From an uncultured Gammaproteobacteria bacterium (GTDB lineage: Bacteria; Pseudomonadota; Gammaproteobacteria; UBA9214), in NCBI GenBank assembly GCA_963748215.1, contig CAVVHS010000009.1:224001-288000 (forward strand): 64,000 nucleotides of DNA, given 5' to 3'. The notes beneath the pieces were generated by a model. It was given only the letters and a program-made list of their open reading frames with translations, was not told the origin of the DNA and did not search any database. Both the position numbers and the translations under genes were made by a program. Numbering within the stretch: position 1 is the stretch's first letter; every line of letters begins with the position of its first letter. Positions 1 to 64,000 of this stretch are shown here, one piece after another.

Positions 1-80
1 TGCTGAGCCTGAAAGACGCCATCGAGACCGGTAAGGGCCGGCCATTCCCTGACGATATCCCCGTCGATCACAGCGAGTAG
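1..80 (+). CDS. 3' end of a probable SRPBCC/AHSA1-domain protein (partial, cut by window edge)
   Basis: Frame from nt 3 reads LSLKDAIETGKGRPFPDDIPVDHSE, stop TAG 78-80. Resembles the LSLK..ETGKG.P.P.D C-terminus of SRPBCC proteins; only 25 codons visible. Confidence 0.45.
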   Translation, partial: LSLKDAIETGKGRPFPDDIPVDHSE

Positions 81-207
81 CCGTTGTCTTGATCACACCT
101 GTGCAGCTTCCAATCCGGCGCAATCGGGCGTGGTGCCGCTGTTCGGCATCACCGGGATAAACAGCCGACTGCGCTTTTCGATGTAGCTTGCATTGCCGGA
201 GACACCG

Positions 208-916
208 ATGATTGTGCTGGTAACCGATTTCGGTCTGGACGGGCCCTATACCGGCCAGGTGCAGGCCGTGCTGCATCAGCAGGCCCCGGGTGTTCCGGTG
301 ATCAGCCTGTTTGCCGACCTCGCGCCGTTCGATATCCAGGGTGCAGCCTACCTGCTGCCGCCCTATACACAGGGTTTCGCCCCGGGCACGGTGTTTCTGT
401 GCGTGGTCGACCCCGGCGTCGGTGGCCGGCGCCCGGGCGTGGTGGTGCGTGCCGACGGACGCTGGTTCGTCGGGCCGAACGAGGGACTGTTCGCGATCCT
501 GGCGCGGCGGGTCGGGCAAGTCGAATGCTGGCAACTGCCGGAAGCGGCACAGCCTGCGGCCAGTTTTCATGCGCGTGATGTGTTTGCGCCGGTCGCGGCG
601 CGGCTGGCGCGTGGTGGCGGCGAGGTCGGGGAGCGGGTCGCGGCGGAGACGCTGCTGATGCCGGAATGGCCGGACGACCTGTTCCGGGTGCTGTACATCG
701 ACCGTTATGGCAATGCGATTACCGGGGTGAGGGCCTCGGCCATTCCGGATGACGCGCTGCTGCGTACCGGTGATTACCTGTTGCCACGGGCGCGCACCTT
801 TTCCGACGTCGTCGTTGGCGCACCATTCTGGTACCGGAATGCCAACGGGCTGGCTGAGATTGCAGTCAACCAGGGCAGGGCGGACCGGGTGCTGGGGCTG
901 CGGGCCGGGACACCGT

Positions 917-927
<11 letters not shown>
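208..927 (+). CDS. SAM hydroxide adenosyltransferase / SAM-dependent halogenase family protein (DUF62)
   Basis: Motifs [42 protein letters not shown] 208 follows a GGAG RBS. Confidence 0.9.
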
Positions 928-3817
<2,890 letters not shown>

Positions 3818-3892
3818 GAATCGCTACGTCTGGCTGGCCAACCTGTTAATATACGGCGTTTTCGGGACGACGGCCAAAAGGATTAGCAGATT

Positions 3893-5260
3893 ATGACGCA
3901 GGTGGGGGCAGACGAAGCCGGCATGAGTCGCCTCGAGTGGCGGGCGGCGCTGTCACTGTCGAGTGTTTATGCCCTGCGCATGCTGGGATTTTTCATGATC
4001 CTGCCGGTTTTCGCGCTGTATGCCGCCGATCTCGAGGGCGTCACCCCGGCACTGACCGGCCTGGCCATCGGCATCTACGGTGTGACCCAGGCGCTGCTGC
4101 AAATCCCGGCCGGCTTGCTGTCCGACCACATCGGGCGCAAGCCGGTGATCATCGGCGGGCTGCTGGTGTTCGCCGCCGGCAGCCTGGTCGCCGCGCTGGC
4201 GGATTCCATCTATATCATCATCCTCGGGCGTGCCCTGCAGGGTGCTGGCGCGATCGCGGCGGCGATCATGGCGCTGACCGCCGACCTTACCCGCGAGGAA
4301 CACCGCATCAAGGCCATGGCGCTGATCGGGATGAGCATCGGCATCTCGTTTGCCGCCGCGCTGGTGCTCGGCCCGGTGCTGAATCACTGGATCGGCGTGC
4401 CGGGTATCTTCGCCCTCACTGCCGTGCTGGCGCTGGGCGGGGTGCTGGTGGTGGCCTTTGTCGTGCCGCGGCCGCAGTCCCTGCGCATCCACCGCGAATC
4501 GGAGGCGATCCCCGCGCAGTTCGGGCGCGTGCTGCGGCATGGCCAGCTGCTGCGGCTGGATTTCGGCATCCTGATGCTGCATGCCATCATGACCGCGACC
4601 TTCGTGGTGATGCCGCTGGTGCTGCGCGACGAGGCCGGCCTTGCGGCGTCCGGACACTGGAAGGTCTACCTGCCGGTGCTGGTCTGTTCGGTCGCGGCCA
4701 TGGTGCCGTTCATCCTCCTGGCGGAGCGCCGGGGCCGCATCAAGCCGGTATTTCTCGGCGCCATTGCCTTGCTGGTGCTGGTGGAACTGGGGCTCTTTAT
4801 CGTGCCGGTCACGCCGGTCAACATCGTGGTGCTGCTGTTCGGGTTTTTCACCGCGTTTAACCTGCTGGAGGCAATGCTGCCCTCGCTGGTGTCGCGTGCC
4901 GCGCCGGCCGACTGCCGCGGTACCGCCATGGGGTTCTATTCGAGTATGCAGTTCTTCGGCGCCTTCTTGGGCGGTGCGCTCGGGGGCTGGTTGCACGGCC
5001 AGTTCGGTCTGCACAGTCTTTTCATGTGCGCGGCGGCAGGCGCGCTGGTGTGGCTGGGGCTGGCTGCCACCATGGTGCCGCCGCTGAAGCTGGCCAACAT
5101 CATCCACCCGGTCCACGTCACGACGCCCGACGGGGAGGCGGACCTGACCCGGCAACTGGCCGGCCTGGCTGGCGTGGCCGAGGTGGTGGTGGTGGCGGAG
5201 GAGGGCGTGGCCTATCTGAAAGTGGACAAGCGGCTGTTCGACGCGTCCAGCCTGCCGTGA
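3893..5260 (+). CDS. yajR: MFS transporter, YajR-like, with C-terminal YAM domain
   Basis: About 12 hydrophobic segments, motif A-like SDHIGRKP, C-terminal [15 protein letters not shown]. Sits in the usual position between uvrA and ssb. Confidence 0.88.
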
Positions 5261-5403
5261 GGTTGACGGCAACTGGCGGCGATTCCCTACAAGTAACCCG
5301 GTATTCCGCAAGGCGGCTTTGGCTTAGAATAGCGACATCAACCCGTATGCAGACGCCCGGCACGGGGCAATGCAACCCTAACTATAGATAACAGGAGAGC
5401 ACT

Positions 5404-5844
5404 ATGGCGCGAGGCATCAACAAGGTGATTCTGGTCGGCAACCTGGGCAAGGACCCGGAAGTGCGCTATATGCCGAACGGTAACGCGGTCGCCAATATTA
5501 CCCTCGCCACGACGGAGTCCTGGAAGGACAAGCAGACCGGCGAAGCCCAGGAAAAGACCGAATGGCATCGCATAGTACTGTTCCGGCGCCTGGGCGAGAT
5601 TGCCGGCGAATATCTCAAGAAGGGTTCGCAGGTCTACATCGAGGGCAAGCTGCAGACGCGCAAGTGGCAGGACAATGCCGGCAACGACCGCTACACCACC
5701 GAGATCGTCGCCAATGAAATGCAGATGCTGGGCGGCCGGGGCGGCGGCGGCAGCGCCGGGTTCGCTTCCAGTGACAGCAATGAATCCCGTGCCCCCGCTG
5801 TTGCGGAAGGCCCGGCCGATTTCGATGACGATATCCCGTTCTGA
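5404..5844 (+). CDS. ssb: Single-stranded DNA-binding protein
   Basis: [17 protein letters not shown] start, acidic tail [16 protein letters not shown]. Confidence 0.99.
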
Positions 5845-5870
5845 TGCCGTCCGGATTTCGGCATTTCCTC

Positions 5871-5898
5871 AAAAAGCCTGCTCAAGCAGGCTTTTTTT
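5871..5898 (+). terminator. Intrinsic terminator after ssb (possibly bidirectional)
   Basis: AAAAAGCCTGCT-CA-AGCAGGCTTTTTTT hairpin with T7 tract. Confidence 0.9.
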
Positions 5899-5943
5899 AT
5901 GCGGCGCGACTGGCTGGGCAGGCGCCGGATTCGCTGCGTATCA

Positions 5944-5990
5944 ATCCCCGATATAGCTAGAATTTTCTACACAGACCCAATATATTGGGT
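5944..5990. promoter_or_regulatory. Candidate tandem NrdR-type operator boxes
   Basis: Perfect palindrome ACCCAATATATTGGGT at 5975-5990 and a weaker box ATCCCCGATATAGCTA 31 bp upstream. TATAAT at 6003-6008. Confidence 0.45.
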
Positions 5991-6197
5991 TTCAGGCAGG
6001 CGTATAATCTCCCGCCCGAGGGCCGGTACAGGTCTGTAAGGGGTGCGAAACACCAGAAAACCGGGTCAAGCTGTCAATCTACTCAAGGTATTTTGGCCAA
6101 CCTTTTGATTTCTAATTTATATGTTTTCAGCGACGGCGGGAATTCCTTGAATTTGGCCTAAGTGACTGTCCGGCTGGATATTTTCTTCAAAATTCAC

Positions 6198-6226
6198 TTG
6201 ACGAGCCAGTCCTCGCTCCCTATAGT
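6198..6226 (+). promoter_or_regulatory. Sigma70 promoter of the dcw operon
   Basis: TTGACG (6198-6203), 17 bp spacer, TATAGT (6221-6226). Confidence 0.85.
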
Positions 6227-6234
6227 GTCGCAAA

Positions 6235-6279
6235 GTGGGGCCCAGTGGTAATTTCTGGGTTTCAGGGGAGCCAAAGGGG
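6235..6279 (+). promoter_or_regulatory. MraZ binding repeats
   Basis: GTGGG, GTGGT, CTGGG, GGGGA, AGGGG at 6235, 6245, 6255, 6265, 6275, an exact 10-bp period. Matches the known GTGGG-type MraZ operator. Confidence 0.75.
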
Positions 6280-6285
6280 GCGGTT

Positions 6286-6738
6286 TTGTTCATCGGGGGC
6301 AGCACGGTCAATCTGGATGCGAAAGGCCGCCTGGCGCTGCCTACCCGCTACCGTGGCGACCTGGCGGAGCGTTGTGGCGGCAATGTGGTGATGACCGTGC
6401 ATAGCGACCGCGCCCTGATGCTGTTTCCCCGCCCCGACTGGGACGATCTCGAGCGCAAGCTCGTGCGCCTGCCCAACCAGAACAGACTGACCCGCGAACT
6501 GCAGCTGATGTTGTTCGGCAATGCCGCCGAGCTGGAAGTGGACAAGAACGGCCGGGTGCTGATACCGCCGCACCTGCGCAAGCTGGCCGGTCTCGAAAAA
6601 CGCGTGATGTTTCTCGGCATGGGTAACAAGTTCGAGATCTGGAATGAAGAGCTCTGGGAGAAGAAGTGCGGCGACTATATGACCGGCAGCGGTGACAGTG
6701 CCGACGTGCCGGATGCCCTGCGTGAACTGACGATCTGA
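6286..6738 (+). CDS. mraZ: Division/cell wall cluster transcriptional repressor MraZ
   Basis: TTG start gives MFIGGSTVNLDAKGRLALP; second AbrB repeat VDKNGRVLIP. Confidence 0.97.
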   Translation: MFIGGSTVNLDAKGRLALPTRYRGDLAERCGGNVVMTVHSDRALMLFPRPDWDDLERKLVRLPNQNRLTRELQLMLFGNAAELEVDKNGRVLIPPHLRKLAGLEKRVMFLGMGNKFEIWNEELWEKKCGDYMTGSGDSADVPDALRELTI

Positions 6739-6744
6739 TCGTCG

Positions 6745-7680
6745 GTGGGACGTGCGTACACACATCAGCCGGTACTGCTCGAGGAAGTGCTGGACGGGCT
6801 GGCGATACGGGCGGACGGCGTGTACGTGGATGGAACGTTTGGTCGCGGCGGCCACGCAGCCGCCATACTCGAAAGGCTCGGAGCAGCGGGACGATTGCTC
6901 GCCATGGACAAGGATCCCGAGGCGGTGTTGTCGGCAGGGACGCAGTTTGGAAATGATCCTCGTTTTGAAATAGTGCAGGGTGCATTCACGATGCTGAGCG
7001 AGCTGGTAGCACAGCGACAACTGTCGGGGCGAGTCAATGGCCTGTTGCTGGATCTCGGCGTTTCCTCGCCGCAGCTCGACGATGCTGCGCGCGGTTTCAG
7101 CTTTTCGGATGATGGCCCGCTCGACATGCGCATGGATCCGGACGCGGGCATCAGTGCGGCGCAATGGCTGGCAGGGGCGGGCGAGCGCGAGATCAGTGGC
7201 GTGCTGCGCACGCTGGGCGAGGAACGTTTCGCCGGACGTATCGCACGCGCCATCGTCAACTCCCGCAAGACTGCGACATTGCAGACCACGCGCCAGCTTG
7301 CCGAGCTGATTGCCGTGACGGTTCCGTCGCGTGAACAGCACAAGCATCCCGCCACGCGCAGCTTTCTGGCGATCCGCATTTTCATCAATCACGAGCTCGA
7401 TGATTTGCGCGTCGTGCTGGAGCAGGTGCCGGAGGTGCTGGCTCCGGGCGGGCGCCTGGCCGTGATCGGTTTTCACTCGCTGGAGGACCGCATCGTCAAG
7501 CGCTTTATTCGCGACGAGTATCGCGGCGAACCGCCGCCGCGCGAGTTTCCGCTGGCCGGAATGGACCATGTGCCGCGCATGAAGCCGGTCGGCAAGGCGA
7601 TACGCGCAGGTGAGGATGAGTTGCGCCGCAACCCGCGTGCCCGCAGTGCGGTGCTGAGAGTCGCGGAGCGCGTGCAATGA
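6745..7680 (+). CDS. rsmH: 16S rRNA m4C1402 methyltransferase
   Basis: HQPVLLEE, DGTFGRGGH, DLGVSSPQLD, HSLEDRIVK, NPRARSA. Confidence 0.98.
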   Translation: MGRAYTHQPVLLEEVLDGLAIRADGVYVDGTFGRGGHAAAILERLGAAGRLLAMDKDPEAVLSAGTQFGNDPRFEIVQGAFTMLSELVAQRQLSGRVNGLLLDLGVSSPQLDDAARGFSFSDDGPLDMRMDPDAGISAAQWLAGAGEREISGVLRTLGEERFAGRIARAIVNSRKTATLQTTRQLAELIAVTVPSREQHKHPATRSFLAIRIFINHELDDLRVVLEQVPEVLAPGGRLAVIGFHSLEDRIVKRFIRDEYRGEPPPREFPLAGMDHVPRMKPVGKAIRAGEDELRRNPRARSAVLRVAERVQ

Positions 7681-7946
7681 ACCAGCGGCCGGGCGGCATG
7701 CTGATCCTGTTGCTGCTGGTGATCGTGTCGGCGGTCGCCGTGGTGTATTCCAAGCACCAGGGGCGCAAGCTGTTCGTCGAGTTGCAGGCACTGGGCAAGG
7801 AACGTGACTCCATGGATATCGAGTGGGGTCAGCTGCAGCTCGAGCAGGGCACGCTGACCACCCAGGGCAAGATCGAGAAGATCGCGCGCGAGCGGCTTGG
7901 TATGGCCGGTCTCGGCGCAGACGCAATGGTGATCGTGAAACCATGA
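7677..7946 (+). CDS. ftsL: Cell division protein FtsL
   Basis: One TM segment, coiled coil, EWGQLQLEQ motif; ATGA overlaps with both neighbours. Confidence 0.95.
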   Translation: MNQRPGGMLILLLLVIVSAVAVVYSKHQGRKLFVELQALGKERDSMDIEWGQLQLEQGTLTTQGKIEKIARERLGMAGLGADAMVIVKP

Positions 7947-9655
7947 ACCGTATACGCGCGAATACAGTCTATCCAGGGCGGCGTGTCTTCCTGTTGCTGT
8001 GCATGGGGCTGGCCGCCGCCGTGCTGGTCTGGCGTGCCGTCTGCCTGCAGGTGCTGGACAAGGAATTCCTGCTGAACCAGGGCCAGGCGCGGCACCTGCG
8101 CGTGGTGTCCCTGCCGGCGCATCGCGGCATCATCCAGGACCGCAATGGCGAACCGCTGGCGATCAGCACGCCGGTGGAGTCGGTGTGGGTGAATCCGCAG
8201 GAGCTGGGCAACGAGCAGCAGCGCATTCCCGAGCTGGCCCGCCTGCTGGCGCTGGACAAGTCCAGTGTGCAGAGTCTGCTGGCCAGTCGCTCCGACCGCG
8301 AATTCATCTACCTGCGCCGGCACATCGATCCGGCCACAGCGGCACAGGTCGAGGCGCTGGACATACCCGGTGTTTACCTGCAACGCGAATACCGCCGCTA
8401 TTATCCGGACGGCGAGGTCGCCGCACATGTGGTCGGATTCACCAACGTCGACGACGTCGGCCAGGAAGGGCTGGAGCTGGCCTACGAAGACTGGCTGGCG
8501 GGCGAGCCCGGTGCCAAGCGTGTCATCAAGGATGGCAAGAGTCACATCGTCGAGGACGTCGAGAGCATCAGCCTGCCGAACCCGGGCAAGGACCTGCAAC
8601 TCAGCATCGACCGCCGTATCCAGTACCTCGCCTATCGCGAACTGCTGACGGTGATGCAGGAACACAAGGCGCATGCCGCTTCCGCCGTGGTGCTGGATGT
8701 GAAGAGCGGCGAGGTGCTGGCGATGGTCAACCAGCCGTCCTTCAATCCTAACAACCGCCAGAACCTGCGCAGCAGCGACATGCGTAACCGCGCGGTAACG
8801 GACGTGTTCGAGCCGGGCTCCACCATGAAGCCGTTTGTGGTCGCGACCGCGCTGGCCAGCGAGCGCTACACGCCGCACACACCGGTCAGCACCTCGCCGG
8901 GCTGGATGCGCGTGGGCGTGAACACAGTGCGCGATGTGCACGATTACGGTGACCTCGATGTGACCGGCGTCATCCGCAAGTCCAGCAACGTGGGTATCGC
9001 CAAGATTGCACTGTCGCTGGCCGCCGAGGACATCTGGACGGAGTTGTCGGACATCGGTTTCGGCGTGCAGACCTTCAGCGGTTTTCCAGGCGAGGCCTCC
9101 GGCCTGCTGCCGCATTTCTCGGGCTGGAACGCCATCGAGACCGCCACGCTGTCATTCGGATACGGCGTGTCCGTGACCCCGTTGCAGCTGGCGCAGGCCT
9201 ATGCCGTGCTGGCCAGTGATGGCATCCGGCGCTCCATCACCTTCCTGCACGATGTACGTGTCGCGGAGGAGCGTCGCATCATGCCGGCCACGATTGCGCG
9301 CGAGGTGCGCGCCATGCTGGAACAAGCCGTCGGTCCCGAGGGCACCGCACCGGAGGCGCGTGTGCCAGGCTATCGCGTCGCCGGCAAGACCGGCACGGTG
9401 CGCAAGTCGGAGCCCGGCGGTTACTCGGACAGCAAGTATCTGTCGGTCTTCGCCGGCATGGCGCCCGCCAGTGACCCGCGCCTGGTGATGGTGGTGATGG
9501 TCGACGAGCCGGGCGCCGGCAAGTACTACGGTGGCCAGGTGGCCGCACCGGCATTCTCGCGCGTGATGGCCGGCGCGTTGCGCCTGCTGGCCGTGCCGCC
9601 GGACGATGTGCCGTTGCTGCAGACCCGCCGCAAGGACGCGGAGGAGCCTGCATGA
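7943..9655 (+). CDS. ftsI: Peptidoglycan D,D-transpeptidase FtsI (PBP3)
   Basis: RGIIQDRNG, EPGSTMK, KSSNVG, GKTGT. ATG 7943 overlaps the ftsL stop. Confidence 0.98.
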   Translation: MNRIRANTVYPGRRVFLLLCMGLAAAVLVWRAVCLQVLDKEFLLNQGQARHLRVVSLPAHRGIIQDRNGEPLAISTPVESVWVNPQELGNEQQRIPELARLLALDKSSVQSLLASRSDREFIYLRRHIDPATAAQVEALDIPGVYLQREYRRYYPDGEVAAHVVGFTNVDDVGQEGLELAYEDWLAGEPGAKRVIKDGKSHIVEDVESISLPNPGKDLQLSIDRRIQYLAYRELLTVMQEHKAHAASAVVLDVKSGEVLAMVNQPSFNPNNRQNLRSSDMRNRAVTDVFEPGSTMKPFVVATALASERYTPHTPVSTSPGWMRVGVNTVRDVHDYGDLDVTGVIRKSSNVGIAKIALSLAAEDIWTELSDIGFGVQTFSGFPGEASGLLPHFSGWNAIETATLSFGYGVSVTPLQLAQAYAVLASDGIRRSITFLHDVRVAEERRIMPATIAREVRAMLEQAVGPEGTAPEARVPGYRVAGKTGTVRKSEPGGYSDSKYLSVFAGMAPASDPRLVMVVMVDEPGAGKYYGGQVAAPAFSRVMAGALRLLAVPPDDVPLLQTRRKDAEEPA

Positions 9656-11187
9656 TGGCGGCAGAAAAAATCCAGCTGGAGCACACGCTCGCCGGGCTGT
9701 TACAGGACTTCTGCGGCCCGGCGGTACGCCGAGACATCAGGGTCACCGGGCTGGCGATCGACAGTCGCAAGGTGCAGTCCGGCGACCTGTTCCTCGCCGT
9801 CGCGGGTACGCAGACGCACGGCCTGCAGCACGCGCGCCAGGCCGTTGCGCTGGGTGCCGTCGCGGTGGCGTGGGAGCCGGTGGAAGGCAATGCCGGGCTG
9901 GCCGAGATGGCGGCGCTGCTGCCGGCGCCGGTGGTGGCAATACCGAAGCTCGGCCAGGTGATCGGCCTGATCGCCGACCGCTTCTACGGCCACCCTTCGC
10001 GCGGCATGTTCATGATCGGCGTGACCGGTACCGACGGCAAGACATCCTGCAGTCATTTCATCGCACAGGCACTGAACAGCGCGGACCGCCGCTGCGGCCT
10101 GATCGGTACGCTGGGCTACGGGTTGTACGGCGAGCTCGCAACGGCGACACATACCACGCCGGATGCGCTCACCATGCAGCAGTTACTGCTTGCCATACAG
10201 CAACGCGGCGCACGCTGTGTCGTTTCCGAGGTTTCCTCACACGCCATGGACCAGGGACGGGTCCGTGGCGTGTATTTTGATCTGGCCGTGCTGACCAACC
10301 TGTCGCGCGACCATCTCGATTACCACGGCAATGTCGAGGCCTATGCCGAGGCCAAGCGCAAACTGTTCCACGCGGACGGCCTGCGCTATGCCGTGATCAA
10401 TGCCGACGACGGTTTCGGCAGCGCCCTGCTCGACGACATCCCGCCGGGCGTCGCACCGGTTGCCTACCGTCTGGAGAATGAACCGTTCCGTACGCGCTTT
10501 CCGGCGCAATGGGTGATCGGCCGCAACCTGCAAACCGACATGCACGGCATGCAGCTGGACGTGGTCACCCCGTGGGGCAGTGGCACGCTGCGCTGCAAGC
10601 TGCTGGGGCGTTTCAATGCCAGCAACCTGCTGGCCGCGCTGGCCAGCCTGTGCGTGTCGGGCCTGCCGTTCGACGAGGCGCTGCGGCGCCTGGCCCAGAC
10701 GCGCACCGTGCCCGGGCGCATGGAGTCGTTCACTGCCGGCAGCGGTCATCCGCTGGTGGTGGTCGACTACGCGCACACCCCGGCCGCGCTGAAGGCCGTA
10801 CTCAAGTCCCTGCGCGAGCATTGCAACGGCAAACTGTGGTGCGTGTTCGGTGCCGGCGGCGACCGCGACCGCGGCAAGCGGCCGGAGATGGGTGCCGCCG
10901 CGGAGTGCCACGCCGATCATCTCGTACTGACCGATGACAACCCGCGCACCGAGGACCCCCGGCAGATCGCCAGCGATATCTGTGCCGGTATCAAGCAGCC
11001 GCGCAAGGTGCACGTCGAGCACGATCGCGCACAGGCCATCGGCTGGGCGATGCGTGCGGCCGGTCCGGACGACATCGTGCTGATCGCCGGCAAGGGCCAC
11101 GAAACCGTGCAACAGGTGGGCCACCGGATGCTGCCGTTCAGTGACCGCGAGCGCGTGCAGGCCATGGCGCGGGAATGGGCGCAATGA
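9652..11187 (+). CDS. murE: UDP-MurNAc-tripeptide synthetase MurE (meso-DAP type)
   Basis: GVTGTDGKT, EVSSH, DYAHTP, DDNPR, AGKGHE. Confidence 0.98.
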   Translation: MMAAEKIQLEHTLAGLLQDFCGPAVRRDIRVTGLAIDSRKVQSGDLFLAVAGTQTHGLQHARQAVALGAVAVAWEPVEGNAGLAEMAALLPAPVVAIPKLGQVIGLIADRFYGHPSRGMFMIGVTGTDGKTSCSHFIAQALNSADRRCGLIGTLGYGLYGELATATHTTPDALTMQQLLLAIQQRGARCVVSEVSSHAMDQGRVRGVYFDLAVLTNLSRDHLDYHGNVEAYAEAKRKLFHADGLRYAVINADDGFGSALLDDIPPGVAPVAYRLENEPFRTRFPAQWVIGRNLQTDMHGMQLDVVTPWGSGTLRCKLLGRFNASNLLAALASLCVSGLPFDEALRRLAQTRTVPGRMESFTAGSGHPLVVVDYAHTPAALKAVLKSLREHCNGKLWCVFGAGGDRDRGKRPEMGAAAECHADHLVLTDDNPRTEDPRQIASDICAGIKQPRKVHVEHDRAQAIGWAMRAAGPDDIVLIAGKGHETVQQVGHRMLPFSDRERVQAMAREWAQ

Positions 11188-12560
11188 TGGCGATGCAACT
11201 CTCGGAAGCCGCACAGGTACTGTCTGCCGGGCTGACCGGCGCCGACGTGGCGTTTCGCGGCGTGAGCACCGACAGCCGCCGGCCCATGCCGGGGGCGCTG
11301 TTCTTCGCCCTGCAGGGCCCGAACTTCGATGGCCATGCCTACGTCGAGACCGCGCGCGCGCAGGGTGCGGCCGCGGCGGCGGTCAGCAAACCCTGCGCGT
11401 CACTGCTGCCGCAGATCACCGTCAGCGACACCCGCCTCGCGCTCGGCCAGCTTTCGGCGCACTGGCGCAGCCGCTTCGACATCCCGGTCATCGCCATCAC
11501 TGGCAGCAACGGCAAGACCACGGTACGCGCCATGACGGCTGCGATCCTGGCGCGCAGCGGGCGTGCGCTGTCGACCGAGGGCAACCTGAACAACGACATC
11601 GGCCTGCCGCTGACTCTCGCGCGGCTCGATGCGGCGGACGATTACGCGGTCATCGAAATGGGCGCCAACCATTCCGGCGAGATCGGCTACCTGACCGGCA
11701 TCGCGCGCCCCACTATCGGCGTGGTGACCAATGCCGGGCCGGCGCATCTCGAGGGTTTCGGCGACCTGCCCGGGGTGGCGCGCGCCAAGGGCGAACTGTT
11801 CGCCGGACTGGCTGCTGGCAGTGTCGCGGTGATCAACGCCGATGACGACTTTGCGCCGCTGTGGCGGGAACTGGCCGCGCACTGCCGCATTGTCGGGTTT
11901 GGCCTGCGTGCCGAATGCGATGTCACCGCACGCTGGGATGGCGATGCCGCTGGCAGCGCTATCGAACTGGTCACGCCGCAGGGCAACGTCGCACTGCACC
12001 TGCCGCTGCCGGGACGCCACAACGTGATGAATGCGCTGGCAGCGGCGGCCGTGGCACAGCAGGCAGGCGCCGGGCTGGACGACATCCGGCAGGGGCTGGA
12101 AGGGCTGGCGCCGGTTGCCGGTCGCTTCAATGTGCATCATCTGCCGGGTGATATCACGCTGATCGACGATACCTACAACGCGAATCCCGGTTCGCTGCAG
12201 GTCGCCATGGACGTGCTGGTGCAGGCCGACGGCGACACCTGGCTGGTGCTGGGCGATATGGGTGAACTCGGCGCCGGGGCCGCCGACCTGCACCGGCGCG
12301 CCGGCGAGCAGGCGCGTGCCGCCGGCGTCACGCGCGTGTATGGGCTGGGCGAACTGGCGCGCGCCACGGTCGAGGGTTTCGCCGGTCCCGGTGCGGCATT
12401 CGATTCGCTCGAGCAGCTGCTGGATGTTTTGCGCGAGGAGCTGCGCGGCCCGTTGCATATCCTGGTGAAAGGTTCGCGGCGCATGCGCATGGAGCGGGTG
12501 GTCGACGCACTGCTTGCCACACTGCAACCCGATGCACCGTCATCACGGGAGAACCACTGA
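11184..12560 (+). CDS. murF: UDP-MurNAc-pentapeptide synthetase MurF
   Basis: [33 protein letters not shown]. Confidence 0.98.
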
Positions 12561-13642
12561 TGCTCCTTTCCCTGGCCGAGTACCTGAGTCAGTATCACAG
12601 CGGATTCAATGTATTCCAGTACCTGACCCTGCGCGCCATCCTTGGCGTGCTGACTGCGCTGGTGATTTCCTTCCTGATCGGTCCGGAGATGATCCGCCGG
12701 CTGGGCCGTTACCAGATCGGCCAGCCGGTGCGCGATGACGGACCGCAGACACACCTGGTCAAGGCCGGTACGCCGACCATGGGCGGCGCGCTGATCCTGG
12801 TCGCGGTGGCGATCGCCACCCTGCTGTGGGCGGACCTGACGAACCGCTACGTGTGGGTGGTGCTGCTGGTGACGCTGTCGTTTGGTGCCATCGGCTGGGT
12901 CGATGACTACCGCAAGCTGGTGCTGAAGAATTCGGCCGGCATCTCGGCGGGCACCAAGCTGGCCTGGCAGAGCCTCATCGCGCTGGCCGTCGCGGTGTTT
13001 CTCTACATGAGTGCCGCGTCGCCGGCGGAGACATCGCTGATCGTGCCCTTCTTCAAGGATATCGCGATCAACCTCGGCTGGTTCTACATCGTGCTGGCCT
13101 GGTTCGTCATCGTCGGCTCCAGCAACGCGGTCAACCTGACCGATGGCCTCGACGGGCTGGCCATCCTGCCGACCGTGCTGATCGCCGGTGCGCTGGCCGT
13201 GTTCGCCTACGCTACCGGCAACGTCAAGTTCGCCGTCTACCTCGGCATCCCCTACGTGCGCGATGCCGCCGAGATCGTCATCTTCTGCGGCGCGCTGGTC
13301 GGTGCCGGGCTCGGCTTTCTCTGGTTCAATGCCTATCCCGCCATGGTGTTCATGGGTGACGTGGGTGCGCTGGCGCTCGGCGCGGCGCTCGGCATCGTCG
13401 CCGTACTGGTGCGCCAGGAACTGGTGTTCATGGTCATGGCCGGTGTGTTCGTCATGGAAACGGTCTCGGTCATCCTGCAGGTCGGCTCGTACAAGCTGAC
13501 CGGGCGGCGCATTTTTCATATGGCGCCGCTGCATCACCATTTTGAATTGAAAGGCTGGCCCGAACCGCGTGTGATCGTGCGGTTCTGGATCGTGACCGTG
13601 ATCCTGGTGCTGGTCGGGCTGGCTACCCTGAAGATTCGCTGA
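12560..13642 (+). CDS. mraY: Phospho-N-acetylmuramoyl-pentapeptide transferase
   Basis: [34 protein letters not shown]; 360 aa. Confidence 0.99.
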
Positions 13643-13732
13643 GGCGTAGCCCGGCAGGGCAGGGGTGCAGCAGGTGCGTAACAGGTATTGGTTGGCAATG
13701 AGTCGGATTTGATGGCGGTTTCGGAAACAGTT

Positions 13733-15079
13733 ATGGCGGAAATGTTTGACAAGGCGGGCAGAACGCTGGTGGTCGGTCTGGGCGAGACCGGGCTGTCGGT
13801 TGCGCGCTTTCTGTCGAGTCGCGGCGTACCGGTGGCGGTCGTCGACAGCCGTGCGCAGCCGCCCGGACTGGAACGCATGCGCAGCGGCGAGCTGGCCGAC
13901 GTGGCGTTGTTTCTCGGCGGCTTCAGCGACGAGGCCTTCGAGCGCGCCGAGTCGATCGTGCTCAGCCCCGGCATTCCGCTGGACGAGCCGCATGTCGCGG
14001 CAGCACGTGCGCGCGGCATCCCGGTCATCGGAGATATCGAGTTGTTCGCACAGGCCGCGGAGGCCCCCGTCATCGGAGTCACCGGGTCCAACGGCAAGAG
14101 CACGGTCGTGACCCTGCTGAGCGCGATGGCGCGTCGCGCCGGTATCGATGTGCGCACCGGCGGCAACATCGGCACGCCGGCGCTGGACCTGATCGAGGAC
14201 GACGAGCCGGCACTGTACGTGCTGGAGCTGTCGAGCTTCCAGCTCGAGACGGTGCACAGCCTGCGCCTGCAGGCCGCGGCCGTGCTGAATATCAGTGAAG
14301 ATCACATGGACCGTTACGATGATCTGGCCGACTACGCGGCGGCCAAGCAGGTGATCTACACCAGCGCCGACCTGCAGGTGGTGAATGCCGACGACCCGGT
14401 CGTGCTGGCACTGGCGGACCCCGCCCGGCCGCAGCTGCGTTTCACCCAGGGCGTACCGGCGGCCGGGGAATACGGGCTGGTGCAGCTGGACGGCGTGACC
14501 TGGCTGGCGCGCGGCAGCGAGCGGCTGTTGCCCGCAACCGCCATCCGGCTGGCCGGCCGGCACAACCTGGCCAATGCCCTGGCCGCACTGGCGCTGGGCG
14601 AGGCAGCGGGCCTGCCGCTGGATGCCATGCTGGAAACACTGGCCGAGTTCCAGGGCCTGCCGCACCGCATGCAGTTCGTCGCCGAGCAAGACGGCGTGCG
14701 CTGGTACAACGACTCCAAGGGGACCAACGTCGGTGCCACGCTGGCGGCGATCGAGGGTCTCGAGGGGCCGCTGGTGCTGATCGCCGGCGGCGATGGCAAG
14801 GGCGCGGATTTCACGCCGCTCGCCAACGCGCTGCGCGACAAGGCCCGCGGCTGCGTGCTGATCGGCCGCGACGCGCCGCTGCTCGAGGCGGTGCTGGCGG
14901 ACGTGGTGGCAGTCCGGCATGCCGCGGACATGGCCGGCGTCGTGCGCGAGGCGGTGGCGATGGCCATCCCGGGTGACACAGTGCTGTTGTCGCCGGCCTG
15001 TGCCAGCACCGACATGTTTCGCAACTATATCGAGCGCGGCGAGCTGTTCATGCGCGCCGTGCGGGAGTACGTCAGCTGA
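13733..15079 (+). CDS. murD: UDP-MurNAc-L-Ala:D-Glu ligase MurD
   Basis: VVGLGETG, GVTGSNGKST, ELSSFQL, NDSKGTN, LSPACAS. Exact start uncertain. Confidence 0.97.
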   Translation: MAEMFDKAGRTLVVGLGETGLSVARFLSSRGVPVAVVDSRAQPPGLERMRSGELADVALFLGGFSDEAFERAESIVLSPGIPLDEPHVAAARARGIPVIGDIELFAQAAEAPVIGVTGSNGKSTVVTLLSAMARRAGIDVRTGGNIGTPALDLIEDDEPALYVLELSSFQLETVHSLRLQAAAVLNISEDHMDRYDDLADYAAAKQVIYTSADLQVVNADDPVVLALADPARPQLRFTQGVPAAGEYGLVQLDGVTWLARGSERLLPATAIRLAGRHNLANALAALALGEAAGLPLDAMLETLAEFQGLPHRMQFVAEQDGVRWYNDSKGTNVGATLAAIEGLEGPLVLIAGGDGKGADFTPLANALRDKARGCVLIGRDAPLLEAVLADVVAVRHAADMAGVVREAVAMAIPGDTVLLSPACASTDMFRNYIERGELFMRAVREYVS

Positions 15080-16290
15080 TGGCCGCCGCGAACCTGCAGG
15101 CAAGGCTGGTCGGGACGGGCGATGTGCGCCTGCCGCGGCTCGACTACACCCTGCTGGGGTGTGCGCTGGCACTGGCCTTGCTGGGACTGGTGATGGTGGC
15201 ATCCGCATCGATCACCATGGCCGATCGCGAACTGGGTCACCCGTTCTATTACGCGCTGCGTCAGGGCGTGTTCATCGGTCTCGGCCTGCTCGCCGGGCTG
15301 GCGTTGTTCCGGGTGCGGCTGGTCCTGCTCGACCGTATGGGCATGACATTGCTGCTCGGTGCCTTCCTGATGCTGTTGCTGGTGCTGGTGCCCGGCGTGG
15401 GTGTGAAGGTGAACGGCGCGGTGCGCTGGATCAACGCGGGCCTGTTTCGCCTGCAGGTGTCGGAGCCGGCAAAGCTGTTGTTCATTATCTACCTCGCCAG
15501 CTACCTGGCGCGGCACGGCGAAAGTGTGCGCAACCATGTATCCGGGTTCCTAAAGCCCGTCGGTCTGCTGCTGGCGATGGCCGTGCTGCTGTTGCTGGAG
15601 CCCGACTTCGGCGCCACCGTGGTGCTCGGCGCCACGGTGATGGGCATGATCTTCATGGCCGGCGTGAAACTCGTGCAGTTTTCCGGGATGCTGGGCCTGG
15701 CGGGCCTGCTGCTGGGCGGCGTGGCGGTGTCATCGAGCTATCGCATGGAACGGCTGAAGACCTTCCTCAATCCCTGGGCCGATCCCTTCGATTCCGGTTT
15801 CCAGCTGACCCAGTCGCTGATGGCCATCGGCCGCGGTGAATGGTTCGGTGTCGGTCTCGGCGCCAGTGTGCAGAAACTGTTCTACCTGCCGGAGGCGCAT
15901 ACCGATTTCGTGTTTGCCGTGACTGCCGAGGAGTTCGGCCTGCTGGGCGTGAGCGTCATTATCGCGCTGTACAGTGTGCTGGTGTGGCGTGCCTTCAGGA
16001 TTGCGGCGCAGGCCGGACAGGCCGAAAACCTGTTCGCGGCCAGCCTGGCCTACGGCATCGGCATCTGGTTCGGCCTGCAGAGCTTCATCAATATCGGTGT
16101 CAACATGGGCCTGTTGCCCACCAAGGGACTGACACTGCCGCTGATGAGTTACGGCGGTTCCAGCATGATCGTGATGTGCGCGGCCGTGGCCCTGTTGCTG
16201 CGCATCGATTATGAAACACGCTGCACCTGCGAAGGATTGCCGGCCAGCGGTACCGCGGCGGCGAAGCGCAACCGCAGGGTGGTCGCATGA
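15079..16290 (+). CDS. ftsW: SEDS peptidoglycan polymerase FtsW
   Basis: GAVRW, EPDFG, YLPEAHTDF, PTKGLTLPLMSYGGSS. Confidence 0.98.
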   Translation: MAAANLQARLVGTGDVRLPRLDYTLLGCALALALLGLVMVASASITMADRELGHPFYYALRQGVFIGLGLLAGLALFRVRLVLLDRMGMTLLLGAFLMLLLVLVPGVGVKVNGAVRWINAGLFRLQVSEPAKLLFIIYLASYLARHGESVRNHVSGFLKPVGLLLAMAVLLLLEPDFGATVVLGATVMGMIFMAGVKLVQFSGMLGLAGLLLGGVAVSSSYRMERLKTFLNPWADPFDSGFQLTQSLMAIGRGEWFGVGLGASVQKLFYLPEAHTDFVFAVTAEEFGLLGVSVIIALYSVLVWRAFRIAAQAGQAENLFAASLAYGIGIWFGLQSFINIGVNMGLLPTKGLTLPLMSYGGSSMIVMCAAVALLLRIDYETRCTCEGLPASGTAAAKRNRRVVA

Positions 16291-17408
16291 TGGCCGGGCG
16301 CGCACCGAACCGGCCGGTCCTGATCATGGCCGGTGGCACCGGCGGGCACGTCTTCCCGGCGCTGGCCGTGGCCGAGGAACTGACCGCGCGCGGCGTAGCG
16401 GTGTCCTGGCTGGGCACGCGACGCGGCCTGGAGGCACGCGTGGTACCGGCGGCGGGTTACCCGCTGGAGACGGTGCGCGTGTCCGGGCTGCGTGGACGCG
16501 GACTGCTGCGCCTGCTGGCCGCACCGTTCATGCTGGCCGGTGCCCTGTACCAGGCACTGCGCATCGAATGGCGGCTGCGTCCGCTGGCCGTGCTCGGCAT
16601 GGGTGGTTTTGCCTCCGGCCCCGGCGGCGTGATCGCCTGGCTGCTGCGCCGGCCGCTGCTGATACACGAACAGAATTCGGTGGCCGGGACCACCAATCGC
16701 TGGCTGGCCCCGCTGGCGCGCACCGTGATGGTGGCGTTTCCGGGCAGCCTGGCCAGCAAGTACCGGCCGGTGCATACCGGCAACCCGATACGCGGTGCGA
16801 TTACCCGGCTGGCGGCACCGACCGAACGGTTCGCCGGGCGTGCCGGCCCCTTGCGCGTGCTGGTGGTCGGCGGCAGCCTGGGCGCCTCTGCGCTCAACAA
16901 CGTGGTGCCGGCCGCGCTGGCACAGCTGGCGGCATGTCCGGAGCTTTATCACCAGACCGGCAAGCAGGATGTGGAGCAGGTGCGCACGGCCTATGCAGCG
17001 GCCGGCATCGAGGCGCGGGTCGAGCCGTTTATCGAGGACATGGCCAGTGTCTATGCCTGGGCCGATCTGGTGATTTGCCGCGCCGGTGCGCTGACGGTGG
17101 CGGAACTGGCGGTGGTCGGCGTGGCAGCGATCCTGGTGCCGTTTCCGCATGCCACCGACGACCACCAGACCGGCAATGCGCATTTCCTCGCCGATGCCGG
17201 TGCGGCCATCCTGCTGCCGCAGGATGCACTGACGCCGGCCCGACTGACCGGCATCCTGGCTGATTTCACCGGGCAACGCGACGTGCTGCTGGAAATGGCC
17301 TGCCGTGCGCGTGCGCTGGCCATGCCGGACGCGGCGCGGCGTGTCGCCGAACTGTGCCTGCAGGCCGCCGGCGTCGACGGCCGCCCGTCTGCCGGAGGTG
17401 CGGCATGA
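16287..17408 (+). CDS. murG: Lipid II GlcNAc transferase MurG
   Basis: [30 protein letters not shown]. Confidence 0.98.
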
Positions 17409-18844
17409 GCATGCAGCAGCCGACGCGCGGCACGCATCCGCAGGGCATGGGTCGGGTACGACGCATGCATTTCGTCGGGATCGGTGGCGCCGGCATGAGC
17501 GGCATTGCCGAGGTATTGCACAATCTCGGCTACCAGGTCAGTGGCTCGGACATGCGCGAGAGCGCGGTGACGCGGCGGCTGGCGGCAATGGGGATACGGG
17601 TGATGATCGGTCATGCGGCCGACCATGTGGCCGACTGCGACGCAGTGGTGGTGTCGACCGCGATCAATGCGGACAACCCGGAACTCCTGGCGGCGCGTGA
17701 GCGGCGTATCCCGGTGGTGCCACGTGCCGAAATGCTGGCCGAACTGATGCGTTTCCGCTTCGGCATCGGCGTTGCCGGTACGCACGGCAAGACCACCACG
17801 ACCAGCCTGATCGCCAGCCTGCTGGCCGAAGGCGGCCTGGACCCCACCTTCGTCATCGGCGGCCTGCTCAACAGCGCGGCCAGCCATGCACAGCTCGGGG
17901 CCGGCCACTACCTGGTGGCGGAGGCCGACGAGAGCGATGCCTCGTTCCTTTACCTGCAGCCGTCGATTGCCGTGGTGACCAATATCGACGCCGACCACCT
18001 GTCGACCTACGGCGGCGACTTCGACCGGCTGCGCCAGACCTTCATCGACTACCTGCATCACCTGCCGTTCTACGGTCTGGCCGTGCTGTGTCTGGACGAC
18101 CCCGAGATCCGGAGCATTCTTCCCGAGGTCACGCGCCCGGTGACCACCTACGGACTCGATGCGACGGCCGATATCTTTGCCAGCGACGTACAGCAGGTCG
18201 GTGCACAGACCCATTTCAAGGTGCATCGCCAGGAACACGCGGCTCCGGTTTCCATCACGCTCAACCTGCCCGGGCGCCACAATGTGCAGAATGCGCTGGC
18301 GGCGATTGCGGTGGCAACCGAACTGGGCGTGTCGGATGCGAATATCCAGAAGGCGCTGCTGGAATTCCAGGGCATCGGTCGGCGCTTCCAGATCGCCGGC
18401 GAGATTCCCGTGGCGGCGGGCAAGGTACTGCTGATCGACGATTACGGCCACCATCCGCGCGAGCTGGCGCCGACCATCGCCGCGGCGCGTGCCGGCTGGC
18501 CCGACCGGCGTCTGGTGGTGGTGTTCCAGCCGCACCGTTACACGCGCACGCGCGACCTGTTCGACGATTTTGCGCAGGTACTGTCGGAGGTCGACGTGCT
18601 GGTACTGTGCGAGGTCTATGCCGCAGGCGAGGCACCCATCGCCGGCGCCGACGGCCGCGCGCTGGCACGCGGTATCCGCGCGCGCGGCCAGGTCGATCCG
18701 GTGTTCGTCGACGACCTGGACACGCTGCCGCACGTGCTCGGTGACCTGCTGATGGACGGCGATCTGCTGCTCACGCTGGGTGCGGGCGATATCGGTGCGG
18801 CCGCGCAGCGACTGGTCGTGGAACTGGCCGCAGGTGCAGGGTGA
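17405..18844 (+). CDS. murC: UDP-MurNAc:L-Ala ligase MurC
   Basis: [42 protein letters not shown]. Confidence 0.98.
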
Positions 18845-18851
18845 ACAGGGG

Positions 18852-19754
18852 ATGATGGCGGCGCAACAAACACAGGCCTGGCGCGGTGACCTGCGGTTCG
18901 ACGAACCCATGGACCGTCACGTCAGCTGGCGTGCCGGCGGCAAGGCGCGGCGCTTCTTTCAGCCGGCCGACCTCGCCGACCTGTGCGCGTTTCTGCGCGA
19001 AATGGAACCGGCCGAGCCGTTGCTCTGGGTTGGGCTGGGCAGCAACCTGCTGGTGCGCGATGGCGGCTTTCCCGGCACGGTGCTGATGATGTTCGGCGCG
19101 CTGACAGGGCTGGACTGGCTGGATGCGCAGCTGTTGCGCACCGAGGCCGGGGTGAGCTGCGCCAAGGTCGCGCGTACCGCCAGCCGCAGCGGCCTGACCG
19201 GTGTGGAATTCCTCGCCGGCATCCCCGGCACCATGGGCGGTGCGCTGGCGATGAATGCCGGGGCGTTCGGCGGCGAGACCTGGTCGCACGTGGCAGCGGT
19301 GGAGACGGTCGACCGCCGGGGCAATCTGCAGACCCGCACTCCTGAGGAATTCCGCGTGGCCTATCGCTCGGTCGGCGGCAAGCCGGATGAATGGTTCGTC
19401 GCCGCCCACCTGGCGCTGGACAAGGGCGATGCCGTGCAGGCCCAGGCACGCATTCGCGAACTGCTGGCACGGCGCGGCGCCACCCAGCCGGTGCAGCAGT
19501 ACAGCTGTGGCTCGGTGTTCCGCAATCCGCCGGGTGATTACGCCGCGCGCCTGATCGAGGCCTGCGGTCTCAAGGGCAAACGGGTCGGCGGTGCGCAGGT
19601 GTCGGAGAAGCACGCAAATTTCATTATCAATACCGGCAATGCCAGCGCCGCGGATATCGAAACGCTGCTGTTGCAGGTACAGGGCACGGTCGAGCAGCAG
19701 CAGGGTGTGCGTCTGGAGACCGAGGTGCGCATCGTGGGAGAGCCGCCGGCATGA
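18852..19754 (+). CDS. murB: UDP-N-acetylenolpyruvoylglucosamine reductase
   Basis: GLGSNLL, GIPGTMGGA, MNAGA, GSVFRNP, KHANF. Confidence 0.98.
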   Translation: MMAAQQTQAWRGDLRFDEPMDRHVSWRAGGKARRFFQPADLADLCAFLREMEPAEPLLWVGLGSNLLVRDGGFPGTVLMMFGALTGLDWLDAQLLRTEAGVSCAKVARTASRSGLTGVEFLAGIPGTMGGALAMNAGAFGGETWSHVAAVETVDRRGNLQTRTPEEFRVAYRSVGGKPDEWFVAAHLALDKGDAVQAQARIRELLARRGATQPVQQYSCGSVFRNPPGDYAARLIEACGLKGKRVGGAQVSEKHANFIINTGNASAADIETLLLQVQGTVEQQQGVRLETEVRIVGEPPA

Positions 19755-20722
19755 GCGAACGTACCGATCCGCGTAGCTACGGCAAGGTTGCCGTGCTGCT
19801 TGGTGGTCGTTCGGCCGAGCGCGAGGTGTCGCTCAGGAGCGGCGCCGCAGTGCTCGCCGCGCTGCAGGCCGCCGGCGTCGATGCGCAGGCGGTGGACAGC
19901 GCGGAAGACGGCCTGCACGAGCGGCTTGTCAGTGGCGGTTACGCGCGCGCCTTCATCGCGCTGCACGGGCGCGGCGGCGAGGATGGCGTCATGCAGGGCA
20001 TGCTGGAAACGCTGGACATGCCCTATACCGGCAGCGGTGTGCTGGGTTCGGCGCTGGGTATGGACAAGTTGCGTACCAAGCAGATCTGGCAGAGCGCGGG
20101 TATCCCCACGCCGGATTTCGCCCAGCTGGAGAACGAGGAGGAGGTGGCCGCGCGGCGCGACAGCCTGCACTACCCGGTCATCGTCAAGCCGGCGCACGAA
20201 GGCTCCAGTATCGGTATCAGCAAGGTGGAGCGCGCGAGCGGATTACTGCAGGCATGGCAGGCGGCGGCGCGCTTCGACCGCAGCGTGCTGGTCGAGCAGT
20301 GGGTCGATGGTGTGGAATACACCACCGGCATCCTGGGCGAGACGGCCCTGCCGCTGATCCGGCTGGAGACGCCCCATGCGTTTTACGACTACGCGGCCAA
20401 GTACCAGGCGGATACCACGCGTTACATCATTCCATGCGGCCTTGATGCCGGCCACGAGCAGCAGTTGCAGCAGCTTTCCCTGCAGGCGTTTCGCGCGGTC
20501 GACGCGCATGGCTGGGGGCGCGTCGATTTCATGCTGGACGCTGCCGGCAGGCCCTGGTTTATCGAGGTCAACACGGTGCCGGGACTGACGGATCACAGCC
20601 TGGTGCCGATGGCGGCGCAGGCCAGCGGCGTGGCGTTCGGTGAACTGGTGCTGAAAATACTGGACAGCAGTTTCGCGCGGGACGCGACAGGACATGCGGG
20701 GGTGCAACATGCCCAGGGTTGA
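19751..20722 (+). CDS. ddlB: D-alanine--D-alanine ligase
   Basis: GGRSAEREVSL, LHGRGGEDG, GSSIG, EVNTVPG. Confidence 0.97.
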   Translation: MSERTDPRSYGKVAVLLGGRSAEREVSLRSGAAVLAALQAAGVDAQAVDSAEDGLHERLVSGGYARAFIALHGRGGEDGVMQGMLETLDMPYTGSGVLGSALGMDKLRTKQIWQSAGIPTPDFAQLENEEEVAARRDSLHYPVIVKPAHEGSSIGISKVERASGLLQAWQAAARFDRSVLVEQWVDGVEYTTGILGETALPLIRLETPHAFYDYAAKYQADTTRYIIPCGLDAGHEQQLQQLSLQAFRAVDAHGWGRVDFMLDAAGRPWFIEVNTVPGLTDHSLVPMAAQASGVAFGELVLKILDSSFARDATGHAGVQHAQG

Positions 20723-21482
20723 GGCCGGTATCGGGACACAGCTTGCCGCGCTGCTGCGCGCCCGGGCACGCACCCTGTCCGGTCTGCTGCTGCTCGGCTT
20801 GCTCGGGGTGGCCACGCTGCAGGGCATGCGCTGGTTTTCCGATCCCTACCGCTTCCCGCTCGGTGTGGTCGAGGTGAAGGGCGACTTCCGCTACCTGCAG
20901 AAGGAGCAGTTGCAGGCGGCCGTGGCACCGCATGCGACCGGCGGATTTTTCACGGTCGACGTGGTGGCGATACGTGCCGCCGCCGAGGCCCTGCCCTGGG
21001 TTTACAAGGCCTCGGTGCAGCGTATCTGGCCGGAGACAGTGCGTGTACAGATCGAGGAACAGCAGCCGGTTGCCCACTGGCACGGGCAGGGCTTTCTGAA
21101 CCGCTACGGCGAGGCGTTTTTTCCGGAACAGGAGCAGCACGACACCGAACTGCCCTGGCTGGACGGGCCCGACGGCCAGGAGCGCAAGGTCCTGGAACGC
21201 TACCGGCAGGTCAGCGCGACGCTTTCGCCGCTGGGATTGCAGGTAGAGCGTCTGCAGGTCGACGGGCGCCGTGCGTGGGAGTTGCAGCTTGCCGGCGATA
21301 TCGCGCTGAAGCTCGGCCGCATGCAGCCCTGGCTGCGCCTGCAGCGCTTTGTCCGCGCCTGGCCCAGCGTGTTCGCGGCCAGGCTGGCGGATTTGCGTAC
21401 CGTCGACCTGCGTTACAGCAATGGATTCTCGGTGGTCTGGCAACAGACCGGCGGCAATGGTGAAACGGGCATCAAGGGTTAA
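20709..21482 (+). CDS. ftsQ: Cell division protein FtsQ
   Basis: TM segment, POTRA region (LPWV..ASVQRIWP), DLRYSNGF. Confidence 0.95.
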   Translation: MPRVEAGIGTQLAALLRARARTLSGLLLLGLLGVATLQGMRWFSDPYRFPLGVVEVKGDFRYLQKEQLQAAVAPHATGGFFTVDVVAIRAAAEALPWVYKASVQRIWPETVRVQIEEQQPVAHWHGQGFLNRYGEAFFPEQEQHDTELPWLDGPDGQERKVLERYRQVSATLSPLGLQVERLQVDGRRAWELQLAGDIALKLGRMQPWLRLQRFVRAWPSVFAARLADLRTVDLRYSNGFSVVWQQTGGNGETGIKG

Positions 21483-21498
21483 CAGGATAAGGGTAAGG

Positions 21499-22734
21499 AT
21501 GGCGAAGAAGGCTGAAAAGAATCTGATTGTCGGTCTGGATATCGGCACCTCGAAGGTGGTGGCGATTGTCGGGGAGGTCATGCCTGACGGTGAGCTCGAG
21601 GTGATCGGCATCGGCTCGCATCCGTCGCGCGGCCTGAAAAAAGGCGTGGTGGTCAATATCGAGTCCACCGTGCACTCGATCCAGCGCGCGGTGGAAGAGG
21701 CTGAACTGATGGCAGGCTGCCAGATTCACTCGGTGTATGCCGGTATCGCGGGCAGCCACATCCGCAGCCTGAATTCACATGGCATCGTGGCGATCCGCGA
21801 CAAGGAGGTCACGCCCGGCGACGTGGAACGCGTCATCGACGCCGCACGCGCCGTGGCAATCCCGGCCGACCAGAAGATCCTGCACATCCTGCCGCAGGAT
21901 TTCGTGATCGATAACCAGGAGGGCATTCGCGAGCCGGTCGGCATGTCCGGTGTGCGCCTTGAGGCCAAGGTGCACATGGTCACCGGTGCCGTCAGTGCGG
22001 CGCAGAACATCATCAAGTGCGTGCGTCGCTGCGGACTGGAGGTGGACGACATCATCCTCGAACAACTGGCCTCGAGTTACTCGGTGCTGACCGAGGACGA
22101 GAAGGAACTCGGCGTCTGCCTCGTCGACATCGGCGGCGGTACCACCGATATCGCGGTGTTTACCGAGGGCGCGATTCGCCATACCGCGGTCATCCCGATC
22201 GCCGGTGACCAGGTCACCAATGACATCGCCGTCGCGCTGCGCACGCCCACGCAGCATGCCGAGGAGATCAAGATCAAGTACGCCTGCGCGCTGACCCAGC
22301 TGGCCAGCGCGGATGAAAGCATCGAGGTGCCGAGTGTCGGCGATCGGCCGCCGCGCCAGCTGGCGCGCCATACGCTGGCCGAGGTGGTCGAGCCGCGCTA
22401 CGAGGAATTGCTCACGCTGATCCAGGCCGAGTTGCGCCGCAGCGGCTTCGAGGACCTGGTGGCGTCAGGCATCGTGCTGACCGGCGGCAGCGCCAAGATC
22501 GAGGGACTGGTCGACCTCGCGGAAGAGGTCTTTCACATGCCGGTACGGCTGGGCGTTCCCCAGTACGTCACCGGCCTGGTTGATGTAGTACGCAACCCGA
22601 TATTCGCGACCGGTGTCGGGTTGTTGCTGTTCGGTCATCACAATCGTGACCAGCGGTCATTGGATATCGGTCTGGGCAAGGGCGTACGCGGGGTGTGGGA
22701 CAGGATGAAAGGCTGGTTTCAGGGAAATTTCTAG
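21499..22734 (+). CDS. ftsA: Cell division protein FtsA
   Basis: GLDIGTSKV, DIGGGTTD, VLTGG, C-terminal amphipathic WFQGNF. Confidence 0.99.
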   Translation: MAKKAEKNLIVGLDIGTSKVVAIVGEVMPDGELEVIGIGSHPSRGLKKGVVVNIESTVHSIQRAVEEAELMAGCQIHSVYAGIAGSHIRSLNSHGIVAIRDKEVTPGDVERVIDAARAVAIPADQKILHILPQDFVIDNQEGIREPVGMSGVRLEAKVHMVTGAVSAAQNIIKCVRRCGLEVDDIILEQLASSYSVLTEDEKELGVCLVDIGGGTTDIAVFTEGAIRHTAVIPIAGDQVTNDIAVALRTPTQHAEEIKIKYACALTQLASADESIEVPSVGDRPPRQLARHTLAEVVEPRYEELLTLIQAELRRSGFEDLVASGIVLTGGSAKIEGLVDLAEEVFHMPVRLGVPQYVTGLVDVVRNPIFATGVGLLLFGHHNRDQRSLDIGLGKGVRGVWDRMKGWFQGNF

Positions 22735-22832
22735 AGTGAATGTAATTGTTGCCGTGATCGGAGAGGTTGTCACGGCGTTTGTTAATCATTTTTCAGGGCT
22801 AATTTTTGTTGTTTCTTTCAGGAGGAGACATC

Positions 22833-23999
22833 ATGTTTGAATTACTGGATTCATGCGGACAAAGTGCGGTTATCAAGGTAATCGGTGTCGGTGGCGGTGG
22901 CGGTAATGCCGTGCAGCATATGGTCGATGCCAACATCGACGGCGTGGAGTTCATCTGCGCCAATACCGATGCACAGGCCTTGCAGAACATGTCGGCACGC
23001 ACCACCTTGCAGATCGGCGGTTCCATCACCAAGGGTCTCGGAGCCGGTGCCAATCCCGATGTGGGTCGCCAGGCCGCACACGAAGACCGGGAACGCATCG
23101 CGGAGGTTATCGAGGGTGCCGACATGCTGTTCATTACCGCCGGCATGGGCGGCGGGACCGGTACCGGTGCGGCACCGGTGGTGGCACAGATCGCCAAGGA
23201 AATGGGCATCCTGACCGTGGCGGTGGTGACCAAGCCGTTCACCTTCGAAGGCAGCCGCCGCCTGCATGTCGCACACAACGGCATCAAGGAGCTGAGTCAG
23301 TACTGCGATTCACTGATCACGATCCCGAACGAGAAGCTGCAGCTGGTGCTGGGCAAGCAGATCAGCCTGCTGGCTGCCTTCAAGTCCGCCAACGATGTGC
23401 TGCTGGGCGCGGTGCAGGGTATTGCTGAGCTGATCACCCGCCCGGGCCTGATCAACGTCGACTTTGCGGACGTGCGCACGGTGATGTCCGAGATGGGCAT
23501 GGCGATGATGGGTTCCGGTACCGCGAAGGGTGACGATCGCGCACGCGAGGCCGCCGAGGCCGCCGTGGCCAGCCCGCTGCTCGAGGACATCGACCTGATG
23601 GGCGCCAACGGCATCCTGGTGAACGTCACTGCCGGCCTGGACCTGGGAATCGGCGAGTTCGAGGAGGTCGGCAACACGGTCAAGGAATTCGCTTCCGAGA
23701 ACGCGACCGTGGTGGTCGGCACCGTCATCGATCCGGACATGCGTGACGAACTGCGCGTTACCGTGGTCGCGACCGGTCTCGGCATGCAGCCGAAGCGACC
23801 CGCCGAAAAGCCCACGGGTCTGCATCTGAAAACGGTTACCCGGGAAGCAGCTGAGGGTGGCAAGGAGCCCGAGAATTACGATATTCCGACCGTGAAACGC
23901 CGGAGTGCGGCCCAGCGTGCCCAGGCGGTCGGCGGTAATTCGGCCGAGGACATGGATTATCTCGACATCCCGGCGTTTCTGCGCCGTCAGGCCGACTAG
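22833..23999 (+). CDS. ftsZ: Cell division protein FtsZ
   Basis: GVGGGGGNAV, GGGTGTG tubulin motif, DIPAFLRRQAD tail; GGAGG RBS. Confidence 0.99.
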   Translation: MFELLDSCGQSAVIKVIGVGGGGGNAVQHMVDANIDGVEFICANTDAQALQNMSARTTLQIGGSITKGLGAGANPDVGRQAAHEDRERIAEVIEGADMLFITAGMGGGTGTGAAPVVAQIAKEMGILTVAVVTKPFTFEGSRRLHVAHNGIKELSQYCDSLITIPNEKLQLVLGKQISLLAAFKSANDVLLGAVQGIAELITRPGLINVDFADVRTVMSEMGMAMMGSGTAKGDDRAREAAEAAVASPLLEDIDLMGANGILVNVTAGLDLGIGEFEEVGNTVKEFASENATVVVGTVIDPDMRDELRVTVVATGLGMQPKRPAEKPTGLHLKTVTREAAEGGKEPENYDIPTVKRRSAAQRAQAVGGNSAEDMDYLDIPAFLRRQAD

Positions 24000-24232
24000 C
24001 GAGTCGCGCGGTTGTGCAGGTCCCGGGCAAATCGCCCGGGATCCGGCGTGGTCCTGATAGCTACATGAAGCTGATATGTAGATAAGTTATTTTGATGACG
24101 AACTTATGCTGTATCAGACACATCAGAGTGTGACCGTATTCTAGGCAGGTTAATGAGCATGTGCTAATATTGCCGCGGCTTTCCTGGTGCTTGTCTGAGA
24201 ATAAGGCTCATTATTAGAGGAAACATAAGGCC

Positions 24233-25144
24233 ATGATTCGACAACGTACTCTCAAGAACGTGATTCGTGCGACTGGCGTGGGACTGCATACTGGCGAGAA
24301 AATCTACCTGACCTTGCGTCCGGCGCCGGTGGACACCGGTATCGTGTTTTGTCGTGTCGATCTGGAACATGTCGTGCAGATTGCAGCGCGCCCCGAGAAC
24401 GTGGGCGACACCCGTCTGTCCACGACACTGGTCAGTAACGGTGTCCGGATCTCCACGGTCGAACACCTGCTGTCGGCAATGGCCGGACTGGGCATCGACA
24501 ATGCCTACATCGACCTGAGCGCGGCCGAGGTCCCGATCATGGACGGCAGCGCCGGCCCGTTCGTATTCCTGATTCAGTCGGCAGGCATCGAGGAACAGGA
24601 TGCACCGAAGCGGTTCATCCGCATCAAGCACCCGGTGCAGGTCGAGGACGGTGACAAGATTGCCCGTTTCGAACCCTTTGACGGTTTCAAGGTGGGTTTT
24701 ACCATTGAATTCGATCACCCGGTCTTCAAGTCCAATACCCAGCATTCCGAGATCGATTTTTCCACGACCTCGTTCGTCAAGGAAGTCAGCCGGGCGCGCA
24801 CATTCGGTTTCATGCACGAGATCGAACAGCTGCGCGAGCGCAAGCTGGCGCTGGGCGGCAGCCTGGACAATGCCGTGGTGCTGGACAATTACCGGGTGCT
24901 GAATGAAGACGGTTTGCGTTACCGTGACGAATTCGTGAAACACAAGATACTGGATGCCATTGGCGACCTCTACCTGCTCGGTCACAGCCTGATTGGCGCC
25001 TTCAAGGGCTACAAGTCGGGACACGCGCTCAACAACAAGTTGCTGCGTGCGCTGGTGGCGGATGAGTCGGCCTGGGAGGAAGTGACATTTGAAGACATGA
25101 GCGAGGCGCCGATCTCGTTCCTGCAGCCGGTACCCGCCAGTTGA
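24233..25144 (+). CDS. lpxC: UDP-3-O-acyl-GlcNAc deacetylase
   Basis: [30 protein letters not shown]. Confidence 0.99.
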
Positions 25145-25158
25145 TCTGACACTCCGCT

Positions 25159-25206
25159 GCCTGCCGGTCCCGTCCTGACCCCAGGGTCAGGACGGGACCG
25201 GCAGGC
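25159..25206. repeat. Perfect 23-bp inverted repeat between convergent lpxC and dciA
   Basis: GCCTGCCGGTCCCGTCCTGACCC-CA-GGGTCAGGACGGGACCGGCAGGC; no poly-T tail on either strand. Confidence 0.9.
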
Positions 25207-25310
25207 GTTAATACTGCAGTTTTCACTCCAGAGTCCGATACAGTCTGAGAGACATGCTCGTGCGGTTCACCGCCCGGGCAACCCGCCGGGCGATGTCCCG
25301 GTTGGCACGT

Positions 25311-25619
25311 CTAGGGGGCTGTTGTTTCAGGCGGACGCACCCGGATACGGATACTACGCAAGCTTACGCCGCCAGGCAGCGTAAGCTTCTTAACCAGTTG
25401 ATGCGTATGGAATCGTAGCCGGACAGCCCAGGCCGGGGAATCCGCTGCAAGTACCAGAATATTGCCATTGACGGCAAGCAGACGGCAGTGGGCCTGCAGC
25501 GGGTCGGGGAGTAACTGTTGCAGCTGTGCCTCCAGGTTCATCAGCAGGCGTGCCTGCGCGACCAGCCTGGATTGAGCATGGGCGCCAATTATTTCGTTTA
25601 TTTTTAAAGGTTTATCCAT
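25311..25619 (-). CDS. dciA: DciA / DUF721 family helicase loader
   Basis: C-terminal 102 aa of the 435-aa ORF call: LVLAADSPAWAVRLRF...IRIRV. Usual position between lpxC and M23/secA on the opposite strand. Confidence 0.85.
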   Translation of the reverse strand: MDKPLKINEIIGAHAQSRLVAQARLLMNLEAQLQQLLPDPLQAHCRLLAVNGNILVLAADSPAWAVRLRFHTHQLVKKLTLPGGVSLRSIRIRVRPPETTAP

Positions 25620-25643
25620 GCAAGCCTGGTAACGGGGTCGGCC

Positions 25644-26549
25644 ATGAACATCATACTGTTTACAAACCGGCGCGGACAGGTCTGGAATTTCGAATTCCGT
25701 CCGGTACTCGTCCTTACACTCATGGTCACGGTACTGGTGTCGATGGTGGCGGGCGCCTTCTATACCGGCCTTCATACCGGAGAGGATGAAATCGAGTATG
25801 TGTCGGAATGGCGCGAGGTGGTGCGTTCCCAGCACACGGATATCAAGGAGCTGCGCAAGACGGCACAGGCCGATATGAATGCCCTGACACTGCGCATCGG
25901 CCAGCTTCAGGGGCAGATGCTGCGACTCAACGCGCTGGGCGAACGCCTGGTCAGGCAGGGTGACCTCGATATCGCCGAATTCGACTTCGAAACGGTACCG
26001 GCAGTGGGCGGCCCGGAAGGCGCGGCAGAAGGCAGCCCGGTCGGTTTCAGCGATATCCTGACCATGCTCGACGGCCTGGATGCCGAAATGGCTGATCGCG
26101 AGCAGAAGCTGTCGGTGCTCGAATCCCTGCTGATGAGCCGCAGTCTCAGCGAACGCGTTATGCCGGCTGGCCGGCCGATCGGTGAAGGCTGGCTGTCCTC
26201 GCGATTCGGCAAGCGCAATGACCCCTTCACGGGCAAGCAGGAATTCCACAAGGGCCTTGATTTCGCCGGTAAAAAAGGTTCCGGGGTCGTTGCTGTCGGG
26301 GACGGCGTGGTCAGCTGGTCCGGACGGCGTTCCGGCTACGGCAACCTGGTCGAGGTCACGCACGGCAACGGTTACGTGACCCGCTACGGGCACAACGAGC
26401 GCAACCTGGTAAAGCTGGGTGACACCGTCAAGAAAGGTCAGCAGATTGCGCTGATGGGGTCCACCGGACGCTCGACCGGCCCCCATGTCCACTTCGAAGT
26501 ACGGCACAACGGCAAGGCGGTCAATCCGGCAAAATATCTGGGCGAGTAA
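25644..26549 (+). CDS. M23 family metallopeptidase with N-terminal TM and coiled coil
   Basis: HKGLD, GYGN, TRYGH, GSTGRSTGPHVHFEV; upstream of secA. Confidence 0.95.
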   Translation: MNIILFTNRRGQVWNFEFRPVLVLTLMVTVLVSMVAGAFYTGLHTGEDEIEYVSEWREVVRSQHTDIKELRKTAQADMNALTLRIGQLQGQMLRLNALGERLVRQGDLDIAEFDFETVPAVGGPEGAAEGSPVGFSDILTMLDGLDAEMADREQKLSVLESLLMSRSLSERVMPAGRPIGEGWLSSRFGKRNDPFTGKQEFHKGLDFAGKKGSGVVAVGDGVVSWSGRRSGYGNLVEVTHGNGYVTRYGHNERNLVKLGDTVKKGQQIALMGSTGRSTGPHVHFEVRHNGKAVNPAKYLGE

Positions 26550-26686
26550 TCGCCCGGTCACGGTTGTACAAGCCGTGACCGTCTCTGCCGACGGCCCCGT
26601 CGGTTCTTCCCGCGCCACCTGCTATTTTGCAGATACATGCGGTATCATTCCCGGCTTCATCGGCGCTACCCGTTTCCCGGAAATTC

Positions 26687-29392
<2,706 letters not shown>

Positions 29393-29541
29393 GCCTGCGT
29401 ACGGTACCGGGACGCAGCCGGTACCGGATCGCGGTCATGCGTCCTCAGCGTATGCAGCAGATGGCAGGCATCGCCTGAGACATCCCTGAGTCAGAACCCC
29501 GCGTGCCCGTTACGGGCCGTTGTTATTCAAACCGTTACTAC

Positions 29542-30753
29542 ATGAAAAGCGAATCTTTGCCTGTCCTTCACCCGGTTGCCGGATTCCGGCTGGGTACCAC
29601 CAGCGCCGGCATCAGGAAGCCCGGCCGTCAGGACCTGGTGGTAATGGAGCTGGCCGAGGGTTCCGCCTGCGCCGCCGTGTTTACCCGCAACGAGTTCTGT
29701 GCTGCGCCGGTGATCGTGGCGCGCGAACATCTCGCCAGCACTGCACCGGCGTGCCTTATCGTCAATACCGGCAATGCCAATGCGGGTACCGGCGCCGCCG
29801 GGCTGGCCGACGCGCGCACATGCTGTGACGCCGCGGCGGGCCTGGCGCGGGTCAAGCCGGAGGCAGTGCTGCCGTTCTCGACCGGCGTGATCGGCGAACC
29901 ACTGGCAGTTGACCGGCTGGTCGCCGGCTTGCCGGGGGCCTTTGCACGGTTATCGGAAGATGGCTGGGCCGCGGCGGCGACCGGCATACTCACGACTGAC
30001 ACCGTGCCGAAGGGCGCCTCCCGGCGCCTCGAACTGGGCGGCCATACGGTGACGGTCACGGGGATTGCCAAGGGCTCGGGCATGATACGCCCGGATATGG
30101 CTACCATGCTTGCCTTTATCGCGACCGACGCGGCGGTCGATCCGGCTACCCTGCAGCGCTGCCTGTCGGCAGCGGTGGACAAGTCGTTCAACCGCATTAC
30201 CGTCGATGGCGACACCTCGACCAACGATGCCTGCGTACTGGTCGCAACCGGGAAGTCGCCCGCGCCGCCAATAGATGCCGACGACGCGAACCTTGCATGG
30301 TTCGGCGAGGCGGTCACCGCGGTTTGCGTCGAGCTGGCGCAGGCGATCGTGCGCGATGGCGAGGGAGCCACGCGATTCGTCACGGTGACGGTCGAACAGG
30401 GTGCCGACAGCCGCGAGTGTCTCCGGGTCGCCTACACCATTGCCCATTCCCCGCTCGTCAAGACGGCACTGTTCGCCGGCGACCCTAACTGGGGCCGGAT
30501 ACTGGCCGCGGTGGGGCGTGCCGGAATCGGCAATCTGGACATTGCCGCCGTGGAGATCTACCTGGACGATGTGTGTATCGTGCGGGATGGTGGACGTGCC
30601 GCAACTTATGCGGAGGCGGACGGCGAACGGGTGCTGTCGGGCAGCGAGTACGAAATTCGTGTCGTGCTGGGTCGGGGTGAAAGTCGCGAGCAGGTCTGGA
30701 CCTGCGACCTGTCATACGATTATGTGAAGATCAACGCGGAATACCGTACCTGA
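29542..30753 (+). CDS. argJ: Ornithine acetyltransferase / N-acetylglutamate synthase ArgJ
   Basis: GNANAGTG, KGSGMIRPDMATML, DTSTND, DGEGAT, DPNWGR, YVKINAEYRT. Confidence 0.98.
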   Translation: MKSESLPVLHPVAGFRLGTTSAGIRKPGRQDLVVMELAEGSACAAVFTRNEFCAAPVIVAREHLASTAPACLIVNTGNANAGTGAAGLADARTCCDAAAGLARVKPEAVLPFSTGVIGEPLAVDRLVAGLPGAFARLSEDGWAAAATGILTTDTVPKGASRRLELGGHTVTVTGIAKGSGMIRPDMATMLAFIATDAAVDPATLQRCLSAAVDKSFNRITVDGDTSTNDACVLVATGKSPAPPIDADDANLAWFGEAVTAVCVELAQAIVRDGEGATRFVTVTVEQGADSRECLRVAYTIAHSPLVKTALFAGDPNWGRILAAVGRAGIGNLDIAAVEIYLDDVCIVRDGGRAATYAEADGERVLSGSEYEIRVVLGRGESREQVWTCDLSYDYVKINAEYRT

Positions 30754-30762
30754 GTGACAAGA

Positions 30763-30963
30763 CTATTGCGAGTCGTTCTCGTCAGTTAACAGCGTCGCGT
30801 CCTCCGCCGGGATGCGATGGCTTTCATCAAGCCAGCTGCCCAGATCGATCAGCCGGCAGCGCTCTGAACAAAACGGTCGCCAGGGCTGTGCCGGGCCCCA
30901 TTCGACAAGCACGGCGCAGGTCGGGCAGTTTACGGTTCGGGGACGGGTGCGCTCGGTATTCAT
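30763..30963 (-). CDS. yacG: DNA gyrase inhibitor YacG
   Basis: CPTC...[16 protein letters not shown]. Confidence 0.96.
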
Positions 30964-30972
30964 GACAGCTAC

Positions 30973-31824
30973 CTAGATGACGCAGCAGGCGAGTTCGAAT
31001 TCGACGTCCTGGTCAGTCTGTCTGGAGCGATCTTCCGCCGCGGAAAACTCCAGGAACCGTGCAGTAAAGCGGTGACGCCCGCCACTGAGTTCCGCAAAGT
31101 ACGGCACGCCGGGCGGTAACGCGATCCGGACCAGCTGGCAGGGCAGGTTGGGATCCAGGGTGCGCTGATACAGGCCGTGATTAGCCACTGCCCGCTTCAG
31201 GGGCGTGCTGTCGCGGGTCATCGACAGGATCAGCTGGATGGATTGCCCGATGGCATCGAAATTCCCCAGCCAGCGTAGCAGGTCCTGGTTGCGGGACGCT
31301 GCCGGCTGTTGCAGCCAGTAGTGGAATGCCGGCAAGTCGAAGTCACAGGTGCCTCCCGGTATCGCATTGCGCTGACGTATGCTGGTCAGGAATTCGCTGT
31401 TCTTGAGTTCGCTGGCGATCTGGCCATTGATGCCATGCATGCTGTCGATACGTCTGTTGATCCTGTCGAGTAACAGTCCGAGCTGGTCTGTGTCGACGGC
31501 CGGATTCTGGCCCAGCCGCTTCAGGTTGGCTGAATGGCGCTCGAGTTCCTTGATGACTTCGGACTTGAGATTGGTGTTGCCGAAAATATCCACGATTTCG
31601 AGGATACAGTCGAGCGTGGCACGACTGTCCCACTCGGAAGCAAGCTCCAGGTGATGACTGGCCTGCCTGAACAGATATTCGAGCCGCATGAAGGTTCGGG
31701 TGCGTTCGTTGAGGGGCTGTTCGTAGACTATCCTGCCCGTAGCCGGTGCCGGGTCCGGCTGCCGGGGCGTACCGGCGCCGGCCTTGCTGCGGTTGGCATA
31801 CTGGGTGTTGGAGCTAGTGCTCAT
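30973..31824 (-). CDS. zapD: Cell division protein ZapD
   Basis: YEQPLNER.R.FMRLE, IPGGTCDFDLP; located between coaE and yacG. Confidence 0.96.
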   Translation of the reverse strand: MSTSSNTQYANRSKAGAGTPRQPDPAPATGRIVYEQPLNERTRTFMRLEYLFRQASHHLELASEWDSRATLDCILEIVDIFGNTNLKSEVIKELERHSANLKRLGQNPAVDTDQLGLLLDRINRRIDSMHGINGQIASELKNSEFLTSIRQRNAIPGGTCDFDLPAFHYWLQQPAASRNQDLLRWLGNFDAIGQSIQLILSMTRDSTPLKRAVANHGLYQRTLDPNLPCQLVRIALPPGVPYFAELSGGRHRFTARFLEFSAAEDRSRQTDQDVEFELACCVI

Positions 31825-32464
31825 TCGATATGTCCATGAAGTGCATATGTAATTTCCGTGTCCGCTCGATCAGGACATCCACGCCGGCATCATTGACAAT
31901 GATATCGTCCGCTGCAGACAGGCGTGTTTTCCGATCGATTTGTGCGGCCATTATCCCGGCTACTACATTGTGTGACAGCCCATCGCGTGCGGCAACCCGT
32001 TTGAGCTGTTCTTTTTCCGGTGCATCCACCACGAGTATCCGGTCGACCAGGTCGGACTGCCGCGTTTCCAGCAGTAGCGGAATAATGACTATACAGTAAG
32101 GGCTCGTGATTGTGGCCAGCCACTGGCGGACCCGTTGCCTGATCCGGGGATGTAGAATCGCCTCAAGCGCCAGTTTATCTGAAGAATCGGAAAAAATACG
32201 TGTGCGCAGGTAAGCGCGATCCAGCGTGCCGTCGTCAAGCAGGGCGCGGGGGCCGAAATGTGCAACGATTTCCTGCAGGGCGGGTTGGCCGGGGATGACG
32301 AGTTCACGGGCCAGCTGGTCGGTATCGAGGACGGGTACACCGAGTTTGCTGAATTCGCCGGCAACCGTGGATTTGCCGCTGCCGATGCCGCCGGTCAGGC
32401 CGATGACGAGCGTTTGCCTGCCGGCATCGCGGTGCGTTTGCGGGTGGGTGTCCGGGACAGTCAC
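31814..32464 (-). CDS. coaE: Dephospho-CoA kinase
   Basis: IGLTGGIGSGKST, LDR, HPRI, IPLLLE. Confidence 0.97.
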   Translation of the reverse strand: MTVPDTHPQTHRDAGRQTLVIGLTGGIGSGKSTVAGEFSKLGVPVLDTDQLARELVIPGQPALQEIVAHFGPRALLDDGTLDRAYLRTRIFSDSSDKLALEAILHPRIRQRVRQWLATITSPYCIVIIPLLLETRQSDLVDRILVVDAPEKEQLKRVAARDGLSHNVVAGIMAAQIDRKTRLSAADDIIVNDAGVDVLIERTRKLHMHFMDISNEH

Positions 32465-32471
32465 ATACAGA

Positions 32472-33335
32472 TCAGCGCAAATAAAGGCTGATGATGTCTT
32501 GTCCCCACAGAAGTGTCAACCAACCTGCAGCCGCAAGAAACGGTCCGAACGGCATCGGCTGGTTGTGGTCTCGCCCCTTGAGCAGGATGAGACCGATACC
32601 GATTGCCGCGCCAACGACGGACGAGAACAGGATGACAATCGGCAACTGCTGCCACCCCACCCAGGCACCGATTGCACCGAGCAGCTTGAAATCGCCGTAG
32701 CCCATGCCTTCCTTGCCGGTGAGCAGCTTAAACAGGTGATAGATCGACCACAGTGAAAGGTAGCCGGCCGCAGCGCCGATAATGCTCGTCGCACTGTCCA
32801 CGAACACACCGAACAGGCTCAGCAACAGGCCGGCCCACAGCAGGGGCAGGGTGATCGAGTCGGGCAGGATCTGGTGGTCGAAATCGATCATGAACAGCGG
32901 GATCAGTGCCCAGGTGAAGAGCAGTGCCGCCAGCGCCTCTCTGCCGAAGCCGTAATGCATGGCAACGACTGCAGACAGCAGTGCCGTAACCAGCTCGATG
33001 GACGGATAGCGTCGCGGGATTGTGGTACCGCAACCGGCGCAGCGCCCCCTGAGCAGCAGGTAACTTAGCAAGGGAATGTTTTCTACGGCCCGGATGGGGC
33101 GCTGGCAGTGCGGACAGCTGGAGGCAGGAATGACCAGGTTGTAGATCGGCTGACTGCCGTTATCGGGCTCCGGATTACCCTGCAGTTCACTGCATTCCCG
33201 CGACCAGGCCCGGTTGATCATGATCGGTAGCCGGTAAATGACCACGTTCAGGAAGCTGCCTACCAGCAGTCCAAGCACGCCACTGGTGATGCCGAAAAGA
33301 ACCAGCGAAGCCTCGAGCAGGCGCAGCAGTTCCAT
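32472..33335 (-). CDS. pilD: Prepilin peptidase / N-methyltransferase
   Basis: GSFLNVVIYRLP, two CxxC motifs, GMGYGDFKL, PFGPFL. Confidence 0.98.
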   Translation of the reverse strand: MELLRLLEASLVLFGITSGVLGLLVGSFLNVVIYRLPIMINRAWSRECSELQGNPEPDNGSQPIYNLVIPASSCPHCQRPIRAVENIPLLSYLLLRGRCAGCGTTIPRRYPSIELVTALLSAVVAMHYGFGREALAALLFTWALIPLFMIDFDHQILPDSITLPLLWAGLLLSLFGVFVDSATSIIGAAAGYLSLWSIYHLFKLLTGKEGMGYGDFKLLGAIGAWVGWQQLPIVILFSSVVGAAIGIGLILLKGRDHNQPMPFGPFLAAAGWLTLLWGQDIISLYLR

Positions 33336-33379
33336 GGGCTATGACAGCCGGTGCGGCAACGATTCAGGTTTCGCTGCGA

Positions 33380-34603
33380 TCAGATAGCCGCGCCCATCTT
33401 GAATATGGGCAGGTACATGGCGACGACGAGGCCACCGATGAGGACGCCCAGAATCGACATGATAAGTGGCTCGAGCAGGCTGCTCAGTGCGTCCACGGCA
33501 TCATCCACCTCTGCCTCGAAAAAGTCCGCCACCTTTGCCAGCATGCTGTCCAGTGCGCCGGATTCCTCGCCGATGGCGACCATCTGTTCGACCATGTTGG
33601 GAAACAGGCCGGTCTGACTCATGGCGAATTGCAACTGCTGACCGGTAGCCACGCTGTCGCGGATCATCAGGACCGCATCCGAATACACCACGTTGCCGGT
33701 GGCACCGGCAACCGATTCCAGTGCCTCGACCAGCGGAACGCCGGCAGCAAACATGGTAGAGAGGGTGCGCGCAAAGCGAGCCACGGCGGCCTTGTGCATG
33801 ATCGGGCCGATAATCGGCAATTTGAGTATCGCCCTGTCGAGCGCCCTGCTGAATTTGCGCGAACGTTTCTTCCCCTGCATGAACCCGATGCCGATGCCAA
33901 AAAATATTCCAGCCATCAGCCACCAGTAACTCTGCATGAATTCCGACAGGTTGACGACCACCCGGGTGAACGCGGGCAGGTCCGCGCCGAAACTGCTGAA
34001 CAGTTCCTCGAATTGCGGTACCACGAAGATAAGCAGGATCGCGGTAACGATCATCGCCACAATAATCACGGCAGTCGGGTAGAACAGGGCCTTCTTGATC
34101 TTGGCCTTCAGGGACTCGGTCTTTTCCTTGTAGGTGGCGATATTATCAAGCAGCGCTTCGAGTACGCCGGCCTGTTCGCCGGCGTTGACCAGACTCACCA
34201 CGAGTGCATCGAAGTGGTACGGGTGTTTGGACAGGGAATCCGACAGGCTGGTGCCGGATTCCACGTCGGACTTGATCTTGAGAATAAGCTCGCGCATGCC
34301 GGCATTGTCATGGCCGCGGCCGATGATATCGAACGACTGCACCAGTGGTACGCCCGCAGCCAGCATGGTGGACAGCTGGCGGAAAAAGACCGCGATATCT
34401 TTCGGTATGATCTTTTTCTTCTCGGTTTTCTGGAAGAGGGTGCTTTGCTTCTTGACCTTCAGCGGCTTGATACCCTGCTTGCGCAGGTCCGCCCGGATCA
34501 GTGACGGGTTGGATCCTCGGGTTTGTCCCTTGACCTTGACGCCGCGCTTGTCGGTGCCGGTCCAGATAAACAGTTCGGGTTGCTTGAGTGCTTTCTCCGC
34601 CAT
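33380..34603 (-). CDS. pilC: Type IV pilus platform protein PilC
   Basis: RQLSTMLAAGVPL, AGEQAG, IGEESG, AMYLPIF. Confidence 0.97.
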   Translation of the reverse strand: MAEKALKQPELFIWTGTDKRGVKVKGQTRGSNPSLIRADLRKQGIKPLKVKKQSTLFQKTEKKKIIPKDIAVFFRQLSTMLAAGVPLVQSFDIIGRGHDNAGMRELILKIKSDVESGTSLSDSLSKHPYHFDALVVSLVNAGEQAGVLEALLDNIATYKEKTESLKAKIKKALFYPTAVIIVAMIVTAILLIFVVPQFEELFSSFGADLPAFTRVVVNLSEFMQSYWWLMAGIFFGIGIGFMQGKKRSRKFSRALDRAILKLPIIGPIMHKAAVARFARTLSTMFAAGVPLVEALESVAGATGNVVYSDAVLMIRDSVATGQQLQFAMSQTGLFPNMVEQMVAIGEESGALDSMLAKVADFFEAEVDDAVDALSSLLEPLIMSILGVLIGGLVVAMYLPIFKMGAAI

Positions 34604-34606
34604 GGC

Positions 34607-36322
34607 TTATTCCTTCGTGACGCGGTCGATTTCTTCCAAACTGGTAATTCCTGCGGCCACCTTTCTCAGGCCGGACTCCCTGAGATCGGCGACGCCCTCG
34701 GCAGCCGCCTGCTTCTCGAGTTCCATTGAATTACCGCCTTCCATAATAATACGGCCCATTTCCTCGGATACCGGCATGACCTGGTAAATGCCCACCCGGC
34801 CCTTGTATCCGCCCGTACAGCTTTCACAGCCGACCGGGCTGTATATCTTCAGCCCCTTGATCTGGTCTTCCCTGAAGCCGGCCTTGAGCAGGGACTCTTC
34901 AGGTATATCACGTTCCTTCTTGCAGTTATTGCACAGGCGTCGCGCCAGTCGCTGGGCCATGATCAGGTGTATGGCCGAGGCAATGTTGTAGGGCGGCAGG
35001 CCCATGTTTGCCAGGCGCGTCAGGGTCTGCGGTGCATCGTTGGTGTGCAGGGTGGACAGCACCAGATGGCCGGTCTGCGCCGCCTTCACGGCAATTTCCG
35101 CCGTCTCGAGGTCTCGAATCTCACCTACCATGATGATGTCCGGATCCTGGCGCAGAAAGGCACGCAGGGCGATCGAGAAATCCAGGCCCGCCTTGGGATT
35201 GACATTGACCTGGTTGATGCCATGCACGTTGATTTCCACCGGGTCTTCGCAGGTGGAAATATTGCGGTCCGGTGTATTCAGCATGTTCAGGCCGGTATAC
35301 AGCGACACAGTCTTGCCGCTACCGGTCGGGCCGGTCACCAGTACCATGCCATAGGGCTTGTTGATGGCGGTGATGAACAGTTCTTTCTGGTCCGGTTCAA
35401 AGCCCAGCACGTCGACGCCGAGCTGGGCGGCGCTGCTGTCGAGAATACGCAGCACGACCTTTTCGCCATACAGGGTCGGCAGGGTGTTGACACGAAAATC
35501 GATGGAGCGGTTGCGCGACAGGTTCATCTTGATGCGTCCGTCCTGCGGAACACGACGCTCGGCAATATTCATCCGGCTCATGACCTTGAGACGCGCAATA
35601 ATGCGCATCGCCAGGGAGCGCGGCGGCGAGGTGATTTCATGCAGCACGCCGTCGTTGCGGAACCTGACGCGGAATTCCTTCTCGTAGGGTTCGAGATGAA
35701 TATCCGAGGCGCCGGAATTGATTGCGTCGAGCAGGACCTTGTTGACGAAGCGCACCACGGGCGTGTCGTCAATATCCATGTCCGAGGTGTCGCCATCCCG
35801 GATTTCATCGTCGCCGGAACCGATATCCAGGTTGTCGAGGTCGGCATCCATGAGCTCGGACATGGTGGTGTCCAGGGCTTCCAGGGCAACTTCGATGGCC
35901 TTGCGCAACTGGTTCTCGTCGACCAGCACGGCCTCGGTATTGATGCCGGTGTGAAACTTGAATTCATCGATGGCGCCGAGATTGGTCGGGTCGGAAACGG
36001 CAATGTAGAGCCGGTTGGCGTGCTTGAACAGGGGCAGGGCATTGTGCTGCTTGATGAGTTTCTCGCTGACCAGCCTGACCGGTGCCACCTCCATGTCCAT
36101 AGCCGCGATGTCGAACAGCGGGACGCCGAATTCCTGTGCGCCCGACCAGGCGATGTCCTGGCTCGACAGGATCTTGCTGTCGACAAGGTAGCTGACGAAA
36201 TGGGTGCGCTTCTTGAGCGCCATTTCGTGGGCCTTGGTGGCCTCGGTTTCCTCGATAAGACCGTCCATGACCAGCCGTCGCGCGAGTCCACTGAGATTGA
36301 CAGTCGGGTTAAGAGTGGCCAT
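34607..36322 (-). CDS. pilB: Type IV-A pilus assembly ATPase PilB
   Basis: ASDIHLEP, PQDGR, GPTGSGKT, LRQDPD, GEIRD, HTND, tetracysteine motif. Confidence 0.98.
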   Translation of the reverse strand: MATLNPTVNLSGLARRLVMDGLIEETEATKAHEMALKKRTHFVSYLVDSKILSSQDIAWSGAQEFGVPLFDIAAMDMEVAPVRLVSEKLIKQHNALPLFKHANRLYIAVSDPTNLGAIDEFKFHTGINTEAVLVDENQLRKAIEVALEALDTTMSELMDADLDNLDIGSGDDEIRDGDTSDMDIDDTPVVRFVNKVLLDAINSGASDIHLEPYEKEFRVRFRNDGVLHEITSPPRSLAMRIIARLKVMSRMNIAERRVPQDGRIKMNLSRNRSIDFRVNTLPTLYGEKVVLRILDSSAAQLGVDVLGFEPDQKELFITAINKPYGMVLVTGPTGSGKTVSLYTGLNMLNTPDRNISTCEDPVEINVHGINQVNVNPKAGLDFSIALRAFLRQDPDIIMVGEIRDLETAEIAVKAAQTGHLVLSTLHTNDAPQTLTRLANMGLPPYNIASAIHLIMAQRLARRLCNNCKKERDIPEESLLKAGFREDQIKGLKIYSPVGCESCTGGYKGRVGIYQVMPVSEEMGRIIMEGGNSMELEKQAAAEGVADLRESGLRKVAAGITSLEEIDRVTKE

Positions 36323-36630
36323 GAATTAGGATATGTAGTGGTATCGGGTGTTTTTCACTGTGACCAAGGTCCGGTTTTCAGTTGCCTGCAGCAGGTTCGC
36401 GGCGCTGGCCACTGCACAAGAATGTGTAATATTGCATTAATAAACAGCCTTTTGGGTGATGCTACCGCAAACCCGCCAGGCGCATCCAGCAACCGCGGGT
36501 GACTGGACTTGACAGCCCTGCCACCATTGTTTCGTCCTATTTGGATGATACTTTAACCTTTGCATTCGGTAGCTTAGCCTACTACCAGCCAAACTGCCAC
36601 GACCGGCGACAGGATGCCGCGTGGCGTCGT

Positions 36631-37725
36631 TCAGGCGGCGTTTTCGCCAGTATTTTGTCGCGTGTCCGTGTGACCGATGACGTCGAGGTAGCGCTGTGCA
36701 ATCAGTGACCAGGCATTGCTGTCAATGGTGTGCCTGCTGGCGCGTGCGCCGAACGACCGCATGCCGTTTCGGTCAGTCAGCAGCGCAGCGATCCGGTCGC
36801 GGTATGCCACGGAATCACCCGGGCTGACGAGATAGCCGTTCTCGCCGTCCGTGATCGCATCGCACAGGCCTTCCAGTGCCGAGGCGATGACCACGAGGCC
36901 GTGTGCGGCCGCTTCCAGTACCACCAGGCCGAACCCCTCGATATCACCGCTGACCGGGATATTGGGCTGGACGAAGATATCGGCGCAGTGCAGCAGCAGT
37001 TCCTTTTCCGCATCGCTTACCTGGCCGAGCATGATGACGCGGTCCGCCACACCCCGGTCTGCAATCGCGGCGCTGATGCGGGCATGCTCCGGGCCTGCGC
37101 CGGCGATAATGTAGGTGATGTCACTGTCCAGGTGCGGGACGACATTTTCCACAAACCAGGCTACGCCTTTCCTGCGGACCAGGCGTCCCAGCGTTAGCAG
37201 TACCGTGCCGCGTGGTGGTCTGCCGATCATTGCCGCGAGATCGGCCCGGGTGTAGTCGCGCGGTGGCGGGGCCGGCGCGGCGACGCCGTTTGGTATGAAG
37301 ATAAAGCGTGCCGCCGGAATGCCACGTGCCACGCCTTCCGACAGGGTCGCGTTGCCGACGGCAATCAACCGGTCCATGCGCGGCAGAAACAGCCGTACCC
37401 AGAGCCACTGGTACAGGCGGCTGGCGTAGGTCAGATCGAGACCGTGGGTGATGCAGACCACCGGCTTGCGGGTGAACAGCTTGAGCACGAAGCCGGTGAT
37501 TCCCAGGACACCGTCGCCAAGCAGTACCGCGTCCTGCCGGGGCAGTAGCAGCAATGCCTTCAGCGTCGCCCAGGGCAGAAACAGCGGTAACAGGTATTTG
37601 CCCTTGCGGTTCACGATGAGCCGAACATTGCAGATCTCGCCCAGTGCCCGGGCGATTTCGGCGTTCTGTTTCTCGATGCCCCCGACCACGGGGGGAAAGG
37701 ACCTTGAAATGAAGAGCAGGTTCAT
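36631..37725 (-). CDS. GT4 family glycosyltransferase
   Basis: FPPVVGGIE, IPNGV, GRLVRRKG, EGFGLVVLEA. Confidence 0.92.
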   Translation of the reverse strand: MNLLFISRSFPPVVGGIEKQNAEIARALGEICNVRLIVNRKGKYLLPLFLPWATLKALLLLPRQDAVLLGDGVLGITGFVLKLFTRKPVVCITHGLDLTYASRLYQWLWVRLFLPRMDRLIAVGNATLSEGVARGIPAARFIFIPNGVAAPAPPPRDYTRADLAAMIGRPPRGTVLLTLGRLVRRKGVAWFVENVVPHLDSDITYIIAGAGPEHARISAAIADRGVADRVIMLGQVSDAEKELLLHCADIFVQPNIPVSGDIEGFGLVVLEAAAHGLVVIASALEGLCDAITDGENGYLVSPGDSVAYRDRIAALLTDRNGMRSFGARASRHTIDSNAWSLIAQRYLDVIGHTDTRQNTGENAA

Positions 37726-37756
37726 TGCATGCGGGGTCTGGCGCCGTGCCGGCAAC

Positions 37757-38506
37757 CTACTGTTTCTGCAGCAGCCAGATGTAGCCGGGAAAGGCCCAGT
37801 AGGCAAGCCTGATCAATGTGCCTGCAATCCTTGCCTTGCTGCTGCCGGGCCTGAGCATGTAATCGGTGTGGAACCGTTCCGCTTCGTCGACCAGCCGTTG
37901 CGTGTAATCGGTGACGGCAAACCTGCGTACCAGGGACTTCAGTCCCCAGTAGCTCAGGTGCTTCTCGTGATAGAAGCGCGCCTTACCCGCAAGCCGAATG
38001 TAGATATGCGCCAGCGGCCTGGGCAGGACTGACAGCAGGGGCAGGTTGTAGTGCGGTTCGTTCCACATCAGCCGGTTGCCGGCGGAAAAATAGCAAACCC
38101 CGTCTTTGCGCAGCACGCGGAATATTTCGTCGAACATGCGTTCCGGGTCCGGGACGTGCTCGTAGACATGCGAGCAGATGACAACATCGAAGGATTCATC
38201 CTCGAACGGCAGATCGAGTGCGTCTGCAACCCGGAACTGCAGGTTGTCGCGCCTGAAATTACCCTGCGCGTGCTCGATGGCGGGTTTGTCGATATCGATG
38301 CCGGTAACGCTTTTGAAATGGCGGGCAAGGTAATTGTCGATAATGCCGGCAGAGCCACCGACGTTCAGCAGGTCGTAGCCGTCGAGCGGCCCGGGGAGAA
38401 AATCCTCCAGTACCGCGGCCATGGTACGGGCCTTTCTTTCCCGGTTTTCCACGTCATAGACATAGGGGCTGCTTGCCGAGAAATCATATTGATAATCCCT
38501 ACTCAC
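37757..38506 (-). CDS. Class I SAM-dependent methyltransferase
   Basis: Atypical motif I LLNVGGSAG, GIDID, DALDLPF..SFDVV, HVYEHV. Confidence 0.88.
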   Translation of the reverse strand: MSRDYQYDFSASSPYVYDVENRERKARTMAAVLEDFLPGPLDGYDLLNVGGSAGIIDNYLARHFKSVTGIDIDKPAIEHAQGNFRRDNLQFRVADALDLPFEDESFDVVICSHVYEHVPDPERMFDEIFRVLRKDGVCYFSAGNRLMWNEPHYNLPLLSVLPRPLAHIYIRLAGKARFYHEKHLSYWGLKSLVRRFAVTDYTQRLVDEAERFHTDYMLRPGSSKARIAGTLIRLAYWAFPGYIWLLQKQ

Positions 38507-38732
38507 GGCGACTGACTCCTGACGTATTGATGCACCCGGGAGAGGTGCCGGCCGCTATCCGTGGCGCCCGGCGGGTACCGGCTGGACAATAGCGCATATT
38601 ATGATGTGACAGGGTTTTGGGCAAACGCTGTAGCCCGGAGCTGTCGGATTGCATTATCATTCCCCCGTATTCCGTGGCGAGTTGTCAGAAATCGCGCATT
38701 CACCCGCCAATCCAACCGAGTCTGCTATTCCA

Positions 38733-39806
38733 TTGAAACTGCTGTTCCTTAGCAAGCGCAGTCCGATGGGGCGGGATCTGATGACTCGCCCGTACGGACG
38801 GTTCTATTACCTGCCGCGTTCTCTTGCCGGGCGCGGACACGACGTGACAATCCTGTTGCTGGATTACCGTAAAGGCGCGCCGGTTGATATGCGGCGCGAC
38901 GGAATCCGCTGGGTTTCGGAGTCGCTGGTTTTCGGTAGTCCGCTCAACTATATCCGTAAGCTGAAAGGACTGCTCCAGGAAACGAGACCTGACTGGATAG
39001 TCGGTTGCTCTGATACCTATTACGGGATTCTTGCCCGGTACTGGGGGCAGCGATACGGGATTCGATCCTGCATCGATGCCTATGATAATTACGAGAGCTA
39101 CCTTCCGTGGATGAAGCCGCTGCACGGACTCTGGCGCAGGGCACTTTCGCGAGCTGACCTGGTAACGGCGGCTGGACCGGATCTGGCAGCATACATGTCG
39201 CAGCAACGTCACGGTCGCCCCGCTGTGGTGGTCCCGATGGCGGCGGATCCGATTGGGTTCAGGCCCATGGATCAGGCGGAGTGCAGGTCCCGGATGGGAT
39301 TGCCGCATACCGGCCGGTTTGTCGGTTATTGTGGATCAGTGCATAAAAACAGGGGAGTGGAGGTTCTGTTTGACGCTTGCAGCAGACTGAAACAGAAACA
39401 CCCCGATGTTGAATTACTGCTGTCGGGCAGAAGCTGGGGTAACGTGCCAATTCCCGATGCTGCCCGCGTGCTCGGATATGTCGACGACGAGAAAATGCCT
39501 GTCCTGCTGAATTGTATGGATGTGCTGACGGTGATCAACCGTGCCAGCAGTTTTGGTAACTACAGTTATCCGGCAAAGCTGTACGAGGCCATGATGTGCA
39601 ATATTCCCGTCGTGGCGACAGCCACGCCAGCCACGCGCTGGATTCTGGAAGATCACGGAGATTTTCTGGTGCCACCATCCGACCCGGAACAACTCTGTGC
39701 CAGGCTCGAGCAAAGTCTCAATCTGGATCGCGTGGCATATGAAAGGGTCACAGACTGGGAGATGGCTTGTGACATGCTCGAACGGGCATTGCAGGATGCA
39801 GAGTGA
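38733..39806 (+). CDS. GT4-like glycosyltransferase
   Basis: RGHDVT, GYCGS...RG, SYPAKLYEAMMC.IPVVAT. Probable TTG start at 38733. Confidence 0.85.
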   Translation: MKLLFLSKRSPMGRDLMTRPYGRFYYLPRSLAGRGHDVTILLLDYRKGAPVDMRRDGIRWVSESLVFGSPLNYIRKLKGLLQETRPDWIVGCSDTYYGILARYWGQRYGIRSCIDAYDNYESYLPWMKPLHGLWRRALSRADLVTAAGPDLAAYMSQQRHGRPAVVVPMAADPIGFRPMDQAECRSRMGLPHTGRFVGYCGSVHKNRGVEVLFDACSRLKQKHPDVELLLSGRSWGNVPIPDAARVLGYVDDEKMPVLLNCMDVLTVINRASSFGNYSYPAKLYEAMMCNIPVVATATPATRWILEDHGDFLVPPSDPEQLCARLEQSLNLDRVAYERVTDWEMACDMLERALQDAE

Positions 39807-39839
39807 GTTTTATCCCATGCAGTAAATGTGCTGTAGAGG

Positions 39840-40634
39840 CTAGGTTCGGGCTGGCCGGTCTCGAAAAGTGCGGGGGAAGGCAGTTAAAAGATGTCTTGTA
39901 AATCGGTACTTGGGGTATAAAAACCAGTAGATCCAGTAACAAAATCGCAGCAGGCTGGAAGTACAGTTTTTTTCATGGACTCGTTTTTCCTCGCTGAATC
40001 TGTAACTCAGTGAGGCCCAGTCCAGGCGCGAGCTAATGCCGGTGTCACGCATTACCGAAAGTATTTCATCGTAAGGCCTGGTGTCGATTCCGTGCTTGTG
40101 AGCCCTCAGGAAAAAATCATAGTCGAGTGCGAGCTTGAATTGTGTGTCGAAATGGCCAATCTTGCGGAAAACCTCTCGGTGGCACAGGACTCCCTGATGG
40201 TAAACGCCCATCTTGAAATGATTCCACCAGTTAAATCCTCTGGGTTTCAGAATAAATGAAGTGCCATTTGTTCTAGAAAATATAATATTGAATGCGGCAA
40301 TCTTGCACTCGTCCTCGATGTGGCTGACACATTTCTCCAGGGCCTCGTTGCTGTGGAAATAGTCGTCGGCATTCAGGAAAAGCAGGAAATCTCCGCTGGA
40401 TAGCTCAATACCCTTGTTCATGGCATCGGCGATTCCGTTGTCCGGTTCGGAAATCCACCTGTCTATAACACCTTCGTTCTTTTTGATCAGATCCAGTGTG
40501 TTATCTGTCGAATTTCCGTCTACGATTAAAAATTCAATATTTTCGTAGGTCTGTTCGGCTACGCTGGTGATCGTTTGCTCGATATATTTTTCAGCGTTCA
40601 GGCATACAGTGACGACGGTGATTTTTATGGCCAT
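39840..40634 (-). CDS. GT2 glycosyltransferase (WcaE/WfgS-like), AT-rich
   Basis: ITVVTVCLN, VDGNSTD, SEPDNGIADAMNKG, FLNADD, DYDF. Confidence 0.92.
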   Translation of the reverse strand: MAIKITVVTVCLNAEKYIEQTITSVAEQTYENIEFLIVDGNSTDNTLDLIKKNEGVIDRWISEPDNGIADAMNKGIELSSGDFLLFLNADDYFHSNEALEKCVSHIEDECKIAAFNIIFSRTNGTSFILKPRGFNWWNHFKMGVYHQGVLCHREVFRKIGHFDTQFKLALDYDFFLRAHKHGIDTRPYDEILSVMRDTGISSRLDWASLSYRFSEEKRVHEKNCTSSLLRFCYWIYWFLYPKYRFTRHLLTAFPRTFRDRPART

Positions 40635-41309
40635 GTACTATCATCCGGGTTTATGGACAAAACTGTCGCATGTTTGAGAAACGTTTATCTGCAACAACCG
40701 GAATTTATGGATTGCGCAGGGGCTTGGTTGCCGGTGGGGGTCAACCGGCATTGGGCAATAAACGACTGCTGAATCTGATGGCACATATATAGGGAGGAGT
40801 TATAAGTAATCGGAGGTATTGAGAAATCCACCCTGACAACTTCTGAAAATATGCCATATGTCTGTAACAGACTGCTGGTTTTCTGGTCGATAAAGACTGG
40901 TAAAACCATGTATATGAAATCCCGGGTCGAATATCTGTGTACGATGCCGAGATACAGTGGTTGTCCTTGGCGCAATGGTACGAATAAGAATTCAATCTGT
41001 ATTCCCCCTGATTCCCGCTAGTGTCTGGTTGGTCCCGTCACGCACTCCTATTCTGCGCACTGTGCTTCGTTTTTATATAGGCCGGGCACTTCATATATAA
41101 ATACCGTGGTGTAATTGAAACAGGTCTGGATGTTGCTAACATCATTGCGTGGATACTTTTACCGTAAACCTCGGTGTGATGTCCACAGCCGCACTTGGAT
41201 GCAAAAATACATATGGGTGGATGCATGTCGAACCACCTGCCTGAATATGCGTATCACTGGCTGCCCGGTATTGGTTTATCGGCAGGAAGATGTATACAAT
41301 CAGCCGATT

Positions 41310-42623
41310 ATGCCGCTGACTGGTAACAAGATGATTGTCGACGGGGTCTGGGTATTAACCGGCCGCGTGGTGTCGATGCTGTCGGGGCTGCTTGTGATCG
41401 TGTTTATCACACGTCTGCTAGACTCTGCCGAGGTGGGTTTCTACTTTCTCTGCTTCAGCCTTATTACGATACTGGCGCTGGTTTCCCAGTTAGGTATGAA
41501 TCTCGCGGTGGTGCGCCTGATTGCCGAGGCGCTTAGTAACGAGAAACACGAACAGGCGGCATCCGTGGCCACCCTTGCAGTAAAGCTCGTTGGTAAGGCG
41601 ATTGTCGTCGTGTCCTGCCTGGGCCTGTTCTTTGTGGTTATCAAGCCACCGGAGGTTTTTGTCAGCCTGTCACTGGACCGGTATGTATTGCTGGTCCTGG
41701 TGGTCTGGTTCTCTTTCCAGACGATGCTTGGCATCATTTCCGAAAGCCTGCGTGGCTATCATGACGTGCGTGCAGCCACGCTCTACGGGGCGACGCTGCC
41801 CGGTTTGCTGTCGGTAGTCGCCATGTTTCTCCTCTGGAGTCTCGTCGAGACAAGCAGTATCGATCTCGTGCTAAGCCTGCTGGCCGGGCCGATAGTGCTG
41901 AGCGCCGTGCTGGGTGCGGGCCGCCTCAGGAAAATAATTTTGCCGTCACGCGGGCAGGGGCAGGCGGATCTGTCGGGAATTGTTTCGGTTGCCTGGCCAA
42001 TGTGGTCGACCAATATTACCTTGCTGCTGCTTACCCAGGCCGACATCTGGATCATCGGTAGTTTCCTGACTGTTGATGACGTGGCAGTTTACGGCGCTGC
42101 CGCACGCCTCATCATGGCGATCTCGATTTCCCTGATGATCCTGAATGCCGTCGTTTCTCCCGTCATCGCAGACCAGTTTTACAGGCAGCAGCAAACACGG
42201 CTGGAACAGACGCTGAGAACCGGGACCACGCTGGCTGCCATACCCTCGGCGCTGGTCATGCTGGTATTTTGCCTTGCTGGTGAACGCCTGCTGGAACTGC
42301 TGTATGGCCCGTTCTACAGCGATGGTTACCTGATCCTGGTGGTTCTGGGGGTTGGTCAGCTGTTCAATGTTATTTCCGGTCCCTGCGGCATGGTGCTGCT
42401 CATGACCGGGTATCAGCGCAGCATGATGGTAATCAGTGTCATAACAAGTCTGCTGGCTATAGTGACATCGATATATGCCGTTATCCATATCGGAGTTCTG
42501 GGTGTTGCCGCGGTGTTTTCCGCTGCGCTGATCGTCCAGAATATCCTGATGATGCATTTCGCAAGAAAATACACCGGTATGAAAACGTTTATGAATTTCA
42601 GAATTGCGATTCCAGCCGCATGA
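41310..42623 (+). CDS. wzx: Polysaccharide flippase (Wzx/MOP family)
   Basis: About 12 TM segments; TRLL...EVG, QADIWIIG, VAVYGAA, GVLGVA pattern. Start uncertain (41310 or 41331). Confidence 0.85.
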   Translation: MPLTGNKMIVDGVWVLTGRVVSMLSGLLVIVFITRLLDSAEVGFYFLCFSLITILALVSQLGMNLAVVRLIAEALSNEKHEQAASVATLAVKLVGKAIVVVSCLGLFFVVIKPPEVFVSLSLDRYVLLVLVVWFSFQTMLGIISESLRGYHDVRAATLYGATLPGLLSVVAMFLLWSLVETSSIDLVLSLLAGPIVLSAVLGAGRLRKIILPSRGQGQADLSGIVSVAWPMWSTNITLLLLTQADIWIIGSFLTVDDVAVYGAAARLIMAISISLMILNAVVSPVIADQFYRQQQTRLEQTLRTGTTLAAIPSALVMLVFCLAGERLLELLYGPFYSDGYLILVVLGVGQLFNVISGPCGMVLLMTGYQRSMMVISVITSLLAIVTSIYAVIHIGVLGVAAVFSAALIVQNILMMHFARKYTGMKTFMNFRIAIPAA

Positions 42624-43588
42624 ACAACCGCGGTATTTTCATCGTCGGCTGTCCGAGGAGCGGCACCACGCTGTTGCAGAGCATGCTAGCCTCGCACAGC
42701 GAGATCTATACTGCGCCTGAAACATCTTTTTTCTCCCGCATCATTCCCCGTCTCGGCGTTGAGTACAGCGATCCCGGCGCCAGGATCGACAGGCACTGCC
42801 TGGACACGGTTGCCGCTGACTTTCGGGAAATGACCGGTATCGAGCTGCCTGCCGCATTCATGGAGCAGGATACCGATACAGATATCAGGTCATTGTTCGA
42901 GAATCTGCTTGCTTCGTTCAACAACGACGACAAGCCACTGTGGGTCGAAAAGACTACGCTGCATGCCAGGCATATGCTGGCAATCACGCGGTTTTACCCC
43001 GAGGCCAGGTTTATCAACCTGATCAGGGACCCGGTGGCATGCGTCGGTTCGATGTCTGTCATCAGGCCGACATCACCCGCCGATTTCCGGATCAGGTACC
43101 TGAGTTCATTGCATAATTTCGCCAGCCTCTGGGACTCGTGCATCGGGGCGGTGCTGGAGTTTCCGCGCCAGGAGCAGGTATTGCACCTGCGCTATGAAAC
43201 ACTGGTGGAGCAACCGCGCGAGACAGTCAACACTGTCTGCGGGTTTCTCGGTATTTCTTACCAGGAGGAAATGCTCGATTCATTCCATCATTCGGCTGCA
43301 GGAATCTTTTCAGACACCAGTTGTCCCTGGCAGAAAGGCAATCTTTCTGCGGGCGTCAGCAAGGAGTCGCTCTACAAGTGGAGGCGCCGGCTCGGACCGG
43401 CGAAGACCTGGCTGGTGCAGAGGTATGTGCTCGGGCATGCAATGATGCTCGGTTACTACGAAGAGAATCTCCGTGGTAGTGCCCTGTCGGTGATACTGGT
43501 ATTCGCTGCAGACCAGTTGATGCGGTTGCTTGCAGCATCGAGAATCGAGTTGATAATGCGCAGGTTGTTTACGAGGAAGACATCATGA
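42620..43588 (+). CDS. PAPS-dependent sulfotransferase family protein
   Basis: 5'-PSB motif FIVGCPRSGTTLL, WVEKT, 3'-PB motif IRDP, RYETLV..P. Confidence 0.9.
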   Translation: MNNRGIFIVGCPRSGTTLLQSMLASHSEIYTAPETSFFSRIIPRLGVEYSDPGARIDRHCLDTVAADFREMTGIELPAAFMEQDTDTDIRSLFENLLASFNNDDKPLWVEKTTLHARHMLAITRFYPEARFINLIRDPVACVGSMSVIRPTSPADFRIRYLSSLHNFASLWDSCIGAVLEFPRQEQVLHLRYETLVEQPRETVNTVCGFLGISYQEEMLDSFHHSAAGIFSDTSCPWQKGNLSAGVSKESLYKWRRRLGPAKTWLVQRYVLGHAMMLGYYEENLRGSALSVILVFAADQLMRLLAASRIELIMRRLFTRKTS

Positions 43589-44031
43589 AAGACGGTTTCG
43601 AGAATGTGTTGTGTGGCGGTAAGTTGCTCGCCGTTATTATATACGATTCGTACAACGCGCCCGGAGTCAACTTCTTTACCCCCGGTGATCTGTCGCAGCA
43701 GGTTGCCCATATGACGCACCGTCAGGGAAAGGTCATCGATGCGCACGTCCACAATCCGGTGCCCAGGGAAGTGATCTACACACAGGAGGCCCTGTTTATC
43801 AAGAGTGGCAAGCTGCGCGTGGATTTCTACGATGATCACAGGACGTATCTCGAAAGTCGCCTGCTCGGTGCAGGTGATGTCATCCTGCTGGTGTCGGGTG
43901 GCCATGGATTCGAGGTCATTGAGGATCTCAGGATGGTCGAGGTCAAGCAGGGCCCCTACGTGGATGACAGGGACAAGACACGATTCGACCCGGTTGCGCA
44001 TGACAAAGTTACTATCAAGAATCCTTTATGA
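43585..44031 (+). CDS. Cupin-fold protein (WbuC-like)
   Basis: HVH...QE metal motif, GGHGF, EVKQGPY; ATGA-coupled to neighbours. Confidence 0.75.
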   Translation: MKDGFENVLCGGKLLAVIIYDSYNAPGVNFFTPGDLSQQVAHMTHRQGKVIDAHVHNPVPREVIYTQEALFIKSGKLRVDFYDDHRTYLESRLLGAGDVILLVSGGHGFEVIEDLRMVEVKQGPYVDDRDKTRFDPVAHDKVTIKNPL

Positions 44032-45145
44032 ACGATTTCATACCGGTCAACGAGCCGCTGATTGGCCAGGAAGAGAAGGACTATATCGCCGATTGCCTTG
44101 AATCCGGCTGGATTTCATCGGAAGGGTCTTATGTCAGTCAGTTCGAGGCCGAGTTCGCGAAACGGGCCGGCAGGCAGCATGGCATCGCCGTGGCGAATGG
44201 CTCGATGGCGCTCGAGGCCGCGGTCACGGCGCTCGGTATCGGTACGGGTGATGAAGTCATCATGCCGGCATTTACCATCATCTCCTGTGCCACGGCGATC
44301 GTCAGGGCGGGCGCGGTTCCCGTGGTCGTCGACTGCGAAGCGGATACATGGAACATGGACGTCGCCGCCGTCGAGGCGCTGATCACCCCCCGTACCCGTG
44401 CCATCATGGCGGTACATATCTACGGACTGCCGGTCGACATGGATCCGCTCATGGAACTGGCGCGCAAACACGGCTTGCTGGTCATCGAGGATGCCGCGGA
44501 GGCGATCGGCCAGACCTGCCGCGGCCGGCCGTGCGGCAGCTTCGGCGATATCAGCGTGTTCAGCTTCTACCCCAACAAACTGGTGACGACCGGTGAAGGC
44601 GGCATGATCCTGGCGGACTCGCCGGAACTGGCCGAGCGTTGCCGGGTCTGCGTAATCTCTGTTTCATTCCCGAGACCAGGTTCGTGCACGAGGAAATGGG
44701 ATGGAACATGCGCATGACCAACCTGCAGGCTGCACTGGGTGTGGGGCAACTGCACCGGCTCGATGCGCATCTTGCCAGAAAGATCGAGATCGGCCGGCTC
44801 TACAATGAGCGGCTGGCGGGCATCGAAGCACTGACCCTGCCATGTGCACGCACGGACTACGCCGACAACATGTACTGGGTCTACGGACTGGTGATCGATG
44901 ACAGCGTCGCGATGACAGCGCGGGACGCGATGCTGGCATTGGGCAAGGCCGGTATCGGCACCCGGCCGTTTTTCTACCCGATGCACCAGCAGCCCGTGTT
45001 CAGGAAAATGGGACTGTTCAAGGGCGTCAGCTGCCCGGTAGCCGAGCGTATTGCCGTACGCGGTTTCTACATTCCGAGCGGGCTCGCCATGACGAATGCG
45101 CAGGTCGGGCGGGTGTCGGATGCGGTCACGGAACTCTTTGCATGA
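44028..45145 (+). CDS. DegT/DnrJ PLP aminotransferase, perosamine synthase-like; one frameshift near 44645
   Basis: ORFs 44028-44717 (IPVNEP, WISSEG, IEDAAE, SFYPNKLVTTGEGG) and 44639-45145 (NMRMTNLQAA, TRPFFYPMH) join if one base is added, most simply a G in the GGG run. Confidence 0.9.
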
Positions 45146-45912
45146 GCAATTTCAGGAAATACGCCAGCTATTATGACCTGCTGTACCTGGACAAGGATTA
45201 TTCCGCCGAGGTTGATTACATCGACACCTTGTTGCGCCGGTATGCACCCGCGGCGCGACAAATCCTGGAACTGGGTTCCGGCACGGGCAGGCATGCCCTG
45301 TTGCTGGCGCAAAAAGGTTATTCCCTGCATGGTGTCGATCTGAGCGAGGACATGGTCCGTATCGCATGCGACAGGCAACGCGACGGTGCTGCCGGCAACA
45401 GCGCCGGGGTTTCCTTCAACCAGGGCGATATCCGCGACTACCGGGCCGGGCACACCTTCGACGTGGTCATGGCCCTGTTTCACGTGGTCTGTTACCAGAC
45501 CGCCAATCAGGACATCATCTCGACATTCCGTACCGCTGCTGCCCACCTCGAGGAGGGCGGGATATTCATCTTCGATTGCTGGTACGGACCGGCAGTGCTG
45601 ACCGAGCAGCCGGAGCGCAGGACAAAAGCTGTGGAAAACGAGGCGCTCGAGATTGTCAGGGAAACGACGCCTGAACTCCTGCCAGACAGTGACATCGTCG
45701 ATGTGCATTTCGACATGACGGTGCGCGAGAAGGCGTCGGGCCTACAGGAGAAGTTTCATGAATTGCACAGGATGCGTTACCTGTTCTCGCCTGAAGTAGA
45801 GTATTTCCTGCAGCAAAGCGGCTTTGCACTGCAAGCAACCGAGGAGTGGCTTAGCGGCGGCAAGCCCGGTACCGGTACCTGGAATGTCTGCTACGTCGCC
45901 CGTAAATGCTGA
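45142..45912 (+). CDS. Class I SAM methyltransferase, resembling sugar N-methyltransferases
   Basis: YYDLLY.DKDY..E, LELGSGTGRH, GVDLSEDM, QGDIR. Confidence 0.88.
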   Translation: MSNFRKYASYYDLLYLDKDYSAEVDYIDTLLRRYAPAARQILELGSGTGRHALLLAQKGYSLHGVDLSEDMVRIACDRQRDGAAGNSAGVSFNQGDIRDYRAGHTFDVVMALFHVVCYQTANQDIISTFRTAAAHLEEGGIFIFDCWYGPAVLTEQPERRTKAVENEALEIVRETTPELLPDSDIVDVHFDMTVREKASGLQEKFHELHRMRYLFSPEVEYFLQQSGFALQATEEWLSGGKPGTGTWNVCYVARKC

Positions 45913-46180
45913 AAGTCGGAATCTACCTGCGTGCCCGGGAGGAGATGGGGGGCACCCTGCAATACAACCTGGGCGTGCTGGCGGCGGCCCGGTTACTGCC
46001 CCGGGAGCGCTACCAGGTCGTTGTCGCCAGCAGCGGTGACTACTGGCAGCAGAGACTGCAGGGCAGTGGTTTTGCCCATGTCCGCCTGGGCAATACCCTG
46101 GTCAGTCGGGCGAGCACGGAACTGTGGGGCAGGTTGCGACTGTCGCCGGTATCCGTGTGGCGTGCGCTGGCACCGTTAAC
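45906..46180 (+). pseudogene. Truncated N-terminal fragment of a GT4-like glycosyltransferase
   Basis: Start overlaps the upstream stop. MLKVGIYL...GGTLQY resembles GT-B N-termini for ~90 codons, then the frame runs antisense into the next gene. Confidence 0.6.
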
Positions 46181-46220
46181 GTATATGAACTGCACATTCA
46201 GAAGCTGCGAAGAACATCGT

Positions 46221-47312
46221 TCAGGAGTTGTGCAGAAACTCGACGAAAGGTTGAACCCGGACGCCGAAGTCAAATTCCCGGGCGGCTACGGCACAGGCCT
46301 TGCGCATCGATGCATGCCGCTTCAATACATCCCTGACTCCATTGGCGATGGTTTCCGGGGTAAGCTCCTGGAGCAGGACTCCGGTGGCGTAGTCACGAAC
46401 CGATTGCAGGCCCAGAATATCTGACCCGATGACTGGCACTCCTGCAGCGTAGTAATTGAAAAGTTTACCCGACGGCGCCGACAGGTAGTTGAAGTCGTTT
46501 TTTTTGATCAGATTGAAGTCATAGAAGCAGAAACCTGCGGAGAAGCGGGAAAGATAGGAGACAACCTCTTCCTGGGGGAGATAATCCGGATCGAGATCTA
46601 CCCGACCCGAGCTGATCAGATCCGGAAAGCGCTGCCGGATTTCCTCTGAGATCTCCGCTGACATGATCCCCTTTACCGTCAACTTCATTTCCGGCAGGAT
46701 TCGCATCACTTCCAGGCACTGGAAAATGCCATGTTCGGGAATGATATTGCCGAAGTAAATCAGGTGTCTTTCCTCCGGATGCCGTAGAACTCCAGAAGCT
46801 GTCAAAACAGGGGCGTTCTGAATAAGAAACGTCCGTAACGGATGCAGGGAGCGCTGGCCGAAAAGGAACTCATACCGCTCGGTCGTCTGGATGATCACCG
46901 ACATTATACGGGTGCGGCGGCAAAGCCGAAAAAGGTAATCTCGCTTCGCTTCGAGCGACAGAAAGTGGGCCCGGCCGAAGCGCAGCTGGGCAGCCCATAG
47001 TCCGACCGAGTCAACACCGATAACGTGATCCGCTTTTTCTCTAAGCAACCTGATTAGCAACAGAACCGCTCTCAGGGCCTTATAGAGCTGCAATGTATCA
47101 AACACGCGGATAAGCCCCGGAGGCATCCAAATGAATGAATAGTTTCGGGCAGGAAGCTGGCTGTTCTTGTATTGGCCGTTGTCAAAGGCCAGCACGCGTA
47201 CATCGAAGTCGTCTTCGAGAGCGTTCACCAGATTAATCAAGGTCGGGGAGTAGGAAGCCCACTCAACCGGGAAGACGATCAGGACCCGCTGTTTCATGAG
47301 CGAGCCACCCAT
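46221..47312 (-). CDS. GT4-like glycosyltransferase
   Basis: LIYFGNI...G, SAPSGKLFNYYAAGVPVI; lower GC than flanking core genes. Confidence 0.82.
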   Translation of the reverse strand: MGGSLMKQRVLIVFPVEWASYSPTLINLVNALEDDFDVRVLAFDNGQYKNSQLPARNYSFIWMPPGLIRVFDTLQLYKALRAVLLLIRLLREKADHVIGVDSVGLWAAQLRFGRAHFLSLEAKRDYLFRLCRRTRIMSVIIQTTERYEFLFGQRSLHPLRTFLIQNAPVLTASGVLRHPEERHLIYFGNIIPEHGIFQCLEVMRILPEMKLTVKGIMSAEISEEIRQRFPDLISSGRVDLDPDYLPQEEVVSYLSRFSAGFCFYDFNLIKKNDFNYLSAPSGKLFNYYAAGVPVIGSDILGLQSVRDYATGVLLQELTPETIANGVRDVLKRHASMRKACAVAAREFDFGVRVQPFVEFLHNS

Positions 47313-47500
47313 TAGACGTTCCCGGCATCGGCGCCATGAGTCTTGCGGGTCGTCCCTGTCCGTAGTGGCAGGACCCGCAGCCCCGTGCTTCGAGCCAGGG
47401 CTTCGACTTCGGGCTGATAGAGATATCTCATCCGCTATGTTCCATGTGGGTCGACAATTCGCCTGACGGTTGAAAGATCTGCACGACCAGATTTATGGAG
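47312..47500 (-). pseudogene. Remnant 3' end of a class I methyltransferase
   Basis: 47431-47312 reads MRYLYQPEVEALARSTGLRV..., similar to RMRYLFSPEVEYFLQQSGF in 45142-45912. Its TAA overlaps the next ATG (TAATG). Upstream boundary approximate. Confidence 0.55.
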
Positions 47501-47597
47501 AAATGTGTCAACAAAGCTTTCAGGGCACATGTTCTTACGAACATATCCGTGAGCTAACATTTTTCCGAAGACGCCCCCCGGGGTTGCTCTTCAGTAG

Positions 47598-48485
47598 TCA
47601 TCGTTCGGTACGACGCCGCGTCTCCATGATGTCCTTGTAGTGGAGTGCCGAAACCTGTTCGGAAACGACGCCGATCAGGAAGGTGAACAGCGAGGACAGG
47701 AACAGGACGGTGCTCATGTTTGTCAGCCGACCCCAGGAAAAATAGGTCCAGGCGTAGTAGCTGAGACCGGCCATCAGCAGCGCGCCGCTGATGGGCAGGA
47801 AGAAACGCATCGGCGAGAACAGTGCACCGATCTTCACGATGATGATGAGGAAGCGGAAGCCGTCGTGAAACAGCCGAATGTGGCTTTTGGTCTCGGTGGT
47901 GCGTATTCTGGCCCGAATCGGCACGTAACCGACCGGCAGTCCGGACCTGAAAAACGCCATTGTGCTGGTGGTCGGGTAGGAAAACTTGTTGGGCAGCAGG
48001 TACAGGAACTTCTTGAAATGGCGCGCCCGTGCGGCGCGCAGTCCCGAGGTCAGATCCTGGATGGGATAGCCGGTCATCCACGAGGCCAGCCGGTTATAAA
48101 TGCTGTTGCCGATGCGGCGCGTTAGTGATGCATGACTGTCGAGATGACGCGCACCCACCATCATGTCGAAACCCCGGTTGATGCCGTCGATCAGCGGCTG
48201 GATGTCGGCGGGATCGTGCTGTCCGTCGGCGTCCATGAACACCAGGATCTCGCCCTCGGCATTGCGCGCCCCGGTCTTGATGGCAGCCCCGTTGCCCATG
48301 GAATAGACGTGTGACAGCACCCGCACGCCGTGCTGCCGGCAAACACCGGCCGTGTCATCCGTTGACCCGTCATCGACAACAATGATTTCCGCCTCCGGAA
48401 ATTTTTCCTTTAGCTCCGGGAGCAGCGTTTTCAGGCTGTCGGCCTCGTTCCTGGCGGGCAGGACGATGCTGATTTTCTTGCTCAT
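47598..48485 (-). CDS. GT2 DPM1/DPG-synthase-like polyprenol-phosphate glycosyltransferase
   Basis: IVLPARNE, VDDGSTD, GNGAAIKTG, MDADGQH, DLTSGLR, two C-terminal TM helices. Confidence 0.88.
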   Translation of the reverse strand: MSKKISIVLPARNEADSLKTLLPELKEKFPEAEIIVVDDGSTDDTAGVCRQHGVRVLSHVYSMGNGAAIKTGARNAEGEILVFMDADGQHDPADIQPLIDGINRGFDMMVGARHLDSHASLTRRIGNSIYNRLASWMTGYPIQDLTSGLRAARARHFKKFLYLLPNKFSYPTTSTMAFFRSGLPVGYVPIRARIRTTETKSHIRLFHDGFRFLIIIVKIGALFSPMRFFLPISGALLMAGLSYYAWTYFSWGRLTNMSTVLFLSSLFTFLIGVVSEQVSALHYKDIMETRRRTER

Positions 48486-50450
48486 TGGAGTGTCTCTTGT
48501 GCTCTGTCCTGGTTGGTCAGTGCCGTGTTTACCCTGCGGGCCGTGTTGATTTCGTTTTCCAGCATTTCATACAAGGCGGTATTGCCACCGTAGCTGTTGA
48601 CTGGTCCTGAGCCGCGCCAGTTGCCGTTCGGCATCCTCGTAGCGTTCCATGACAATCAGCAGATTGATCAGGTTGACCCAGTGCTGCGATTCGCCGGGAT
48701 ATTTCTCGACCACCTCGCGAAACAGCTCGAGTCCGGAATCGAAATCACCGAGCTTGTTGATGCGGAAAAAGCCGTAAATCGTCAACAACTGCGGTGTTTT
48801 GCTGTTGTCGAGTCCGAGGGTGAGCAGTTCGTCCATCACCTCAGGGGGAATGTCGCAGCCGTTCCCGTAGCAGTCGGTCAGCATTTTCAGGCCACTGAGA
48901 TCCGATGTGGAGAGCGGGTACTCTACCAGCTTGCGCCTGATCTCGGTAAAACTTGCGGGATCGACCGGTCTGCCGAGGTGGTAGCGGAGAATGATCAGGG
49001 TAGCGTCGGACATGATGCCGCTCGTGTCCAGCTGGCGGGCCCGCTCCAGGTAGTCGAATGCCGCCGCCTCGCTCTCTGTCACGCCGTTCAGCGCCAGGCG
49101 TGCATGTATCCGGCCGGCCGCAAACACGGCGCGCATCGATCCGGGGTGGTGCATGGCTTCGTAGATGGCATGTTGTACATTGTCCGCCCATTGCCCGGCC
49201 CTGATCCAGGTGGTGTAGGAAAACATCAGCAGGAACAGTGCCGCGCTGCCGATGCGGATGAGCCTGCCACGATGATGCATTTTGAGCTGGCTGACGAAGG
49301 CGCCGGCCGCCAGCAGGATGCCGAAATCAGCCAGGTAGTTGCGGTGCTCGTGGGCGAGTTCCAGCGGAATGATAGTTGATTCCAGCAGGTGCCCGGCAAA
49401 AAACCACAGGATGCCCAGGCTCACCAGTGCCTGCCGTGCAGGCAGCGCGACGGCCGTGACCAGCAGTCCGGCGATGGCCAGTACCGAGAGCAGTGTGGCG
49501 GGTGGATCCAGCAGTCCCCGCGACAGCGCGATGTCATCATGGTAGAGACCCAGCTCATTGATCGAGGGCATGACGATCATCTTCAGGTAGAACATCAGTA
49601 CCCGTGCCTCGGTCATCAGGCGTTCTAGAGGTGTAAAGGTTCTGCTGTTGTAGCTGACAAGCTTGCCAGGTTCGAACAGCAGCACCAGCAACGCCAGCAG
49701 CGCGGGCAGTGCAAGGAACAGCAGGAAGAAGCCGGCGATGCGCCGGTCGATCTGTCCGGCCTGGTCGCGGAAACGGAACAGGCCGATCTCCAGCACCAGC
49801 ATGAAGACCGGCAGCAGGACGCCGCTTTCCTTGCTGAGCACGGCCAGTCCGCCACACACGAGCAGCCCGGTAAGGATATACGGCAGTCCCGGTTTGCCCT
49901 CGCGCATGCGCAACCGGCCCAGCAGGTACAGGCACAGGCCGGCAACACTGAACAGTGCCGACAGCCCGGCCATGCGCTGCACGATATACAACACGGTGGT
50001 CAGGTTCAGCGGGTGTACCAGCCACAGGCCGGCGACCACGGCCGGCAGCCAGTGTGCGGCGGTGGCGGAAAAGTCGGGGTTGCGATAGCGCACATAGGCA
50101 CGCACGATCAGGCTGCCCAGCAGCCACAAACCCAGACCGGTCAGCAGGTGGATACCCAGGTTGACGACCTTGTATGACCTGGGGTCGATGCCGAAGAAAT
50201 AGCGGTTCAGGGCAAAGCTGGCCATGCTGACGGGGCGCCGCAGGGCGCCTGATGTCGAGGACCAGGCCGCGCCTGTCAGGCTGTCCATGTCCAGTGACGC
50301 CATGTCCAGCCGCCGGTTCTCCAGCAGGTTGGGGCGATCATCGAACATGTAGTCGCCCGCCAGTCCGGGCCAGTACACCGCGATGGTGAGCAGGCAGAGC
50401 AGGGCGACCATCCAGCCTGTGGAATTGCCTGTGAGCTGTGCGATTCTCAT
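48482..50450 (-). CDS. TMTC/TfpW-like polytopic membrane glycosyltransferase with C-terminal TPR-like helices; frameshift near 48602
   Basis: YWPGL.GDYMFDD loop, RPVSM.SF, NLGIHL, HPLN...V.YIVQR, SKE, EHRNYL. Removing one base extends the frame to a TGA overlapping the GT2 ATG. Confidence 0.8.
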
Positions 50451-50544
50451 GCGACGGTCATGATCAGTCGGATGCGCCGCGGTGGCGGGGATGAGCGTGT
50501 GCTCCGGCCATGCGCGCTAGTGTACTGTCTATCTGTGTGAGCTG

Positions 50545-50583
50545 AAAATAAAAAAACGCCCCGGAGACCGGGGCGTTTTATTT
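50545..50583 (-). terminator. Intrinsic terminator of pilA
   Basis: Minus strand AAAACGCCCCGG-TCT-CCGGGGCGTTTTTTT, about 20 bp after the pilin stop. Confidence 0.9.
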
Positions 50584-50598
50584 GCCAGTGCGATCGTA

Positions 50599-51054
50599 TT
50601 ACGGACGGCAGTTGGCAGGACGGTACTTGTTGTTCATGCTGCCGTTCGGTAGCCGGACCGTACCATTGCAGACCCATTCAATGGAGCCGGCGTTGGTCGT
50701 CGGCTGCCAGAACCATGGTCTGACCGTCAGCCGTCGGGTTGCCACCCAGGTTGTTGCGGTAGGTGATGGTGATCACGCCGGTGTTGGCAGTCCAGTGCAA
50801 TCGGGACACGTAGGTGCCCGAGATACTGACAGCCGCCGGCAGGCCGGCGCCGGGCTGATGGTCGGCATGGCGCCGGTGCTGTCGTAGGTTTCGGAGACCG
50901 CCAGCTTGGCGGCGCCGGCCAGGTTCAGACCCTCAGAGACCTTGGCGCGAATGGTGTAGTCCTGGTAAGCCGGGATAGCGATGGCAGCCAGGATGCCGAT
51001 GATCGCGATAACGATCATAAGTTCGATCAGTGTAAAGCCCTTTTGCAGTTTCAT
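50599..51054 (-). CDS. pilA: Type IVa major pilin, disrupted by at least two frameshifts in this sequence
   Basis: [33 protein letters not shown]. Middle frame AGLP...GTYVS...GVITITY. C-terminal GSIEWVC...KYRPANCRP with TAA at 50601-50599. Confidence 0.93.
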
Positions 51055-51169
51055 GGTATTTCCTCTCATGTACATGAACGATGGTAAAGCATTGTTTGGT
51101 TGCCCGGTCCGAGCCACCTGACAGCCTTTTATCGGACAAAGGTCCGGTTTCTTTGGCTGGTAATTACTA

Positions 51170-51185
51170 TCCATTTTCCGTGCCA
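51170..51185 (-). promoter_or_regulatory. Sigma54-type promoter of pilA
   Basis: TGGCACG-GAAA-ATGGA: consensus -24 element, with GG instead of GC at -12. Confidence 0.6.
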
Positions 51186-51364
51186 GTTTTCTGCCGCTTG
51201 CCGGTCTGCGGTGGCCAGATTACGTTCTCTAATTATTTAATAATCATATAAAACAGTATAGTTATAATTATTGTGTGGGCCGGCCGCGGGAAGACCTGGC
51301 CCGCCTGGCCTGCTGGCGACGTCATTCCGGCGTAAGAGAAAATGAGACCAGTCTCACAAGCCGG

Positions 51365-51397
51365 GTCAGATTGTGACGCAGGGCGTCACTTTGTGAC
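51365..51397. promoter_or_regulatory. Candidate PilR enhancer (two GTCA-N5-TGAC sites)
   Basis: GTCAGATTGTGAC (51365-51377) and GTCACTTTGTGAC (51385-51397), 20-bp period, ~180 bp upstream of the sigma54 site. Confidence 0.6.
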
Positions 51398-51411
51398 ACG
51401 GATTATGCGCG

Positions 51412-52767
51412 CTAGTCGAGCCCCAGTTTCTTGAGCCGGTAGCGCAGGGCGCGAAACGTGATGCCCAGCTTCCTGGCCGCTGCCGTCTTGTTGTAACGGG
51501 TCTGCTCCAGCGCCTTGATAAGAACGTCCTTTTCAATGTTGTCCATGTAAGTGTCCAGCGGCACTGTGCCCGGATCCAGTGCCCGGCCCCGGTCCTCGTC
51601 AACCGCGCCGGGAATGGTGCCGGTCATCGGCAGGTGCAGGTCTGCGCGGTGGATGACGTTGCCCTCGCACAGCGTGGTGGCGCGCTCGAGGATGTTTTCC
51701 AGCTCCCGGACATTGCCGGGAAACGGGTAGGCGGTCAATGCCTGCGCTGCCTCTTCGCTCAGCGCGAGATCGGGTTTCGCGTTCTGGTGCGCGAGCTTGC
51801 CCAGGAAATGGCGGGCCAGCATGGCGATGTCCTCGCCGCGTTCGCGCAGTGGCGGCACCTTGAGCTGGATGACATTGAGGCGGTAGTAAAGATCCTGCCG
51901 GAACTGTCCGCCGGCAACCAGCTCGGCCAGGTCCTGGTGCGTGGCCGAGAGAATACGGACGTCGGTGGCCACCTCGCGCTGCGCGCCGACCGGGCGCACG
52001 GCCTTTTCCTGTATGGCGCGCAGCAGCTTGACCTGCATGTGCAGCGGCAGCTCGGCCACCTCGTCGAGAAACAGCGTGCCGCCGGCGGCGACCTGGAACA
52101 GGCCGTCCTTGTCGGTGGTGGCGCCGGTAAAACTGCCCTTGCGATGGCCGAAGAACTCGCTTTCCATCAGCTCGGACGGGATGGCGCCGCAGTTCACCGG
52201 AACAAACGGCCGGTCGGCGCGCGGTCCCTTGCTGTGGATCAGCTTCGCCACCAGCTCCTTGCCGGTGCCGGATTCGCCGCAGATATAGATCGGTGCCTGG
52301 CTGCGCGACAGCTTCTCGATGGTGGAGCGGATGTTGCGCATGGCGTCTGATTCACCCAGCAGGGTGTCGCGGCTGCGGCGCTCGCGCTGGTGGTAGTCGC
52401 CGGACAGTTTCAGCACGCTGGTGATGAGGTTGCGCAGGACATTCAGGTTCACCGGTTTCGAGATGAAGTCGAAGGCCCCGGCCTTGAGTGCTTCCACCGC
52501 CGTATCCATGTTGCCGTAGGCCGTGATCACGGCAACCGGCATTTCCGGTGTGTGCTCCTGGATATATCGCACCAGGTCCAGGCCGTCGCCGTCCGGCAGG
52601 CGCATGTCGGTGAGGCAGATGTCGAACTGTGTGCTGTCCAGCAGCGCGCGGGCCTGTTCGAAACTGGCCGCACTGCGTGCGTCGATGTCCATCCTGCCGA
52701 GGGTCAGCTCGAGCAATTCACGGATATCGGGTTCATCGTCGACGACCAGTGCCAGTGGCTTGCTCAT
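51412..52767 (-). CDS. pilR: Sigma54-dependent response regulator PilR
   Basis: Receiver domain (VDDE, TDMRLP), GESGTGKE, GSFTGA, C-terminal HTH GITFRALRYRLKKLG. Confidence 0.96.
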   Translation of the reverse strand: MSKPLALVVDDEPDIRELLELTLGRMDIDARSAASFEQARALLDSTQFDICLTDMRLPDGDGLDLVRYIQEHTPEMPVAVITAYGNMDTAVEALKAGAFDFISKPVNLNVLRNLITSVLKLSGDYHQRERRSRDTLLGESDAMRNIRSTIEKLSRSQAPIYICGESGTGKELVAKLIHSKGPRADRPFVPVNCGAIPSELMESEFFGHRKGSFTGATTDKDGLFQVAAGGTLFLDEVAELPLHMQVKLLRAIQEKAVRPVGAQREVATDVRILSATHQDLAELVAGGQFRQDLYYRLNVIQLKVPPLRERGEDIAMLARHFLGKLAHQNAKPDLALSEEAAQALTAYPFPGNVRELENILERATTLCEGNVIHRADLHLPMTGTIPGAVDEDRGRALDPGTVPLDTYMDNIEKDVLIKALEQTRYNKTAAARKLGITFRALRYRLKKLGLD

Positions 52768-54446
52768 GATGCACTCTGTGCGCCAGGCAGGTTGGCGGAC
52801 GACTCCGTGCTGACCGGGAAGGTGATGCGGAAACAGCTGCCGCCTTCGGCGAGCGGCCGGTACTCGAGGCGCGCACCGTTGCTTTCGCAGATTTCACGCG
52901 CGATATACAGGCCGAGCCCGGTGCCGCTGCTGTGGGTGGTGAAAAATGGCTCGAAAATCTTGTCTGTCATGTCAGGCTCGATGCCGGGACCGTTGTCGAT
53001 GATATCAAGATGTGCCACGCCCGGGGTGGCCGTCAGGCTCCCTTTCAGCTGCAGCCGGATTGTCGGCGTTGCGCGGCCGTGATGGATTGCATTCTGGCAC
53101 AGGTTCCAGACGACCTGGTGCAGCAGGCTCGGATCCATGCAGATTTCGATATCGGCAGGTATTGCCGAGCAGCTGATCTGCTCCGCTCTGCAGTTGCCGC
53201 TGCGCGTGAATTCTTCGGCGAAATTTTTCAGCCAGTCCGCGAGTCGCAGGACGCGTGGTATCGAGGAGTTCGGGCGGGAGAGTTGCAGGATATTCTCGAC
53301 GATGACATTCACCCGCGATGTGTTGTCCCCGATGATGGTTGTCAGGCGGCGATCCTCCGCGGCCAGGACGTTCTGTTCGTTCAGCAATTGCGCGGCATGG
53401 CTGATCGCGCCGAGCGGATTCCTGATTTCGTGCGCAATGCTGGCGGTGAGGCGGCCCAGCGAGGCCAGCTTGATCTGCTGTGCCTGTTTTTCCATGGCGG
53501 CCATGTCCTCAAGGAAGATCAGTGCGCCCGGACCGCTTGACGAGTCCAGACGGGTGAACTGCGGCAGGATACTGCTTGCATGCGCCTCATCCCTGAGCAG
53601 GGTCGGCTGGCTTGCCGGTGCGCGCTGCCATTCCAGCAGTTTGCCGAACAGCGCGGGCGAGAGGCTCGCCAGCGGCCGGCCGGTTCGGGTGCCGGGTGTG
53701 TGGAGGAGTTTGCGCGCGGTATCGTTGATCAGGAGGATGTTGTGGCGATGGTCGGTGACGACGATGCCGGCCTGCAGGCGCTGCACGATGTGGGCATTGA
53801 GCCGGGCAAGGTTGGCGATATCCACGGCGCGGCGACGCGCCAGCGTTTCGCTTTCCCTGATCCGTCGCGCCAGCAGGTCGGTCACGCCCGCGCTTGCGAA
53901 CAGTGCAATACCCACCAGCCCGACCTGCGTATAGCCGCTGGTATTGGGTACAGCCTGCAGCAGGTGATTGTAGAAATGCTCGCCCATGACGGCGAGGGTG
54001 GCCACCGCCGCAAACATGAATGCCATGCGTCCGGGGAACAGGATGCTGCCGGTGGCGACCGTAATGATCAGCAGGATGCCGAGGCCGCTGGCCAGGCCGC
54101 CGCTGGCATGGATCAGGACCGTGATGACGCCGATGTCGACAAACAGCTGGCTGATCGCCTGCACCTCGTAGCCGGGCCAGCGCAGGCGCGCGGCGAATCC
54201 CGCCAGCAGGCCAAACAGCAGGTAGACGATGCAGGTCAGTCCGTACAGGCCCGGCGCCATCATGCCGAGCGTGGTTTCGCCACTGATGGTCAGGTACAGG
54301 ACCGTCAGCAGTCCGGCAAGTATCAGGCGGTAGAATGTCAGCAGGCGCAGGGGTTTCCACGCCGGCCGCTCGTCCGTGACGGTCACACCGAAATCCGATT
54401 CAGCGCCGGCAGGCAGGTCGGTGTCCGTAGCGCCAGCAGCGGTCAT
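52764..54446 (-). CDS. pilS: Sensor histidine kinase PilS
   Basis: Six TM segments, PAS-like region, LTASIAHEIRNPL, DNGPG, GTGLGL. Confidence 0.95.
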   Translation of the reverse strand: MTAAGATDTDLPAGAESDFGVTVTDERPAWKPLRLLTFYRLILAGLLTVLYLTISGETTLGMMAPGLYGLTCIVYLLFGLLAGFAARLRWPGYEVQAISQLFVDIGVITVLIHASGGLASGLGILLIITVATGSILFPGRMAFMFAAVATLAVMGEHFYNHLLQAVPNTSGYTQVGLVGIALFASAGVTDLLARRIRESETLARRRAVDIANLARLNAHIVQRLQAGIVVTDHRHNILLINDTARKLLHTPGTRTGRPLASLSPALFGKLLEWQRAPASQPTLLRDEAHASSILPQFTRLDSSSGPGALIFLEDMAAMEKQAQQIKLASLGRLTASIAHEIRNPLGAISHAAQLLNEQNVLAAEDRRLTTIIGDNTSRVNVIVENILQLSRPNSSIPRVLRLADWLKNFAEEFTRSGNCRAEQISCSAIPADIEICMDPSLLHQVVWNLCQNAIHHGRATPTIRLQLKGSLTATPGVAHLDIIDNGPGIEPDMTDKIFEPFFTTHSSGTGLGLYIAREICESNGARLEYRPLAEGGSCFRITFPVSTESSANLPGAQSAS

Positions 54447-54664
54447 GACCGGTCCTGCATTGCATCACGGTGCTGTCTGGAGCAGTAGAAGCGGCCATCC
54501 TGCACGATGGCCTCGTTTTCCGGCACGAAGATGCCGCAGTTCGCGCACTGCACCATCTTGCCTGGCGCGTTCTGCGTGCGCCCGCGGCTGCGCGGCTTGC
54601 GCAGCAGCTGCTTGCCGACCATGACGATCAGCGCCAGTGCGATAAAGATGAGCAGGGTACGCAT
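54443..54664 (-). CDS. PP0621-family small membrane protein with zinc-binding motif
   Basis: N-terminal TM segment, MVQCANCGIFVP..EA...FYCS..H; overlaps the pilS start. Confidence 0.85.
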   Translation of the reverse strand: MRTLLIFIALALIVMVGKQLLRKPRSRGRTQNAPGKMVQCANCGIFVPENEAIVQDGRFYCSRQHRDAMQDRS

Positions 54665-54804
54665 TGAACAGGTTCGGGTCGCAGGGTGTGTATCGCCATG
54701 CCGGGTGTGGCGTTACCGGTGATGATACTACCTTTAAACCGGCCACGTGAAATGTCGATCACGTATCACTTGATCAATAACCGCAAGGTTGCCACACTTC
54801 GCCC

Positions 54805-55974
54805 ATGCACCTGCACGAATACCAGGCCAAGCAACTGTTCGCCGAATACGGCATACCGGTTCCCGACGGCCGGCTGATCACCCGTAGCGATGATATCGAT
54901 GCAGTCGGCGCCGGTTCCGGTGCCTGTGTCGTCAAGGCCCAGGTCCATGCCGGTGGCCGCGGCAAGGGTGGCGGCGTGCGGCTGGTGAATAACCGTGACG
55001 AGCTTGCCGCTGCGGTTGCAGCGCTGCTCGGCAGCCGGCTGGTGACCCGGCAAACCGATGCGGCCGGCCTGCCGGTCGGCAGCGTGCTGGTCGAACAGAC
55101 TGTCGACATCGCGCGCGAAATCTATTTCAGCATTGTGGTGGATCGCAGCCGCGAGCGTCTCATGCTCATGGCCTCATCGGCCGGTGGCATGAATATCGAG
55201 GAGGTGGCCGCCACCGACCCGGCCGCGATTCTCACCGAGCTCGTCAATCCCGCGGTTGGCCTGCAGGGCTACCAGTCCCGCAACCTCGCCTTTGGTCTCG
55301 GTCTGCAGGGCAGCCAGATCGGCGCCTTTGCCCGGCTGCTCGATGCCGCCTGCCGGCTGGTGCAGGCCTGCGACGCCAGTCTGCTCGAGATCAATCCGCT
55401 GGTGGTGACCGGCGACGGGGAGCTGCTGGCGCTGGATGCCAAGCTCGATATCGATGACAACGCGCTGTTCCGTCATGCGGAGCTTGCCGCGCTGCGCGAT
55501 GCCAGCCAGCAGGATGCGCGCGAAAACATCGCGCAGCAGCACGGGCTGAACTACATTCGCCTGACCGGCAACATCGCCTGCATGGTGAATGGCGCGGGTC
55601 TCGCCATGGCGACCATGGACATTATCAAGCTGCACGGCGGCGCACCGGCCAATTTTCTCGACGTCGGCGGCGGCGCCACCGCCGACAAGGTTGCCGAGGC
55701 CTTCAAGATCATACTGTCCGATCCACAGGTCGAGGCCATCCTGGTCAATATCTTCGGCGGTATCGTGCGCTGCGACCTGATTGCCCAGGGCATCCTGCAG
55801 GCGATCGGCGAGGTCGAGATAAAGGTACCGGTGGTGGTACGCCTGGAGGGCACCAACGCGCAAGCGGGTCTCGCGCTGATTGAACAGTCCAGCCTGGCGG
55901 TGGTGACCGCCAGCGACCTGGCCGGGGCGGCGGACAAGGTGGTCGCCGCGGCACAGGGCGGCAGCGCGGTATGA
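54805..55974 (+). CDS. sucC: Succinyl-CoA ligase beta subunit
   Basis: [45 protein letters not shown]. Confidence 0.98.
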
Positions 55975-56843
55975 GCGTACTCATCGACAGCGGCACCCGG
56001 GTGATCTGCCAGGGCTTCACCGGCGCACAGGGCACCTTTCATTCCCAGCAGGCGCTTGATTACGGCACGCAACTGGTCGGCGGCGTAACGCCGGGCAAGG
56101 GCGGCCAGACCCATCTCGGTCTGCCGGTGTTCAACACGGTAAAGGACGCGGTCGGCGCCACGGGCGCGGATGCCACGATGATCTACGTGCCGGCCGCATT
56201 CGCCGCCGATGCCATCCTGGAAGCGGCCGCTGCGGGCATTGGCCTGATCGTGTGCATCACCGAAGGCATTCCCGTGCTCGACATGTTGCGCGTCAAGGCC
56301 GTGCTGCGCGAAACAGACGCACGGCTGATCGGCCCCAACTGCCCGGGCATTATCACCCCGGGTGGCTGCAAGATCGGCATCATGCCCGGTGTCATTCACA
56401 CCCCCGGCAGCATCGGCATCGTCTCCCGCTCCGGCACGCTGACCTACGAGGCAGTGTTCCAGACCAGCCGCGAGGGTTTCGGCCAGAGCACCTGCATCGG
56501 CATCGGCGGCGACCCGATCCGCGGCATGGGCTTCATCGATTGCCTGCAGCTGTTCGAGGCCGATCCGGGCACGCATGGTATTGTCATGATCGGCGAGATC
56601 GGCGGCACCGACGAGGAGCACGCCGCGGCGTACATCCGCACGCAGGTCCACAAGCCGGTAGTCGCCTACATCGCCGGCGTGACGGCGCCGCCCGGCAAGC
56701 GCATGGGTCATGCCGGCGCCATCATCAGCGGCGGCCAGGGCACGGCGGCGGCCAAGATCGCCGCCCTGGAGGCCGCCGGTGTCACCGTGGTGCGTTCGCC
56801 CGCGGATATCGGTGTCGCCATGCAGCGGGCGATGGCAGGTTGA
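55971..56843 (+). CDS. sucD: Succinyl-CoA ligase alpha subunit
   Basis: [26 protein letters not shown] phospho-His motif. Confidence 0.98.
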
Positions 56844-56888
56844 ATTTTCTTCAGGCAGCCGCATCGGTTTCTAAGTGTTTTTTTGGTT

Positions 56889-57400
56889 GCTGGTTTCGCC
56901 CCGTCGGGGCGAGGTACTTTTCTTTGCTCCGCCCAAGAAAAGTACCCAAAAGAAAGGCGGACCCGAAGGCTTGCCCGACCAGTCATCTGCGATGTCTGGT
57001 CGGGTTCCCTGCGCTTCTCGCCGGTTTGGGCGCTCGCCGAACTCGCAGGATTTGCCGCGCCTTCCGGCTAGCAAATCCAGCTCGACAGGGCGGCTCGCTC
57101 AATCCCAAACCGGCTGCGATGCTCGGCTGCGCCTGACGGGGCTTTATGCGGCCACCCCCGGTCCCGTTGCCCGCGCCGAGTACCGCAGGCAAGCCGGGAA
57201 AAAGGCGCGCACCCTGTCCGAGGCAAGCCGGAGCGGGATTGCAAATCCCGCTCCGGCTCCGAGTTGTGCGCGCCCCGGCTTGACGAGGAACGCAGGGCAT
57301 CCGGCGTCAGCCGGCGCGGGCACCGGGTGCCCTTCTCTTTGGGTACTTTCTCTTGGGCGGACGCAAAGAAAAGTATCTCGCCCGACAGGGCGAAATCTGC
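56889..57400. repeat. Inverted doublet of a ~250-nt structured unit (MITE/REPIN-like or structured ncRNA)
   Basis: ~75-bp imperfect terminal inverted repeats (56889-56965 vs 57324-57400). Internal conserved linkers and covarying stems in both halves. Confidence 0.85.
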
Positions 57401-57459
57401 GATGTAAACTTCACAGCCTCAATTGCAAAGAATCTTGCAGGAAATAAGACTCCCGAACC

Positions 57460-59118
57460 ATGACATCAGCACAACAACAAACCAAGGGCCTCCGCATTGT
57501 CATGGCCCAGCTCGACTTCCTGGTCGGCGCCATTCCCGCCAATGCGCGCAAGATCGTGGAGGCCTGCAATGCGGCACGCGATGAGCACGCGGCCGACGTG
57601 GTGGTGTTTCCCGAGCTGGCACTGACCGGTTATCCGCCGGAAGACCTGCTGTTTCGCCAGCATTTCATGGAGCATGTGCAGGCCGAAATCGAACGCCTGT
57701 GTCGCAGGATCAGCGGCATTACGGCGATCGTCGGCTGTCCGTTGCAGGAAGGCCGGCTGCTGTACAACGCTGCGCTGGTGATCCGCGAAGGCGGCATCAT
57801 TGCGCAGTACAAAAAAGAGCTGCTGCCCAACTACAGTGTGTTCGACGAAAGGCGCTATTTCACGCCGGGCGGGCAGCCGTGTGTCGTCACGCTCGGCGGG
57901 ATACCGGTCGGCATCACCATCTGCGAGGATATCTGGCAGGCCGGCCCGGCACAGCAGGCCGCCGCGGCAGGCGCGCGACTGCTGCTCAATCTCAACGCCT
58001 CGCCGTTTCACGCCGGCAAGCGCGACGAGCGCGAGCAGGTGCTGGCGTTGCGTGCGCGCGAAAACGACCTTGCCATCGTTTACGTTAACCTGGTCGGTGG
58101 GCAGGACGAGCTGGTATTCGACGGCGGTTCGTTCGTCGTCGACCGGCAGGGTGCGGTGACGCAGCATGCGCCCGCCTGCGTCGAGGGCCTGTACCCGGTC
58201 GATATCACGGCGAGCGTGCCGGCGCAGCCGGTCGCCGCCGACTGCGCGCCGCGCCAGGTGCTGGAGGCGGCCGTTTACGACGTACTGGTACTGGGCGTGC
58301 GCGACTATATCCGCAAGAACGGTTTCGACGGGGCGGTGCTGGGCCTGTCCGGCGGTATCGATTCGGCGCTGACACTGACGCTGGCAGTGGACGCCATCGG
58401 TGCGGAGCGGGTGGAAGCGATCATGATGCCGTCACGCTACACCGCGCCGATGAGTCTCGAGGATGCGCGCGCCGAGGCCACGGCACTGGGCGTGCACTAC
58501 CGGGAAATCCCCATCGAACGGCCGTTCGAGAGTTTCCTCGAGGTGCTGGCGCCGGTGTTCGCAGGCCTGGCCGCGGATACGACGGAGGAAAATATCCAGG
58601 CGCGCTGCCGCGGCATCATCTTGATGGCGATTTCGAACAAGCAGCGCCGTATCCTGCTGACGACCGGCAACAAGAGCGAAATGTCGGTCGGTTATGCCAC
58701 GCTCTACGGCGACATGGCAGGCGGCTTCGCGCCGCTCAAGGACGTGCCGAAACTGCTGGTCTACCGGCTGGCACGCTACCGCAACACCCGGGCGGCGGTG
58801 ATCCCGCTGCGCGTGCTGGAGCGTCCGCCGTCAGCGGAACTGGCACCGGACCAGAAGGATGCGGACAGCCTGCCGCCCTACGCGATACTGGATCCGATCC
58901 TGGAACGCTATATCGAGCGCGACATGAGCGTCGAACGCATCGTGGCGGACGGGTTCGACGCCGCAGTGGTGGGACGTGTCGCCAGTATGGTCGATACGAA
59001 TGAATACAAGCGCCGCCAGGCGCCACCCGGCGTGCGCATCACCCAGCGCGCCTTCGGCCGTGACCGGCGTTACCCGATCACCAGCGGTTACCAGAACTTC
59101 CAGAACGAGGGCGACTGA
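57460..59118 (+). CDS. nadE: Glutamine-dependent NAD+ synthetase
   Basis: Nitrilase domain (FPEL..GYPPEDL, ICEDIW) plus synthetase domain (GLSGGIDS, TGNKSE, GYATLYGD). Confidence 0.98.
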   Translation: MTSAQQQTKGLRIVMAQLDFLVGAIPANARKIVEACNAARDEHAADVVVFPELALTGYPPEDLLFRQHFMEHVQAEIERLCRRISGITAIVGCPLQEGRLLYNAALVIREGGIIAQYKKELLPNYSVFDERRYFTPGGQPCVVTLGGIPVGITICEDIWQAGPAQQAAAAGARLLLNLNASPFHAGKRDEREQVLALRARENDLAIVYVNLVGGQDELVFDGGSFVVDRQGAVTQHAPACVEGLYPVDITASVPAQPVAADCAPRQVLEAAVYDVLVLGVRDYIRKNGFDGAVLGLSGGIDSALTLTLAVDAIGAERVEAIMMPSRYTAPMSLEDARAEATALGVHYREIPIERPFESFLEVLAPVFAGLAADTTEENIQARCRGIILMAISNKQRRILLTTGNKSEMSVGYATLYGDMAGGFAPLKDVPKLLVYRLARYRNTRAAVIPLRVLERPPSAELAPDQKDADSLPPYAILDPILERYIERDMSVERIVADGFDAAVVGRVASMVDTNEYKRRQAPPGVRITQRAFGRDRRYPITSGYQNFQNEGD

Positions 59119-59900
59119 TCCGCGGGGTAACCGCCGGGCGATTCCAGCAGGGCGAGGTCGGGGTGTTGCGGGTAGTTGAGACGCAGCACCTTCAGGGCGT
59201 CAGCGGCGAGATCGTCGCTGCCGAGGATGCGGTAGGCGCGCACCATATACACCAGCGCATCCGGCACGGCGGGCGTGCGCTGGAAGTTCTCGATGACGTA
59301 CTTGGCACGGTTGACCACCGCGACATAGGCCTTGCGGCGCAGGTAGTAGTCGGCCACGTGCAGCTCGTACTCGGCCATGTTGTTGCGCAGGTGGACCATG
59401 CGCTGGGCGGAATCCGTTGCGTAGATGCTGTCAGGGTAGCGCAGCACCAGCTGGTTGAAGTCGTCGTAGGCCGCGCGCATGGTGAAGGTATCGCGTTCGG
59501 TCGGGTCCTGCGGCAGGAAACGGTCAGCCAGTGACTTGCCACGGTTGTAGTTGACCAGGCCTTTCAGGTACCAGGCGTAATCCACGTTCTGGTGGCGCGG
59601 GTAGATCTTGATGAAGCGGTCGGCCGCCGTGATGGCGAGGTCGGGCTCGTCGAACTTGTAATAGGCGTAGGCGATCTCCAGCTGCGCCTGCTGGGCGTAC
59701 TTGCCGAACGGGTAGCGAGCCTCCAGGGTTTCGAAATACTTGATCGCCTGCTCGTAGTTCTTGTCCGCGAGTTCTTCCTTGGCCGCGCTGTAGAGCTGGT
59801 TGGCGGACCAGTCCTTGGTCTTGTCGATCTGTTCGGGCAACAGGGAACAGCCGCTGGAGAGCAGCAGCAGGACGGCCAGGAATAATCTCGTCAATCGCAT
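59088..59900 (-). CDS. bamD: Outer membrane assembly lipoprotein BamD (ComL)
   Basis: Lipobox LSSGC, YPFGKYAQQAQL, TPR helices; divergent from rluD. It is the C-terminal 270 aa of the 821-aa ORF call. Confidence 0.96.
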   Translation of the reverse strand: MRLTRLFLAVLLLLSSGCSLLPEQIDKTKDWSANQLYSAAKEELADKNYEQAIKYFETLEARYPFGKYAQQAQLEIAYAYYKFDEPDLAITAADRFIKIYPRHQNVDYAWYLKGLVNYNRGKSLADRFLPQDPTERDTFTMRAAYDDFNQLVLRYPDSIYATDSAQRMVHLRNNMAEYELHVADYYLRRKAYVAVVNRAKYVIENFQRTPAVPDALVYMVRAYRILGSDDLAADALKVLRLNYPQHPDLALLESPGGYPADQSPSFWKFW

Positions 59901-59981
59901 CGCTTGTGATGTGTCAAAATGTCCGGACAGGGGCGCCACGGGTGACGCCGCGCGGAAGTATAACCCAATATCGAAGACTGC

Positions 59982-60950
59982 ATGATGCCGACCGTACAGC
60001 TGCAAGTGACCATTCCGGATACCCTGCGCGGCCGCCGCCTCGACCTGGCGCTGGCCGAGCTGGTGCCGGATTACTCGCGCTCGCGCCTGCAGCAGTGGAT
60101 CCGGGCCGGGCAGGTGACACTCGACGGGCGCGTGGCGCAGGTCCGGGAAAAGGTCAGCGGCGGCGAGGTCGTGCGTATCGAGGCGGAGCTCCGCGACCAG
60201 TCCGACGATCAGCCGCAGCCCATCGAACTCGCAGTGGTGTACGCCGACGCCGACCTGCTGGTGGTCAACAAGCCGGCCGGGCTGGTGGTGCACCCGGCGG
60301 CCGGCAATCCCGCCGGCACCCTGCTGAACGCGCTGTTGCATTACGACCCGACGCTGTCGGCGCTGCCGCGCGCGGGTATCGTGCACCGGCTCGACAAGGC
60401 GACCACCGGCCTCATGGTGGTGGCGCGCAACCTCACCGCCCACAAGCGCCTGGTCGAGGCGCTGCAGGCCCGCGCCATCACCCGCGAGTACCTGACCGTG
60501 GTCAACACGGTGCTGACCGGCGGCGGCACCATCGATGCCCCCGTCGGGCGGCACCCCGTGGACCGCAAGCGCATGGCCGTGACCGCGGGTGGCAAGGAAG
60601 CGGTGACGCACTACCGGGTCGAGGAGCGTTACCGGGCGCACACGCTGGTGCGCGTCAGGCTGGAGACCGGCCGCACCCACCAGATCCGCGTGCACATGGC
60701 GCACCACCATACCCCGGTGGTCGGCGACCCGGTCTATGGCGGTCGCCTGCGCCTGCCGGCCGGTGCCGGCGCCGCCCTGCAGGCCGCACTGACCGGTTTC
60801 CGCCGCCAGGCGCTGCATGCCACGCGGCTGGAACTGCAGCATCCGTCCAGCGGTGAAACGGTGAGCTGGGAGGCGGGGGTGCCGGATGACATGGCGCGGC
60901 TTATCAAGGTGTTGCGTGAGGATGCTGAGGCGCTGCCTGATGGTGTTTGA
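59982..60950 (+). CDS. rluD: 23S rRNA pseudouridine 1911/1915/1917 synthase
   Basis: S4 domain RLD..LA, NKPAGLVVHP, HRLD, LETGRTHQIRVH, RQALHA. Confidence 0.98.
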   Translation: MMPTVQLQVTIPDTLRGRRLDLALAELVPDYSRSRLQQWIRAGQVTLDGRVAQVREKVSGGEVVRIEAELRDQSDDQPQPIELAVVYADADLLVVNKPAGLVVHPAAGNPAGTLLNALLHYDPTLSALPRAGIVHRLDKATTGLMVVARNLTAHKRLVEALQARAITREYLTVVNTVLTGGGTIDAPVGRHPVDRKRMAVTAGGKEAVTHYRVEERYRAHTLVRVRLETGRTHQIRVHMAHHHTPVVGDPVYGGRLRLPAGAGAALQAALTGFRRQALHATRLELQHPSSGETVSWEAGVPDDMARLIKVLREDAEALPDGV

Positions 60951-61035
60951 CGTACGGTCCGGTGGATAGCCAAAAGGCCTGGTGATATGACACGCCAGAT
61001 CAATAGTATGCGGTCGTCTACTGAGGTACTCCCTG

Positions 61036-61776
61036 ATGGTGCATGACTGGCTCGTTCCGGACTGGCCGGCACCGCAGACGGTACGCGCGCTGACCACCAC
61101 GCGCACCGGCGGTGTCAGCGTCACACCCTGGGCCAGTATGAACCCTGCCGACCATGTCGGTGATGCGACCACCGCCGTGGCGGCCAACCGGGCACGGTTG
61201 CGCGGCGCGCTGGGCTTGCCGTCGGAGCCGATCTGGCTGCAACAGGTGCACGGTGTCCGGGTGGTCGACGCGGCCCGGGCCGGGGAGAGGCCGAAGGCGG
61301 ATGCCGCCTGGACCGACTGTCCGGGCGTGGTGTGCGCGGTGCTGACTGCGGACTGTCTGCCGGTGGTGTTTGCCGATCGCGCGGGGCGCTGCGTGGCGGT
61401 CGCGCATGCCGGCTGGCGCGGGCTGGCGAACGGTGTGCTGGAGGCGACGGTCGGACAACTGCCGGTGCCGCCGCAGGAAGTGCTGGCATGGCTGGGTCCG
61501 GCCATTGGCCCGGCGGCGTTCGAGGTGGGTGGCGAGGTGCGCGATACCTTCATGGCGCAGGATGTACAGGCGGTGAACGCCTTTACCCCGGGCGTGGACG
61601 GGCGCTGGTTCGCCGATATCTATGCGCTCGGGCGACAACGGCTTGCGGCCTGCGGGGTAACGGCCGTCTACGGCGGCGGCTGGTGCACGTTCCACGACCG
61701 CGCGCGGTTCTATTCCTATCGCCGGGACGGCACCACCGGGCGCATGGCCACGCTGGCCTGGCTGGCGGGGCCATGA
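61036..61776 (+). CDS. pgeF: Peptidoglycan editing factor PgeF (YfiH)
   Basis: TTRTGGVS, QVHG, TADCLP, HAGWRG, SYRRD..TGR. Confidence 0.96.
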   Translation: MVHDWLVPDWPAPQTVRALTTTRTGGVSVTPWASMNPADHVGDATTAVAANRARLRGALGLPSEPIWLQQVHGVRVVDAARAGERPKADAAWTDCPGVVCAVLTADCLPVVFADRAGRCVAVAHAGWRGLANGVLEATVGQLPVPPQEVLAWLGPAIGPAAFEVGGEVRDTFMAQDVQAVNAFTPGVDGRWFADIYALGRQRLAACGVTAVYGGGWCTFHDRARFYSYRRDGTTGRMATLAWLAGP

Positions 61777-61821
61777 GCGGGTGCGTATCATGGCCGCCTC
61801 TCGAGTCCATGAGATAACCCC

Positions 61822-62607
61822 ATGACGCTGCTTGCCTGGATCGTCCTGTTCTGCCTGGTTGGCGGGGTGCTCAGCGTGCTGGCAGCCGCGGTTTTTCTGG
61901 TGCTCAGCGAGTCGCTGCGCAATCGCCTGTTGCCGCACCTGGTCAGCTTCGCCACCGGCACACTGCTGGGCGCCGCGCTGCTCGGCCTGCTGCCGCATGC
62001 GCTGGCCAGTGCCGCCGGCAGCGATACCCATACGATCCCGCTGGCGGTACTGCTGGGTCTGCTGGGTTTCTTCCTGCTGGAAAAACTGGTGCTGTGGCGG
62101 CATTGCCATGCCGATCACTGCGAGGTGCACGTGCCCGACGATCACGACCACATGCGCCGGCGCTCCACCGGCATGCTGATCCTGATCGGCGACGGCCTGC
62201 ACAACTTTCTCGACGGCATCCTCATCGCCGGCGCGTTCCTCGTCGACATCCACCTCGGCATCGTTACCAGCCTGGCGGTCGCGGCGCACGAGATACCGCA
62301 GGAGGTGGGTGACTTCGCGGTGCTGCTGCACAGCGGCTTCACGCGCGGCCGGGCCTTCCTTTACAACATCCTCTCCAGCCTGACCACGGTGGTGGGCGGT
62401 GTACTGGCCTGGTTAACGCTGCAGGAGATGGAGGCGGTGCTGCCCTACATCCTGGCCGTGGCGGCATCCAGCTTTATTTATATTGCGGTGGCCGACCTCA
62501 TTCCCACCCTGCACCGGCGCGTCGATGGTGCCGCCTCGGTCCAACAGATCATCCTGATTGCACTCGGCGTACTGCTGATCTACGCCACCCATTCCACTCT
62601 GCACTGA
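61822..62607 (+). CDS. ZIP family divalent metal transporter
   Basis: GDGLHNFLDG, HEIPQEVGDF, His-rich loop HCHADHCEVH..DHDH. Confidence 0.93.
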   Translation: MTLLAWIVLFCLVGGVLSVLAAAVFLVLSESLRNRLLPHLVSFATGTLLGAALLGLLPHALASAAGSDTHTIPLAVLLGLLGFFLLEKLVLWRHCHADHCEVHVPDDHDHMRRRSTGMLILIGDGLHNFLDGILIAGAFLVDIHLGIVTSLAVAAHEIPQEVGDFAVLLHSGFTRGRAFLYNILSSLTTVVGGVLAWLTLQEMEAVLPYILAVAASSFIYIAVADLIPTLHRRVDGAASVQQIILIALGVLLIYATHSTLH

Positions 62608-62627
62608 GCCGGCGGCCGCCTGGCGGG

Positions 62628-62656
62628 CTTGAAATCGGGCGATCACCGCCCAATCT
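62628..62656 (+). promoter_or_regulatory. Sigma32 heat-shock promoter of clpB
   Basis: CTTGAAA, 14 bp spacer, CCCAATCT (consensus CTTGAAA-N13/14-CCCCATNT). Confidence 0.75.
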
Positions 62657-62697
62657 GGGTGGTATATACCGATTATTTGCCGCGGAGGCATTGATTC

Positions 62698-64000
<1,303 letters not shown>

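Follow-up and report, generated by a model that had tools for sequence, protein, structure and literature searches.

The window (the whole 64,000-nt stretch of DNA analyzed) holds, between sucD and nadE as identified by Pfam, a divergent doublet that is probably an AYGGAY-less variant of the extended TwoAYGGAY kind, to which we add a three-way covariation. We consider it fairly probable that the locus consists of two extended TwoAYGGAY members, that is, structured, gene-less, multi-copy repeats of Pseudomonadota, that lack the AYGGAY hairpins and fold into a rod and a triplex-type 3′ knot. Read from the center outwards, a unit would run from a closing stem through a small variable hairpin and a long rod to a 3′ module, predicted to be an H-type pseudoknot followed by a GC hairpin. 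In this module an 8-nt pyrimidine loop would follow the purine strand of a 14-bp stem in parallel and match it at every base, as a major-groove triple helix (U.A-U, C+.G-C) would require. An agent acting in trans would have carried the A+B pair, undivided, to about 10 intergenic sites of the source genome, where it would later have been flipped in place and decayed by deletions. The function we favor for the 3′ knot and hairpin is that they may form a nuclease-resistant, protein-recognizable RNA end.

The two units, A and B, face each other as an inverted pair (Table 1). With the repeat finder, the outer arms (56889-56965 and 57324-57400) were 74-95% complementary, and both the arms and the hairpins are evident in the sequence, confirming the inverted pair of ~250-nt structured units proposed in the initial annotation. 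Aligning unit A with unit B likewise upheld its view that the linkers are conserved while the intervening helices differ. Two long ORFs running across the doublet gave no Pfam match. The outer arm of unit B at this locus is recombinant, its first tract and loop being A-type and its second and third tracts B-type; the main hairpin of unit B therefore has two mismatches here. Relatives also carry the 510-nt doublet element. The central spacer is longer in relatives and can contain ordinary REP-like sequence.

Table 1. Features of the sucD-nadE doublet, in positions of the window.
Feature	Position	Strand	Remarks
Whole doublet	56890..57399	.	Unit A, 19-nt spacer and inverted unit B; ends from the alignment of 10 genomic copies
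Unit A, ~253 nt	56890..57142	-	Strand is the proposed sense (center-out); inner boundary is also the end of solo A units
Terminal GC hairpin H1, unit A	56896..56912	.	Unit B counterpart 57377-57393; helix 1 of the consensus
14-bp hairpin S1, unit A	56913..56946	.	Pyrimidine tract 56918-25, loop 56927-33, purine tract 56935-42; unit B counterpart 57342-57377; helix 2
Third tract, unit A	56948..56955	.	Mirror of the purine tract; unit B counterpart 57333-57340
Tail pairing with the S1 loop (putative pseudoknot stem S2)	56957..56961	.	Loop partner 56928-56932; helix 3; double-sided changes in 3 of 5 pairs
Closing stem of unit A, 5′ half	56962..56970	.	Partner 57131-57141; helices 4 and 5
Variable hairpin P4	56974..57004	.	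Compensatory differences between copies
Long rod	57008..57126	.	Conserved imperfect base 57008-20/57114-26; variable helix 57021-30/57104-13; inner junction and hairpin; helices 7-9
Central spacer	57143..57161	.	Between the two inner ends
Unit B, ~238 nt	57162..57399	+	Architecture as in unit A, helix sequences different; from the consensus fold of 24 B-type copies and the alignment of A with B

Selection keeps the fold of the units. This had been surmised from the two units at the locus, and it is borne out by covariation in the A-type, B-type and module alignments. When 20 A-type copies and 24 B-type copies, taken from many loci, were aligned independently, both sets showed the same architecture. 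In the A-type set, the share of paired cells was 96.8% compared to 91.4% in shuffles, and double-sided changes occurred at 23 pairs compared to 8.5 ± 1.5 in shuffles and 2-8 in slid controls, a test that is somewhat favored by taking the structure from the same alignment. The closing stem in B-type units showed 5-10 double changes per pair (24-copy alignment), and the variable helix of the rod showed 7-9 at each of four pairs. Unit A was more stable than its shuffles both as DNA on the + strand (z = −5.3) and as RNA on the − strand (z = −5.4), none of 200 shuffles equaling it in either case. The repeat finder recovered paired arms at 56913-24/56935-46 (12/12 bp), 56974-87/56991-57004 (13/14), 57020-30/57104-14 (11/11) and 57226-40/57244-58 (15/15), and a unit B helix CAAGCCGGG/CCCGGCTTG was read directly at 57190-98/57274-82. 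The proposed CCCTG/CAGGG pseudoknot is not supported, being retained in only 6 of the 20 A-type copies with no compensating change. Template switching can yield compensatory changes in palindromes without selection, which weighs against our reading, but it cannot yield mirror repeats.

Such mirror repeats are found in the terminal module. Of 210 modules, 121 were parsed. In 119 of these the first two tracts are reverse complements of each other; the third mirrors the second in 114 and copies it directly in none. The flanking N:N′ pair of S1 is Watson-Crick in 112 of the 121, with all four pair types represented. Six sequence variants of the module all keep the mirror rule with the register unshifted, and in every one of them the third tract complements the first in parallel orientation. 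An alternative hairpin, in which the third tract pairs with the first, would need register shifts of +1, −1, +1, +3, −1 and −2 in the six variants, and we therefore preferred the mirror rule to it. Loop and tail are coupled as well, with a complementarity of 3.94 compared to 2.99 ± 0.08 for shuffled partners, and the stem that they form also covaries, new loop/tail pairs appearing among further variants. From the tract sequences, the three-way covariation looks like the signature of a triple helix, as in the BoxC/PIT/TMECO repeats, and we infer that such a helix may really form.

BoxC, PIT and TMECO denote the same intrastrand triplex repeats (Hoyne and Maher 2000/2002, via Holder et al. 2015, PMC4666352), and in vitro work on BoxC/TMECO has demonstrated a purine-motif DNA triplex (Holder et al. 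2015, PMC4666352). As those repeats are outlined there, the module shares with them the order of pyrimidine tract, loop, purine tract, short loop and mirror purine tract; both are intergenic and multi-copy, form some inverted pairs and have no known transposase. The module differs in its A/T-rich 8-nt tracts, the TMECO consensus being G/C-rich and 9 nt long, in a hairpin loop that pairs with the tail to give a pseudoknot, and in being the end part of a 250-nt structured unit with no sequence match in E. coli (5,426 genomes searched). H-type pseudoknots with major-groove triples occur in telomerase RNA and in the SAM-II and preQ1-II riboswitches. Modeled as RNA, the module would resemble these in that its pyrimidine loop 1 and the purine strand of its stem 2 would run in parallel, suitably in register for U.A-U and C+.G-C triples. 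It differs from them in its longer stem (14 bp) with 8 possible triples, and the element is repetitive and mobile-like and has neither a ligand nor a gene association.

The initial annotation could assign the element to no named family. The terminal module and scaffold now tie it to TwoAYGGAY and extended TwoAYGGAY, and the third strand ties it to the BoxC/PIT/TMECO class. TwoAYGGAY (RF01731) is a motif from Weinberg et al. 2010 (PMC2864571), with membership defined by two AYGGAY-loop hairpins on a common basal stem at 43 bits or more. Searching positions 56500-57800 with RF01731 at E values up to 10 gave no match, and at permissive thresholds Rfam gave chance-level matches only. RF01731 matched none of 37 genomes of the genus, the control genomes also being without a match. 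The family link came from loci in other genomes, where RF01731 adjoins the ~85-nt terminal module in 6 of 31 different loci, at 50-61.5 bits in three (L078, L061 and L079) and at 38-42 bits, below the cut-off of 43, in the other three (L098, L087 and L132). These matches lie opposite in strand to the outer-to-inner reading, with the module on their 3′ side, and the proposed sense strand of unit A is the strand of RF01731 in related units. A unit from Solimonas has the same order of closing stem, P4 hairpin and rod. Set beside RF01731 as it is published, our units have in common a basal stem with a multi-stem junction and the same strand sense relative to the terminal module, and their junction shares short motifs with that of the Solimonas unit; the difference is that the RF01731 covariance model does not match at the sucD-nadE locus.

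A closer counterpart is the extended TwoAYGGAY of Li et al. (bioRxiv 10.64898/2026.09.22.753630, Sept 2026), in which a long basal stem is joined by extra hairpins and a 3′ pseudoknot, and whose copy numbers are mobile-like. The preprint gives a figure of 68.4% for divergent doublets, and the Pseudomonas units carry 5′ short-repeat arrays. Both of our units have the closing stem, P4 and long rod and the 3′ pseudoknot and terminal hairpin, and the element shows frequent doublets and variable copy number. The likeness to the preprint's main features extends to ~250-nt multi-copy intergenic units with an elongated basal stem, extra hairpins, a 3′ pseudoknot (equated with that of the terminal module by position alone) and a terminal hairpin, mostly arranged as divergent doublets, with copy numbers that differ widely between relatives and with no linked gene. 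The units described here differ in lacking the two AYGGAY-loop hairpins, and their inner ends, 19 nt apart, leave no room for the arrays of Pseudomonas; further, the portions of the preprint's main text used here do not mention a triple helix. As characterized in those portions, the survey covered Pseudomonas and genomes with RF01731 matches, so the genus studied here would lie outside it.

The missing hairpins that define the family, together with the failure of RF01731 to match, count against our reading. In the A-type alignment the tip of the rod is a single hairpin with an unconserved GGA, and the two AYGGAY hairpins are absent. The idea that AYGGAY-less variants occur where CsrA is absent gave no clean rule: CsrA is present in the source genome, in 4 of 4 genomes with RF01731 matches and in Methylocucumis, and it is absent from four betaproteobacterial carriers.

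The element is carried at 10 places in the source genome. Of 24 other genomes of the genus, 16 have it, the number of matches per genome ranging from 1 to 49. This agrees with the earlier view of a multi-copy, gene-less, mobile-looking element; the other option put forward then, a pair of structured ncRNAs, is plausible too. None of 16 single genomes from other families carried it. The 20-nt pattern of the module alone matched at least 120 stretches of named Beta- and Gammaproteobacteria; the exact module pattern occurred in 22 genomes out of 401 from the class, representing at least 21 genera among the 320 sampled, with 0 matches for the reversed-pattern control. Phages gave no match, and on plasmids there were only four short end-module matches, none annotated, in a Ralstonia megaplasmid and three Pasteurella records. 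Across 76 loci, paired modules were inward-facing in 25 cases, back-to-back in 2 and tandem in 1. A and B form two distinct lineages, and each of them is conserved from genome to genome. All copies are intergenic, often just after stop codons, and every gene-orientation context is found.

Comparison of copies and empty sites among relatives, as suggested in the initial annotation, revealed polymorphism. The sucD-nadE gap measures 20-50 nt in 7 relatives; in others the element occupies it, oriented as here in G008 but inverted in G045, G044 and G002, and G049 holds a stump. Further sites are filled or lost among close relatives. We note that the apparently empty sites of G008 were rejected as virgin targets, since each keeps a lone end hairpin or half of one and is thus a deletion remnant. 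The orthologous "empty" site in G045 is too diverged to define an insertion junction. A 72-nt insert with hairpin ends also occurs, and its position within the purine arm is always the same.

The likeness to REPINs that had been pointed out holds for the doublet form, as 8 of the 10 places in the source genome carry A+B pairs, and it does not extend to RAYTs, to which no link was found. REPINs are reportedly associated with RAYT transposases (Bertels and Rainey 2011, cited by Li et al.), RAYT being the enzyme that moves them. Like the element, REPINs are inverted doublets of hairpin-forming repeats that apparently spread as a pair and also occur as singlets, but the units here are ten times longer and have no GTAG-type REP core. 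The source genome has five PF01797 (Y1-transposase, RAYT-like) genes, two of them identical copies. The flanks of four of these genes (one of the identical pair being taken) contained other REP families or no repeats, and never the terminal module. The search for a co-occurring mobilizing gene found no partner through the PF01797 flanks, through DUF559, which is absent from the source genome, or among neighboring genes, where 80 loci of other genomes, examined out to 2 kb, showed no recurrent flanking protein. ORF clusters near those 80 loci were discarded as spurious, as they run through the repeat itself. Two IS110 genes lie on other contigs of the source genome. As noted at the outset for this locus, no target-site duplication was found, which now holds for the copies with readable flanks, and no end pair more than ~700 nt apart exists in the source genome. 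The element therefore departs from a MITE, since it has ~75-nt inverted ends but neither a target duplication nor a full-length relative with the same ends. Its mobility is putative, and the lack of both a target duplication and a mobilizing gene counts against our reading.

We reason from the usual topology of H-type pseudoknots that the center-out strand alone would let the 14-bp stem form together with the loop-tail stem and keep the third strand in register; there the third tract would be loop 1, crossing the major groove. The Rfam model of TwoAYGGAY is written for this strand, too. Minority mismatches are suggestive of the same strand, with G.U on the center-out strand in 40 cells (29 pairs) and the reverse kind in 20 cells (17 pairs). 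This wobble asymmetry is contradicted by three pairs that are mostly G.T on the opposite strand (columns 93-126 and 141-259 of A2, and 94-270 of A3), as they would be A.C mismatches on the favored one. We take the center-out strand as the probable functional strand and RNA as the probable form in which the element acts. In metatranscriptomes, three runs yielded short element-like contigs (100-216 nt, 88-95% alike, low depth), one of which spans the A/B junction (57028-57239); these are relatives' copies, strandless and possibly including DNA, and they count against our reading together with a promoter scan that found no promoter-like site in or near the element.

A possible though rather unlikely alternative is that the units work as DNA, folding as single strands or extruding as a cruciform or H-DNA with a purine-motif triplex like that of BoxC/PIT/TMECO, and are recognized by a transposase, recombinase or replication machinery, with any RNA being incidental. 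A purine-motif DNA triplex, or H-DNA, formed by the opposite strand would satisfy the mirror rule just as well (Holder et al. 2015, PMC4666352), and the outer-to-inner strand, with its order of pyrimidine, purine and mirror purine tracts, has the class II layout (Hoyne/Maher; Holder et al., PMC4666352) for which that work reports DNA triplex formation in vitro. The same explanation would accommodate multiple copies, joint amplification of A and B, inversion in place, loss of the sequence between palindromic end hairpins, the fixed position of the 72-nt insert, the three conserved G.T pairs, which lie on the outer-to-inner strand, and the occurrence of every gene-orientation context. Against it, topology suggests that the covarying 5-bp extension of the hairpin, which leaves 1-2 nt before the third tract, would have to be melted for the mirror register, and that with the loop-tail stem formed the third tract would run in the minor groove. 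The missing partner enzyme, the absence of widely spaced end pairs and the lack of a target duplication are further points against a DNA-level element.

Our preferred reading, a folded RNA, can be taken a step further. The module might be an RNA triple helix of eight U.A-U / C+.G-C triples within an H-type pseudoknot that caps the 3′ end of a selfish multi-copy ncRNA across Beta- and Gammaproteobacteria, either blocking 3′ exonucleases in the manner of the ENE/MALAT1-type 3′ triple helices, whose counterpart in bacteria it would then be, or serving as a handle for a copying enzyme. We offer this as a speculation that is more apt to be wrong than right by a wide measure.

REP and ERIC elements have known roles as terminators, insulators and mRNA stabilizers, and the doublet could likewise be a two-way transcription terminator or insulator, or an mRNA 3′-end stabilizer, that is only incidentally repetitive. 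Incoming transcripts would meet a GC hairpin and then a U-rich tract: terminator-like sites lie at both outer ends and face inwards (56893-56915 on the + strand and 57396-57375 on the − strand), and the intergenic copies often follow stop codons directly. However, the scan gave 3 sites compared to 1.6 ± 1.5 in shuffles, the distance from the core stem to the U run is five bases, and copies also lie between divergent genes (C6a). A terminator would also have no need for a 170-nt covarying rod, a mirror tract or a loop-tail stem, and we regard this explanation as improbable. The null envisaged in the initial annotation, a local inverted duplication that has decayed, belongs to no family and is under no selection, has the inverted symmetry alone in its favor and is refuted for practical purposes by the 10 genomic copies and hundreds of relatives, by the separate conservation of the A and B lineages across genomes and by covariation far above controls.

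TwoAYGGAY has been an orphan motif since 2010, and its larger mobile-like unit was recognized only in the Sept 2026 preprint, as far as the published accounts drawn on here go. Its scaffold and 3′ module persist without the AYGGAY hairpins in a genus without RF01731 matches, suggesting that the family is wider than RF01731-seeded surveys show and that its conserved core is the end module and rod base, and not the proposed CsrA-binding loops. Elements of this kind explain long, ORF-free, highly structured intergenic gaps as well as the inversions in place that distinguish close relatives. By its three-way covariation the end module joins two unlinked literatures, on BoxC/PIT "triplex repeats" and on TwoAYGGAY RNAs, and provides a testable structural hypothesis, a triple-helix pseudoknot that, if true, would be the most widespread bacterial triple helix outside riboswitches.

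The hairpins that the initial annotation had described in units A and B, the two ~250-nt halves of the sucD-nadE doublet, were found both in the sequence and by a repeat finder, and an alignment of unit A with unit B bore out its conserved linkers flanking helices of differing sequence. Over their outer ~75 nt, the two units are 74-95% complementary. Folding of unit A scored about 5 sd above shuffles on both strands, and neither of the two long ORFs crossing the doublet has a Pfam match.

Coordinates of the sucD-nadE doublet in the window, and of Y1 transposase genes and small inserts in the source genome (G000; C numbers are contigs)
Feature	Location	Remark
sucD	55971-56843	Pfam-confirmed
Whole doublet	56890-57399	between sucD and nadE
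Unit A	56890-57142	
Spacer between units		19 nt
Unit B	57162-57399	inverted relative to unit A
nadE	57460-59118	Pfam-confirmed
RAYT-like Y1 transposase gene	C2:111830-112333	
RAYT-like Y1 transposase gene	C3:109354-110121	
RAYT-like Y1 transposase gene	C9:315993-316769	
RAYT-like Y1 transposase gene	C9:333326-334102	
RAYT-like Y1 transposase gene	C9:71345-72160	
72-75-nt insert	C2:32311-32385	
72-75-nt insert	C2:6988-7059	
72-75-nt insert	C3:725-774	
72-75-nt insert	C5:41446-41515	
72-75-nt insert	C6:1038769-1038840	

A decayed local inverted duplication, the null of the initial annotation, gives way to a repeat family, which BLAST placed at 10 sites in the genome. Eight sites hold A+B doublets, two of which have damaged ends; a solo A unit and a fragment at the start of a contig make up the other two. 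All 10 are intergenic, between co-directional, convergent or divergent neighbors, and they share 73-93% identity. A-type and B-type units fall into distinct lineages and recur together, which argues that the pair was the amplified unit. Within the genus, 16 of the 24 other genomes surveyed matched the element; elsewhere in the class, none of 16 genomes drawn singly from other families did. Relatives also carry solo units with an identical inner boundary, and tandem and back-to-back arrangements were seen.

RNAalifold, run separately on 20 A-type and 24 B-type copies, returned a common plan: an end hairpin (H1), a 14-bp hairpin (S1), a closing stem that pairs the region just inside the end module with the inner end of the unit, a small variable hairpin and a long rod. 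At the rod base, two near-identical linkers form an imperfect, conserved helix; the middle helix of the rod varies freely in sequence while keeping its pairing. In the A set, 96.8% of cells are paired compared to 91.4 ± 0.3 in shuffles, and 23 pairs changed on both sides (shuffles, 8.5 ± 1.5; slid controls, 2-8). The comparison is biased towards the structure, which was taken from the same alignment, and since the copies are related, the shuffle count cannot be read as a probability. The CCCTG/CAGGG pseudoknot of the initial annotation did not hold up, as the CAGGG side varies without compensation in 14 of the 20 A units.

The end module, the outer ~85 nt of each unit, contains three tracts: the pyrimidine and purine arms of S1 (first and second tracts) and a third tract next inward on the strand read from outer to inner. 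Of the 121 modules parsed (from 210 distinct), 119 have a second tract that reverse-complements the first. The third tract mirrors the second in 114 and directly copies it in none. The first tract occurs in six sequence variants, two of them from unrelated genomes found by a pattern without a mirror requirement, and the third tract is its parallel complement in all six, with the register unshifted. A second hairpin formed by the first and third tracts would demand a different register shift for each variant and was rejected. The S1 loop pairs with the 5 nt after the third tract and covaries with them, with new loop/tail pairs seen; the longest Watson-Crick run averages 3.94, compared to 2.99 ± 0.08 with shuffled partners. 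The base pair flanking S1 is Watson-Crick in 112 of 121 modules and takes all four forms.

Mirror repeats are a hallmark of triple helices, and the end module structurally belongs to the intrastrand-triplex class. The same tract layout defines the BoxC/PIT/TMECO repeats, for which Holder et al. (2015, PMC4666352) report a DNA triplex in vitro and give function and transposase as not known. In unit B, the main hairpin (window 57342-57377) has an outer arm and loop of A type and second and third tracts of B type; this copy contains two mismatches and a loop without a match to its own tail. The mixed outer arm looks like the product of gene conversion or crossover between the doublet ends.

Standard pseudoknot topology suggests which strand would carry the fold. 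Read from outer to inner, the third (purine) tract would follow the 14-bp stem by only 1-2 nt, its mirror register would need melting of the covarying 5-bp stem extension, and, with the loop-tail stem formed, it would cross the minor groove. Read from the doublet centre outwards, the order would be the 5′ arm of stem A, an 8-nt pyrimidine tract, the 5′ arm of stem B, the 3′ arm of stem A and the 3′ arm of stem B, a classical H-type pseudoknot that would make all three covariations compatible simultaneously. Loop 1 would then traverse the major groove of stem B, oriented parallel to the purine strand and with its bases in precisely the register that U.A-U and C+.G-C triples need. The wobble evidence on strand is mixed. 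Among minority mismatches, the kind that would read as G.U on the centre-out strand accounts for 40 cells in 29 pairs and the reverse kind for 20 cells in 17 pairs; on the opposite strand, most copies have G.T at three pairs. On balance, we lean towards an RNA-level fold in which the centre-out strand forms a triple-helix pseudoknot at its 3′ end; a fold at the DNA level comes second, as a possible but rather less probable reading.

Scans of the element and its surroundings found no sigma-70-like promoter. The end hairpin with its T-rich tract has a terminator-like score for transcription incoming from either side. Short element-like contigs occur in three metatranscriptome runs; these represent copies in relatives, carry no strand information and may include DNA carry-over.

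At the DNA level, the locus varies across the genus. In seven genus members, the gap between sucD and nadE measures 20-50 nt. One relative (G008) carries the doublet in the same orientation as the source genome, and three others (G045, G044 and G002) carry it inverted in place between homologous flanks (L182-L185 compared to window 56844-57459). By sucD identity the closest relatives are G045 and G044. The orientation pattern is discordant with sucD similarity and points to repeated flips or re-insertions. The locus is reduced to an end module in G049 and nested in G048 and G051. Because the end hairpins are palindromic, the doublet ends are both inverted and direct repeats, which can explain flipping and clean loss. 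At the site of copy C5b, G045 lacks the element and G008 retains one end hairpin; at C6a, G008 has half an end hairpin and G044 an internally deleted copy. As these orthologous sites are remnants, they do not reveal the insertion junction, and, in agreement with the initial annotation, no target-site duplication was visible at the genomic copies with readable flanks.

The genome has five RAYT-like Y1 transposase genes; the flanks searched, those of four of the genes including one of an identical pair, contained other REP families or none, and never the end module. DUF559 is absent from the genome, and no pair of module ends in it is spaced widely enough to hold a gene. In the surroundings (up to 2 kb) of 80 modules from other genomes, the encoded proteins include no recurrent family. 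The identical pair of Y1 genes lies on C9, its members 17 kb apart. Classic GTAG-type REPs, with 152 short BLAST matches in the genome, flank the C2 gene; this REP type is also present at the doublet centre in G048 and G051 (L186, L189).

Some modules are interrupted by inserts. One such insert, 72-75 nt long and bounded by two hairpins, occurs five times in the genome and nowhere in the window, at a constant spot in the module purine arm and in constant orientation to that arm, irrespective of hairpin arm; at the orthologous C6a site it is present in G044 and absent in G000. This insert resembles an independent small mobile element with site specificity, perhaps one of the IS200/IS605-PATE kind. 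In Acidovorax sp. SRB_14 (L119:2026-3305), a ~1.3-kb insertion in the main-hairpin loop, with the same junction in L064, holds a 433-aa frame that by eye looks like a putative IS481/IS3-type integrase-fold transposase. Six further loci (L073, L076, L101, L120, L126 and L139) are interrupted at this loop, which may be an insertion hot spot.

The end module extends well beyond the genus. A 20-nt outer-arm pattern matched at least 120 stretches in a species-level genome collection, including at least two chance matches without a module (L122, L138). Among the matches listed are Thiobacillus, Acidovorax, Variovorax, Polaromonas, Hylemonella, Xanthomonas, Lysobacter, Solimonas, Pseudomonas/Ectopseudomonas, Methylobacter, Crenothrix, Alishewanella and Aggregatibacter. 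A stricter pattern, requiring the full set of three tracts, was present in 22 of 401 class genomes sampled evenly (21 of 320 genera), and its backwards-read control in none of the 401. The 76 module-bearing loci comprise 48 single modules, 25 inward-facing pairs (22 spanning 418-665 nt), two back-to-back pairs and one tandem. In Alishewanella maricola (L062:1477-1866), four tandem tRNA genes, overlapped by a weak YrlA-like match, precede two direct-orientation modules within 130 nt. A partial copy in a Firmicute-labelled record (L134, a MAG labelled Oscillospiraceae) may reflect either misbinning or transfer.

Matches to RF01731 (TwoAYGGAY) of 50-61.5 bits (cut-off 43 bits) directly adjoin the module in Solimonas and a related metagenome-assembled genome, and lie on the centre-out strand. 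Matches below the cut-off (38-42 bits) have the same placement in a third Solimonas locus as well as in a Pseudomonas and a Thalassocella. The Solimonas unit shares the order of the sucD-nadE units: H1, knot, closing stem, small hairpin and rod. Li et al. (bioRxiv, 24 Sept 2026) describe TwoAYGGAY RNAs of Pseudomonadota with an elongated basal stem, three more hairpins and a 3′ pseudoknot, at a median of 11-23 per Pseudomonas genome; they form doublets, 68.4% of them divergent, and are mobile-looking, with function not known. The main text of that paper is not known to describe a triple helix; its supplements may. In its sense the sucD-nadE doublet is divergent, because the centre-out strands point apart.

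Li et al. also mention the idea that AYGGAY loops act as Csr/Rsm protein sponges. CsrA (PF02599) was found in G000 and in all four genomes whose units have TwoAYGGAY matches, and not in four betaproteobacterial carriers of AYGGAY-less units, in a small sample of incomplete assemblies (the genomes of L099, L109, L071 and L131 compared to G000 and those of L078, L061, L087, L132 and L081).

RF01731 matched neither the window nor any of 37 genus genomes, with control genomes equally silent, and the rod tip is a single hairpin in which GGA is not conserved; together these point to an AYGGAY-less variant of the extended TwoAYGGAY scaffold. The survey of Li et al., as its main text presents it, was seeded with RF01731, which places the lineage of this genus beyond its reach. 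The initial annotation could assign no named family. The doublet is a genuine repeat, well structured and selfish-looking, and is best placed within the extended TwoAYGGAY family as a new variant that lacks AYGGAY.
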